From Candidatus Magasanikiibacteriota bacterium (lineage in GTDB: Bacteria > Patescibacteriota > Patescibacteriia > Magasanikbacterales > UBA922): a DNA stretch of 46,305 bases. Below the pieces are notes generated by a model, which was not told the origin of the DNA, did no database searches, and saw only the letters and a list, made by a program, of their open reading frames with translations. The DNA lies in NCBI GenBank assembly GCA_043825135.1, contig JBDRSF010000022.1, forward strand, positions 1-46,305, given 5' to 3'. The position numbers and the translations under genes were made by a program. This document shows positions 1 to 46,305 of this stretch, piece after piece; positions within the stretch are counted from its first letter, which is position 1; each line of letters begins with the position of its first letter.

Positions 1-285
1 GTATTTTCATTTTTAGAGTTTATCCAACACTCTCTAGCACAAGCCATAGCCAGTACTATTCTCGTTTTTTGGATAGCCCAGATTTCAACCGCCCGAAGCC
101 GTGACCGCGGACTGTTTCGTTTACTTTCCAAATATATTATACCACAAAAACAAAGCGCTCGCACCGGTCGTATTCTGAAAGTATCAGAACCGTACCGATG
201 CGAGCGAGCCTGCCTGACGGCAGGCGACCAAGTAGCCAAGTAACCCAAGTGTCCTCTAGTACCGAGGACCCAAGGGATCAAGTGC

Positions 286-747
286 CTACTTGCGACGAAG
301 GACGCGAACGAGGCCGTACCAGTCGAGGCCGAGCCAGTGCCAGCCCTGGACCCAGCCATCATCGTCCCAGTAGACGTAGGCGACGCGCACGGGAACGCCA
401 GGGAGACGCCAGTCCGTAAAGACAAAGACGATCTTGCCACGAAGAGCAACAGGAATCTCATCCTGATGCTTCAGGAGGTGTTCACCTTCCTCCTTGCCGA
501 GGTTGGCGTTCATCTCCTTGGCTCGGATAACCATCGTGTCGCCCTTCACGCTCTTCTCGTTTCCCTTGAGGAATCCGAGCAAATCGTAGGTGCGACCGCC
601 GATGGTCATCTCGATCGGGATCGCGTCTGCGACGAGCGTCTTCGCGAACTGACGAACCCTCTCCGTGTTGTCGGAGCTGACGAGTGCGTCAAACAGCTCG
701 TCGCCAATCTCCCTCTGCAGGTGTGCCGTTGAACGATGGGTATCCAT
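286..747 (-). CDS. Orphan GC-rich protein, 153 aa (cassette A); no family recognised
   Basis: Open minus-strand frame with AGGAG 8 nt before the ATG at 747 and its own TTGACA-17-TATAAT promoter upstream. GC-rich codons. Trp/Tyr-rich C-terminus ...YVYWDDDGWVQGWHWLGLDWYGLVRVLRRK. Overlapping plus-strand ORFs (198-419, 337-732) have no start signals. Confidence 0.6.
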   Translation of the reverse strand: MDTHRSTAHLQREIGDELFDALVSSDNTERVRQFAKTLVADAIPIEMTIGGRTYDLLGFLKGNEKSVKGDTMVIRAKEMNANLGKEEGEHLLKHQDEIPVALRGKIVFVFTDWRLPGVPVRVAYVYWDDDGWVQGWHWLGLDWYGLVRVLRRK

Positions 748-908
748 TTCCCTCTCTCCTTGGCTCCTCTATGTGAGAAACCTTACTCCTCGCCGAAGTT
801 GACAAAGAGGAAGAAACTGGGTTATCCCAGCCTTCTTTTTAACTTTTTTGCTAAAACAAGCCAAAAAGAAAGCTGAAAAAACTATCTTTTTAAAGGAAAT
901 AATGATGT

Positions 909-937
909 ATTATAGCACATTTTGGAGGTTTTGTCAA
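909..937 (-). promoter_or_regulatory. Consensus sigma70-type promoter for cassette A
   Basis: On the minus strand: TTGACA (932-937), 17-nt spacer, TATAAT (909-914). 35/38 identical to the copy at 2262-2299. Confidence 0.6.
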
Positions 938-943
938 CCCCTG

Positions 944-1370
944 CACCATTCTGAAGATATTTATTGATTTAACGACAGTTTAAGCCGCTAGGCGCCTCAC
1001 GGCTTGGATAGTGGTTTATCACTGGACGTTGCCAGAATGGTGTGGGGTCAATAGCACCCCCAAGATGGACTAACTCACGACTGAAAGGAGTGATTCTCGC
1101 AGGAGTGATGCACGACCAAAGGAGTGCGTCATCCGAGCGACGTTGCTTCTAATTGACCCACTCCCTGTGGGTCGTGGGTCACTCCTTGGTTTTAATACTC
1201 TTTATATCTATATTCCATTTTAATTTTTTTCGCTCATTTTGCCCCACTCTACGGCGAGCCATGACCCAACCGCATTCTGGGACGGCAGAATGGCGTGATT
1301 TTTCAAACGCCAACCGTAGCCAACGTTATTATGTAAAATCTAATTCTAATTTTAACACAAATTTATTTAA
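944..1370. ncRNA. Candidate structured RNA / unknown element between the two GC-rich cassettes (strand unresolved)
   Basis: 10-bp long-range pairing of CACCATTCTG (944-953) with CAGAATGGTG (1033-1042). Nested hairpins; three GGAGTG (1087, 1102, 1121) and two CACTCC (1159, 1180) on the same strand. GACCCAC (1155-1161) can pair with either of two tandem GTGGGTC (1167-1173, 1174-1180). Three-stem fold at 1249-1319. No convincing ORF. Confidence 0.3.
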
Positions 1371-1412
1371 AAAAGAAGAACCCTCGATCCGCGTGATGCG
1401 AACCGAGGATCC
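1369..1412 (-). terminator. Rho-independent terminator after cassette B ORF
   Basis: Minus strand: GGAUCCUCGGUUCGC / GCGGAUCGAGGGUUC form a 15-bp stem (4 G-U pairs) with loop AUCAC, followed by UUCUUUUUU. The wobble pairs would be C-A mismatches on the plus strand, so it is strand specific. Confidence 0.6.
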
Positions 1413-1469
1413 AAACGACCAGTGTCCGGACACCTGCTCGACGTGTGTCGAGCCAAGTGTCCAGGTGAC

Positions 1470-2090
1470 CTATGACCGCTTGCGGAGGACGAGCCACGCA
1501 CAGTCCGGATAGAACCTGTTGGAAACGCTGCACAAGTTCAGCTTGCGTTGCCTGTGGCCGTTCCAGTAGTGGCTGAAGATCGGCAGGCAAAGACCGCCGT
1601 CGGAGTCCTGCGCAGAAACTGGGACGACCAGCGGGCGGGCCAGTTGAGCGTCTAAATGGTTGGCGACGTACTCCATGGCACGTCTGACACCGCAGAAACG
1701 GATTTCGCCTTTCTTCACCATCTCTGCCAGACGACGAAGCTTTTCCTCGCCGGTGGCATTGTCCGAGAAAAAGTGCTCTTTGACTTCCCATTCAGACTCG
1801 TCTGGAGCAACCGGCTCCAACGGCCAACGGGCCTCGGTGAAGTCCGGGTTGAACCAATACTGCTGACAGGCGGTGAGGAGTTGTTGCCACGACTTTTGGA
1901 CGATAGTAGTTGCCTTGTTGGCGTACCGCATAATCGTGGTGGCCAACTCGCGCCGTAGTTCGGCGTTCGTGCCGATGAGAGCGATGTCTTCGTCCGAACC
2001 ACCCAGACCCAACACCTCGTCAATGAGAGCCTTGAAGATAACAAACATCTTCCCGAATGCCTTCAGAAACTCACTTTTCTTACGAGCCAT
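1470..2090 (-). CDS. Orphan GC-rich protein, 206 aa (cassette B); no family recognised
   Basis: GGAGG 6 nt before the ATG at 2090, with its own TTGACA-17-TATAAT promoter. C-terminus ...HYWNGHRQRKLNLCSVSNRFYPDCAWLVLRKRS resembles the cassette A C-terminus. Five overlapping alternative-frame ORFs are typical of GC-rich DNA and lack start signals. Confidence 0.6.
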   Translation of the reverse strand: MARKKSEFLKAFGKMFVIFKALIDEVLGLGGSDEDIALIGTNAELRRELATTIMRYANKATTIVQKSWQQLLTACQQYWFNPDFTEARWPLEPVAPDESEWEVKEHFFSDNATGEEKLRRLAEMVKKGEIRFCGVRRAMEYVANHLDAQLARPLVVPVSAQDSDGGLCLPIFSHYWNGHRQRKLNLCSVSNRFYPDCAWLVLRKRS

Positions 2091-2270
2091 GATACACCTC
2101 CCAAATTTGCGACCTACTCTTTACTAGTACACCATGTACCAGTCTAAAGCTTGTCACACCAAAACTGGGAACAATTCCCAGCCACATTTTTATCTTTTTG
2201 TCTAAAATAAGACAAAAAACTGGCTGGAAAAAAGTTATAAATAGTTAATATTATAAGGAACTAATGATAT

Positions 2271-2299
2271 ATTATAGCATATTTTGGGGGTTTTGTCAA
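2271..2299 (-). promoter_or_regulatory. Consensus sigma70-type promoter for cassette B
   Basis: On the minus strand: TTGACA (2294-2299), 17-nt spacer, TATAAT (2271-2276). Duplicate of 909-937. Confidence 0.6.
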
Positions 2300-3381
2300 T
2301 AGCATGTACAGGATGAGTACATAGGTAACACTTTTGAAAAATTAAGTGGTGTTTCATAACCGAGTGTTTGGTGTGGTCTATGGAAGTTGTATTCTATCAA
2401 CCATTCTGTCAGTTTTTGATTGAATATTTCAGGATCGGGATGAAAATTACCAAGATTTAGAAATTCTGTCTGTAGGGTCTGGTTAAATCTTTCATTGTCA
2501 GGATTATCTTTCGGTGTTCTCACTCTTGAGTAGTATTGCTCAATTAAAAGTTTTTTGCAAGCTTCTTTAAAATATTTTTCAAATTCAGAACCATTATCAT
2601 GACCTACTTTGGGTATTTTTCCATCCAACAAGTAATGTAGGCGATAAAGAAAATCTTTACTGTTAGTCGTGCTTTTGGTTTTGTACATTCTGGCAAATGC
2701 TACTTTACCATATTTGTCTATAGCAGTGAATATGTAGCGTTTTAGTCCGCAAGAATAGATAACTATAGTATCCAAACAAATGATGTAACCGGCTTTTTTC
2801 TTGTACCACGGCAATTTGTTTAAATTCAATTCAGTGATTCGTTTCTTTTTCCCCGTCCCTCGCCTTTTTTTGCTGATTTTAGCTGTTTTTGTGGGGTTTA
2901 AGTACAATTTATGCTTAGTAATAACTCTTTGTATTTTCCATGAAGATATTTGTTCACCATATTTTCCTTTGTAGAGTTTAGCCAGTTTAATCTTGCCATA
3001 TTGCATGTATTTCTTTCTTAGTAGTATTACCCTTTCTTCTTGGGCAGGTGTAATCTCGGGCTGTCTGACATGCTGAGGAGCTTTGGATTTATCCTCTAAT
3101 TTGCGCAGGCTGTAAATATTATCTTCGTCAAAGAGATTAAACCACTTGTAAAAGGTTTTTCGGGATATTCCGAAATGTCGAGAGGTCTGCTGTACAGAAT
3201 TACCCTGATAATTGTAGATTATCCATTCCAGTCGCATTCTGGCTGTTTTAGATAGTTTTAGTATCTTGGCTACTCGACGCCAACGTTCATGTTTATCCAA
3301 AAGTTTAGTGCCCCTGACAAAGTCTGTGCCCCAATTTTTCGTAAACAGCCATTTGTAGGTATTTGTATCAAGACTAGCCAT
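2296..3381 (-). CDS. DDE (rve/integrase-core) transposase, IS481/IS3-like
   Basis: N-terminal HTH-like region, then integrase core ...HDNGSEFEKYF...RVRTPKDNPDNERFNQTLQTEF...YNFHRPHQTL. The stop codon lies just outside the left IR. Confidence 0.85.
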   Translation of the reverse strand: MASLDTNTYKWLFTKNWGTDFVRGTKLLDKHERWRRVAKILKLSKTARMRLEWIIYNYQGNSVQQTSRHFGISRKTFYKWFNLFDEDNIYSLRKLEDKSKAPQHVRQPEITPAQEERVILLRKKYMQYGKIKLAKLYKGKYGEQISSWKIQRVITKHKLYLNPTKTAKISKKRRGTGKKKRITELNLNKLPWYKKKAGYIICLDTIVIYSCGLKRYIFTAIDKYGKVAFARMYKTKSTTNSKDFLYRLHYLLDGKIPKVGHDNGSEFEKYFKEACKKLLIEQYYSRVRTPKDNPDNERFNQTLQTEFLNLGNFHPDPEIFNQKLTEWLIEYNFHRPHQTLGYETPLNFSKVLPMYSSCTCY

Positions 3382-3480
3382 AATTTATGAGATTACAAGG
3401 TTGTTATTTAACATCCAATTTTAGCAAAACCTGCGGTTTTGGGCAAATCAGAGTGTTACCTATGTATCTCATCTTGTGCA
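2305..3480 (-). mobile_element. IS481-like insertion sequence (about 1.18 kb)
   Basis: Terminal inverted repeats TGTACAGGATGAGTACATAGGTAACACT (2305-) and, reverse-complemented from 3452-3480, TGCACAAGATGAGATACATAGGTAACACT. They enclose a single DDE/rve transposase ORF. Confidence 0.75.
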
Positions 3481-3636
3481 GGCCTAAACTATTTTTATAC
3501 AGGACTAGTCCACAACCCAATGGAGTGAATTACTTAGAAAAGAAAGCTCACAAAAAACGCACTCCCTCTCGGTCGTGCGTCAGTCCTTATCGTGTTTATG
3601 TGTTTAAATGTTTATATGTTTTAGTGTTTAAATACT

Positions 3637-5049
3637 CTAATATCTATAATGCTCCGACTTATACGGCCCTTTCTTATCAATCCCAATATAATCAGCTTGT
3701 TCATCTGTAAGCTCGGTTAGTTTTACGCCAATTTTTTCAAGATGTAATCTGGCCACTTCTTCATCCAAATGTTTAGCCAGTCTAAATACACCAACTTCAT
3801 AATCATTTTGCCACAAATCAATTTGTGCCAAAACTTGATTGGCAAAACTATTACTCATCACAAAACTTGGATGACCAGTGGCACAACCAAGATTCATTAA
3901 ACGACCTTCAGCAAGCATATATATTTCGTGACCGTCTGAAAATTTATATTTATCAACCTGTGGTTTGATATTAATTTTTTCTACATCAGATCTTTTATTT
4001 AATGGCTCAACTTGAATTTCATTATCAAAATGTCCGATATTAGATACAATTGCTTGGTCTTTCATTTTTTCCATGTGATCTACTGTAATAATATCTTTAT
4101 TTCCAGTAGTAGTTACATATATATCACCCTCTCCCAATGTATCCTCAACGGTTGCAACCTCGTAACCTTCCACAGCAGCTTGCAAAGCACAAATTGGATC
4201 TATCTCAGTCACTATTACTCGTGCACCTTGTCCACGCAAAGCTTGAGCACAGCCCTTTCCCACATCGCCATAACCACAAACAACCGCGACTTTACCACCA
4301 ATCATTACATCCATGGCACGATTAAGACCGTCTATTACACTATGACGACAACCATAAATATTATCAAATTTGGATTTAGTCACACTGTCATTGACATTAA
4401 TAGCTGGAAATAATAACTGACCTTTCTCATGCATTTGATAAAGACGATGCACGCCAGTGGTTGTTTCTTCTGATACGCCTTTTATTTTCTCAGCAACCCC
4501 TATCCAACGAGTTGGGTTCTTTTTATATTCTTTTCCCAACAACTTCATTAACTCAACAAAATCCGGCTCACTATCTGTGTAATCTGTGTCTAAAATCTGT
4601 GGATCACGTTCAATCTTTACACCTTGGTGAACCATCATAGTGGCATCTCCGCCGTCATCTACAATCATATCTGGCCCCTCGCCATTACCAAAGTTAAGTG
4701 CCTGCTCAGTACACCACCAATATTCTTCTAGTGTCTCACCTTTCCAGGCAAAAACAGGAATACCTGCTTTTGCAATTGCTGCGGCTGCGTGATCTTGAGT
4801 AGAAAAAATGTTACAAGAGGCCCAACGAACTTTAGCCCCTAAAACAACTAGAGTCTCAATCAAAACTGCGGTCTGAATTGTCATGTGCAAAGAACCCGTA
4901 ATTTTTACGCCTTTTAGAGGTTGTTCCTTTATATATTTTTCTCTAATTGCCATAAGACCAACCATTTCTTTTTCTGCAATATTAATTTCTTTCCGACCCC
5001 ATTCGGCTAATGACAGGTCTTTTATTTTATAATCTTTTGTTTCGTCCAT
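3637..5049 (-). CDS. ahcY: Adenosylhomocysteinase
   Basis: 470 aa. Typical SAHH N-terminus ([25 protein letters not shown]) and NAD-binding GYGDVGKG motif. Confidence 0.95.
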
Positions 5050-5063
5050 ACTTATTTAAATAA

Positions 5064-6059
5064 TTAACCACGATAAATTAAAAAAGTAATATACAAAATA
5101 TATGAAACTACTAAAATTCCACCCTCCCACCTATCAATCCTATAGGTTTTAGAAGTCATTTTTTCTACAAAACGCCTGCCTTGAATAAACATAAACACAA
5201 GCAAAATAACAGTCGCACCAATATTAACCAAAAGGTCAAGATTGACCGCTGGATTAAATTGCAATGGCAAAATTGTTGAAGTAAGACCTAAAATCCAAAA
5301 AACATTAAAGATATTAGAACCAATAATATTACCAACTGCCAAATCATCGTGACCATGGCGCAGGGCAATAAGCGAAGTAACTAATTCAGGTAAAGATGTC
5401 CCAACAGCTACAATAGTTAACCCTATTAGAACCTCTGATAAACCGGCTAATCTAGCTAAAATAACGGCATTATCAACTAACAATTTTCCTCCTGCCACCA
5501 AACCAACAAGTCCTAAAAGCAATAATATTATAGACAATAGCCAAGAATAAGATTTTACCTTCTCCTCGCCGTCTTTTTGCACCTTAGCAATTCCAAATGC
5601 ATAATAAAGAAATATTAAGAAAAAAGCCATCAAAACTATACCATCTGTCCTGCTTAAAATACTAAAACCAGTTCCATCAAGCAACGCATCATTTCCTAAT
5701 ACAAAAACCAAAATAGCTGCCAAAAGAGCGAATGGTATCTCTTTCCTAATTGTACTATTATGTACTTTCAGCCCCCCTGCCAATCCACAAATACCTAAAA
5801 TTAACAAAATATTAGAAATATTACTGCCAATTACATTACCAATGGCAATATCTGCTGTACCCTTAATTGCTGAAAAAATATTAACTGCCAACTCTGGTGC
5901 TGAGGTACCAAAAGCCACCACAGTTAAACCAATGACTAGCGGGCTCATTCCTAATTTTTTGGCCATAGATGAAGCACCCCTTACCAATGACTCTCCACCA
6001 GCAATCAAGATGGCAAGGCCAACAATAATCAATAGAACAGGTATAATCATAAAAAACAA
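5064..6059 (-). CDS. Ca2+/Na+ antiporter, CaCA (YrbG-like) family
   Basis: Polytopic membrane protein with the two alpha-repeat signatures GTSAPELAV and GTSLPELVTS, plus GNVIGSNI repeats. Confidence 0.85.
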   Translation of the reverse strand: MFFMIIPVLLIIVGLAILIAGGESLVRGASSMAKKLGMSPLVIGLTVVAFGTSAPELAVNIFSAIKGTADIAIGNVIGSNISNILLILGICGLAGGLKVHNSTIRKEIPFALLAAILVFVLGNDALLDGTGFSILSRTDGIVLMAFFLIFLYYAFGIAKVQKDGEEKVKSYSWLLSIILLLLGLVGLVAGGKLLVDNAVILARLAGLSEVLIGLTIVAVGTSLPELVTSLIALRHGHDDLAVGNIIGSNIFNVFWILGLTSTILPLQFNPAVNLDLLVNIGATVILLVFMFIQGRRFVEKMTSKTYRIDRWEGGILVVSYILYITFLIYRG

Positions 6060-6125
6060 AGTTTATTTGATTAAAAACGGGTATATTATACCCCTGTTTA
6101 GATTTGAAATCAAGAGCCTAGTACC

Positions 6126-6242
6126 TGTCATTGCGAGGAGTCCTGATGAAATACAGGCCGACGAAGCAATCCCAGTGAATCATTTACGTTGCTTATGCTC
6201 TGGGTTTGTTTAGTCATTGTTACACATTCCTCGCAATGACAC
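6126..6242. repeat. MITE-like palindromic element, GTCATTGCGAGG...CTCGCAATGAC family
   Basis: Termini TGTCATTGCGAGG / CCTCGCAATGACA with internal CGACGAAGCAATCCCAG. A second full copy is at 38405-38520. Confidence 0.7.
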
Positions 6243-6246
6243 AACC

Positions 6247-7194
6247 CTATAGTTCCAAATTAATCACCTCGCCAAATGCATCTTCATATCTTTTCTTAAA
6301 TTCATCAATGCTAAACTTATGTTCCTGTGTGCCATAATTTTCAATTGCATAAGTAGAGGCAACAGCACCCATTTGTCCGCAAGTCTGATAATCACAACCC
6401 TGTAAATAAGCGGTAAAAAAACCAGCTCGATAAGCATCACCAGCACCGGTTGGATCATCAACTGATAGTGGCTGACATATTCCGACTTCAAAAATTTGAT
6501 CCTTAGTAGTTATTACAGACCCCCTATCTCCCAATGTTGTAATCAAAACTTCCACATGATTCAACATCTCACTCATATCCCAACCAGTTTTTTCCTGTAT
6601 TAATTTCATTTCATAATCATTACCAATCAAAAATTTAGCCTGACCAATCACAGCCATCAATTCCTGCGGACTAAAAGCTGTTATCTGCTGACCTGGATCA
6701 AAACAAAATGGAATTTTTAAATCATAGCACTCTTTGGCATGCTTTATCATGGCATTTTTGTCTGTTGGTGAGATTAAAGTAAATTTTATATCTTCTTTCA
6801 CACTGCCAATACTCAAATTAGATGCTTCAGACAGAGCACCATTATAAAAAGCTGTAATTTGATTATCATCCTTATCAGTTGTTATGTGAGCAGACGAAGT
6901 CAATCTTTCCTTTGAAACTGGTATATGATCAGTATTTATTCCTACTTTTTTTAGATAAGTAATATAATCTTCTCCGTCTTTTCCTAATGGAGCAAAAATA
7001 ATCGGATTGCCTCCCAACAATTTCATTGTATAGCCAATATTACCAGCCACACCACCATAATTTTTATTAAGCTGATCCACCACAAAACAGACATTCAAAA
7101 TATGAATCTGATCTGGCAAAATATGGTTCTTAAAACTATCTGGAAAATCCATGATATAGTCGTAAGCGAGTGAACCGGAGATTAAGATAGACAT
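6247..7194 (-). CDS. PfkB-family carbohydrate/nucleoside kinase (possibly adenosine kinase-like)
   Basis: 315 aa with the ribokinase-like fold signature DPTGAGDAYRAGF near the C-terminus. Its position two genes from ahcY suggests adenosine salvage (inference). Confidence 0.8.
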   Translation of the reverse strand: MSILISGSLAYDYIMDFPDSFKNHILPDQIHILNVCFVVDQLNKNYGGVAGNIGYTMKLLGGNPIIFAPLGKDGEDYITYLKKVGINTDHIPVSKERLTSSAHITTDKDDNQITAFYNGALSEASNLSIGSVKEDIKFTLISPTDKNAMIKHAKECYDLKIPFCFDPGQQITAFSPQELMAVIGQAKFLIGNDYEMKLIQEKTGWDMSEMLNHVEVLITTLGDRGSVITTKDQIFEVGICQPLSVDDPTGAGDAYRAGFFTAYLQGCDYQTCGQMGAVASTYAIENYGTQEHKFSIDEFKKRYEDAFGEVINLEL

Positions 7195-7283
7195 AGGTTT
7201 AGGTTTTTCAGCCAGAGGCTGATCAGCCTTTGGCTGAAGGTTAATTAGGAAAATTAAGTTTTAGATAATGAATTTGAAGAACA

Positions 7284-7399
7284 TTGTCATCCTGAACGCA
7301 GTGAAGGATCTCTCTTATCTGATTATTTTTTGAAACTATATATATTTTTTCTACATTTTTATATTTAGGAAAGATTCTTCGCTTCACTCAGAATGACAA
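7284..7399. repeat. MITE-like element, TTGTCATCCTGA...TCAGAATGACAA family
   Basis: Inverted ends TTGTCATCCTGAACGCAGTGAAGGATCTC and GATTCTTCGCTTCACTCAGAATGACAA. Solo arms of related sequence lie at 25300-25329 and 36935-36986. Confidence 0.55.
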
Positions 7400-7401
7400 T
7401 T

Positions 7402-8868
7402 TTATTTCCTCTCCAACACTACCAACCCCTCCACATGTGGTGTTCTTGGAAAGAAATTATAGAGTCTAGAAAAAGTAATTTTATACTTCTCACCTAGTAT
7501 TTTAACATCTCTAGCCTGAGTAGACAAATTACAAGACAAATAAATGATTTTTAGAGGTTCAACTTCTAACAATTTCTTAGTGACATCACCATGTAATCCT
7601 GCTCTTGGTGGGTCTAGAACAATTGTTTTGTCTTTTGTAATAATATCAGTCATTTTTTCTGCAGGAATACAATGGGCTTCACAATTATCAAGCTTATTTA
7701 ATTTAATATTTTCTTTTGCATATAATATTGCCTCTTCATTATTATCAACCAGTGTAACCTTAGTCTGGTTTTTTGCCAATGGTAAACCAATAGAGCCAAC
7801 ACCAGAATAAAAATCAATAATCTCTGTGTTCGGTTCTATATGTTTTGTAATATCAATAAGCGCCTTTGTGAAAATAGGAATATGAACTTGAAAAAAACTG
7901 AGTAATCCAAATTTTAATTTTGTACTATAGTCTCCCCCTCTATTCTCAAGAGAAGGGCTGCCTGTCCGCCTTGGGTGGAGGGGGTGAGTTATCAAATCAG
8001 CAATAAGGAAATCTTGTCCTTCACTATAGAGTAACTTTGTCGGCACGGACGCCGGACATTTATGAGTGGAATAATAAACCTGAAAACCCAGATTATTTTT
8101 ATTTAACTTTGGATAATCTTTAAACTCAATTTCATCTTTTATAAATAAAGCTGAGATTGAATTCCCTTTTCCATCACTACGAATAATTAAGGTTTTTAAA
8201 TTGCGTCGTTCTAAGCCCTGCTTATTTATCCAATCCAAAACTTCTTTGGCTGTCTGATTTATAATCGGATCAGCCAATTCTGATTTTTCAATTGGAAATT
8301 TATTTTTCTTTCCCCGCTCAAAAAATGCTAGACTAAATATCCCCTCTTGAGAGGGGCACACGCGAAGCGGTGGGGTGTGTTGTCCAATATCCGCGAACAC
8401 ACCCCGGCACTCCTCCGTCGTGTCCGCCCCTCTCCCTCCAGTTCGGCGGGCAGGTAAGAGGGGATTTTCAATCTCGGCAAAGCTATACTCCATCTTATTT
8501 CTATAACCATATTCTTCTTGAGGAAAAATAATTTCTGGATCAATATTTTCAAAGACTGAACCGCCAAGTTTTTTATATGTTTCAATTGAAATTTCTTTTT
8601 TCCACTTATTCTCTGTTTCGTACGACATTATTTGCCATGGGGAAGTAGAAAGAAAGTGTTTGTCTTTTGGCTCTACTCGCTCAGGAGATGCCTCTACAAT
8701 ATTAATTGCAATGGCTTCCAAATAATCTTTTTTCTTTTTTACAATTTCAATATCAACTATTTCCCCTGGTAGTGCATTCCAAACAAAAACGACTTTGTCA
8801 TCCACGTGAGCAAGCCCTTGTCCGCCAAAAATTAGCTTTTCTATTTTTATGTTTTCTATTTTTTTCAT
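7402..8868 (-). CDS. 23S rRNA (uracil-C5)-methyltransferase, RlmD/RumA-like (TRAM + SAM MTase)
   Basis: N-terminal TRAM-like segment (GGQGLAHVDDKVVFVWNALPGE). C-terminal MTase motifs DFYSGVGSIG, VLDPPRAG, IIYLSCN. Carries two in-frame GC-rich insertions (see findings). Confidence 0.85.
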   Translation of the reverse strand: MKKIENIKIEKLIFGGQGLAHVDDKVVFVWNALPGEIVDIEIVKKKKDYLEAIAINIVEASPERVEPKDKHFLSTSPWQIMSYETENKWKKEISIETYKKLGGSVFENIDPEIIFPQEEYGYRNKMEYSFAEIENPLLPARRTGGRGADTTEECRGVFADIGQHTPPLRVCPSQEGIFSLAFFERGKKNKFPIEKSELADPIINQTAKEVLDWINKQGLERRNLKTLIIRSDGKGNSISALFIKDEIEFKDYPKLNKNNLGFQVYYSTHKCPASVPTKLLYSEGQDFLIADLITHPLHPRRTGSPSLENRGGDYSTKLKFGLLSFFQVHIPIFTKALIDITKHIEPNTEIIDFYSGVGSIGLPLAKNQTKVTLVDNNEEAILYAKENIKLNKLDNCEAHCIPAEKMTDIITKDKTIVLDPPRAGLHGDVTKKLLEVEPLKIIYLSCNLSTQARDVKILGEKYKITFSRLYNFFPRTPHVEGLVVLERK

Positions 8869-8977
8869 ACATCTTAATTCACATGAAATAATTCGGATAA
8901 TGCGGATAATTCAGATTATGGATAATTTTCTAGATAAATATCTGTTTATCTGAATTATCCGTATTTATCCGAATTAT

Positions 8978-9784
8978 TTATTGAAATTTCAGATACTCAT
9001 TATAAAACCCCATCAAATCCCCCAACCCCTCACAAATCTCATCAAAAGCTTTGTCATCAACCTCTCTTATCGGCACAATCTTGCCACTTGTATTAGTAAG
9101 AAATGCCCCATCATAATCAAACAACTCATCTAATTTTATATCTTTCTCAACTACTTTATAACTATTTTTCTTCGCACAATCTATTACTGTCCTACGAGTC
9201 ACACCGTCCAAAACTTTTTCAACTGGGGTAGTATAAATTGTCTTATTTTTTATCGCAAAAAAATTGGACCTGGTCCCTTCTACAATATTATTATCTCTAT
9301 CTAATAGTAATACATCGTATGCGTCTTGTGCTTTTGCTTTCTTAAAAATTAAGTAACTTGGCAACATGTTTAGCGTTTTGGCTTGAGGTAAAAATCTCTC
9401 GTATTTATAAGTAATCACTTTTACGCCTTGTTTATAAAATTTCTTATCCAAAAACTTTGGCGCCAAACACATTATATATAAATCAGGATTTTCCCCACCA
9501 ATCAAAAGCATCTTAATATTACAGTCTTCCAGTTTATTTTTCTTTATCAACTTCTCTATCCACTCTTTTATCTGTTCAGAATTAAAATCATGTTTTAACT
9601 CAATTATTTTGGCGGAATTAAACAACCTCTCTACATGCTGGTCTATAAAAAATATTTTACCCTTTCTCACCCGCAAATTTTCATATACCCCAAAACCATA
9701 GGTAAATTCAATATTATCTATCGCGATCTTTGCCTTTTTTATTGGTAATAATTTACCGTTGTGGGAGAAGTGTTTTCCGAGCAT
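8978..9784 (-). CDS. Class IV aminotransferase (IlvE/Dat/PabC-like)
   Basis: 268 aa. Fold-type IV pattern including ...IVEGTRSNFF... and LDGVTRR. Confidence 0.8.
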   Translation of the reverse strand: MLGKHFSHNGKLLPIKKAKIAIDNIEFTYGFGVYENLRVRKGKIFFIDQHVERLFNSAKIIELKHDFNSEQIKEWIEKLIKKNKLEDCNIKMLLIGGENPDLYIMCLAPKFLDKKFYKQGVKVITYKYERFLPQAKTLNMLPSYLIFKKAKAQDAYDVLLLDRDNNIVEGTRSNFFAIKNKTIYTTPVEKVLDGVTRRTVIDCAKKNSYKVVEKDIKLDELFDYDGAFLTNTSGKIVPIREVDDKAFDEICEGLGDLMGFYNEYLKFQ

Positions 9785-9902
9785 AAAATTATAAATTAGA
9801 GTATCTACTGAGATATCTCAGTAGATATTATAATGGAGGGAAGGGTGGGACGATGTTGGAACGTGGATAAATAGTGTTTTTACTATTTTTGATAAAAACT
9901 AT

Positions 9903-11447
9903 CTAAAACAAATCAGATAAACTTTGCCAAAAACCTTTCTTTTTCTCTCTATGTTCAGGTGGTTGAATTTCAATATTTATAGTATTTGTTGCTTTTCTCG
10001 GTTTATTTTCATTTTTTTCTACACCAACCATCATAGAATATCCTGGGAATTTTTCTTCATCCCAATCATATTGAGTTTTCCATTTTCCATTTTTCCAAGT
10101 CCATGTATTAAAATTGCTATCAACAAAAGACCAAGAAGTGTCAATTTTAGGGTCAACCTTGTCAGGTATACTTTCAAATAATTTTAGTATTTTTTCAGAA
10201 TTAAAAATAGGACAGATACTTAATTGCTCAAATTGTCGATCAATTTCTTTTTTAATTTTTTCTTTATCAAAAAACCATTCGCCTTTTTGAGTATCAATAT
10301 ATCCATATTCACACCAAGAATTCTGTTCAAATTCATTAAAGTAAAAATTTTTACATCCAAATTTATTTAATTTCCCGTCCCATTCATTTGTACGGCAATA
10401 ATCTAAAGATTTACCACCTGTTATCTTTTCTTTATAACACCATAAACTATTCCGTAGTTTTGTTGAATGTATAGGTTTTCCGTCTAATTCTATTTTTTGA
10501 GTTTTCCAACCACTTGTATAATCAAGTATGATGTACAAATTCTCAATATCCTCAATATCAAAAAATGCGGAATAAATTATATCATTTTTTTCTTCAATTT
10601 TTTCAAATGTATTTTGCTTTTCAATAAAACTTATTGCTTCATCCCTTTTCTTTGAAGTAGATTTACCAAATGAGATTTTAATTCTCTCTTTTATTCTCTT
10701 GTCTTCTTTTTTGTCATTTTTATTAACTGAAAATATTTCTACATTGATACCGAGTTCATCTGATAAAAAAGAGTGCCATTCTGTTTGTTTTGTTGAAATT
10801 TTATCTTTTTCACTTTTAACCTCTGCAAAAAAATATTTATCTTTAGAATATACGAATAAGTCAGGCAGTCCAGATCTGTTATAACTAAAATTTTTGAATA
10901 ATCTTTCTATTATTTTTAATAGTCTATCCTTTTCTACCACATCAACCGCTATACATAATTGCTCTATTGAGAATTTATCCCAGTTTTCAATAGGTCGACA
11001 CCTTTTTTTAAAGTTAATTTTATGCGAATCAATCAATACCTGTCTTATATCAATATGTTCTAATTCTTTTAGCCTATTATGAAAAAGAGATTTTCTTTTT
11101 TCGTAAAATTCCTCTTTGAAAAAATCAAGTGGCATCCCATTAACTTCACAATTAAATTTATAGATAGTTTCAAATTTTTCATTATCTGTACCTATTTCAT
11201 AGGTTGAATTCCCGTCAGAATATATACAATATCCTTTTATTTTGGCGAATATAATATCCCAAAATAAAAGGGCATATATTTTCCACCAATAATCATTTTC
11301 CGACCAAATAGAAGAAAAACCTTCTTTTTCATAAACCTTTCGGGCAAATTCTTCAACAAAAAAATAGTCATTATCTAAAAGATATTTTATCTTTTTGCCT
11401 GTCGTGGCATTTTGCTTTTCGGCTTGTATGTTTTTTTGAGTAATCAT
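9903..11447 (-). CDS. FAN1-like VRR-NUC nuclease with unknown 270-aa C-terminal extension
   Basis: PD-(D/E)xK core GLPDLFVY...FFAEVKSEKDKISTKQTEWH and upstream LLFWDIIF, as I recall them from FAN1. The C-terminal half is Cys/Trp-rich and unrecognised. Confidence 0.7.
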   Translation of the reverse strand: MITQKNIQAEKQNATTGKKIKYLLDNDYFFVEEFARKVYEKEGFSSIWSENDYWWKIYALLFWDIIFAKIKGYCIYSDGNSTYEIGTDNEKFETIYKFNCEVNGMPLDFFKEEFYEKRKSLFHNRLKELEHIDIRQVLIDSHKINFKKRCRPIENWDKFSIEQLCIAVDVVEKDRLLKIIERLFKNFSYNRSGLPDLFVYSKDKYFFAEVKSEKDKISTKQTEWHSFLSDELGINVEIFSVNKNDKKEDKRIKERIKISFGKSTSKKRDEAISFIEKQNTFEKIEEKNDIIYSAFFDIEDIENLYIILDYTSGWKTQKIELDGKPIHSTKLRNSLWCYKEKITGGKSLDYCRTNEWDGKLNKFGCKNFYFNEFEQNSWCEYGYIDTQKGEWFFDKEKIKKEIDRQFEQLSICPIFNSEKILKLFESIPDKVDPKIDTSWSFVDSNFNTWTWKNGKWKTQYDWDEEKFPGYSMMVGVEKNENKPRKATNTINIEIQPPEHREKKKGFWQSLSDLF

Positions 11448-11477
11448 CTATATGTATTTACTCTTATATTTTATTTT

Positions 11478-12200
11478 TTAGTCATTAAGATGTTCAATAG
11501 CGTAATCTGCCTCTGATTGTGTAAATTGTTCACCATATTCAGAAATGAGTTGGTCGTGAATATTAGCTGGGGACATATCCATAGTATCTTGGTAGGTCTT
11601 TGCCTTAGCTAAAGCGTTTACATTCCAGTCGGCTTTCACATTGTCTATTGCATACTGTGTGGCGTCTACTGAAAACTTTTCGCCATATTCTGAAACTAAC
11701 TGATCATAAACACCCTTTTTGGACATATTCATAGTATTAGCGTATAGAGTGGCTTTGTTGAGAGCAGATTTATACTCGGCTGGCACACTTTCAGTTTTGT
11801 CCTTAATTTCCTGTTCAACTTGAACTGATGCAGGCGTTGGTGTAGGTTCTGGTGTTGCTTCAGGTGTTGTCTTTGTTTCTTTTTTTGCGGGTGTAGGAGT
11901 AGTATCGGTTTGGGTTTCTTCTACAACAACAGAATCAGAATTTTCATTTTTATTTTTTTCTACAACTTCTGTATTTTCTACTACGGGCTGTTGCACTGTT
12001 TGTTCGTTAGTTTTTTTAGGTGTTTCGGCTGTGACTCCAATTAAAATAAAGAAAGCCACTGTTGAAATACCAAAAATTTTTCCAACTCTTTTTTTGGTTA
12101 ATTCTCCTTTAATAAACTTACCAAAAATTGTTGGTTTGATAAGCCCAATTATCAAACAAATGAATGAGGCAAGAAATAATAATCCAAATAGATTTTGCAT
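11478..12200 (-). CDS. Membrane-anchored protein with two Ltp-like (host cell surface-exposed lipoprotein) repeats
   Basis: N-terminal TM helices, a Thr/Pro/Glu-rich linker, then two repeats: ...MSKKGVYDQLVSEYGEKFSVDATQYAIDNV and ...MSPANIHDQLISEYGEQFTQSEADYAIEHL. Confidence 0.6.
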   Translation of the reverse strand: MQNLFGLLFLASFICLIIGLIKPTIFGKFIKGELTKKRVGKIFGISTVAFFILIGVTAETPKKTNEQTVQQPVVENTEVVEKNKNENSDSVVVEETQTDTTPTPAKKETKTTPEATPEPTPTPASVQVEQEIKDKTESVPAEYKSALNKATLYANTMNMSKKGVYDQLVSEYGEKFSVDATQYAIDNVKADWNVNALAKAKTYQDTMDMSPANIHDQLISEYGEQFTQSEADYAIEHLND

Positions 12201-12497
12201 ATTTTTTGTATTTAAGTTAATTAATTAAATAATACCATTTTACCACTGTATTTTCAATAAAAAACACAAAAGGCTCCCCGTACAGTGGCGACCCCTTGCG
12301 AGATCCAATAACCTTTCGATTGTTGACTAAACGAATAATACCAAAGACGGAAGAACCATCTCTTTATTCGTTTAGTTTTTCAACCATGCCCAACAAAATA
12401 AATTGGTTTAGGTCTTGATTTGTTGGCTTTACCTTACCAAAATATCAGTAAAAAATCAAGGAAACATCAACAAAACCCACCCTGTGTATAAGTAATA

Positions 12498-12526
12498 TTG
12501 ACAAATTATATCCAATTGGGTATAAT
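12498..12526 (+). promoter_or_regulatory. Consensus promoter upstream of the XRE operon
   Basis: TTGACA (12498-12503), 17-nt spacer, TATAAT (12521-12526). Leaves a leader of about 225 nt before the ATG at 12756. Confidence 0.6.
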
Positions 12527-12755
12527 TTAGTTATCCAACACTCTTTTTATTAACCCTAGTCCCATCTAGCGTATAGAGATACTGTAATACGGATATTATA
12601 TTTTATCTACAACAGTAAAATCGTACTTTTAAATGCTTTTGAAAAACCGAGCCAATATGATACCCAAAGAATAAAAAAATGGGTAGAAAAAAATTATATG
12701 GTGACAGATATGTATGTAAAAAAATTCAAAATATCACCAAATAACTACGAAAATT

Positions 12756-13145
12756 ATGCATAAAAAACAATCTCCAATTGACCCCATTGCTGAAGCCAAA
12801 AAAGATAAAAACTTTTCTATATATTCAAAAGATGCTCGGGTTAAAGTAAGATTAGCAGTCAATGTATACGAAAAAAGAAAACAAAAAGGTTGGAGCCAAA
12901 TTGATTTGGCAAAAGAAATTCACACAACCCAAAAAGTGATATCAAATATAGAAAGTGGGGATGTTAATATTGGCATAGTTTTGCTTAAAAGATTGGTGGA
13001 TGGACTTAATTTTTCAAATGATGATTTGGAGAACATCTTTGAAAGCTGTCGTTTACTTTCGCTAAACAATAATACTGCCAACACGGAGGAAGTAGTTTAC
13101 ACAAATTTTAAAAAAGAATACACATATGAAACAAATCAATATTAA
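12756..13145 (+). CDS. XRE-family helix-turn-helix regulator
   Basis: HTH_3-like core KGWSQIDLAKEIHTTQKVISNIESGDVNIGIVLLKRL. Confidence 0.75.
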   Translation: MHKKQSPIDPIAEAKKDKNFSIYSKDARVKVRLAVNVYEKRKQKGWSQIDLAKEIHTTQKVISNIESGDVNIGIVLLKRLVDGLNFSNDDLENIFESCRLLSLNNNTANTEEVVYTNFKKEYTYETNQY

Positions 13146-13611
13146 ATCAATTTGGGCTGTTTTATGTCAAGAATCTTCTATTGACAACAACACTAATAAC
13201 ATTAGCCTATTCAAAATTTTAGAAGAAATCAAATTCGGGCTAAAAATTGAAGAGTTAGACAAATTAAAAAACAACCCCAAATTTGACCCCACCAAACCCA
13301 TAGTATTACCTTTTTCATCCCAGCTGGTAATTTTGTGGAAAAACTTAAGTAGCATTACTAATCTTGAATTTCCGGTTAAAATTACGTTAAAAGACCCAAA
13401 CGGAACTGAAATACAAGAAATACCAAATAATTTTGCTTTTCAAGAAGGTAAAGAGAGAATGAGAACTGTAATTTCTATTAACGGTATACCATTAACAAAA
13501 TCAGGGGAATACACCTATTCTATAATGACCAAACAAAATAAAAATGATAACTTTGAAGAAATTTCTTCAGTACCTATAAAAATCAACATAGATATGATGA
13601 GAGAAAATTAA
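13126..13611 (+). CDS. Hypothetical protein, 161 aa, translationally overlapping the XRE gene
   Basis: 20-nt overlap with the upstream gene and a strong terminator directly downstream. No family confidently recognised. Confidence 0.6.
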   Translation: MKQINIKSIWAVLCQESSIDNNTNNISLFKILEEIKFGLKIEELDKLKNNPKFDPTKPIVLPFSSQLVILWKNLSSITNLEFPVKITLKDPNGTEIQEIPNNFAFQEGKERMRTVISINGIPLTKSGEYTYSIMTKQNKNDNFEEISSVPIKINIDMMREN

Positions 13612-13633
13612 TTATCATTATTTAAAACCAAAA

Positions 13634-13665
13634 AAGAACATCAAATATATTGATGTTCTTTTTTA
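13634..13665 (+). terminator. Rho-independent terminator
   Basis: AAGAACATCAA (13634-13644), loop ATATA, TTGATGTTCTT (13650-13660), then a T run. Confidence 0.7.
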
Positions 13666-13667
13666 TG

Positions 13668-13754
13668 CGGAGGCGAGAGGATTTGAACCCCTGAGACCAA
13701 TTAAGATCTTCCGCGTTTCGAATGCGGTGCCTTCAACCACTCAGCCACGCCTCC
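13668..13754 (-). tRNA. tRNA-Ser (anticodon CGA), class II with long variable arm
   Basis: Manual fold: acceptor GGAGGCG/CGCCTCC, anticodon loop UUCGAAA, 5-bp variable stem, T-loop TTCAAAT. No encoded CCA. Confidence 0.85.
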
Positions 13755-13826
13755 ATCTGCCCTGGCCTAATGCCGGGATATAACCCCATTCTATCTCAAT
13801 ATGACTAAAAAATCAACATCATAGTC

Positions 13827-13917
13827 TTCTACCCGGCTTTAGCCGGGGTGAGGCGACTTTAGTCGCCGTAACCCCCGGAAGCTAAAGCTTCTTGACCTCG
13901 GCTAAAGCCGAGTAGAA
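13827..13917. repeat. 91-bp non-autonomous REP/MITE element (TTCTAC...GTAGAA, four CTTTAG/CTAAAG-loop hairpins)
   Basis: TTCTACCCGGCTTTAGCCGGGG...CTCGGCTAAAGCCGAGTAGAA. Same architecture as 25377-25467 and as the ends of the RAYT element at 22830-23453. Confidence 0.75.
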
Positions 13918-13970
13918 AACCTATATATAAAAAGACCTCCCTTTCGGGAGGACTCCACAATTTTCTATTT

Positions 13971-14555
13971 TTATTTTTTTTCCTCAACCTTCTCTTCCTT
14001 GTCCTCCGTAGCTTTCTCGTCCGCCATAGCTTCAGCGGAGGTGGAAGCGGAGGGGGATTCTTTCTTCTCTTCCTTCTCCTCTTCAGGTGTCCCAATCACT
14101 TCCGTATTCTCTGTGTTTTCAACATTATCTTCTAATTCAGATTCATCTGGCCTGCTCGGCGTAGCCCCTTCAGGGGCGAAGACGGGATTATCTACCTTTT
14201 CCTTTACCACTTCTTCAGTATCACCAATAATCTTCTTTTTAATTTCTTTTAGTTTCTTCTTGTAAGTACGCAGATAAAATGCTTTACTTTGTTTTACTGC
14301 CATCTCGCGGACTAATTCAATTTTTTCTACCATTGGTGAGTTGATTGGAAAAATCTTTTCCACCCCAACACCATTGGATACTTTGCGAACAGTAACAGTG
14401 GCGCCAGACTCATTGCCGTGCTTGACCGCAAGAACTGTTCCTTCAAAGATCTGGATACGTTCTTTTTCTTCACCTTTGGCATTAGTTTCTTTGATTTTCT
14501 GATGAACACGGACAATCATGCCGGACTTTAGGTTGCTTCTGATATTTTCTGACAT
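13971..14555 (-). CDS. rplS: 50S ribosomal protein L19 with about 75-aa acidic/Lys-rich C-terminal extension
   Basis: N-terminal 115 aa are typical L19 (VRVHQKIKE...ERIQIFEGTVLAVKH...TVRKVSNGVGVEKIFPINSP). The tail is low complexity. Confidence 0.9.
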   Translation of the reverse strand: MSENIRSNLKSGMIVRVHQKIKETNAKGEEKERIQIFEGTVLAVKHGNESGATVTVRKVSNGVGVEKIFPINSPMVEKIELVREMAVKQSKAFYLRTYKKKLKEIKKKIIGDTEEVVKEKVDNPVFAPEGATPSRPDESELEDNVENTENTEVIGTPEEEKEEKKESPSASTSAEAMADEKATEDKEEKVEEKK

Positions 14556-14730
14556 ATATTAGGTATTATTGAGAGGTTGATGAGGAATGTCCCTATCTTT
14601 CTGTCTATCAAAACAGATTAACCAACATCGGTTAAATCATAAATCTAAAATCAGAAATGATAAATGGACGACTATTTTAGATTTATAATTTTAGATTTAT
14701 AATTTGAAACGTAGCTACAGTGTACTATAT

Positions 14731-15312
14731 TTAGCTTTTTTTGTCAAGAGATAGGTGTGAGCGAATAATACCAGTCACTTTTTTTACTGTTTCATCAAAT
14801 TTACCCTGTACATTGACCACTTTATGGTCATAATCACCTGAATTTTCAACCTCTTTTTTAGCTATTTCTAGCCTCTCTTTTAGCTTTTCTTCGCTTACTC
14901 CACCCCTACCCCTAATCCTCTCAGCCAAATTATCAAAATCATCTGGAACCAAAAATATTGATAGATTCTCTATTTGTTTCTTATCTAAATTATGTTTACC
15001 ATTCACTTCAATTTGAGTGAAAACGATCTCATTGTCAGTGAGTGATTCATTTAGTCTTATTTTTTCAATACCATAAAAATTACTAGCATATTCATTGTAC
15101 TCCACAAATTTATCAGTTTGCAATCTTTTTTCAAACTCTTCTCGAGTAATAAAATAGTAATCTACCCCTTCTTTATTACCTGGACGAGGCGGACGAGAAG
15201 TAGTGGTCACCAGACGTGCAGAATTGGGGAAAATCTTAATCAACTCTCTAATCACAGAGTCCTTGCCTCCGCCGGAGGTGGATGATATTACGACGAGTAG
15301 ACCTTTTTTCAT
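14731..15312 (-). CDS. gmk: Guanylate kinase
   Basis: P-loop SSTSGGGKDS and TTTSRPPRPGNKEGVDYYFI... Confidence 0.9.
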   Translation of the reverse strand: MKKGLLVVISSTSGGGKDSVIRELIKIFPNSARLVTTTSRPPRPGNKEGVDYYFITREEFEKRLQTDKFVEYNEYASNFYGIEKIRLNESLTDNEIVFTQIEVNGKHNLDKKQIENLSIFLVPDDFDNLAERIRGRGGVSEEKLKERLEIAKKEVENSGDYDHKVVNVQGKFDETVKKVTGIIRSHLSLDKKS

Positions 15313-15344
15313 AACGTTTATTGATAAACAATATTTGATGAACC

Positions 15345-15540
15345 AGCTCTCCCCCTGATAGGGGGAGCCGATACGAAGTGACGGAGGGGGTCTGGAGAAG
15401 CTAGAAGAAAGATTTTAAAATAATAGAATCTACGAGGATCTTTATGAACTATCTCAGATACTACAACCACAATACAAACTCTACAACTCCGCCAGACCCC
15501 CTCACCGCTTCGCGTGTGCTCCCCCTGATAGGGGGAGAGC
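15345..15540. repeat. GC-rich TIR element (CCCCCTGATAGGGGGAG family)
   Basis: Left arm CTCTCCCCCTGATAGGGGGAGCCGATACGAAGTGACGGAGGGGGTCTGG. The right arm is its imperfect inverse, ...CCAGACCCCCTCACCGCTTCGCGTGTGCTCCCCCTGATAGGGGGAGAGC. Related copies lie at 30679-30817 and inside the CDS at 8339-8466. Confidence 0.65.
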
Positions 15541-15557
15541 CATCTAAAGTGACTTTC

Positions 15558-16535
15558 TTATTTCAATCCATTTAAATAATTTTTTAATTCACTTGGCAAT
15601 TCACTCTCAAAACAAACCTTCTCACCCTTCAAATCTTCAAAACACAGTTTCCTTGCATGCAAAAATAATCTACCTAATTTTTTTTCAGTTTTCTTTATTA
15701 ATTTTTTATTAAAGTACAAAGTATCACCCACAACCGGATGCCCAAAAGCAAACATATGCACACGAATCTGGTGTGTTCTCCCGGTGTGGATTTTTACCTT
15801 AAGAAAACTAAAACGTGACAGCTCTTCTTCCACCCAAAATTCTGTCAAGGACTCACGACCCACTTGTTCTTTACCTACATTTTTCAATTTTAATGAATCT
15901 ATTTTAGGGCGTGAGGCCATTTTCCCATCAACTCCACGATCAATATCAAAATCAATCAAATTATGTTCTTTTTGTATCTGACCATAAACCAAAACACCAT
16001 ATTCTTTTTCCACCTCCCTTTTTTGAAATTGTTTTTTAAGATGTTCAAACATTTTTTGAGTTCGCGCAATAACTAAGAGACCAGAGGCTTCTTTGTCTAA
16101 ACGATGAACAATGCCAGGTCTAATATTTGGTGCATCACCTACTTTTTTTATTTCTGGATACTTTTCCTTCAAAAAATCTGTCAGAGTATTTGGCTCAAAT
16201 GCTTCAGTTGGGTGAACTAGCATTCCAGCTGGCTTTTCTACTACCAAATAATTGGTCTCCTCTTTTATAATTTTAATCTTAAATCCTAAATCTTCGGCTT
16301 CCTCTTCTTTTATTTCTTCTTCCTCGGTCTTTTCCTCTTCCTTGACCACTACAGAAAACCCTTCTTTTAATAATTCTCCTGCTTTTTTAGGATTTTTATC
16401 ATTTACTAGTATCTGTCCACGTTTTATCATTTTCAAAATTTGAGATCGAGTTATCTCCAATTTTTCCGACAAAAAAATATCAAGACGTTTTCCTTGGTCA
16501 TCAAGATCAACGCTAAATTTTGCAGAGGATTTCAT
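15558..16535 (-). CDS. RluA-family 23S rRNA pseudouridine synthase (RluD-like, S4 domain)
   Basis: S4-like N-terminus (RLDIFLSEKLEITRSQILKMIKRGQILVN) and catalytic HRLDKEASGLLV motif. Confidence 0.85.
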   Translation of the reverse strand: MKSSAKFSVDLDDQGKRLDIFLSEKLEITRSQILKMIKRGQILVNDKNPKKAGELLKEGFSVVVKEEEKTEEEEIKEEEAEDLGFKIKIIKEETNYLVVEKPAGMLVHPTEAFEPNTLTDFLKEKYPEIKKVGDAPNIRPGIVHRLDKEASGLLVIARTQKMFEHLKKQFQKREVEKEYGVLVYGQIQKEHNLIDFDIDRGVDGKMASRPKIDSLKLKNVGKEQVGRESLTEFWVEEELSRFSFLKVKIHTGRTHQIRVHMFAFGHPVVGDTLYFNKKLIKKTEKKLGRLFLHARKLCFEDLKGEKVCFESELPSELKNYLNGLK

Positions 16536-16539
16536 AATG

Positions 16540-16612
16540 TGCGCCCAGATGGACTTGAACCATCGACCCCAACGTTATAAGCGTTGTGCTCTAACCACTG
16601 AGCTATGGGCGC
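16540..16612 (-). tRNA. tRNA-Ile with genomically encoded UAU anticodon
   Basis: Manual fold: acceptor GCGCCCA/TGGGCGC, D stem GCTC/GAGC, anticodon stem CAACG/CGTTG with loop CTTATAA, T stem GATGG/CCATC, T-loop TTCAAGT. Confidence 0.85.
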
Positions 16613-16716
16613 TTGTTACGAAAATATTATAGCAGAAATTAACAAACAAATCAATACCTTAGGTGAATAATCGGGATCTTGATTTTTTTACTAGAAAATG
16701 TTACAATATAGATAAT

Positions 16717-17445
16717 ATGAAACATAAAAAAATAGAAAAATTAATCACTCAGGCTCAAGACGCAATGAAAGGCTCTACTGATCCAATTCACGGGCTGAGT
16801 CATGTTAAGCGAGTAATAAAAAATGCAGAAAACATTTGTATTGATATGAACATAACCGGCCGACAAAAAGAAGCTCTGATTTTAGCTACCTATTGGCATG
16901 ATGTCTCGCGTACTATCACTAAATATCCTTCAATCTTCTGGATGGTCTTCTTGGATGATTTGATTTCAGCTTTTATGTTGTTAAAATCCTGCCTTAAACT
17001 TTGGTTATTTGGTTATGTGCCAAGCACTGCTATAAAAATCATTTTTTGCAAAAGCATTGGCACTGGGCGTTTACTAACCAAGATACTACTTAGAAAAAAA
17101 GATCAAATACTGCTAGATATTTTAAAGGATGCCGATATGCTGGACGTAATGCACACAGAAAGAATTGAAAATATAATGCCAATGGGCGAATTATCAAAAA
17201 TATATTTATTTAGTTACAAACGACTAGTAAATTATAATTTGAAACTAAAACATATAAATTTCAAAACTAAAACAGCTGTAAAACAATTTGAAAAAATTAT
17301 TAAACAATTAATTGATTTTTTACTCCGACCAGAAATCATAGCTTGGCACATACAACAATTTGGTCGCAAATGGTGTGGCGAGGTTAATAAAAAATTAAAT
17401 AACTTACTAGACTACATCACATTATTAAACTTACAAACTTGCTAA
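16717..17445 (+). CDS. HD-domain phosphohydrolase
   Basis: HGLSHVKRV...YWHDVSR pattern. Start moved to the ATG at 16717 because a TTGATT-17-TACAAT promoter (16679-16707) lies inside the longer ORF-track frame, implying a near-leaderless mRNA. Confidence 0.7.
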   Translation: MKHKKIEKLITQAQDAMKGSTDPIHGLSHVKRVIKNAENICIDMNITGRQKEALILATYWHDVSRTITKYPSIFWMVFLDDLISAFMLLKSCLKLWLFGYVPSTAIKIIFCKSIGTGRLLTKILLRKKDQILLDILKDADMLDVMHTERIENIMPMGELSKIYLFSYKRLVNYNLKLKHINFKTKTAVKQFEKIIKQLIDFLLRPEIIAWHIQQFGRKWCGEVNKKLNNLLDYITLLNLQTC

Positions 17446-18098
17446 ATATGTTTAATTTTTTATCACACAAAGAAAGGATAAATAGACATGCTGAAAGACA
17501 ATTGGAATTATACAGCCGACCATCAGTCGATTTTTTCGTTTTAATTGCTATTTCTGCCAGCCTAGCCACTCTTGGTCTAGCACTTGATAATTCAGCTATC
17601 ATTATTGGGGCCATGGTTGTAGCACCCTTGGTAACACCCATTTTTGGTTTTTCTCTTTATCTAATTTTATTCAAACCAAAAGGAATTGGTGAATCAATAT
17701 TTTCAATTTTAACAGGAACAATTTTAGCAATCATGATAGCCACTTTATTTGGTTTTTTGATTTTATTAATTGATGGTCAAAGTATTTCATCAACTACAGA
17801 AATTTTAAGTCGGACAAAACCTGATTTACTTTATTTTATTATTGCCTTACTTTCTGGTCTAGCCGGCGCCTTTGCTTATGTTAGACCAAAACTATCTGAA
17901 AAAATAGTTGGCATTGCAATTTCAGCGGCGATCATTCCACCATTAGCTGTAATGGGTTTATGTATAGCAATGCAAAATTGGAAAATACTTATGGCAAGTG
18001 AATTTTTATTTTTATTAAATTTTATTGGAATTTGTTTTGGTAGTATTATAATGTTTTTAATTTTAGGTTTTGGAAAAGAAGAGGAATTAAAAATGTAA
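17439..18098 (+). CDS. Polytopic membrane protein, DUF389-like
   Basis: Four to six predicted TM helices. Resemblance to DUF389/TIGR00341 is from memory only. Confidence 0.5.
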   Translation: MLNMFNFLSHKERINRHAERQLELYSRPSVDFFVLIAISASLATLGLALDNSAIIIGAMVVAPLVTPIFGFSLYLILFKPKGIGESIFSILTGTILAIMIATLFGFLILLIDGQSISSTTEILSRTKPDLLYFIIALLSGLAGAFAYVRPKLSEKIVGIAISAAIIPPLAVMGLCIAMQNWKILMASEFLFLLNFIGICFGSIIMFLILGFGKEEELKM

Positions 18099-18429
18099 AT
18101 AAAAATTTACAACATATTTAAAAAATACCTATTGGTATTTTTTATTTTGCAAAAAAAATTAGTAGACAAAGTTATACACAGTTTTTTTGTTTAGACTATA
18201 TCAAAAAAATTAAAAACAAACTATAATATAGATAACTAAAAGGTCGAATAAAATTTTTTACTTGCATTGAGTTTATCAAAGTGCTGTAAGAAATTTTATA
18301 AAAGTTTTTACAGCAATGCTTGTCTTGTGAAAACTTCCATGAATGTTTTTTTGATGTGTTGGTGTGTACCATGGTAACATCAAACAATAAAAACATTCAG
18401 TTAACAAACTAAGAGAGGAGGTGCACATT

Positions 18430-18579
18430 ATGCCAGCTAAAAAACGCGTACTAAAAAAGAAAGCTGCCCCTAAGAAAAAGGTAGCTAAAAAGAAACCAGT
18501 AGCTAAGAAAAAAGTTGCTAAAAAAGCAGTTAAGAAAGTAGCTAAGAAAAAGAAAGTAGCTAAGAAAAAGAAGAAATAA
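18430..18579 (+). CDS. 49-aa lysine/alanine-rich basic protein (histone H1-like low-complexity)
   Basis: Not in the ORF track because it is under 60 aa. GAGGAGGTG sits 6 nt before the ATG. Translation: MPAKKRVLKKKAAPKKKVAKKKPVAKKKVAKKAVKKVAKKKKVAKKKKK. A terminator follows immediately. Confidence 0.6.
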   Translation: MPAKKRVLKKKAAPKKKVAKKKPVAKKKVAKKAVKKVAKKKKVAKKKKK

Positions 18580-18592
18580 ATTTTCTTCAAAA

Positions 18593-18626
18593 AACACCCT
18601 GAGATTGTCGAAGGGTGTTTTTGTTT
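18593..18626 (+). terminator. Rho-independent terminator
   Basis: AACACCCT, 11-nt loop, AGGGTGTT, then TTTGTTT. Confidence 0.7.
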
Positions 18627-18835
18627 AAAAAATTTTTTGTAATATACTAATATACGAATTTACTAATTATACCAATGCTATACAAATATTTGTTGTTTTA
18701 AAAATAAAATTAAATAATATTTATCTAACATTGCCAGATTTTGGCTTAAATAAGAATTATCAAAATAAGCATTAGTATAGCATTGGTATAATTCGTATTA
18801 TTAGTATATTGGTATATTTTATTAGTATATTTACC
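18625..18835. repeat. AT-rich MITE-like inverted-repeat element
   Basis: Left arm ATATACTAATATACGAATTTACTAATTATACCAATGCTATAC and right arm GTATAGCATTGGTATAATTCGTATTATTAGTATATTGGTAT. A related copy is at 20165-20402. Confidence 0.5.
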
Positions 18836-20158
18836 TTATTCCAAATCAAAACGCACTTGCTTTCCTAATCCCCTATCCTCATCGCCACTAAAAACTTTTA
18901 CCACACCAAACTCACCATCATAACCAGGTTTTACAAAAATATTTCCTTTTCTAACCCTATCTATTGCTGTAGCGATTCGTTTTGAGCTATTTTCTTCAAT
19001 TGTATTTAGATCCGACTCAAGTAAAATATGAAACTCATTTCCAATTTTTTCTATCATTTCATCGTACTGAGCTTTTACTTTTTTAGTATTAACTCCACAA
19101 CCAAAAACGTCAGCGATAATTTCTGGTAAAGGAACCAGGCTTTTAAAAGGTATTATAAAAGACTGCCCTGAGCGAAGCCGAAGGACTTCCTCTTTTGTAC
19201 GATCAGCTAATTCATGCACACGATTTTCCACGCCAATGACTAATGGTTTTTTACATTTTGGACAAATTCCCTTTAATTTTTTAGTTTCTTCTGGCACACA
19301 AACAAAATTACAATTCCTGTGTCCATCATAATGATATCTTCCCTCTTCTGGATAAAATTCTATAGTATAAAGAAATTTTTCCTTGTCATTTTCTCTCAAA
19401 ATTCTCATGATCTCATCATAAGTTATCTCTTCTTCACTTTCAAATTGCATCACATTGGCCTCACGACCAAGCTTAGCACAAGAATGTGCATCTGAGTTGG
19501 AAATCAAAGTAATATTATCCAGCATTGATAATCGCCAATTCATAATTGGGTCAGATGAAAGTCCGGTTTCAATTGCAAAAATATGCGGAGTCAATTCTTC
19601 AAACGCTTCTTCCAAACTATCATAACCACCCTTACTACCAAAAACACCAAACCATGGTGTCCAAGCATGCGCTGGAATCATTACCATGCGTTTATCAACA
19701 ACTAACATTATTTCCAAAAGTTGTTTGCAGGTAAGTCCTAAAATTGGCCGCCCATCTGATTTCAAATTAAATCCCATTTCTTCCAATCTATTATTAAATT
19801 TCTCCACAATTTCCAAGCTCGGAGCAAACACACACAGATGAACTCGCCTGGTTTTATCTTTATGTTTTTTTATACACGATAATTCTGTGCCCAAGATAAA
19901 TCTCGTCTCAGGTAATTGGAAATTGAAAATTGGAAATTGTTTGTATCTTGTTTCTTGTATCTTAAAGACGCCGGGTGTATCCTCCACCAAACAATTTTTC
20001 ATATGTTGAAACCAAGCTGGGTGCGTAAAATCACTCGTCGCTACAATATCTATTCCCCTAATCTCACATGCCTTAGCAATACTAGGCAAATCCAAACCAG
20101 GCGAGCAAGCGCGTGAATATTTTGAGTGGATATGTAAATCAAGTATTTGTTTAATCAT
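18836..20158 (-). CDS. PHP-domain protein, endonuclease Q-like
   Basis: N-terminal DLHIHSKYSRACS PHP motif and a CPKCKKP zinc-ribbon-like segment. The family call is from memory. Confidence 0.6.
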   Translation of the reverse strand: MIKQILDLHIHSKYSRACSPGLDLPSIAKACEIRGIDIVATSDFTHPAWFQHMKNCLVEDTPGVFKIQETRYKQFPIFNFQLPETRFILGTELSCIKKHKDKTRRVHLCVFAPSLEIVEKFNNRLEEMGFNLKSDGRPILGLTCKQLLEIMLVVDKRMVMIPAHAWTPWFGVFGSKGGYDSLEEAFEELTPHIFAIETGLSSDPIMNWRLSMLDNITLISNSDAHSCAKLGREANVMQFESEEEITYDEIMRILRENDKEKFLYTIEFYPEEGRYHYDGHRNCNFVCVPEETKKLKGICPKCKKPLVIGVENRVHELADRTKEEVLRLRSGQSFIIPFKSLVPLPEIIADVFGCGVNTKKVKAQYDEMIEKIGNEFHILLESDLNTIEENSSKRIATAIDRVRKGNIFVKPGYDGEFGVVKVFSGDEDRGLGKQVRFDLE

Positions 20159-20164
20159 AGAATA

Positions 20165-20402
20165 AAAGATACCGATATACTAATTTTACGAATTATACCG
20201 ATTCGGCCTGAGCTCACGGCCGAAGGCTAATGGTATACTAATGTGTATTAAAGTAAAACTGGATTTAAATTGAATTTACTTCATATTACCAAAAGTTAAT
20301 TTTAAAAAATAATTATCAAAATAAGTATTAGTATTTATTCGTATCATTTCAACCAGAGGACTGATCCGTCCTTTGGTGGAAGTAAAATTAGTATATTAGT
20401 AT
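20165..20402. repeat. AT-rich MITE-like element with nested GC-rich palindromes
   Basis: Shares AATTATCAAAATAAG(C/T)ATTAGTAT and TACGAATTATACC words with 18625-18835. Carries TTCGGCCTGAGCTCACGGCCGAAGGCTAA (20201-20233) and CAGAGGACTGATCCGTCCTTTGG. Confidence 0.45.
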
Positions 20403-20405
20403 CTT

Positions 20406-20741
20406 TTATTTAAAATCAATCCTAAACTCCACTCCATGATCTTGAAAGCCAAGACTCTTATAAAAACGATGAACATTTTCACGAGAATAACGAGAAATTC
20501 CAATTAACTTATAACACTTCTGTACTTTGGCTTCTTCAATTACCGCCCTTACCAGTTCCCGACCAACACCTTGACTGCGATATTCCCCTTCCACAAAAAC
20601 ATCTTCAAGTAAGCCGTATGGTTCATCATGTAAATTATTATAAATTAAATATAAATAAGCCCGACCCACTTCTTTTCCATCAACTTCGGCAGTAAATTTA
20701 ATTACATATTTTTCATGTATAATTTCTTTTTTAATATTCAT
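20406..20741 (-). CDS. GNAT-family N-acetyltransferase
   Basis: Motif A-like RSQGVGRELVRAVIEEAK. Confidence 0.85.
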   Translation of the reverse strand: MNIKKEIIHEKYVIKFTAEVDGKEVGRAYLYLIYNNLHDEPYGLLEDVFVEGEYRSQGVGRELVRAVIEEAKVQKCYKLIGISRYSRENVHRFYKSLGFQDHGVEFRIDFK

Positions 20742-20841
20742 ATTTTTATAAAATAATTAATGGAACGCCAATCTCCATAATTACCCCAATTTACCAAAAT
20801 TCAAATTGTGGTTAATTTTGGTCATTGTGGTAATTGGCGTT

Positions 20842-21822
20842 CTATCCTTTTTTAATAATATTTTTCAAAATATCACTTAATTTTTCATCACACAATCCAC
20901 CGCCCTTTCTCTCAAAATCACCCTGCACAACCTCACAATCACAATTCTCTACGTCACAAGGAACTGTTTCCCAACCACGTGAATTATAAAAATCTTTTTC
21001 CTCACTGCTTAATTTATGATTATTACAAACAACACTATCTAAATTCCTTGGTAAATAACTTTGAAGTTCTCGAACTGCTTCACTAACTTTTTTTGGGCCT
21101 GTCTCGCCATTGTCGTGCCTGGCATTACCCGCAATATAAATAAGTTTTGCATTGGACTTTTCTACTGCTTCTTTAAAACCTTTTGCAAGGGTGGTCGCCA
21201 CGATACTAGTATACAAACTACCAGGCCCAAAAATTATATAATCGGCTTGTTCTAAAACCTTAGTGGCATCTTCATAAATCTTAGCTTCTGGTTCTAGCCA
21301 GACTTTTTTAATTCGTAAATTCTTATCATATTTTGGTTGATCCAGCTCACCTTCTGTTTTTATAATCTCGCCATTATCCAATTCCCCAACTAAGTCATTT
21401 ACTTGTAAAGTAACAGGATAAACATGGCCAACTGCATCCACAGCTTGTTCTAGGGCACGAACAGATTGAACATAATCACCACCATATTGTTCTCCCAACA
21501 CTAAAAACAAATTCCCCAAATTATGCTTATCTAACTTGCCAACATTTTCAAACCTATTTTTATAAAAAATCTTTTTTAAAATAGGAAAAGGAAACGGAGA
21601 CATAGCCAAAACTGCTCGCATCACATCTCCAGGTGGCAAGGTATTAAATTCATCTCGCAATCTACCAGTTGAACCACCTGAATCACTCATGGACACAACT
21701 GCTGAAATTTCTAAGACATTGTTTAGTTTTTTTAAGGCATTTAGAGTAATGGCGGTTCCATTGCCTCCACCTACTACTACTATTTTAAGCATTGATTTAG
21801 ACTGATTCATAACTTTTTTCAA
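20842..21822 (-). CDS. YvcK/CofD-family (UPF0052) gluconeogenesis-factor-like protein
   Basis: VVVGGGNGTAITLNALKK and MSDSGGSTGRLRDEF motifs. Confidence 0.85.
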   Translation of the reverse strand: MKKVMNQSKSMLKIVVVGGGNGTAITLNALKKLNNVLEISAVVSMSDSGGSTGRLRDEFNTLPPGDVMRAVLAMSPFPFPILKKIFYKNRFENVGKLDKHNLGNLFLVLGEQYGGDYVQSVRALEQAVDAVGHVYPVTLQVNDLVGELDNGEIIKTEGELDQPKYDKNLRIKKVWLEPEAKIYEDATKVLEQADYIIFGPGSLYTSIVATTLAKGFKEAVEKSNAKLIYIAGNARHDNGETGPKKVSEAVRELQSYLPRNLDSVVCNNHKLSSEEKDFYNSRGWETVPCDVENCDCEVVQGDFERKGGGLCDEKLSDILKNIIKKG

Positions 21823-22819
21823 TCGTGTTAATTATATTTTTTGCTATTTTTACCACCTGCCCTGGATTCTCGTGCAGGCTAGTCTCCTGTGATAACCATA
21901 TCCCAGTTGCACCATCCAAAACAATATTTGTTAGATATCCAATCTCTGATCTAGCCGGGACTGATTTTTGTAGACAACTTCCCAAAATTTGCGTCGCTAC
22001 AATTACTGGTTTATTTTTTTTCTTACATAAATAACAAATCTTTTTTTGTTCTAAAATAATTTTTGCATAATCTGTCGTAACACCCAGATCTCCCCTGGCA
22101 ATAACAATCTCGTCAGCTGTATCTATAATTTCTTCTATTTTGTTTAAACCTCCCAGCGACTCTACCTTGGCCAAAATCTTTGGCCGCCATGAATCGCCAT
22201 ATAATTTTTTAATTTGCACACGGATACACTGTATATGACTGGCCGACGCCACAAACGAGATGGCAACATAATCTGGCTTTATATCTTGAAAAAGTTTTAA
22301 AGAATCAGTCGCTATTTCACAATGATTGAGATCATCTGCCAATCTATTTGAAATTAGACTGCGGTACTGATCCACAAAACCACCATCGGGAAAAATTATT
22401 TTTACTTCTTTGTCTGAAACAATTTCCTTTATCTCAAAAAATACCTCTCCATCACCAATCATAATCTTATCCCCTACCTTAAAAAAGTTTTTAAAACTCA
22501 TTACATCCACTGGAATAAAATTATTTATTGTTCTACTAAATTTTGCTGGTTTTAATGTATAGATTTTATCTTTTACCACATCTTCTTTACCTAATTCCAG
22601 ACTTCCCAAACGTATTTTATGCTCAGGTAAATCAACTAATATTTTTGTATTAGAATTTTCTTCATTAATAACTTTCTTTACTACCTCAACAACTTTCAAA
22701 GCCTCTTTATTAGAAACATGAGCAAACTTAATCCGCAAGATGTCTGCTCCGGCTTGGATAATTTCGCGAACTTTTTCCTGATCAACAGGACTCTTGAATA
22801 TTGTGGCTGTGATTTGCAT
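21797..22819 (-). CDS. pyk: Pyruvate kinase, short form lacking the C-terminal domain
   Basis: The barrel-domain motifs align by eye: ADILRIKFAHVS, KVESLGG, IARGDLGV, VATQIL, VLDGATGIWLSQET. The ORF is only 340 aa. Confidence 0.8.
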   Translation of the reverse strand: MQITATIFKSPVDQEKVREIIQAGADILRIKFAHVSNKEALKVVEVVKKVINEENSNTKILVDLPEHKIRLGSLELGKEDVVKDKIYTLKPAKFSRTINNFIPVDVMSFKNFFKVGDKIMIGDGEVFFEIKEIVSDKEVKIIFPDGGFVDQYRSLISNRLADDLNHCEIATDSLKLFQDIKPDYVAISFVASASHIQCIRVQIKKLYGDSWRPKILAKVESLGGLNKIEEIIDTADEIVIARGDLGVTTDYAKIILEQKKICYLCKKKNKPVIVATQILGSCLQKSVPARSEIGYLTNIVLDGATGIWLSQETSLHENPGQVVKIAKNIINTIEKSYESV

Positions 22820-22829
22820 AATTTCTCTG

Positions 22830-23453
22830 TTCTACCCAGCTTTAGCTGGGGTGACGAGGCTTGAGCCTCGCCATTTCTCCTATATCAAGTGAATAATCCT
22901 CCTTATTTTCATCTAATTGTAGTACATTATAAATCAATAATCTCATTTTCTCTTCGCCATATTTTCCAACAAAATGTTCATAACTACAATACCTATTAAA
23001 ACGCAAATCTGAAATCTTATTCACTTCTTTATGTTTTAGTAAATTTCCACACACATAACCAGCAATTCCCCAATACATGTTCATGTCTTTTATATACACA
23101 GTCTTAGCATTTCCCCACATTTCCTTATACTTATAAGAAAATCTATCTCTATAATTCTTACTAACCCCACCATGAATAAACTGTTTTATTTTTGGTATCA
23201 ACTGATCGTTGTCGCAACAAACTATTAGATGATAATGATTTATCTGAATACTGTAAGCTGAAACTGTCACACCATATTTTTCTTTTAGCTTTGCAATTCT
23301 GTCATAGACAATATCTTTTTGTTGACTGGTTTTAAAATAAGGATAGTGCAAAAAGGTTGATCCAGTTAAAAAATATATTCCAGATTGATAGTAAGACATA
23401 TCTATGAATTAGCGGAGCTAAAGCTCCGTCACCCCAGCTAAAGCTGGGTAAAA
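22830..23453 (-). mobile_element. RAYT gene bracketed by inverted REP hairpin pairs (REPtron-like unit)
   Basis: Left end TTCTACCCAGCTTTAGCTGGGGTGACGAGGCTTGAGCCTCGCC (22830-22872). Right end reverse-complemented (23412-23453) is TTTTACCCAGCTTTAGCTGGGGTGACGGAGCTTTAGCTCCGC. Confidence 0.7.
22842..23399 (-). CDS. IS200/RAYT-like HUH (Y1) transposase
   Basis: HUH motif NHYHLIV and a Tyr motif GYVCGNLLKHK. The 3' end of the ORF runs into the left REP hairpins. Confidence 0.75.
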   Translation of the reverse strand: MSYYQSGIYFLTGSTFLHYPYFKTSQQKDIVYDRIAKLKEKYGVTVSAYSIQINHYHLIVCCDNDQLIPKIKQFIHGGVSKNYRDRFSYKYKEMWGNAKTVYIKDMNMYWGIAGYVCGNLLKHKEVNKISDLRFNRYCSYEHFVGKYGEEKMRLLIYNVLQLDENKEDYSLDIGEMARLKPRHPS

Positions 23454-23465
23454 TACAAATATCTG

Positions 23466-25289
23466 CTACTCCACCGTCACACTCTTGGCTAAATTTCTTG
23501 GCCTATCAACATCCTTCCCTAACAATACTGCCATATGGTAAGCAAAAATTTGTAAAGGTATTGTATTTAATAATGGCTCTAGGAGTTCCATTGTGTTCGG
23601 AACAAAAATAACATCTTCGGTTAATTCTTTTGCCTTCTCATCACCTTCTGTGGCAAGCAAAATTAACGGTGCCTTTCGTGCTTTTATTTCTTCAATATTA
23701 CTCCGCATTTTTTCATAAAGTTGATCTTGTACCATAATACCAAATACTGGAAAATCTTCACTTAGGAGTGCAATTGGACCATGTTTCAATTCTCCACCCG
23801 GATAACCTTCACTATGAATATATGAAATCTCTTTTAATTTTAACGATCCTTCAAGGGCAACTGGAAAATTTATTCCTCTCCCCAAAAAAAACATATCATT
23901 TACATTCTTATATTTTTCAGCAATTTCTTTTATTCTGTCTGTTTGTGCAAATATCAGATTCATCTTTTCAGGAATTTCCAACAATGCATTGATTAATCGT
24001 TGTCCAGTAGCTAATGTAACTCGTTTAAGTCGACCAAATTGTAAAGCATATAAAATCATTATTGCCACCATATTAGTATAGGCTTTAGTAGAAGCAACAG
24101 CTAATTCGGGCCCGGCATGAATATATGAACCACCATCAGTTTCGCGCGCGATAGTTGAACCAACTACATTAACAATACCTCGAACAAAAGCACCCTTTCT
24201 CTTGGCTTCACGAACTGCAGCCAAAGTATCGGCGGTTTCACCAGATTGAGAAATAGCAAATACCAAAGTCTTATCATTAACAATCGGATCGCGATAACGA
24301 AACTCAGAAGCAACATCCACCTCAGTTGGAATCCCAGCCAAACGCTCAAAGGCGTACTTACCAACCATGGCAGCATAGCTGGCTGTACCACAGGCAATCA
24401 AAATTATTCGCTCAACACTACGCATTTCTTCATCAGTCATATTAAGTCCGCCCAAATGAGCTGTGCCTTCCCCTATATTAATACGCCCGCGAATAGCGTC
24501 TTTAAACACGACCGGTTGATCAAAAATTTCTTTAAGCATAAAATGATTGTAGCCTTGTTTTTCGGCCTGCTCGTCATCCCACTCAATTTCTTCTACACAT
24601 TTTGTAACAGATTCGTCTTTCAAATTAAAAGTTTCCATTTTACCATTACTAATCTCTACAACTTCACCATCCTCTAAAAAAATAACTTTTTTAGTGTATG
24701 TAAGCATTGGCGTGGCGTCACTAGCAATATAATACTCATTTTCTGCCATTCCCACAACCAGAGGACTACCCAAACGAGCCGCCACCAGCTTATCCGGTTC
24801 ATCAGCATGCATTGCCACCAATCCATAGGTACCACGAACGTGCGATAAAGCTTTTTCAATAGCAAGGCGCAAATCACCCTCATAATGAGACTCTATTAAG
24901 TTTGCCAAAACTTCAGTATCAGTTTCGGTTTTAAATTCAAACTTATCTTTTAGTCTATCTCTAATCTCACGATAATTTTCTATAATACCGTTGTGGACAA
25001 TTACCAACTTTCCTGATGTAGAAAAATGTGGATGAGCATTTTCTTCTGTGACTCCACCATGAGTCGCCCAACGAGTGTGAGCAATACCAATGGTACCATT
25101 CATACAAACTGTCTTGGCTTTCTCTTCCAAATTATCAATTTTTCCAACCGAACGTAGACGATCAATTTTACCATCACACATCAAAGCAACACCGGCACTG
25201 TCATAACCACGGTATTCTAAACGACGCAAACCCTTAATTAAAATTGGTAAAGCTGGTTTGTCACCGATATAAGCTATTATTCCGCACAT
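23466..25289 (-). CDS. glmS: Glutamine--fructose-6-phosphate aminotransferase
   Basis: 607 aa, MCGIIAYIG N-terminus, two SIS domains, C-terminal ...LAKSVTVE. Confidence 0.95.
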   Translation of the reverse strand: MCGIIAYIGDKPALPILIKGLRRLEYRGYDSAGVALMCDGKIDRLRSVGKIDNLEEKAKTVCMNGTIGIAHTRWATHGGVTEENAHPHFSTSGKLVIVHNGIIENYREIRDRLKDKFEFKTETDTEVLANLIESHYEGDLRLAIEKALSHVRGTYGLVAMHADEPDKLVAARLGSPLVVGMAENEYYIASDATPMLTYTKKVIFLEDGEVVEISNGKMETFNLKDESVTKCVEEIEWDDEQAEKQGYNHFMLKEIFDQPVVFKDAIRGRINIGEGTAHLGGLNMTDEEMRSVERIILIACGTASYAAMVGKYAFERLAGIPTEVDVASEFRYRDPIVNDKTLVFAISQSGETADTLAAVREAKRKGAFVRGIVNVVGSTIARETDGGSYIHAGPELAVASTKAYTNMVAIMILYALQFGRLKRVTLATGQRLINALLEIPEKMNLIFAQTDRIKEIAEKYKNVNDMFFLGRGINFPVALEGSLKLKEISYIHSEGYPGGELKHGPIALLSEDFPVFGIMVQDQLYEKMRSNIEEIKARKAPLILLATEGDEKAKELTEDVIFVPNTMELLEPLLNTIPLQIFAYHMAVLLGKDVDRPRNLAKSVTVE

Positions 25290-25376
25290 ATTTTTTTCGT
25301 TGTCATTCCGAGCGTAGCCGAGGAATCCCTTTCCCCTGCTTCAAACTCTGGATTAAAAATTAGATTATTTGTTTTA

Positions 25377-25467
25377 TTCTACCCGGCTTTAGCCGGGGTT
25401 GGGAAGCTTTAGCTTCCGTCAATTACACAGACTAAAGTCTAGTGACCGCCACTAAAGTGGCGTAGAA
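25377..25467. repeat. 91-bp non-autonomous REP/MITE element (second copy)
   Basis: TTCTACCCGGCTTTAGCCGGGG...GCCACTAAAGTGGCGTAGAA. Overlaps the last 5 codons and stop of the gamma-subunit ORF. Confidence 0.75.
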
Positions 25468-25958
25468 AGATTCCAAACTCGCCTATTCTCCTCCCAACCC
25501 CTCTTCTTCGCCAACTTTTCTTCAAGCGCCTGATAAATTTCTTGTTTTTTAATAATTCCTTTACCTTCTAGCATACCAGAAATCTTACTTAAGAAAAAAA
25601 TATTTCTACTATATGGCTCTACATTATTTTCTTTGAAAAAATCCACATAGTCTTTTATCTCAATAATTTCAACACCGTCTTGCTGATAATCTACAGTCCT
25701 CTCTCTGGCTTGATCAGACATGATAAGTAGAAAATCTGGTTTGGAAAATTTTGGATAAAAAATCTCCTTATCAGAAATTTTTATATAAGCCATAGATACT
25801 CCGCCTTTTTGTTCTAAGCCATAATTTGGAATGTGACTTACTTCTAGACCATTCTTAAAAGCTGTATTGCAAATTAAATAAGACAAAGTCTGAATCCCTT
25901 GTCCTCCATCGCCACTCAATATTATTTTTAATGTCATAATGTTATTATCATCTATCAT
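25452..25958 (-). CDS. 2-oxoacid:ferredoxin oxidoreductase, gamma subunit
   Basis: ILSGDGGQGIQT motif and operon context. The true start may be the Met at 25937. Confidence 0.8.
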   Translation of the reverse strand: MIDDNNIMTLKIILSGDGGQGIQTLSYLICNTAFKNGLEVSHIPNYGLEQKGGVSMAYIKISDKEIFYPKFSKPDFLLIMSDQARERTVDYQQDGVEIIEIKDYVDFFKENNVEPYSRNIFFLSKISGMLEGKGIIKKQEIYQALEEKLAKKRGWEENRRVWNLSTPL

Positions 25959-26015
25959 TTATCATCTATCATGCTTGTTTAAAAAAATAAATGATAGATG
26001 ATAAATGATAATTTA

Positions 26016-26684
26016 CTAAAATTCTCCAGTCCTAAATAAAGCTTTCAAATTCTCATTCAAATAATTATTAGTCTCAACACCAACTGTTTTCCAATTTTGT
26101 GGACAATAGGACAAAAATTCTACCATTGCAAAATTGCCAGCCTGTTGCGCTTCTATAGCTTTTTCTAAATATTCTTTTACTTGTTTAGGATCATTAACAG
26201 CTGTCCGTGCAATAAAGGCTTTTTTATTTACTTGTCTGACTAATTCCGGACCAAACACTGGTTCGCCTTGAAATCCAGAAGGGTCTGTATCGGTAATTTG
26301 GCCTTTGTAAGAAGTTGGGGCTGTTTGTCCACCAGTCATAGCATAATTGGAATTATTTACCACAATTACTGTCACTGGCTCATTACGAATCGCCGACCAC
26401 AACAAACTCTGCATCCCAATAGCATAGGCTCCACCATCTCCAGTGTATGCAAAGCTAAGAGAGTCTGGCTGAGCTCGTTTGTAACCAATCATTGTTGCTG
26501 TCACTCGTCCATGATGAGTTTGAAAAGTGTTGACTGGTAAAAAATCCCAAGCTAAAAGCGAACAGCCAATATCTAATCCTAAAATTGCTTTAGATTCAAG
26601 ACCTCTTTCTTTCAAAACCATATGCAAAAAACGCAGTACAATTGGGTGACCACAGCCAGGACAAAACTTTGCTTCTTTAGCCAT
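26016..26684 (-). CDS. 2-oxoacid:ferredoxin oxidoreductase, beta (TPP-binding) subunit
   Basis: CPGCGH N-terminus and the GDGG...NN TPP-binding pattern (TGDGGAYAIG...VVNNSNYAMTGGQ). Confidence 0.85.
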   Translation of the reverse strand: MAKEAKFCPGCGHPIVLRFLHMVLKERGLESKAILGLDIGCSLLAWDFLPVNTFQTHHGRVTATMIGYKRAQPDSLSFAYTGDGGAYAIGMQSLLWSAIRNEPVTVIVVNNSNYAMTGGQTAPTSYKGQITDTDPSGFQGEPVFGPELVRQVNKKAFIARTAVNDPKQVKEYLEKAIEAQQAGNFAMVEFLSYCPQNWKTVGVETNNYLNENLKALFRTGEF

Positions 26685-26788
26685 ATGCCTTTATTCAAAA
26701 TTTATATTTACTAGAAAAAGTTATCATTTATCATCTATCATTTATTTTCCTAATTAATTATGATAGGTGATAAATGATATATGATATA

Positions 26789-27883
26789 TTACTTAAGAAA
26801 AGCCAATACTATCTCCTCACTCTCAATCCCCACTGCCGGTCTATACAGACCATCAATATCAACCGAAATTTTACTATCTAAATTTTGTTTTACTAAATCA
26901 CGCAACTGACCCATACTGGACTCAATCACAAATAATCTTTTAACCTGCTTTGCAAGTTTATTCAATTCATCTTTGGGAAACGGACTCAAAGTGATCGGAC
27001 GAAATAAACCAACTTTCTTTCCCTGTTTTTCCAATTCTTCAATCGCCTCTTTTACAGCTCCTGCCACAATACCATGCGCAACAATCAACTCGTCACAACT
27101 TTCGACTTTATGACTTTCAGACTTTACGACTTCTGTCGCCATCTTATTAAAATCTTTTTCTTGATTTTCAAGTTCTAATCGCAACTCTTCTTCAAAAGAA
27201 TAAATATTACGAATATTTTTTTGTGTCTCTGACGAAACTAAAGCGGTCGGCTCAACATTTTCTATTTCAAAATCAAAACTAACTGACTGTCTGGTTTTCA
27301 TAAGGAAACCATCTGATAAAAGAACACTTGGGAAACGATATTTCCATGCATTATTAAAAGTAAGTCTGGTTAATTCATAAAGTTCTTCTAAACTACTCGG
27401 GGAATAAACCAATCGCATACCCTCACCATTACCACCATGGATCGCTAAATTAACTTCTTGTTGAGAATATATAACAGTACCAGAACTAGGCCCACCACGC
27501 TGAACAATAATAGCCACAAAAGGCAATCTCATGCCATCGGCCATACTCATAGCATCCTGCATCAATGTTGTACCAGGGCCAGCAGTAGCTGTAAAAGCTT
27601 TTTTACCACCCATCACTGCTCCACAAATAGCAAAACCAGCCGCGATTTCGTCCTCTGTCTGTAAATATTCTAATTTGCCCTGCCCGCCGAAGTCTTGTTC
27701 GTCCGCCGAAGCTTGAGCGAAGGTGGAGCGAAGGTGGGACTTTTCAGCTTCCTTAATCCAACCAGTCAAAACCTCAGTTCCTGGTGTTATTGGATAACCA
27801 TACATCTGTGTCGCACCAGCATCAATACAGGCTTGTACGACTACTTCAGCGCCAGTTAGAAATTGTCTTTGATTATTATCCAT
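26789..27883 (-). CDS. 2-oxoacid:ferredoxin oxidoreductase, alpha subunit
   Basis: LTGAEVVVQACIDAGATQMYGYPITPGTEV N-terminus. Contains one in-frame GC-rich insertion. Confidence 0.85.
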   Translation of the reverse strand: MDNNQRQFLTGAEVVVQACIDAGATQMYGYPITPGTEVLTGWIKEAEKSHLRSTFAQASADEQDFGGQGKLEYLQTEDEIAAGFAICGAVMGGKKAFTATAGPGTTLMQDAMSMADGMRLPFVAIIVQRGGPSSGTVIYSQQEVNLAIHGGNGEGMRLVYSPSSLEELYELTRLTFNNAWKYRFPSVLLSDGFLMKTRQSVSFDFEIENVEPTALVSSETQKNIRNIYSFEEELRLELENQEKDFNKMATEVVKSESHKVESCDELIVAHGIVAGAVKEAIEELEKQGKKVGLFRPITLSPFPKDELNKLAKQVKRLFVIESSMGQLRDLVKQNLDSKISVDIDGLYRPAVGIESEEIVLAFLK

Positions 27884-27949
27884 ATTTTTATTTAATAGAA
27901 CACAGATTTAACGGATCAAACGAATAAAAACGAATTCTTTTTAATTTGT

Positions 27950-28717
27950 TTAAACTAATTTAACTCGCGGTCTATTTTTTAACAAATTTGCTTTTTCTAA
28001 TTCCTCTACTGTATTAACCCCGAACCACTCTCTACTATCTTCTAATTTAATAATCTGATATTTTTTTCCTTCTCCCCTTGCAACAGCTAGGGTTGTTGGC
28101 AAGCCCCATTCACCAAGTTTTTTTAACTTTGGCATATCGGGAAACATTTCTTCAAACCATTTACGATCAAAACAAAAAGTACCAGTACTAATTTCTTTGA
28201 TTTCTTTTTGTTCATCTGTTAAATATTCTTTTTCAACAATAGCAATTGATTTATCAGGATAACGGACAATTCTACCAAGCATACTCGGATCTTCCGTTCC
28301 AGCTGAAAGCAGTGACAAAGTATAATTATTATCATTATGTTTTTCTATAAAATCAAACAATGTTTCTGCTGAGTAAAATGCACTATCGTCTCCACCTATT
28401 ACCAAAACTGTTTTAATTTCTTTTGGCAAAGACTTAATTCCAATGTGTGTTGCATGTGCGGTTCCCAATTGCTCTGTCTGAGTTACAAAGCTAACTTTAT
28501 CACCAAAATAATCTCTCACTTTTTGTTCTTGAAAACCAACGACCAAACAAATTTGCTTTTTAATAAATCCAGCTTGAATCAAAGTCTCTATAATATAACT
28601 AACAATCGGTTTACCTCCTATTTCAAGCATTACTTTTGGCTTATCAGTGCAGTTAAGCCGTGTGCCTTTCCCGGCTGCTAGAATTACTACTCCAGTTTTA
28701 TTTAAATCAATCAACAT
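27950..28717 (-). CDS. Sugar-phosphate nucleotidyltransferase (GlmU N-terminal-like)
   Basis: VILAAGKGTRL...KPKVMLEIGGKPIV signature. Confidence 0.8.
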   Translation of the reverse strand: MLIDLNKTGVVILAAGKGTRLNCTDKPKVMLEIGGKPIVSYIIETLIQAGFIKKQICLVVGFQEQKVRDYFGDKVSFVTQTEQLGTAHATHIGIKSLPKEIKTVLVIGGDDSAFYSAETLFDFIEKHNDNNYTLSLLSAGTEDPSMLGRIVRYPDKSIAIVEKEYLTDEQKEIKEISTGTFCFDRKWFEEMFPDMPKLKKLGEWGLPTTLAVARGEGKKYQIIKLEDSREWFGVNTVEELEKANLLKNRPRVKLV

Positions 28718-29354
28718 AATTTTTTATTTCGCTTAAAGTTTCAAAAAAAGGTATTTTGCTTTTTTCCGCATCTTGAGCTGTGTATCGTAACGGATTAAAT
28801 TTGGTAACAACTAAAATTTCAGGAAAATTCTCCTTAATAATCAGATTTTCCCTGATACTATCATTAACAAAAAAAACCGAATCACCTTCCTTCATTTTAC
28901 TTCTCAAAAAATCTTCTTTATGGCCTAAAACAATTTCTACCTCATCAAACCACTTACCTAATTTCGTTTTTTTTATTTTAGTTTTCTGAAAATCGTCATC
29001 ACCCGCCGTGAGCAAAATCATTTTGCTAGAATTCTCACGTAAAAATTGCAAAAACTCTTCTGTATCTGAAAACAAATAATTATTTTTATCAAGCAAGCCA
29101 GACAATTCTTCTACCACACTATCATCTAGATCATAATTCAATTCACGTAAAAATTCTACGTGTTCTGCAAAGTTGTAATCATACAGATCTGAACTAACTG
29201 TGTTCAAAGATTTTTTATAAGTTTTTGAATAATCTTCCCATTTTACATTATTACGTTCAAAAATCGACCACATGTCTTTTTCAAACTTGTTACAATCAAA
29301 AATTGTTTTATCAAAATCTACAAATGAGTAATCAAATTTCATAAAGTTTTCCAA
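28707..29354 (-). CDS. HAD-superfamily hydrolase (putative)
   Basis: N-terminal FVDFDKT (DxD-like motif I) and a later LTAGDDD segment. Overlaps both neighbours, indicating an operon. Confidence 0.6.
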   Translation of the reverse strand: MENFMKFDYSFVDFDKTIFDCNKFEKDMWSIFERNNVKWEDYSKTYKKSLNTVSSDLYDYNFAEHVEFLRELNYDLDDSVVEELSGLLDKNNYLFSDTEEFLQFLRENSSKMILLTAGDDDFQKTKIKKTKLGKWFDEVEIVLGHKEDFLRSKMKEGDSVFFVNDSIRENLIIKENFPEILVVTKFNPLRYTAQDAEKSKIPFFETLSEIKNYVD

Positions 29355-30142
29355 AGATTATCAAAAATTAATTTTTGTGTCTTGCATACACCATCATTTT
29401 CAATTACAACACCGATTGGCTCGCTTTTTGCATTGAGAGATATATAAGCGGTCTTGCCGGGATAAATAATAATATAAGTAACCAATTTTTTCCCCCCCTT
29501 ATCCCGCTTTGACGGGATCCCTTCTGTGGCGGGATAGGGGGAGGTTAGGAGGGGGTCTTTCGCCATCTTCAACCATTTACGCTCATCCAGCCCGCGAAGC
29601 TCCCCACCCTCACCTATGGCAATAACTTTTACACCAATACCTTTAGCAATACGAACGTCTGAAAAAGTAGGAAAGCTCTCATATAAATACTCGCGCATGC
29701 CCTCAGCTGAATAAATTCTATATAACTTATCTGCTGAATCTTCACAAACATCTAAAACATCCTCTAAAATCTTATTTATTTCATTTTTTTCATAATATCT
29801 AGCCACTGGCCTGTCACCACCCTTGTTATGCAGGGCATGGAGCTCGGAAATCATCTTACCCAATTCAGAACCCACTGAACTTAGCTCATCCTGCTGTTTT
29901 TTGACTAAATCATGCAGTTTTTCAGGGTTTTCAGCCACAAAATACTGTTTTGTATCTTTATTATAATAACTCACAATACCCTTATCTTGCAAGCTTTTTA
30001 AAATATCATAAGCAGTACCACGGTTAATTTCGCTTATTTCAGCCAATTTTCGTACAGAACTAGGCCCCAAACTAAGCAAAGCTAAGTAAATTTTAGCCTC
30101 TTTGTCAGAAAAACTTAATTTTTTAAGTATATTAATATCCAT
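29339..30142 (-). CDS. TrmB-family transcriptional regulator
   Basis: LSFSDKEAKIYLALLSLGPSSVRKLAEISEINRGTAYDILKSLQDKGIV winged-helix N-terminus. Contains one in-frame GC-rich insertion. Confidence 0.8.
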   Translation of the reverse strand: MDINILKKLSFSDKEAKIYLALLSLGPSSVRKLAEISEINRGTAYDILKSLQDKGIVSYYNKDTKQYFVAENPEKLHDLVKKQQDELSSVGSELGKMISELHALHNKGGDRPVARYYEKNEINKILEDVLDVCEDSADKLYRIYSAEGMREYLYESFPTFSDVRIAKGIGVKVIAIGEGGELRGLDERKWLKMAKDPLLTSPYPATEGIPSKRDKGGKKLVTYIIIYPGKTAYISLNAKSEPIGVVIENDGVCKTQKLIFDNLWKTL

Positions 30143-30235
30143 ATTTTAGCTAAGATTAGTATAATATAGATATATATTTTTGTCAATAAATTTTCTACAA
30201 CTTATCCACATACAAATAAATAATAATACTTTCAC

Positions 30236-30264
30236 TTGACACAACGAATTCTATACTATAAAAT
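30236..30264 (+). promoter_or_regulatory. Promoter for the GC-rich small ORF
   Basis: TTGACA (30236-30241), 17-nt spacer, TAAAAT (30259-30264). Divergent from the TrmB-like gene. Confidence 0.55.
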
Positions 30265-30306
30265 TATAATGTGTTCAATAACCTTCACAGCAGGGAGAAA
30301 AGAATA

Positions 30307-30519
30307 ATGCCAAGAGAACATAGTATGAGCGAACTTGAAGAAGCTTTGGAAGACGTCGGGTACGGCCTGAACCTCAGTCTGTCCCAGGAGATTCAAGCAG
30401 AGGCTCTGGAGGGAGGAGAAACCGTACAAACAAGACCAGTAGGATCAACGAGACAGGTGGTCAGAACACCCAAGTGGTGGGTTTGGCTTAAGGCACAGTG
30501 GCGTAACATCACAAGATGA
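30307..30519 (+). CDS. GC-rich small protein, 70 aa, acidic N-half and Trp/Arg/Lys-rich C-half
   Basis: GGGAG 9 nt before the ATG at 30307. The ORF-track start at 30271 sits only 7 nt after the -10 box and is unlikely. Translation: MPREHSMSELEEALEDVGYGLNLSLSQEIQAEALEGGETVQTRPVGSTRQVVRTPKWWVWLKAQWRNITR. Confidence 0.5.
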   Translation: MPREHSMSELEEALEDVGYGLNLSLSQEIQAEALEGGETVQTRPVGSTRQVVRTPKWWVWLKAQWRNITR

Positions 30520-30678
30520 AAACTACCCTCGCCTGGACACGAATTGGTCATTGGTACAACCCCTCTCAGACACAAACGATCTGAGAGGAAGAAGCTAAAA
30601 GAAAAACAACCCGACAGCCATAGCTTGTCCCGATGTAAAATCGAGATAAACTAGGGAGGAGTCGGGTTGTTTTTTTGA

Positions 30679-30817
30679 CCTCCCCTTACGAAGGGGAGGA
30701 ACACCTGATTCGCATCAGGGGGAGGGGTTTTATCGTAGAGATAATGAGATCTTAAAATCCCACGTATGAAAACCCCCTAATCACTTCGTGTATATTCCCC
30801 CTTCGTAAGGGGGAATC
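30679..30817. repeat. GC-rich TIR element (CCCCTTACGAAGGGGAGG family)
   Basis: CCTCCCCTTACGAAGGGGAGG...GGGGGAGGGGTTTT and AAAACCCCCTAA...TTCCCCCTTCGTAAGGGGGAA arms. Related to 15345-15540. Confidence 0.55.
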
Positions 30818-30884
30818 AAAACCGCCCGGCTTTCACCGAACGGCTTTTTAAATTTACCTTCTAAATACATAGTTCTTTCAATCT

Positions 30885-31922
30885 TCAAATACCAATCACT
30901 TCCGTGTTAATTTTAGACCCCATATAATTCAACAAATTCGCCATCTGTGTCACATACCCCCACTCATTATCATACCAAGCTTGGACAAAAACCATAGTGT
31001 TGTCAGTCACTTGGGTAGATAAACAATCCACTGTGGCGCCATAGGGAGATCTAACATAATCAACTGATACTAATCCAATATCACAAACGGCTAAATTTTC
31101 TGGATATTTCTTAGATGCTTCACGGAACAAATTATTTACTTCTTCAACTGTGGTTGATTTTTCTAATTCAGCCACAAAACTAATAACCGAGGGCACAGCT
31201 ATTGGAACACGTAAAGCATTGCCGTCTAATTTACCATTCAGCTCTGGTATAACTTTACCAATAGCTTTGGCCGCTCCGGTGGCAGTTGGAATAATAGACA
31301 TGGCCGCAGCTCGGGAACGACGAAAGCTCTCCCCTTTGTGAGGATGATCAACTAAATTTTGATCATTGGTATACGCATGCGTAGTTATAACTGTACCATG
31401 CTTGATGCCAAAATTTTCTTGCAATACTTTTACCACAGGCGCCAAACAGGTGGTGGTACAAGAGGCAGCTGAAACTATTTTATGTTTAGCTGGATCAAAC
31501 TGCTCGTGATTAATGTTATAAATCAAAGTAATGTCTTCGGCTTTGGCGGGAGCAGAAATCAAAACATATTTGGCACCATTATCAATATGCTTTTGTGATG
31601 ACTCACGATCACGAAACACACCGGTTGATTCTAAAACAATATCAATATCATGTTCTTTCCACGGTGCATTTTCTAATTCATTTTCATGATGCAAAGCGAT
31701 GCGATGTTTACCATCAACAATAATGGCATGGTCATTATCATGAGTTACTTCATGATCCCAAACACCATAGATGGAATCATATTTCAAAAGATGTGCATAA
31801 ATATCACCATGTGAACGGCTATTTATTGCCACAATTTCAATATTTGGATTTTCCCAGACAATACGGGTAAAAATCCTGCCAATACGACCAAAGCCGTTTA
31901 TGGCTACACGTAGTTTTTTCAT
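30885..31922 (-). CDS. gap: Type I glyceraldehyde-3-phosphate dehydrogenase
   Basis: INGFGRIGR N-terminus and active-site SAASCTTTCLAP. Confidence 0.95.
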   Translation of the reverse strand: MKKLRVAINGFGRIGRIFTRIVWENPNIEIVAINSRSHGDIYAHLLKYDSIYGVWDHEVTHDNDHAIIVDGKHRIALHHENELENAPWKEHDIDIVLESTGVFRDRESSQKHIDNGAKYVLISAPAKAEDITLIYNINHEQFDPAKHKIVSAASCTTTCLAPVVKVLQENFGIKHGTVITTHAYTNDQNLVDHPHKGESFRRSRAAAMSIIPTATGAAKAIGKVIPELNGKLDGNALRVPIAVPSVISFVAELEKSTTVEEVNNLFREASKKYPENLAVCDIGLVSVDYVRSPYGATVDCLSTQVTDNTMVFVQAWYDNEWGYVTQMANLLNYMGSKINTEVIGI

Positions 31923-32065
31923 AATTTATCTTGAGGGAGCCCGAGCGACCGAAAGATCTTTCGAAGCTCTAAATTAATAATTAAAATAATAATAATGTAC
32001 CCAATAAAAACATCCTCCGAAACCTGCCTGCCGGTAGGCAGGGATCTCTCACCTTTCGACTCCTT

Positions 32066-33085
32066 TTAGTCGCTCAAGTTTTCGAGATTAGGTGAGTATT
32101 CCCCACTCCTAGCCAAACTAGTCATCTTACATCTATGCAAAAATACTTGTTTAGCCATTTCAATATTTTCATCCTTACCAGCCCAAGCCTGCAAAGTACT
32201 GGCTTGCAAAGCTCGTCCATATGAAAAACTTAATTCCCATGGATGAATTTCATCAGTACTATTCATTGCGTTTAAATTTTCACAAGCCTGCTTCTCAGTC
32301 TGGCCACCTGATAAAAATACAATACCAGGAACTTCGTGAGGTACACATTCATGAAAACATTTTATTGTCATTTCCGCTACCACTTCTGGTGTATCTTTTT
32401 CATCTTCTAGGCCTGAAGTGACCATGTTTGGTTTCAAAATCATTCCGTCTAATTGTACACCACGACTAACTAATTTTTCAAAAGTAACTTGTAAAACTTT
32501 TTTGGTAACTTCATACGAACGTTCAATAGTACGTGAACCATCCATCAAAACTTCTGGCTCTACAATTGGTACAATATTATTTTGCTGACACAAAAAAGCG
32601 TACTCAGCCATATCCTCTGCATTTTTATTTATTAATTCATCTGATGGTAATTCATTAGTAATAGTATAAATCGCACGATATTTAGCAAATCTAGCGCCAA
32701 AATTATAATATTCTTTTAATCTCTCGTCCAAACCCTCTAAGCCTTTGGTATATTTTTCAACATCTGAATTATTAAAAGACTCTGTACCCATGTCAACTTT
32801 TATACCAGGAATAACTCCTTGTTTTTCTAAAACTGTGACAAAGGTATGCTCATCACTAGCTCGCTGACGAATAGTTTCATCATACATTATTACTCCACTA
32901 ATATATTCGCCAACACCTGGAGTGGTAAATAATAACTCACGATATTTTTTACTATTTTCCTCAGTATTTTCTACATTAATACTAGCTAAACGCTTGCCAA
33001 TAGTTGGTGTACTTTCATCAGCTGCCAAAATTCCTTTGCCAGGAGCCACCATGGCGATGGCAATGTCTTGGATTGTTGGGTTCAT
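32066..33085 (-). CDS. fba: Class I fructose-bisphosphate aldolase
   Basis: GKGILAADESTPTIGKRL and ...LKPNMV... (Schiff-base Lys region). Confidence 0.9.
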   Translation of the reverse strand: MNPTIQDIAIAMVAPGKGILAADESTPTIGKRLASINVENTEENSKKYRELLFTTPGVGEYISGVIMYDETIRQRASDEHTFVTVLEKQGVIPGIKVDMGTESFNNSDVEKYTKGLEGLDERLKEYYNFGARFAKYRAIYTITNELPSDELINKNAEDMAEYAFLCQQNNIVPIVEPEVLMDGSRTIERSYEVTKKVLQVTFEKLVSRGVQLDGMILKPNMVTSGLEDEKDTPEVVAEMTIKCFHECVPHEVPGIVFLSGGQTEKQACENLNAMNSTDEIHPWELSFSYGRALQASTLQAWAGKDENIEMAKQVFLHRCKMTSLARSGEYSPNLENLSD

Positions 33086-33206
33086 ATTTTTTTATATTAG
33101 CTTTTATTAGATATATACAGATAACGGATAATACGGATCAACGGATGTTACGGATGGCCATATCCGTATATCCGCATTATCCGTTATCCGTATATATATT
33201 TTACAA

Positions 33207-34442
33207 TTATATTATCTTTTCCACTCTCGATGCCTCCAACCTCTCAACCACCGCCAACTCTCCCACCAACGGCTTAACATAATCAACAAACATCTGCGTC
33301 ACACCATTGTTTCCATCAATAAATTCGTCTGGCATTGGTTTGGTACCATTGGCAACCTGAGATAATTCAACCAATTCATAACTTATATTATAGTCATCAG
33401 TGCGTTTCATAACGACCGACCCATCCACATCACCACTCATGGCAAATTTAACTGCCTGCACACCAACTTCACGGGCTTCTTTTGAATCAACCTCGCTGAC
33501 AAAACCCGGAAAAGATCTTTGTAAAAAACCAAACACATCAGCACGCACCCTTTTTATATTCGTTTTTGTTTTAATTAAATCAACCAATAAATCTCCAAGT
33601 GCTCCTGTACCAGCCAAACGCACATTACCATGTGGGTCATATTCTTTTTCTTTGCACAACCGCGCCGCCATAGCTTCACCAGACCCATCATGAATACCCT
33701 CTGATACTGCCACAACACAATATCCATATTTATCATAAACACTTTGTACATCCTTGATAAACTGCTCCTCGTTAAAAGCTCTTTCTGGTAAATAAATTAA
33801 ATGGGGACCGTCTTCTGAACGCCTTTTTGCCAAAACTGACGAAGCGGTCAACCAACCAGCATGCCGACCCATAACTACACCAACATAAACACCACCAAAA
33901 GCCACAATATCCAAACTAACACCAATAAACGCACTGGCAACAAACTTCGCGGCCGAGCCAAAACCAGGGCAGTGATCAGTTACTAATAAATCGTTATCAA
34001 TTGTTTTGGGCACATGGATGACATGCAATTCATAATTTTCTGCCTGCGCCGCTGTATTAATAATTCCACAATTTGATGCCCCATCATTACCACCAATAAA
34101 AAACAGATATTTTATGTCATGTTTTTTTAAAATATCAAACATTTTTTTGCAATATTCATTATCTGCTTTATCGCGGGTGGAACCGAGCGCTGAGCTTGGT
34201 GTCTTAGCAATCAATTCTAATTTATCTATTGGATAATCTGTCAAATCAACAAAATCTTGTTTTATCACCCCGGCAATACCATGCTGAGCCCCATAAATTT
34301 TGGAAATTTGTGAATATTTTCTAGCCTCAAGCACAACTCCAACCAATGTTTGATTTATTACAGCTGTTGGTCCCCCGGCCTGAAGTACTAATGCGTTTGA
34401 TTTTGTAATATTATTCATATTTAAATTTTTACCATTTATCAT
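33207..34442 (-). CDS. 6-phosphofructokinase (ATP- or PPi-dependent; phosphoryl donor not resolved)
   Basis: AGGPTAVIN, IGGNDGASN and PKTIDNDL motifs. Confidence 0.9.
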   Translation of the reverse strand: MINGKNLNMNNITKSNALVLQAGGPTAVINQTLVGVVLEARKYSQISKIYGAQHGIAGVIKQDFVDLTDYPIDKLELIAKTPSSALGSTRDKADNEYCKKMFDILKKHDIKYLFFIGGNDGASNCGIINTAAQAENYELHVIHVPKTIDNDLLVTDHCPGFGSAAKFVASAFIGVSLDIVAFGGVYVGVVMGRHAGWLTASSVLAKRRSEDGPHLIYLPERAFNEEQFIKDVQSVYDKYGYCVVAVSEGIHDGSGEAMAARLCKEKEYDPHGNVRLAGTGALGDLLVDLIKTKTNIKRVRADVFGFLQRSFPGFVSEVDSKEAREVGVQAVKFAMSGDVDGSVVMKRTDDYNISYELVELSQVANGTKPMPDEFIDGNNGVTQMFVDYVKPLVGELAVVERLEASRVEKII

Positions 34443-34503
34443 TTATCATCTATCATTAATTATTTAATAAATGATAAACGATACATAATTATATACACTA
34501 TAA

Positions 34504-35292
34504 TCAATCATCTTTCCCCACATCTTGCCACCTTCCAGCAAAAACATACCCACACAATTTATTATCTCTTATTAGGATGGGTAAAATTTCCCTTTCAAAG
34601 CTGATGGTGTCTTTTTTAATATTATCCAAAAGTTTCGGATCCAACACATAAATTCCTGCATTTATTAGATAAGAGTTATGGTCCACTTTTCCAGGTTTTT
34701 CCAAAAGACTCACCACACTAAGACCACTCAAACCAACCACACCCCAACCCCCTGGTTCTTTTATACTGGTAAGGGCCATGGTGGCCATCTTTTTTTCTTT
34801 CAGATGAGTCTGAACTAAATCGTTTAAATCAATATCTGCCCAAACATCACCATACCATAATATAAATGGCTGATTATCAAAATTGTTTTTAGCACTAAAA
34901 ATAGCCCGAGCAGTGCCCGAACCAGGATCTTTTTGTTTTTGATAAGAAATTGCTACACCAAACTCACTGCCATCACCAAAATATTCTCTTATTTGTTTGT
35001 CACCATTGCCCACTACCATAATAATATGGCTGATGCCAAAATCTGTGAGCTTCTCTACAATATTATGCAGGGCAGGTTTCTTGTTGACTTTTTGCATGGC
35101 TCTGCAAACTTTCTCATTACAACTTTCTCCGGCTGACAAAACCAATGCCTGACTAATCTTAGGGCTAAAATATTTATTGAGAACATACTCAATGGCATGA
35201 GACCGATTGCGAATTTTTTTCTTATCTACAATGGAATCAAGATAGCGCAATATTTTTTGTTCCAAAGTGATAGTTAAACGAATTCTAGACAT
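34504..35292 (-). CDS. Ribbon-helix-helix (CopG/NikR-like) domain fused to a nucleotidyltransferase-like domain
   Basis: The N-terminus MSRIRLTITLEQKILRYLDSIVDKKKIRNRSHAIEYVL is RHH-like. The rest matches the NTP-transferase fold, but the G-loop reads LSAGESCNEK rather than GxGTRL. Confidence 0.7.
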   Translation of the reverse strand: MSRIRLTITLEQKILRYLDSIVDKKKIRNRSHAIEYVLNKYFSPKISQALVLSAGESCNEKVCRAMQKVNKKPALHNIVEKLTDFGISHIIMVVGNGDKQIREYFGDGSEFGVAISYQKQKDPGSGTARAIFSAKNNFDNQPFILWYGDVWADIDLNDLVQTHLKEKKMATMALTSIKEPGGWGVVGLSGLSVVSLLEKPGKVDHNSYLINAGIYVLDPKLLDNIKKDTISFEREILPILIRDNKLCGYVFAGRWQDVGKDD

Positions 35293-35557
35293 AAAATCAA
35301 AATTTAAAAACTGAAGTCCCCATCCGGATATTTATTTTCATAAAAAATATTAGGGGATAAAGTCGCAATCTCGTCCCGCCTGCCCGCCGAATTGGAGGGA
35401 CAATACGTCGGTATTTGGCTAAGTTATAATACTATCATATAGTATCATAAAAAAGAAAGGCGAGCAAGTAATTTAAAAAACCTCCTTTGGGAGGTTTAAT
35501 AACTATTTGTGCGGTACAGAAAGTTTTAAAATTCATTACACCTTTAAACTCTGTTTT

Positions 35558-35899
35558 CTATAACAAACTTTCCTTATCATCCAATTCTTCTTCGTCATCA
35601 AAATTTTCCAAATCATCTTTTTCAGCAACATATTCATCATAATCAATCTCACCACCCATAGCCTGATCCCAAAGTTCACTAGCTTCATAATCAAGTCGTA
35701 AATCGTCTACGTGATCAACATACCAACGCTCAAAAGCCACCCTCAGTTCTTCCTCATCAGAAGCACCCTCAAAAGCGTCTTCTAAAAGTGCATACTTTTC
35801 TTGGTGAGACATGGCCATGTCTTGTTCCAACTCTTCAAATAAAGCTTGGATGTGAGAAAGGACAGTATCCTTTGTCTTTTTGTATTGGTCTTCTGACAT
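35558..35899 (-). CDS. Highly acidic hypothetical protein, 113 aa
   Basis: Start moved to the ATG at 35899 (MSEDQYKK...). A terminator hairpin AAACCTCC/GGAGGTTT lies downstream. No family recognised. Confidence 0.5.
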   Translation of the reverse strand: MSEDQYKKTKDTVLSHIQALFEELEQDMAMSHQEKYALLEDAFEGASDEEELRVAFERWYVDHVDDLRLDYEASELWDQAMGGEIDYDEYVAEKDDLENFDDEEELDDKESLL

Positions 35900-36146
35900 A
35901 TTGTATTTTAATTTAATTTTATAATTTAAAATATAACATATTCTCAATAGATTGCAAGGGGGGTGAGGTGTGGATAAATCTCTACACATATCACATACCA
36001 CATATCACGTAACAAGATTGAATAAAAAGGATTATTTTGGTATAGTAATATCAAATGGTATGTGATACTTGATATGTGATACGTGCCATTTAGATGTTTA
36101 TATGTTTAGGCCGTCAGGCCGTGTGTTTAAGTGTTTATTTGTTTCT

Positions 36147-36947
36147 ATGTTATTAGTCTCCTGGAACGTCAATGGTATCCGTGCTGTTATCCGCAAAGGT
36201 TTTGTGGAATTTTTAAATGCAAAAAAACCTGACATAATTTGTTTGCAGGAAATTAAGATAGATGACAAAAGTAAGACTGAATTAAAGTTTTCCACCCAAG
36301 GCGGACCAGCCTCGGGCTGGGATTTTGCTGACTACGAAGAGTATTGGAACTCAGCGGAGCGCCCTGGATATTCTGGTACTGCTATTTTTGTGAAGTCAAA
36401 ATTAAAACTAAAACCAATTTATACTACTGGAATTGGAATAAAAAAAATTGATGAAGAAGGTCGTGTACAAACCTTGGAGTTTGAGAAGTTTTTTCTAGTC
36501 AATGCTTATTTCCCAAACACACGCCATGATTTGTCTCGCTTGGATTTTAAAATAGAATTTGATGAAGCAGTTTTGAAACATGTTAAAAAATTAGATAAGA
36601 AAAAACCTGTCATAATAACAGGTGACTATAATGCCGCCCATACTGAAATTGACTTAGCTAATCCAAAGGCTAATGATGGTGGCGCTGGCTTTCATCCAGA
36701 AGAAAGAAAGTGGATGACAAAATTTTTAGCATCTGGTTTCATTGACACTTTCCGACATCTCCACCCTAAAAAGATACAGTACTCCTGGTGGACTTATCGC
36801 TTTGGGGCTCGATCTCGCAATGTTGGTTGGCGCATTGATTATTTTTGTGTCAGTAAAAAATTAAAAAACAAAATTATAAAAGCGGAAATATGGGATGACG
36901 TAGAGGGATCGGATCATTGTCCGGTGACAATCACATTGTCATCCTGA
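36147..36947 (+). CDS. xth: Exodeoxyribonuclease III
   Basis: MLLVSWNVNGIRA...ICLQEIK...GDYNAAH...WRIDY...SDHCPV motifs. Start moved to the ATG at 36147. The final codons and stop fall inside a TTGTCATCCTGA repeat arm. Confidence 0.9.
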   Translation: MLLVSWNVNGIRAVIRKGFVEFLNAKKPDIICLQEIKIDDKSKTELKFSTQGGPASGWDFADYEEYWNSAERPGYSGTAIFVKSKLKLKPIYTTGIGIKKIDEEGRVQTLEFEKFFLVNAYFPNTRHDLSRLDFKIEFDEAVLKHVKKLDKKKPVIITGDYNAAHTEIDLANPKANDGGAGFHPEERKWMTKFLASGFIDTFRHLHPKKIQYSWWTYRFGARSRNVGWRIDYFCVSKKLKNKIIKAEIWDDVEGSDHCPVTITLSS

Positions 36948-37052
36948 GTGAGTCCGAACTCGCGTGAGGAGGAATCGAAGGATCCCTTTCAAAAAAATAA
37001 CGAAAGATAAATAGAGATATGTTGAGATAGGTGAGGATAAAGGTATATAAAA

Positions 37053-37110
37053 TTGCAACTCAGTTGCAATTTTTTTATACCTGTGTTATAATAATTGAAA
37101 CTCAGTTCCA
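37053..37110 (+). promoter_or_regulatory. Promoter with palindromic operator upstream of the Fur/Zur-like gene
   Basis: The palindrome TTGCAACTCAGTTGCAA (37053-37069) overlaps the -35 TTGCAA. 17-nt spacer, then TATAAT (37087-37092). A degenerate second copy, TTGAAACTCAGTTCCA, follows. Confidence 0.5.
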
Positions 37111-37129
37111 TTTTTTAATAATCAAAAAT

Positions 37130-37546
37130 ATGGCCAAAACTAGCAAAAAAAAGACAAACTGGCTAACAGATACCCTGAATAACTTAGGCCTAAATAAAAG
37201 CACTGTTAGAGAGCAGATTTGTCGGGAAATTTATCTACAAAAAGGTATTTTTTCTGCCAATCAAATAATAGAAAGAATTGGATTAGGCAAAGTTTCTGTT
37301 TACCGCAATCTGGAATTACTAGAAAAATTAAATCTTATCCGACCAGCTATAACTGTCAGGGGACAAAGATTTTATGAAAAAAATAATAATGCCAACCATC
37401 ATCATCATATTATTTGCACTGAGTGTTTAAAAACTTCTTGCATTGACTGTGCTGAACCCAAAATTAAAAGCAAGGAGAAATTCCAAAATATAAATCATTT
37501 ATTAATTTTTACTGGTATTTGTAATACTTGTGTTAAATCAAACTAA
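37130..37546 (+). CDS. Fur-family metalloregulator (Zur-like by context)
   Basis: Winged-helix N-half, then HHHHIICTEC...C..C and CNTC cysteine pairs. Immediately upstream of a ZIP transporter gene. Confidence 0.7.
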   Translation: MAKTSKKKTNWLTDTLNNLGLNKSTVREQICREIYLQKGIFSANQIIERIGLGKVSVYRNLELLEKLNLIRPAITVRGQRFYEKNNNANHHHHIICTECLKTSCIDCAEPKIKSKEKFQNINHLLIFTGICNTCVKSN

Positions 37547-37551
37547 AAAAT

Positions 37552-38325
37552 ATGCTTATCTGGTTTTATTCAATCGTGAGTGTCCTGGTTATTGGTTCAA
37601 TATCATTAATTGGTTTAGCCACTATTTCTATCAACGAAGAAAAGCTCAAAAAAGTACTTCTATATCTGGTTAGTTTTTCTACAGGCGCTTTGTTAGGCAA
37701 CGCCTTTATTCATTTACTTCCAGAAGTGATAGAGGAAAGCGGTGGTATGACTTTTTCTATTTCAATGTCAGTCTTGTTTGGTATTGTCTTATCTTTTGTT
37801 ATAGAAAAATTTATTCACTGGCATCATTGTCACCATACTCATTCAGCTAAATGTTTGGAAGAACATCACGCCCACAAAATTCAATCATTTGCCAAAATGA
37901 ACTTAATTGGCGATGCTGTCCACAACTTAATTGATGGTTTAATAATTGGTGGTAGTTATTTGGTAAGTTTTCCGGTTGGACTAGCTACAACCTTGGCAGT
38001 TATTTTGCACGAAATCCCCCAAGAAATTGGTGATTTTGGTATTTTGCTTCACGGCGGTTACACAAGGAAGCGCGCATTATTTCTAAACTTTGTTACTGCC
38101 CTGACTGCAATTGCCGGAGTAATTATTGCCCTTATTGCTAACCAATTCATTCCTCACTTAACCGCCTTTTTGATTCCTTTTGCCGCTGGTGGTTTTGTTT
38201 ATATTGCTGGGTCCGACCTAATGCCCGAACTACACAAAGAAACCAATAGTAAAAAATCTTTTTTCCAACTTTTGGCCTTATTAGCTGGTATTGCGATTAT
38301 GGCGAGTATGGTTTTGTTTGAATAG
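37552..38325 (+). CDS. ZIP-family divalent metal (zinc) transporter
   Basis: His-rich loop HWHHCHHTHSAKCLEEHHAH and ZIP signature HEIPQEIGDF. Confidence 0.85.
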   Translation: MLIWFYSIVSVLVIGSISLIGLATISINEEKLKKVLLYLVSFSTGALLGNAFIHLLPEVIEESGGMTFSISMSVLFGIVLSFVIEKFIHWHHCHHTHSAKCLEEHHAHKIQSFAKMNLIGDAVHNLIDGLIIGGSYLVSFPVGLATTLAVILHEIPQEIGDFGILLHGGYTRKRALFLNFVTALTAIAGVIIALIANQFIPHLTAFLIPFAAGGFVYIAGSDLMPELHKETNSKKSFFQLLALLAGIAIMASMVLFE

Positions 38326-38404
38326 ATTTTTTGAAAAAATATTATTACTCTGCAAGACTGTACAAGAAAACCAATATTAGTATGCAAACATAAAAAGTAA
38401 TTAC

Positions 38405-38520
38405 GTGTCATTGCGAGGAAGCCGATTCGCATCGGCTGACGAAGCAATCCCAGTCGTTTTTGGCTTAAAGACTGGGATTGCCACGTGTCTTCCGCTGCGC
38501 TCCAGCACTCGCAATGACAC
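38405..38520. repeat. MITE-like palindromic element, GTCATTGCGAGG family (second copy)
   Basis: GTGTCATTGCGAGG...GACGAAGCAATCCCAG...CTGGGATTGC...CTCGCAATGACAC. Confidence 0.7.
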
Positions 38521-38589
38521 CTATTCCACCGTTCTTGCTAGTCTAGAGCCTTACTAATTACTCCTCCCTAAAACAAATCTAATCTTATT

Positions 38590-39444
38590 ATGTTCATAAA
38601 TGACCTTGAACCTATTATCTTCCAATATAATTTCATCTCCATCCGCTGGTACGGATTATTTTTAGTTATCGGAATTATTTTATCACTTTTTATTATTACG
38701 AAATTATTTAAACAAAATAAATTAGATAAAGAATTAGCTTATGATTTGGTGGTGTGGCTGACAATTGGCGGATTAATTGGTGCGCGATTGGGACATATAA
38801 TTTTTTACAATTTATTTTACTTTTTAAAAAACCCAACAGAAATAATAATGATCAATCATGGTGGACTCTCTAGTCATGGTATGACGATTGGATTGATTTT
38901 AACATTTTGGCTGTGGCTTCGTCACAATTCTCCCCCCGTTCGGCCTGAGCTCACGACGAAGGCTAAAAAGGGGGAGTCAGAGGGGGTGTTGGCTTGGTCT
39001 TGGGAAAAAATAGTTGATCTAGTTGTTATTCCTATTCCACTACTCGCCGCCTTTATCCGTTTGGGAAATTTTTTCAATTCAGAAATTGTCGGCCGACCAA
39101 CTGATTTGCCTTGGGGAGTATATTTTTCCCGCTTTGGATTAGAACCGATCCTGAGACATCCATCGCAAATATATGAAAGTTTAATTGCCTTATCAATTTT
39201 TGTCTTTATCTATTTTATATATAAAAAATACAGTAATAAATTACCGCAACTTTTTCTAACCAATACTTTTATACTTCTTTATTTCTCAACTCGTTTCCTA
39301 ATTGAATTTGTAAAAGAATATCCGCTATATTTTGGCCTAACAACTGGGCAGTGGTTGAGTTTGCCGTTTATTTTGTGGGGGGTGTGGTGGTTTGTAAAAT
39401 ATAAAAAACCATGGAGGGACTATACAAAAACAAATATAAAATAG
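38590..39444 (+). CDS. lgt: Prolipoprotein diacylglyceryl transferase
   Basis: IRWYGLF...GARLGH...HGGLSSHG...RLGNFFNSE..G.PT.LPWG pattern. Contains one in-frame GC-rich insertion. Confidence 0.85.
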   Translation: MFINDLEPIIFQYNFISIRWYGLFLVIGIILSLFIITKLFKQNKLDKELAYDLVVWLTIGGLIGARLGHIIFYNLFYFLKNPTEIIMINHGGLSSHGMTIGLILTFWLWLRHNSPPVRPELTTKAKKGESEGVLAWSWEKIVDLVVIPIPLLAAFIRLGNFFNSEIVGRPTDLPWGVYFSRFGLEPILRHPSQIYESLIALSIFVFIYFIYKKYSNKLPQLFLTNTFILLYFSTRFLIEFVKEYPLYFGLTTGQWLSLPFILWGVWWFVKYKKPWRDYTKTNIK

Positions 39445-39696
39445 ACTCTACCAGATTGCCTAATTACAATTACAGTCAATCTGGCTATTATTTTGTAACG
39501 ATTTGTACGGCAAATCGTTTTTGTTATTTTGGCAATATAAAAAATAGTGAAATGATTTTAAACGAAAATGGAAAAATTATTTACCAAGAATTATTAAAAA
39601 CACCACAAATCAGAAAAAATGTAATATTGGATGAATTTATTATTATGCCAAATCATGTACATACTGTAATTATCATTGGTGAACAGACCCCTTGTA
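39411..39696 (+). pseudogene. Truncated RAYT/IS200-like HUH transposase (N-terminal half only)
   Basis: YFVTICTANRFCYFG and the HUH motif MPNHVHTVIII are present. Past 39697 the frame runs through REP hairpins and into the 5S gene, and no Tyr motif is present. Confidence 0.6.
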
Positions 39697-39871
39697 GAGA
39701 CGCATTCAATGCGTCTCCGGTTCGCGATAACACACCCGTAAAGACGCATTCAATGCGTCTCCGGATTACAACAAAACCAACATTATCGCACATATTATAT
39801 ATCACGTTATTGATATGTATGGTGTTTACAGAATGTATGGTGATATTAAGGAGACGCATTCAATGCGTCTC
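39697..39871. repeat. Three copies of the REP-like hairpin GAGACGCAT-TCA-ATGCGTCTC
   Basis: Copies at 39697-39717, 39742-39762 and 39850-39871. Each has 9-bp perfect arms and a 3-nt loop. Confidence 0.65.
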
Positions 39872-39886
39872 TACAGACAGACAGAC

Positions 39887-39913
39887 AATAAAACAAGGTT
39901 TTAACCTTGTTTT
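39887..39913 (-). terminator. Hairpin plus U tract downstream of the 5S rRNA
   Basis: Minus strand: AAAACAAGG, loop TTAAAA, CCTTGTTTT, then ATTG. Confidence 0.5.
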
Positions 39914-39927
39914 ATTTATCAAAAAAA

Positions 39928-40049
39928 GACCTTATCTTGGCGGCAACCTACTTTTGCCTTGCGACTATCATCGGCGCTAGTGGGCTTAACTTCTGTGTTC
40001 GGGATGGGAACAGGTGTACCCCCACTGCAAGAACCACCAAGATAAGGTC
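39928..40049 (-). rRNA. rrf: 5S rRNA
   Basis: The reverse complement contains CCTGTTCCCATCCCGAACACAGAAGTTAAGCCCACTAGCGCCGATGATAGT. Terminal helix GACCTTATCTTGG / CCAAGATAAGGTC. Confidence 0.85.
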
Positions 40050-40120
40050 TTCTTTTTTTCAATTTTATAGAGTTTTCAAGCTATATCGTCTTATTCAGCA
40101 CAGCTTTGTGTTTTCGCAGT

Positions 40121-43124
<3,004 letters not shown>

Positions 43125-43153
43125 ACTGCGAAAACACAAAATTGTGCTTCTTG

Positions 43154-43324
43154 TCACGTGTCCGCCCGAGGCGGATTTACGTGATTATTATGAAACCATA
43201 CGAAAAGAAATGGTTTCATATATTCACCACGTGATGACCGTAGTCATTTTACGTGATTTACCACAGGATAACCGTAGTTATCTCAATGTGATTTATCACA
43301 TAATGACCTTAGCCATTTATGTGA
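43154..43324 (-). repeat. Tandem array of five hairpins in the 23S 5' leader
   Basis: Units at 43154-43184, 43190-43219, 43224-43256, 43261-43291 and 43296-43324. Four share TCAC...GTGA outer stems with compensatory changes, around an inner hairpin. Confidence 0.5.
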
Positions 43325-43767
43325 TGCTTTACAGCCAGTGATTCTCATCAAACCACCGACCATAACTTGAACTCTATTAAATTGTAAAGGACCACTAATC
43401 TTAACACTGATCAACACTAATTTTTCAACCTTCCATTCTTTCACATAGATCTGCGCAATATCTGCTTACGAAGATTTATGTAAAAAATTTAATGCTATAT
43501 TTATCATGAGATTGCCCTATTCTTTAATAAATCACTCGACCGCGTAAAGTTCGCTCTGCTCACCACGCGGTTTCACTCAAATTGCTTGAGGCAATTTTTC
43601 GTGAAAAAAAGACTGCTAGCAAGCAGTCGAGTGACAATAAATTGCCCGCCCTAATTGCTTGGATTACTTGAGTATAATTTTATAGAAGTAAACATGTGTT
43701 TTTTCTAAGTTGTTATACCCAGAGGTCCGAGCTCGCTAGGACATGGTACGTTTTAGTACGCCTGACC

Positions 43768-43796
43768 ATTTTACTATATTCGCAAAATCTTGTCAA
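43768..43796 (-). promoter_or_regulatory. Candidate promoter for the 23S-5S unit
   Basis: Minus strand: TTGACA (43791-43796), 17-nt spacer, TAAAAT (43768-43773), about 640 nt upstream of the 23S. Confidence 0.35.
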
Positions 43797-43868
43797 GTTT
43801 AGGGTGTGGATAGGTTGTGGGTATTAAAAAACACCCAGAAAAGGAGTGCTAGTGACTGATTTATTTTT

Positions 43869-44189
43869 TCAATAATCACCCTTAACCCTTAGTACATTCT
43901 TCCTTGCTAGTTCATCATGTGAACAAATTTTTAACCAAATAATCTCAACACTGCCATTATTAACTTTCTCTACAAAGACAATTCTTCTCTTTTTATCTAA
44001 ACGTATTTCCCATATTTCATTACCAAACTTGTCTTTTACATTTCTTAATTTTTTTCTTCCTAGAAAATTATGATTATAATCTCTATTCATAAATTCTTTC
44101 TGCTTTTGTATCAATTTATTTGTTTTCGGATCCAGTTTCTTTAAATCACTTTGAAAACTTTTTATGAACTTAATTTCTATTTGAATCAT
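43869..44189 (-). CDS. RelE/ParE-superfamily toxin-like protein
   Basis: 106 aa. Pattern F.K.LKKL...GRKKL......IWEIRLDKKRRIVF......IIWLKICSHDE is typical of RelE/HigB-like toxins. Lies 9 nt downstream of the partner gene. Confidence 0.7.
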   Translation of the reverse strand: MIQIEIKFIKSFQSDLKKLDPKTNKLIQKQKEFMNRDYNHNFLGRKKLRNVKDKFGNEIWEIRLDKKRRIVFVEKVNNGSVEIIWLKICSHDELARKNVLRVKGDY

Positions 44190-44198
44190 AAAGATATA

Positions 44199-44714
44199 CT
44201 AACAAACACTATTTGCAAGAGCTTCTATCTCGTTCTTCAATGCCTCATTATCTAGTGAATATTCACAATCTTCTTCATCGTTCATCAATAAAGCAAGGTC
44301 TCGATCAATAATATCACCAAAATTTTCTGTCAAAATCCAAGGCTGCTGCTCATGAGAAATGCTCTCTAATTCAGCAGAAGTTAGGTGTCCATATTTTTTT
44401 AATACTTTATGCAGATGATCAAGCTCTTTTGAGGAAAAAATACTGACATCAGGATTCATTATAGGTTTGTGAAAAAAAACTCCACAACAATTATTTTTAA
44501 ATAAAATTTTATCTTTCTCCATTTCTTCAAATATCATTTTATAACCATGTACTATTGGCCCCATATTCGCTTTAGCATAACTGGCATCGCTAATAAATTT
44601 TTCATTATCTCTATAAAAATATAAAATTTTATTTAATTTCTTAATTCCCCCATCTACATAGTCATCACTATTCAATATGTAGAGAACTAAATTTTTGAAC
44701 TTATCACTATACAT
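44199..44714 (-). CDS. Panacea (DUF4065, SocA-like) domain antitoxin candidate
   Basis: IKKLNKILYFYRD...ANMGPIVHGY resembles the Panacea core (KLQKLLYF...GPV) as I recall it. Acidic C-terminal tail. Confidence 0.65.
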   Translation of the reverse strand: MYSDKFKNLVLYILNSDDYVDGGIKKLNKILYFYRDNEKFISDASYAKANMGPIVHGYKMIFEEMEKDKILFKNNCCGVFFHKPIMNPDVSIFSSKELDHLHKVLKKYGHLTSAELESISHEQQPWILTENFGDIIDRDLALLMNDEEDCEYSLDNEALKNEIEALANSVC

Positions 44715-44737
44715 ATAACAAAAATAAAAGATTAGTT

Positions 44738-44766
44738 ATCTTACCAAACTTATCCACAGTTGTCAA
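44738..44766 (-). promoter_or_regulatory. Candidate promoter of the Panacea/RelE pair
   Basis: Minus strand: TTGACA (44761-44766), 17-nt spacer containing TGTGGATAA, then TAAGAT (44738-44743). Confidence 0.45.
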
Positions 44767-44892
44767 TAGCAAAAAACATAAAAATGCCGGTATTTTACAC
44801 GTTGTTTTTTACATTTTTGTAATTTTTTAGCTTAAATAAGCCAAAAACCTTATCAACTCTATTATACCAAAAAATGACAGAAAATGGAATCT

Positions 44893-46077
44893 CTACAACC
44901 TCTCATCCAACCCCCTCATTACCCTTTCAAACTCCCCTCGTCTTTCCTCTGGAACTGGATCACCAGCAGGTAGTTCTATATCCATCGGATTGACCAATGT
45001 ACCATGTTTTTTTATCTGATAATGCAAGTGTGGGCCAGTAGACCAACCAGTAGACCCCACATAGCCAATTACTTGCCCTTGAACGACTTTTGAGCCATAT
45101 CTGATACCTTTGGCATAGGTAGATAAATGCGCGTACTGGGTGGCATACACATCATTATGATGAATATCAATATAATTTCCATAACCGCCATTCCAACCAG
45201 CAAAAGTGACAGTACCATCGCCCACTGCCATGATAGGAGTACCCGCTGCAGCCGCATAATCAATTGCTCTGTGTGGACCAGTCAACTGAGCCACTGGATG
45301 AAAGCGAGCATAAGTATAACCTGAGGAAATATATTTATATTTAAGTGGTGCTTTTAAAAATTGTTTGATCATTGCCTCACCAACCTCATTATAATATGCG
45401 AGCTTGCCTTCATCATCTTCAAATAAATATGCTTTGAATTCTTCTCCCACATTTGTAAAACTTCCAGCCAAGACTTTATTTATTCCAACATACTCGCCGT
45501 CTCTATATCTCTCTTCAAATAAAACTTTAAAACTATCTCCCTTTCTAACTTCCACAGAAAAATCCACTGTCCAAGCAAACACATCTGCAAATTCTAAAAT
45601 TAATTCTTCAGTTAACCCCGCTTCCAATCCTGCCGACCACAAAGACTCTTCAATTGTGCCAGATAATTTATTTGTTTTTATTTCATATTCAATCAAAATA
45701 ATTTCACTTTTATATTCTCCATTTTCCAAACTCACACGCACAATTTCTTCCTTGTCTTTTTCATATTCAAAATAAGCAAGCTCGCCACTTTCATCATAAG
45801 CAAAACGAAGTGGTTGACCAAGCCTGATGCTAGTAAAATCATATGTACTAGACGCCGAATTCAAAATCTGAAGCATGTCTGCATAGCCAATTCCGTAATC
45901 TTCTAAAATTGTCGCAAAAGTGTCGCCATCTTGAACCCTACAATCCTTAATTTCTAGCTGTGGTTCAACTGGTAATATTATCTCTTGATTTTCCCCTGAA
46001 TCTACAGCATCCAAAATACTACATCCAGACAGAAATATGGAAAAAGCTAGAATTGTTAAAACAAAAATCTTGTTCAT
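44893..46077 (-). CDS. M23-family murein endopeptidase with N-terminal signal/lipobox-like sequence and OapA/LysM-like region
   Basis: HRAIDYAA...GYGNYIDIHH...GSTGWSTGPHLHYQI M23 motifs. N-terminus MNKIFVLTILAFSIFLSGCS. Confidence 0.9.
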   Translation of the reverse strand: MNKIFVLTILAFSIFLSGCSILDAVDSGENQEIILPVEPQLEIKDCRVQDGDTFATILEDYGIGYADMLQILNSASSTYDFTSIRLGQPLRFAYDESGELAYFEYEKDKEEIVRVSLENGEYKSEIILIEYEIKTNKLSGTIEESLWSAGLEAGLTEELILEFADVFAWTVDFSVEVRKGDSFKVLFEERYRDGEYVGINKVLAGSFTNVGEEFKAYLFEDDEGKLAYYNEVGEAMIKQFLKAPLKYKYISSGYTYARFHPVAQLTGPHRAIDYAAAAGTPIMAVGDGTVTFAGWNGGYGNYIDIHHNDVYATQYAHLSTYAKGIRYGSKVVQGQVIGYVGSTGWSTGPHLHYQIKKHGTLVNPMDIELPAGDPVPEERRGEFERVMRGLDERL

Positions 46078-46305
46078 AGTTTGTATATTTTACCTGAAGA
46101 TGGAAAATATTTCAAGAATATGTTCTCGCCGATATCAAATGCGACACATATTCCCCTCTCCTTGTAGGAGAGGGGTTAGTCAGTTATACTACAATCAATG
46201 ATATAATACATGGCAAAAGCTGTACACTCATCATCACCCCTTGGGAATTAAACCCCCTAAGAAAGTAAATGATGTATAGCTTTGGCCATCACTTGTTTTA
46301 ATAAA

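Follow-up and report, generated by a model that had tools for sequence, protein, structure and literature searches.

Two tandem cassettes at the edge of a Patescibacteria contig as very probable DGR targets

Positions 1–2299 of the window, which is the whole 46,305-nt stretch of DNA that was analysed, very probably hold two tandem target cassettes of diversity-generating retroelements (DGRs) of the Patescibacteria type, and the pair is an incomplete DGR locus at the contig edge, belonging to a known kind of system. Both cassettes, with all features located below, lie on the minus strand, and each ORF would encode a small variable protein whose last ~40–45 codons form the variable repeat (VR). 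In complete elements, ~350–430 nt separate the stop codon from a template repeat (TR), which has a promoter and a structured leader to itself. The neighbouring reverse transcriptase (RT) and Avd would jointly copy the TR transcript into cDNA, with adenines being misread. The cDNA would then replace the VR, with the conserved, IMH-like 3′ end of the VR (IMH, initiation of mutagenic homing) and the GC-rich inverted repeat that follows acting as guides, so that a fixed set of codons would be randomised on a scaffold that may be lectin-like.

Two GC-rich cassettes and their protein families

The cassettes differ sharply in composition from the rest of the contig, with 52.5% G+C at positions 150–2100 vs 35.9% at positions 2301–46305 and a G+C step of ~20 points. 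An earlier sequence-only reading had reported line counts of 33/60, 36/60 and 21/60 G+C, which were exact on recount, and had correctly placed two minus-strand ORFs, ORF1 at 286–747 (153 aa) and ORF2 at 1470–2090 (206 aa). It had also recognised the perfect TTGACA-17-TATAAT promoter that precedes each ORF, at 900–937 for ORF1 and at 2262–2299 for ORF2 (−35 at 2294–2299, TG-extended −10 at 2271–2276), an arrangement that occurs three times in the window with 0.07 occurrences expected. As that reading described, the two promoter blocks are 35/38 identical, the cassettes stay alike beyond them through the leaders for ~130 nt at 77–78% identity, and the shared 3′ UTR strings are present, these being copies of a motif that recurs family-wide. 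Its modular plan of promoter, structured leader, GC-rich ORF and structured 3′ end is borne out as well. The proposed local duplication is not, as the same type of promoter and leader lies upstream of homologues in at least 35 other genomes; the same promoter type is also found upstream of unrelated genes in other Patescibacteria loci.

The contig-end position and the sharp composition changes could also be read as the signs of an assembly chimera, in which GC-rich reads from another organism were joined to an AT-rich contig. This is extremely improbable, since the alternation of AT-rich promoter and GC-rich block occurs twice, the closest relative (locus L015) is colinear with window positions 1–812, and an AT-rich promoter is joined to a GC-rich leader and gene in 35 independent assemblies. 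An IS transposase adjoins the region. A start of the contig inside a second IS copy (22/25 match, 2–26 vs 2960–2984) was ruled out by the same colinearity with L015.

The two proteins show no detectable homology to one another (BLASTP E = 0.67; hhalign probability 0.85%). Neither is the product of an orphan gene, as had been supposed: there are 82 close homologues of ORF1, plus 1,246 related clusters, and 34 homologues of ORF2, sizeable families in which every homologue with a named source genome comes from Patescibacteria. Profile searches, which the sequence-only reading had proposed along with structure searches, came back empty, with nothing significant for either ORF in Pfam, NCBIfam, PADLOC or PHROGs (best sub-cut-off E-values 0.023 for Pfam, 0.029 for PADLOC and 0.05 for NCBIfam) and no match to any solved structure in PDB-sequence profile searches with the family alignments A3 (ORF1 family) and A4 (ORF2 family). 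The AF2 models have pLDDT values of 85.8 for ORF1 and 86.6 for ORF2, and the best PDB matches of both in Foldseek include C-type-lectin-like domains, at weak scores (E = 0.02–1, TM 0.3–0.54). The scaffold of both proteins may be lectin-like, and a ligand would be bound through the VR surface.

Adenine-specific TR/VR pairs in homologous loci

The DGR assignment is carried by a comparative set of ~70 Patescibacteria loci around homologues of the two ORFs. In relatives from this set, the last ~125 nt of the target gene, the VR, pair with a downstream TR that adjoins Avd and RT genes. Specifically, in L002 the VR (6337–6458) differs from the TR (6839–6960) by 21 mismatches, 20 of which are at TR adenines, and this pair adjoins bAvd and RVT_1 genes. 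Seven homologous targets of the ORF1 family, in six loci, gave mismatches at TR adenines of 20/21 (L002), 15/16, 15/15, 19/22, 17/17, 18/18 and 12/13, and the ORF2 family gave 24/25 in L063 and 20/21 in L066, both with Avd and RT adjacent. Differences confined almost entirely to TR adenines are the hallmark of DGRs. Avd/RT genes adjoin homologues in L002, L021, L022, L033, L042, L063 and L066.

The same 3′ ends account for the variation seen in the proteins. In both A3 and A4, the hypervariable columns are located within the final ~45 residues, with A4 combining a conserved core and a hypervariable C-terminus, and the hypervariable protein columns are those of A-containing TR codons. In both ORF1 and ORF2 the C-terminus is a hypervariable scaffold that closes with RVLRRK or WLVLRKR. 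The sequence-only reading had singled this part out as a shared Trp/Tyr-rich C-terminal module; a special module, hypervariable in both proteins, is indeed present, and what had been labelled Trp/Tyr-rich is the VR, because the 3′ ends of the relatives' genes pair with TRs in an adenine-specific manner.

VR1, the variable repeat of ORF1 (289–411), matches the TRs of L021, L033, L042, L002 and L030 at 73–78% identity, and 21/31 of its mismatches with the L021 TR fall on TR adenines, which make up 32/124 positions (26%). VR2, the predicted variable repeat of ORF2 (1478–1616), was placed by its homology with the L063 and L066 VRs, and it has an IMH-like end, ...TGGCTCGTCCTCCGCAAGC. The 19 nt at the 3′ end of VR2 are the same as in the L066 VR, including an A where the TRs have C. 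Compared with the distant L063 TR, the mismatches of VR2 are not enriched at adenines, with 10/34 on TR adenines. The VR ends ...CGTCGCAAGT and ...CTCCGCAAGC are conserved and, in several loci, depart from the TR by an A/C difference. GC-rich inverted repeats follow the IMH-like ends in both cassettes, at 251–269 (GTCCTCggtactaGAGGAC) and, as a predicted fold just 3′ of VR2, at 1428–1462.

Two small adjoining genes beside an IS element might equally be a toxin/antitoxin, effector/immunity or defence pair unrelated to DGRs, roles that the sequence-only reading had kept in play. There is barely any chance of this, given that both families are demonstrably DGR targets in relatives, that each gene has a separate promoter and terminator, that the two families co-occur in none of the ~70 other loci, and that the domain and defence databases named above gave no significant matches; the genes are best described as DGR variable-protein genes. 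Integron-type cassettes were dropped as a candidate, since every unit carries a promoter and a terminator to itself and the DGR context accounts for the 3′ structures.

Among known systems, DGR clade 2 occurs only in Patescibacteria and has targets without recognisable domains (Roux et al. 2021, PMC8144416), and DGRs of the candidate phyla radiation (CPR) carry unclassified VR classes (‘CPR set’, UVR1–6; Wu et al. 2018, PMC5758913). The cassettes resemble these DGRs in host group, in being cell-encoded, in their small domain-less targets with a C-terminal VR, in having multiple or tandem targets, and in the Avd and RT genes and adenine-specific TR/VR differences of their complete relatives, but, unlike complete Patescibacteria/CPR DGRs, the two elements here are represented by their target halves alone. 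With the prototype, the DGR of Bordetella phage BPP-1 (mtd-avd-TR-brt), they have in common the VR at the target 3′ end, adenine-specific mutagenesis, and an IMH-like VR end followed by a GC-rich inverted repeat (PMC3240598, PMC5758913). Unlike the BPP-1 DGR, the element here is chromosomal rather than phage-borne, its 153–206 aa targets lack Mtd architecture, and the order in relatives is target, ~350–430-nt structured spacer with promoter, TR, opposite-strand Avd and RT. As in C-type-lectin variable proteins (Mtd, Treponema TvpA, Nanoarchaeota AvpA and Thermus TaqVP), the VR makes up the C-terminal portion of a compact alpha/beta domain (PMC5006420, PMC6328139), whereas the structural matches here are weak and come with no sequence or profile similarity, leaving the fold assignment unproven.

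Downstream RNA regions and the missing TR, Avd and RT

Downstream of ORF1 we found an array of CTTGG/CTCGG (CYTSG) motifs at 7–9-nt spacing (228–285), which contains the 251–269 inverted repeat, and then an intrinsic terminator (146–206; 23-nt arms 156–178 and 184–206, then a T-run), a promoter TGTGGTATAAT (136–146) that aligns with the relatives' promoter, and the 5′ domain of a TR-carrying DGR RNA (1–146, with GGAAAGTAAACGAAACAG at 112–129), which is cut by the contig end. Positions 1–215 align with the VR-to-TR spacer of intact elements, and the terminator, promoter and pre-TR region match L002, L021, L030 and L033 column for column. Downstream of ORF2, an intrinsic terminator (1369–1412; 15-pair stem, then TTCTTTTTT) is followed by a promoter-like TGTGTTAAAAT (1349–1359) and by a truncated 5′ domain of a TR-carrying DGR RNA (1216–1359). 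Positions 1216–1420 likewise align with the VR-to-TR spacer of intact elements, the pre-TR domain aligning with L063, L066, L009 and L005 down to ~1216 and then diverging. No TR stands at the expected place after it. The expected TR-Avd-RT site is occupied by a GC-rich, strongly folded segment (940–1215; fold z = −4.4), and the region ~940–1220 had no homologue in any fetched locus by blastn or tblastx and no AAC-rich, TR-like character. We infer a loss of TR, Avd and RT from the ORF2 cassette.

Both pre-TR regions show some resemblance to a described RNA motif. At the gathering threshold, Rfam gave no matches in positions 1–2400; at E up to 1 it gave chance hairpin matches and two sub-threshold RT-7 (RF03028) matches, which sit exactly in the two pre-TR RNA regions at 19.5 and 16.1 bits vs a gathering score of 116.8. 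RT-7 was not detected in the DGR loci of intact relatives, and the resemblance is a lead rather than membership. In the manner of the Rfam RT-1 to RT-19 motifs, which are bacterial RT-adjacent RNAs (PMC5737381), the pre-TR region is a conserved structured RNA by an RT-linked element.

A cognate TR was absent from the entire contig in an adenine-wildcard scan, a repeat search and blastn, and tblastn with the L002 RT and Avd found nothing in the window below E = 0.69. Because TR, RT and Avd are missing from the window, DGR activity on ORF1 and ORF2 in this genome is not demonstrated. The two ORFs might instead be former DGR targets that are now frozen, ordinary fixed-sequence binding proteins with no working DGR, an alternative that we rate at somewhat below even chances. 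The 46 kb lacking TR, RT and Avd fit it, as do the visible disappearance of the TR from the ORF2 cassette and the state of the closest relative, L015, where the pre-TR RNA is kept and the TR and RT are lost. Lone targets are also the majority of family members: of 44 ORF1-type targets with sufficient sequence downstream, ~37 lack a nearby TR or RT, decayed RT fragments are present in L009, L027 and L029, and TR searches in L005, L007 and L009 recovered none or a 27-nt remnant. Many family members may thus be frozen. For the two ORFs studied here, however, the reading covers this contig of the genome only, and the contig stops ~100–125 nt before the site where the ORF1 TR would be expected from the TR starts in L002, L021, L030 and L033. 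Both ORFs are intact, and so are the IMH-like ends and inverted repeats of both VRs. A TR is present in roughly half of the loci bearing the ORF1-type pre-TR motif, and the TR, Avd and RT of the ORF1 cassette itself may still lie just past the contig end.

Leader RNA, codon bias and the CYTSG array

The structured 5′ leader of ORF1 (745–875) was recognised by a covariance model, R1, and by its fold (z = −7.2), and is made up of P1 (827–875), a short hairpin (814–833), P2 (786–810) and P3 (762–782), with the Shine-Dalgarno sequence and start codon (745–761) located 3′ of P3. R1 scores 72 bits at this leader and matches 34 other loci directly upstream of homologues; in the R1 alignment 97.4% of cells pair and 8 pairs show compensatory changes, and P1 forms in 25/32 leaders. 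The 5′ end of the four-helix leader can pair with the Shine-Dalgarno sequence. The ORF2 leader (2165–2227; MFE fold z = −5.7) consists of a long P1 hairpin (2178–2227) and a short hairpin CTGGGAAttgTTCCCAG (2165–2181), and its CCAGC...GGCTGG stem is also present in L005 and L066. A weak R1 match at 46133–46212, considered as a second leader copy, was rejected as a simple hairpin with no target gene. Conservation across the family extends to the promoter, the structured leader, the 3′ repeats and the pre-TR RNA, all of them parts of the cassette. The CYTSG motif is enriched family-wide (2.47 per 100 nt vs 0.61 in shuffles) in a strand-specific manner.

The target genes have a GC3 of 0.70–0.75 vs 0.27 for a neighbouring gene. 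Together with the ~20-point G+C jump, the IS transposase next door and the unrelated genomic sites that the cassettes occupy in different genomes, this would suit a recent gain from a high-GC organism or its mobile elements, with host promoters attached, as the sequence-only reading had suggested. We consider such an origin very unlikely. The homologues with a named source all come from Patescibacteria; every homologue is GC-rich, across hosts that range from 32 to 52% G+C; the accompanying Avd and RT genes in these cassettes lack this richness (GC3 0.38–0.67, well below the targets); and promoter and leader accompany the gene. Moreover, four-fold sites are 48% identical between homologues vs 38% expected from composition, and because these synonymous sites are near saturation yet the bias persists, the codon bias is old and maintained.

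The GC3-rich, A3-poor codon bias, which spans the entire target ORF and is confined to the target genes, the covarying 5′ leader and the CYTSG repeats after the stop codons are left without explanation, and in the papers that were searched we found no description of a target-specific GC3 bias, a covarying 5′ leader or a CYTSG array. We regard it as a long shot that the three form an undescribed layer of Patescibacteria DGR biology. Possible forms of such a layer are an RT- or recombination-linked biased conversion reaching past the VR, selection against adenines along the entire target transcript, or a riboregulator dedicated to gating expression of the hypervariable proteins.

With the cassettes read as DGR targets, two “hypothetical” Patescibacteria families, one with >1,200 clusters, can now be labelled as DGR variable proteins, and GC-rich islands in AT-rich CPR genomes are not necessarily a sign of foreign DNA or a chimera. 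The ~70-locus set shows how frequently a target persists after its RT is gone. It also brings out a conserved pre-TR RNA domain under a separate promoter, a structured leader on the targets and a target-specific codon bias. If these features are DGR-related, each would be a cheap, testable handle on expression, targeting and upkeep in organisms that are hard to grow.

Targets of two diversity-generating retroelements

The stretch 1–2299 is the target end of two diversity-generating retroelements (DGRs) of Patescibacteria, a known kind of system. In a Magasanikbacteria locus (L002), a 122-nt repeat of the ORF1 homologue's own 3′ end lies downstream, beside bAvd and RVT_1 genes, and 20 of the 21 differences between the two copies fall at adenines of the downstream copy. 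Across the 51 genome loci examined, we found a template repeat (TR) for seven ORF1-type targets in six loci, with mismatches at TR adenines in 20/21, 15/16, 15/15, 19/22, 17/17, 18/18 and 12/13 cases, where 17/17 and 18/18 belong to two tandem targets that have a single TR in common (L033). The ORF2 family gave equivalent counts of 24/25 (L063) and 20/21 (L066), at loci where the Avd gene is encoded on the other strand and the reverse transcriptase (RT) gene comes after it. Such adenine-specific differences between TR and variable repeat (VR) are the defining DGR signature, and by this sequence comparison both families are DGR targets. The variable repeat of ORF1 itself (VR1, 289–411) matches the TRs of these other genomes at 73–78% of positions; against the L021 TR, 21 of 31 mismatches are at A, which makes up 26% of positions. 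Within the ORF1 family alignment, A-containing TR codons (AAC, TAC, CAC, GAG, CAG and similar) coincide with the hypervariable columns. DGRs are known to be widespread among CPR bacteria, where their targets are small and have no recognisable domain (PMC8144416, PMC5758913).

Contents of the two cassettes

RT, Avd and TR are absent from the whole 46,305-nt contig. Past the 3′ end of ORF1, in minus-strand order, come an array of CYTSG motifs with an inverted repeat (285–228), the ORF1 terminator (206–146), a TG-extended −10 box TGTGGTATAAT (146–136) and a conserved sequence GGAAAGTAAACGAAACAG... (129–112 onward). The alignment of this stretch to the sequence leading into the TR in L002, L021, L030 and L033 is column for column, and the window end, at ...AAAAATGAAAATAC, falls ~100–125 nt before the TR start in those four loci; the ORF1 cassette is cut by the contig end. 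Seven loci have the pre-TR motif and enough downstream sequence, and since four of them carry a TR and three (L015 among them) do not, the odds that the ORF1 cassette is complete would be roughly even. The ORF2 cassette has an equivalent pre-TR region (1359–1216, minus strand), beyond which ~275 nt of GC-rich, strongly folded sequence (1215–940) run directly into the ORF1 promoter; this sequence is not TR-like, and none of the fetched loci has a homologue of it. Because the pre-TR region breaks off into non-TR sequence, ORF2's local TR, Avd and RT appear to have been lost, leaving a decayed cassette. The two VRs retain what a competent target should have, the conserved 3′ end and a GC-rich inverted repeat.

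L015 (6462–6900; 72.7% nucleotide identity over window 1–812), to which the ORF1 cassette is most closely related, still has the pre-TR RNA, followed by a terminator; TR, Avd and RT are all missing there, making it a clear decapitated DGR. Sub-threshold Rfam matches to RT-7, an RNA motif found near RT genes, occur at 29–65 and 1218–1281 (minus strand), each inside a pre-TR DGR-RNA region; RT-7 was undetected in the intact relatives L042, L063 and L066.

Protein families and predicted structure

The sequence-only reading had treated both genes as orphans, yet ORF1 has 82 homologues at 51–71% identity and ORF2 has 34. Searched with an ORF1 profile, 1.84 billion cluster representatives yielded 1,246 clusters at E ≤ 0.001, 666 of them at E ≤ 1e-10, including fused tandem repeats of the domain. 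All homologues with a named source are from Patescibacteria (Magasanikbacteria, Uhrbacteria, Falkowbacteria, Buchananbacteria, Paceibacter); many of L011–L061 come from TPA MAG records under the title 'uncultured Gammaproteobacteria bacterium', which looks like a placeholder or mislabel, not true taxonomy. The minus-strand ORFs are as first read (286–747, 153 aa; 1470–2090, 206 aa), and the two proteins have no detectable relationship. Both family alignments show a conserved body followed by a ~45-residue C-terminal scaffold of alternating fixed and hypervariable positions, ending in RVLRRK in the ORF1 family and GWLVLRKR in the ORF2 family.

AlphaFold gave confident models (pLDDT 85.8 for ORF1, 86.6 for ORF2), in which a helical N-terminal part is joined to a C-terminal alpha/beta domain, the VR lying on that domain's last strands. 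The best Foldseek PDB matches of both models included C-type-lectin-like domains: 8oks_B (E = 0.02, TM 0.54 on target) and several CTLDs for ORF1, and mannose-receptor CRD-4, LOX-1 and mincle for ORF2, none of them significant. A minimal lectin-like scaffold is plausible for both modelled proteins, though not established, and would agree with the DGR literature (PMC8144416).

ORF1-type domains are fused in tandem in some homologues (four copies in the 517-aa P0118, two in the 267-aa P0002) and also occur as separate tandem genes, with tandem or fused arrangements at L033, L037, L040 and L044. The pairing of ORF2 with ORF1 was seen at no other locus. One target cassette separates the genes for the small and large NiFe-hydrogenase subunits (L001, 5600–6741), and another, whose Avd and RT are decayed, separates pheS from pheT (L009, 5798–7800); their presence within operons points to insertion or persistence at unrelated sites.

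Promoter, leader, 3′ array and codon bias

A perfect TTGACA-17-TATAAT promoter lies upstream of each ORF, and the window holds three such motifs against 0.07 expected. The two promoter blocks (900–937 and 2262–2299) are identical at 35/38 positions, and similarity continues for ~130 nt at 77–78%. The likeness that had been read as a duplication therefore stands, but it is a family-wide feature, as homologues in many genomes have this promoter upstream (TTGACAAAA, spacer, TGnTATAAT, then GTTCTTT; read by eye, L011 matches the first window copy at 32/38 positions). The promoter type is also found ahead of unrelated genes, which makes it the ordinary strong promoter of these organisms.

The structured leader behind this promoter opens with a long stem, P1 (CAGCUUUCUUU...AAAGAAGGCUG; apex 19–112 nt, often with GC-rich palindromic insertions), followed by a short hairpin, P2 (CCUCUUUGCC/GGCGAGGAG), P3 (GCUUUCUC/GAGGAGGC, or GCCCUUU/AAGGGC) and the Shine-Dalgarno sequence. 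P1 is likewise found upstream of some ORF2-type genes (that of the window and those of L005 and L066). A covariance model of the 3′ part found 35 copies, each ending at an ORF1-type start codon; in the alignment 97.4% of cells pair and 8/18 pairs show compensatory changes, values that no shuffle or slide control reached, with the caveat that this alignment was fitted to the model. No Rfam family matches the leader. In the minimum-free-energy fold its conserved 5′ end is base-paired to the segment holding the Shine-Dalgarno sequence and start codon, which suggests that it may exert translational control.

Other elements were seen in the window. An IS481/IS3-like DDE transposase ORF (2296–3381, minus strand; rve, rve_3 and HTH domains), with perfect 15-nt inverted repeats (2318–2332, 3452–3466), is 19 nt away from the −35 box in the ORF2 promoter. 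The third perfect promoter (12498–12526, plus strand) is beside a LOOT RNA (RF03000, 75 bits; 12290–12414, minus strand). Multi-hairpin repeats with GCTTTAGC/GCTAAAGC-type palindromes (13827–13918, 22821–22877, 23406–23462, 25372–25468) look like a REP-like intergenic family. AT-rich 'TATCATTTATCATCTATCAT' inverted repeats (25946–26014, 26718–26786, 34424–34494) include a pair of 69-nt arms, 87% complementary and 703 nt apart, that may mark a small mobile element. Immediately beyond the 3′ end of the 5S rRNA gene (39935–40041, minus strand), a GAGACGCATTCAATGCGTCTC hairpin is present in three copies (39694–39887), and ARAGORN places tRNA-Ile (anticodon TAT, UAU) at 16539–16612, where Rfam also has a tRNA.

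The strings GGACACTTGG and TTGGRTCCTCGGT, correctly noted as shared by the two 3′ UTRs, are copies of the CYTSG motif, which fills 60–90 nt past the stop codon in both families (2.47 per 100 nt versus 0.61 in shuffles), with a dominant spacing of 7–8 nt and a rare reverse complement (0.18 per 100 nt). Because the array adjoins the end resembling an initiation of mutagenic homing (IMH) site and the inverted repeat, a role in target recognition is a reasonable guess from its position.

Positions 150–2100 are 52.5% G+C against 35.9% across the other 44 kb, and all three original hand counts of G+C were exact. The excess lies chiefly at third codon positions (GC3 0.75 in ORF1 and 0.70 in ORF2 versus 0.27 in the neighbouring ahcY) and spans the entire target ORF rather than the VR alone. 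Every homologue examined has a GC3 of 0.65–0.93, with the remainder of its locus at 32–52% G+C, and the Avd and RT genes that accompany these targets in their cassettes (0.38–0.67) are well under them. Pooled four-fold sites are C 0.55, G 0.24, T 0.14 and A 0.08, and homologues are only 48% identical there (38% expected from composition alone), so the bias has been maintained over long divergence. It is old, and not a trace left by some recent transfer out of a high-GC organism; the finding is real, not a chimera, and not the foreign DNA that had been suggested. Candidate causes are biased gene conversion, target transcripts that avoid adenines, and selection acting on decoding or mRNA structure. 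Our literature search found no paper mentioning DGR targets together with GC3. The main residual interest of these cassettes, in features for which we found no description, lies in the codon bias, the leader and the CYTSG array, all of which are family-wide.
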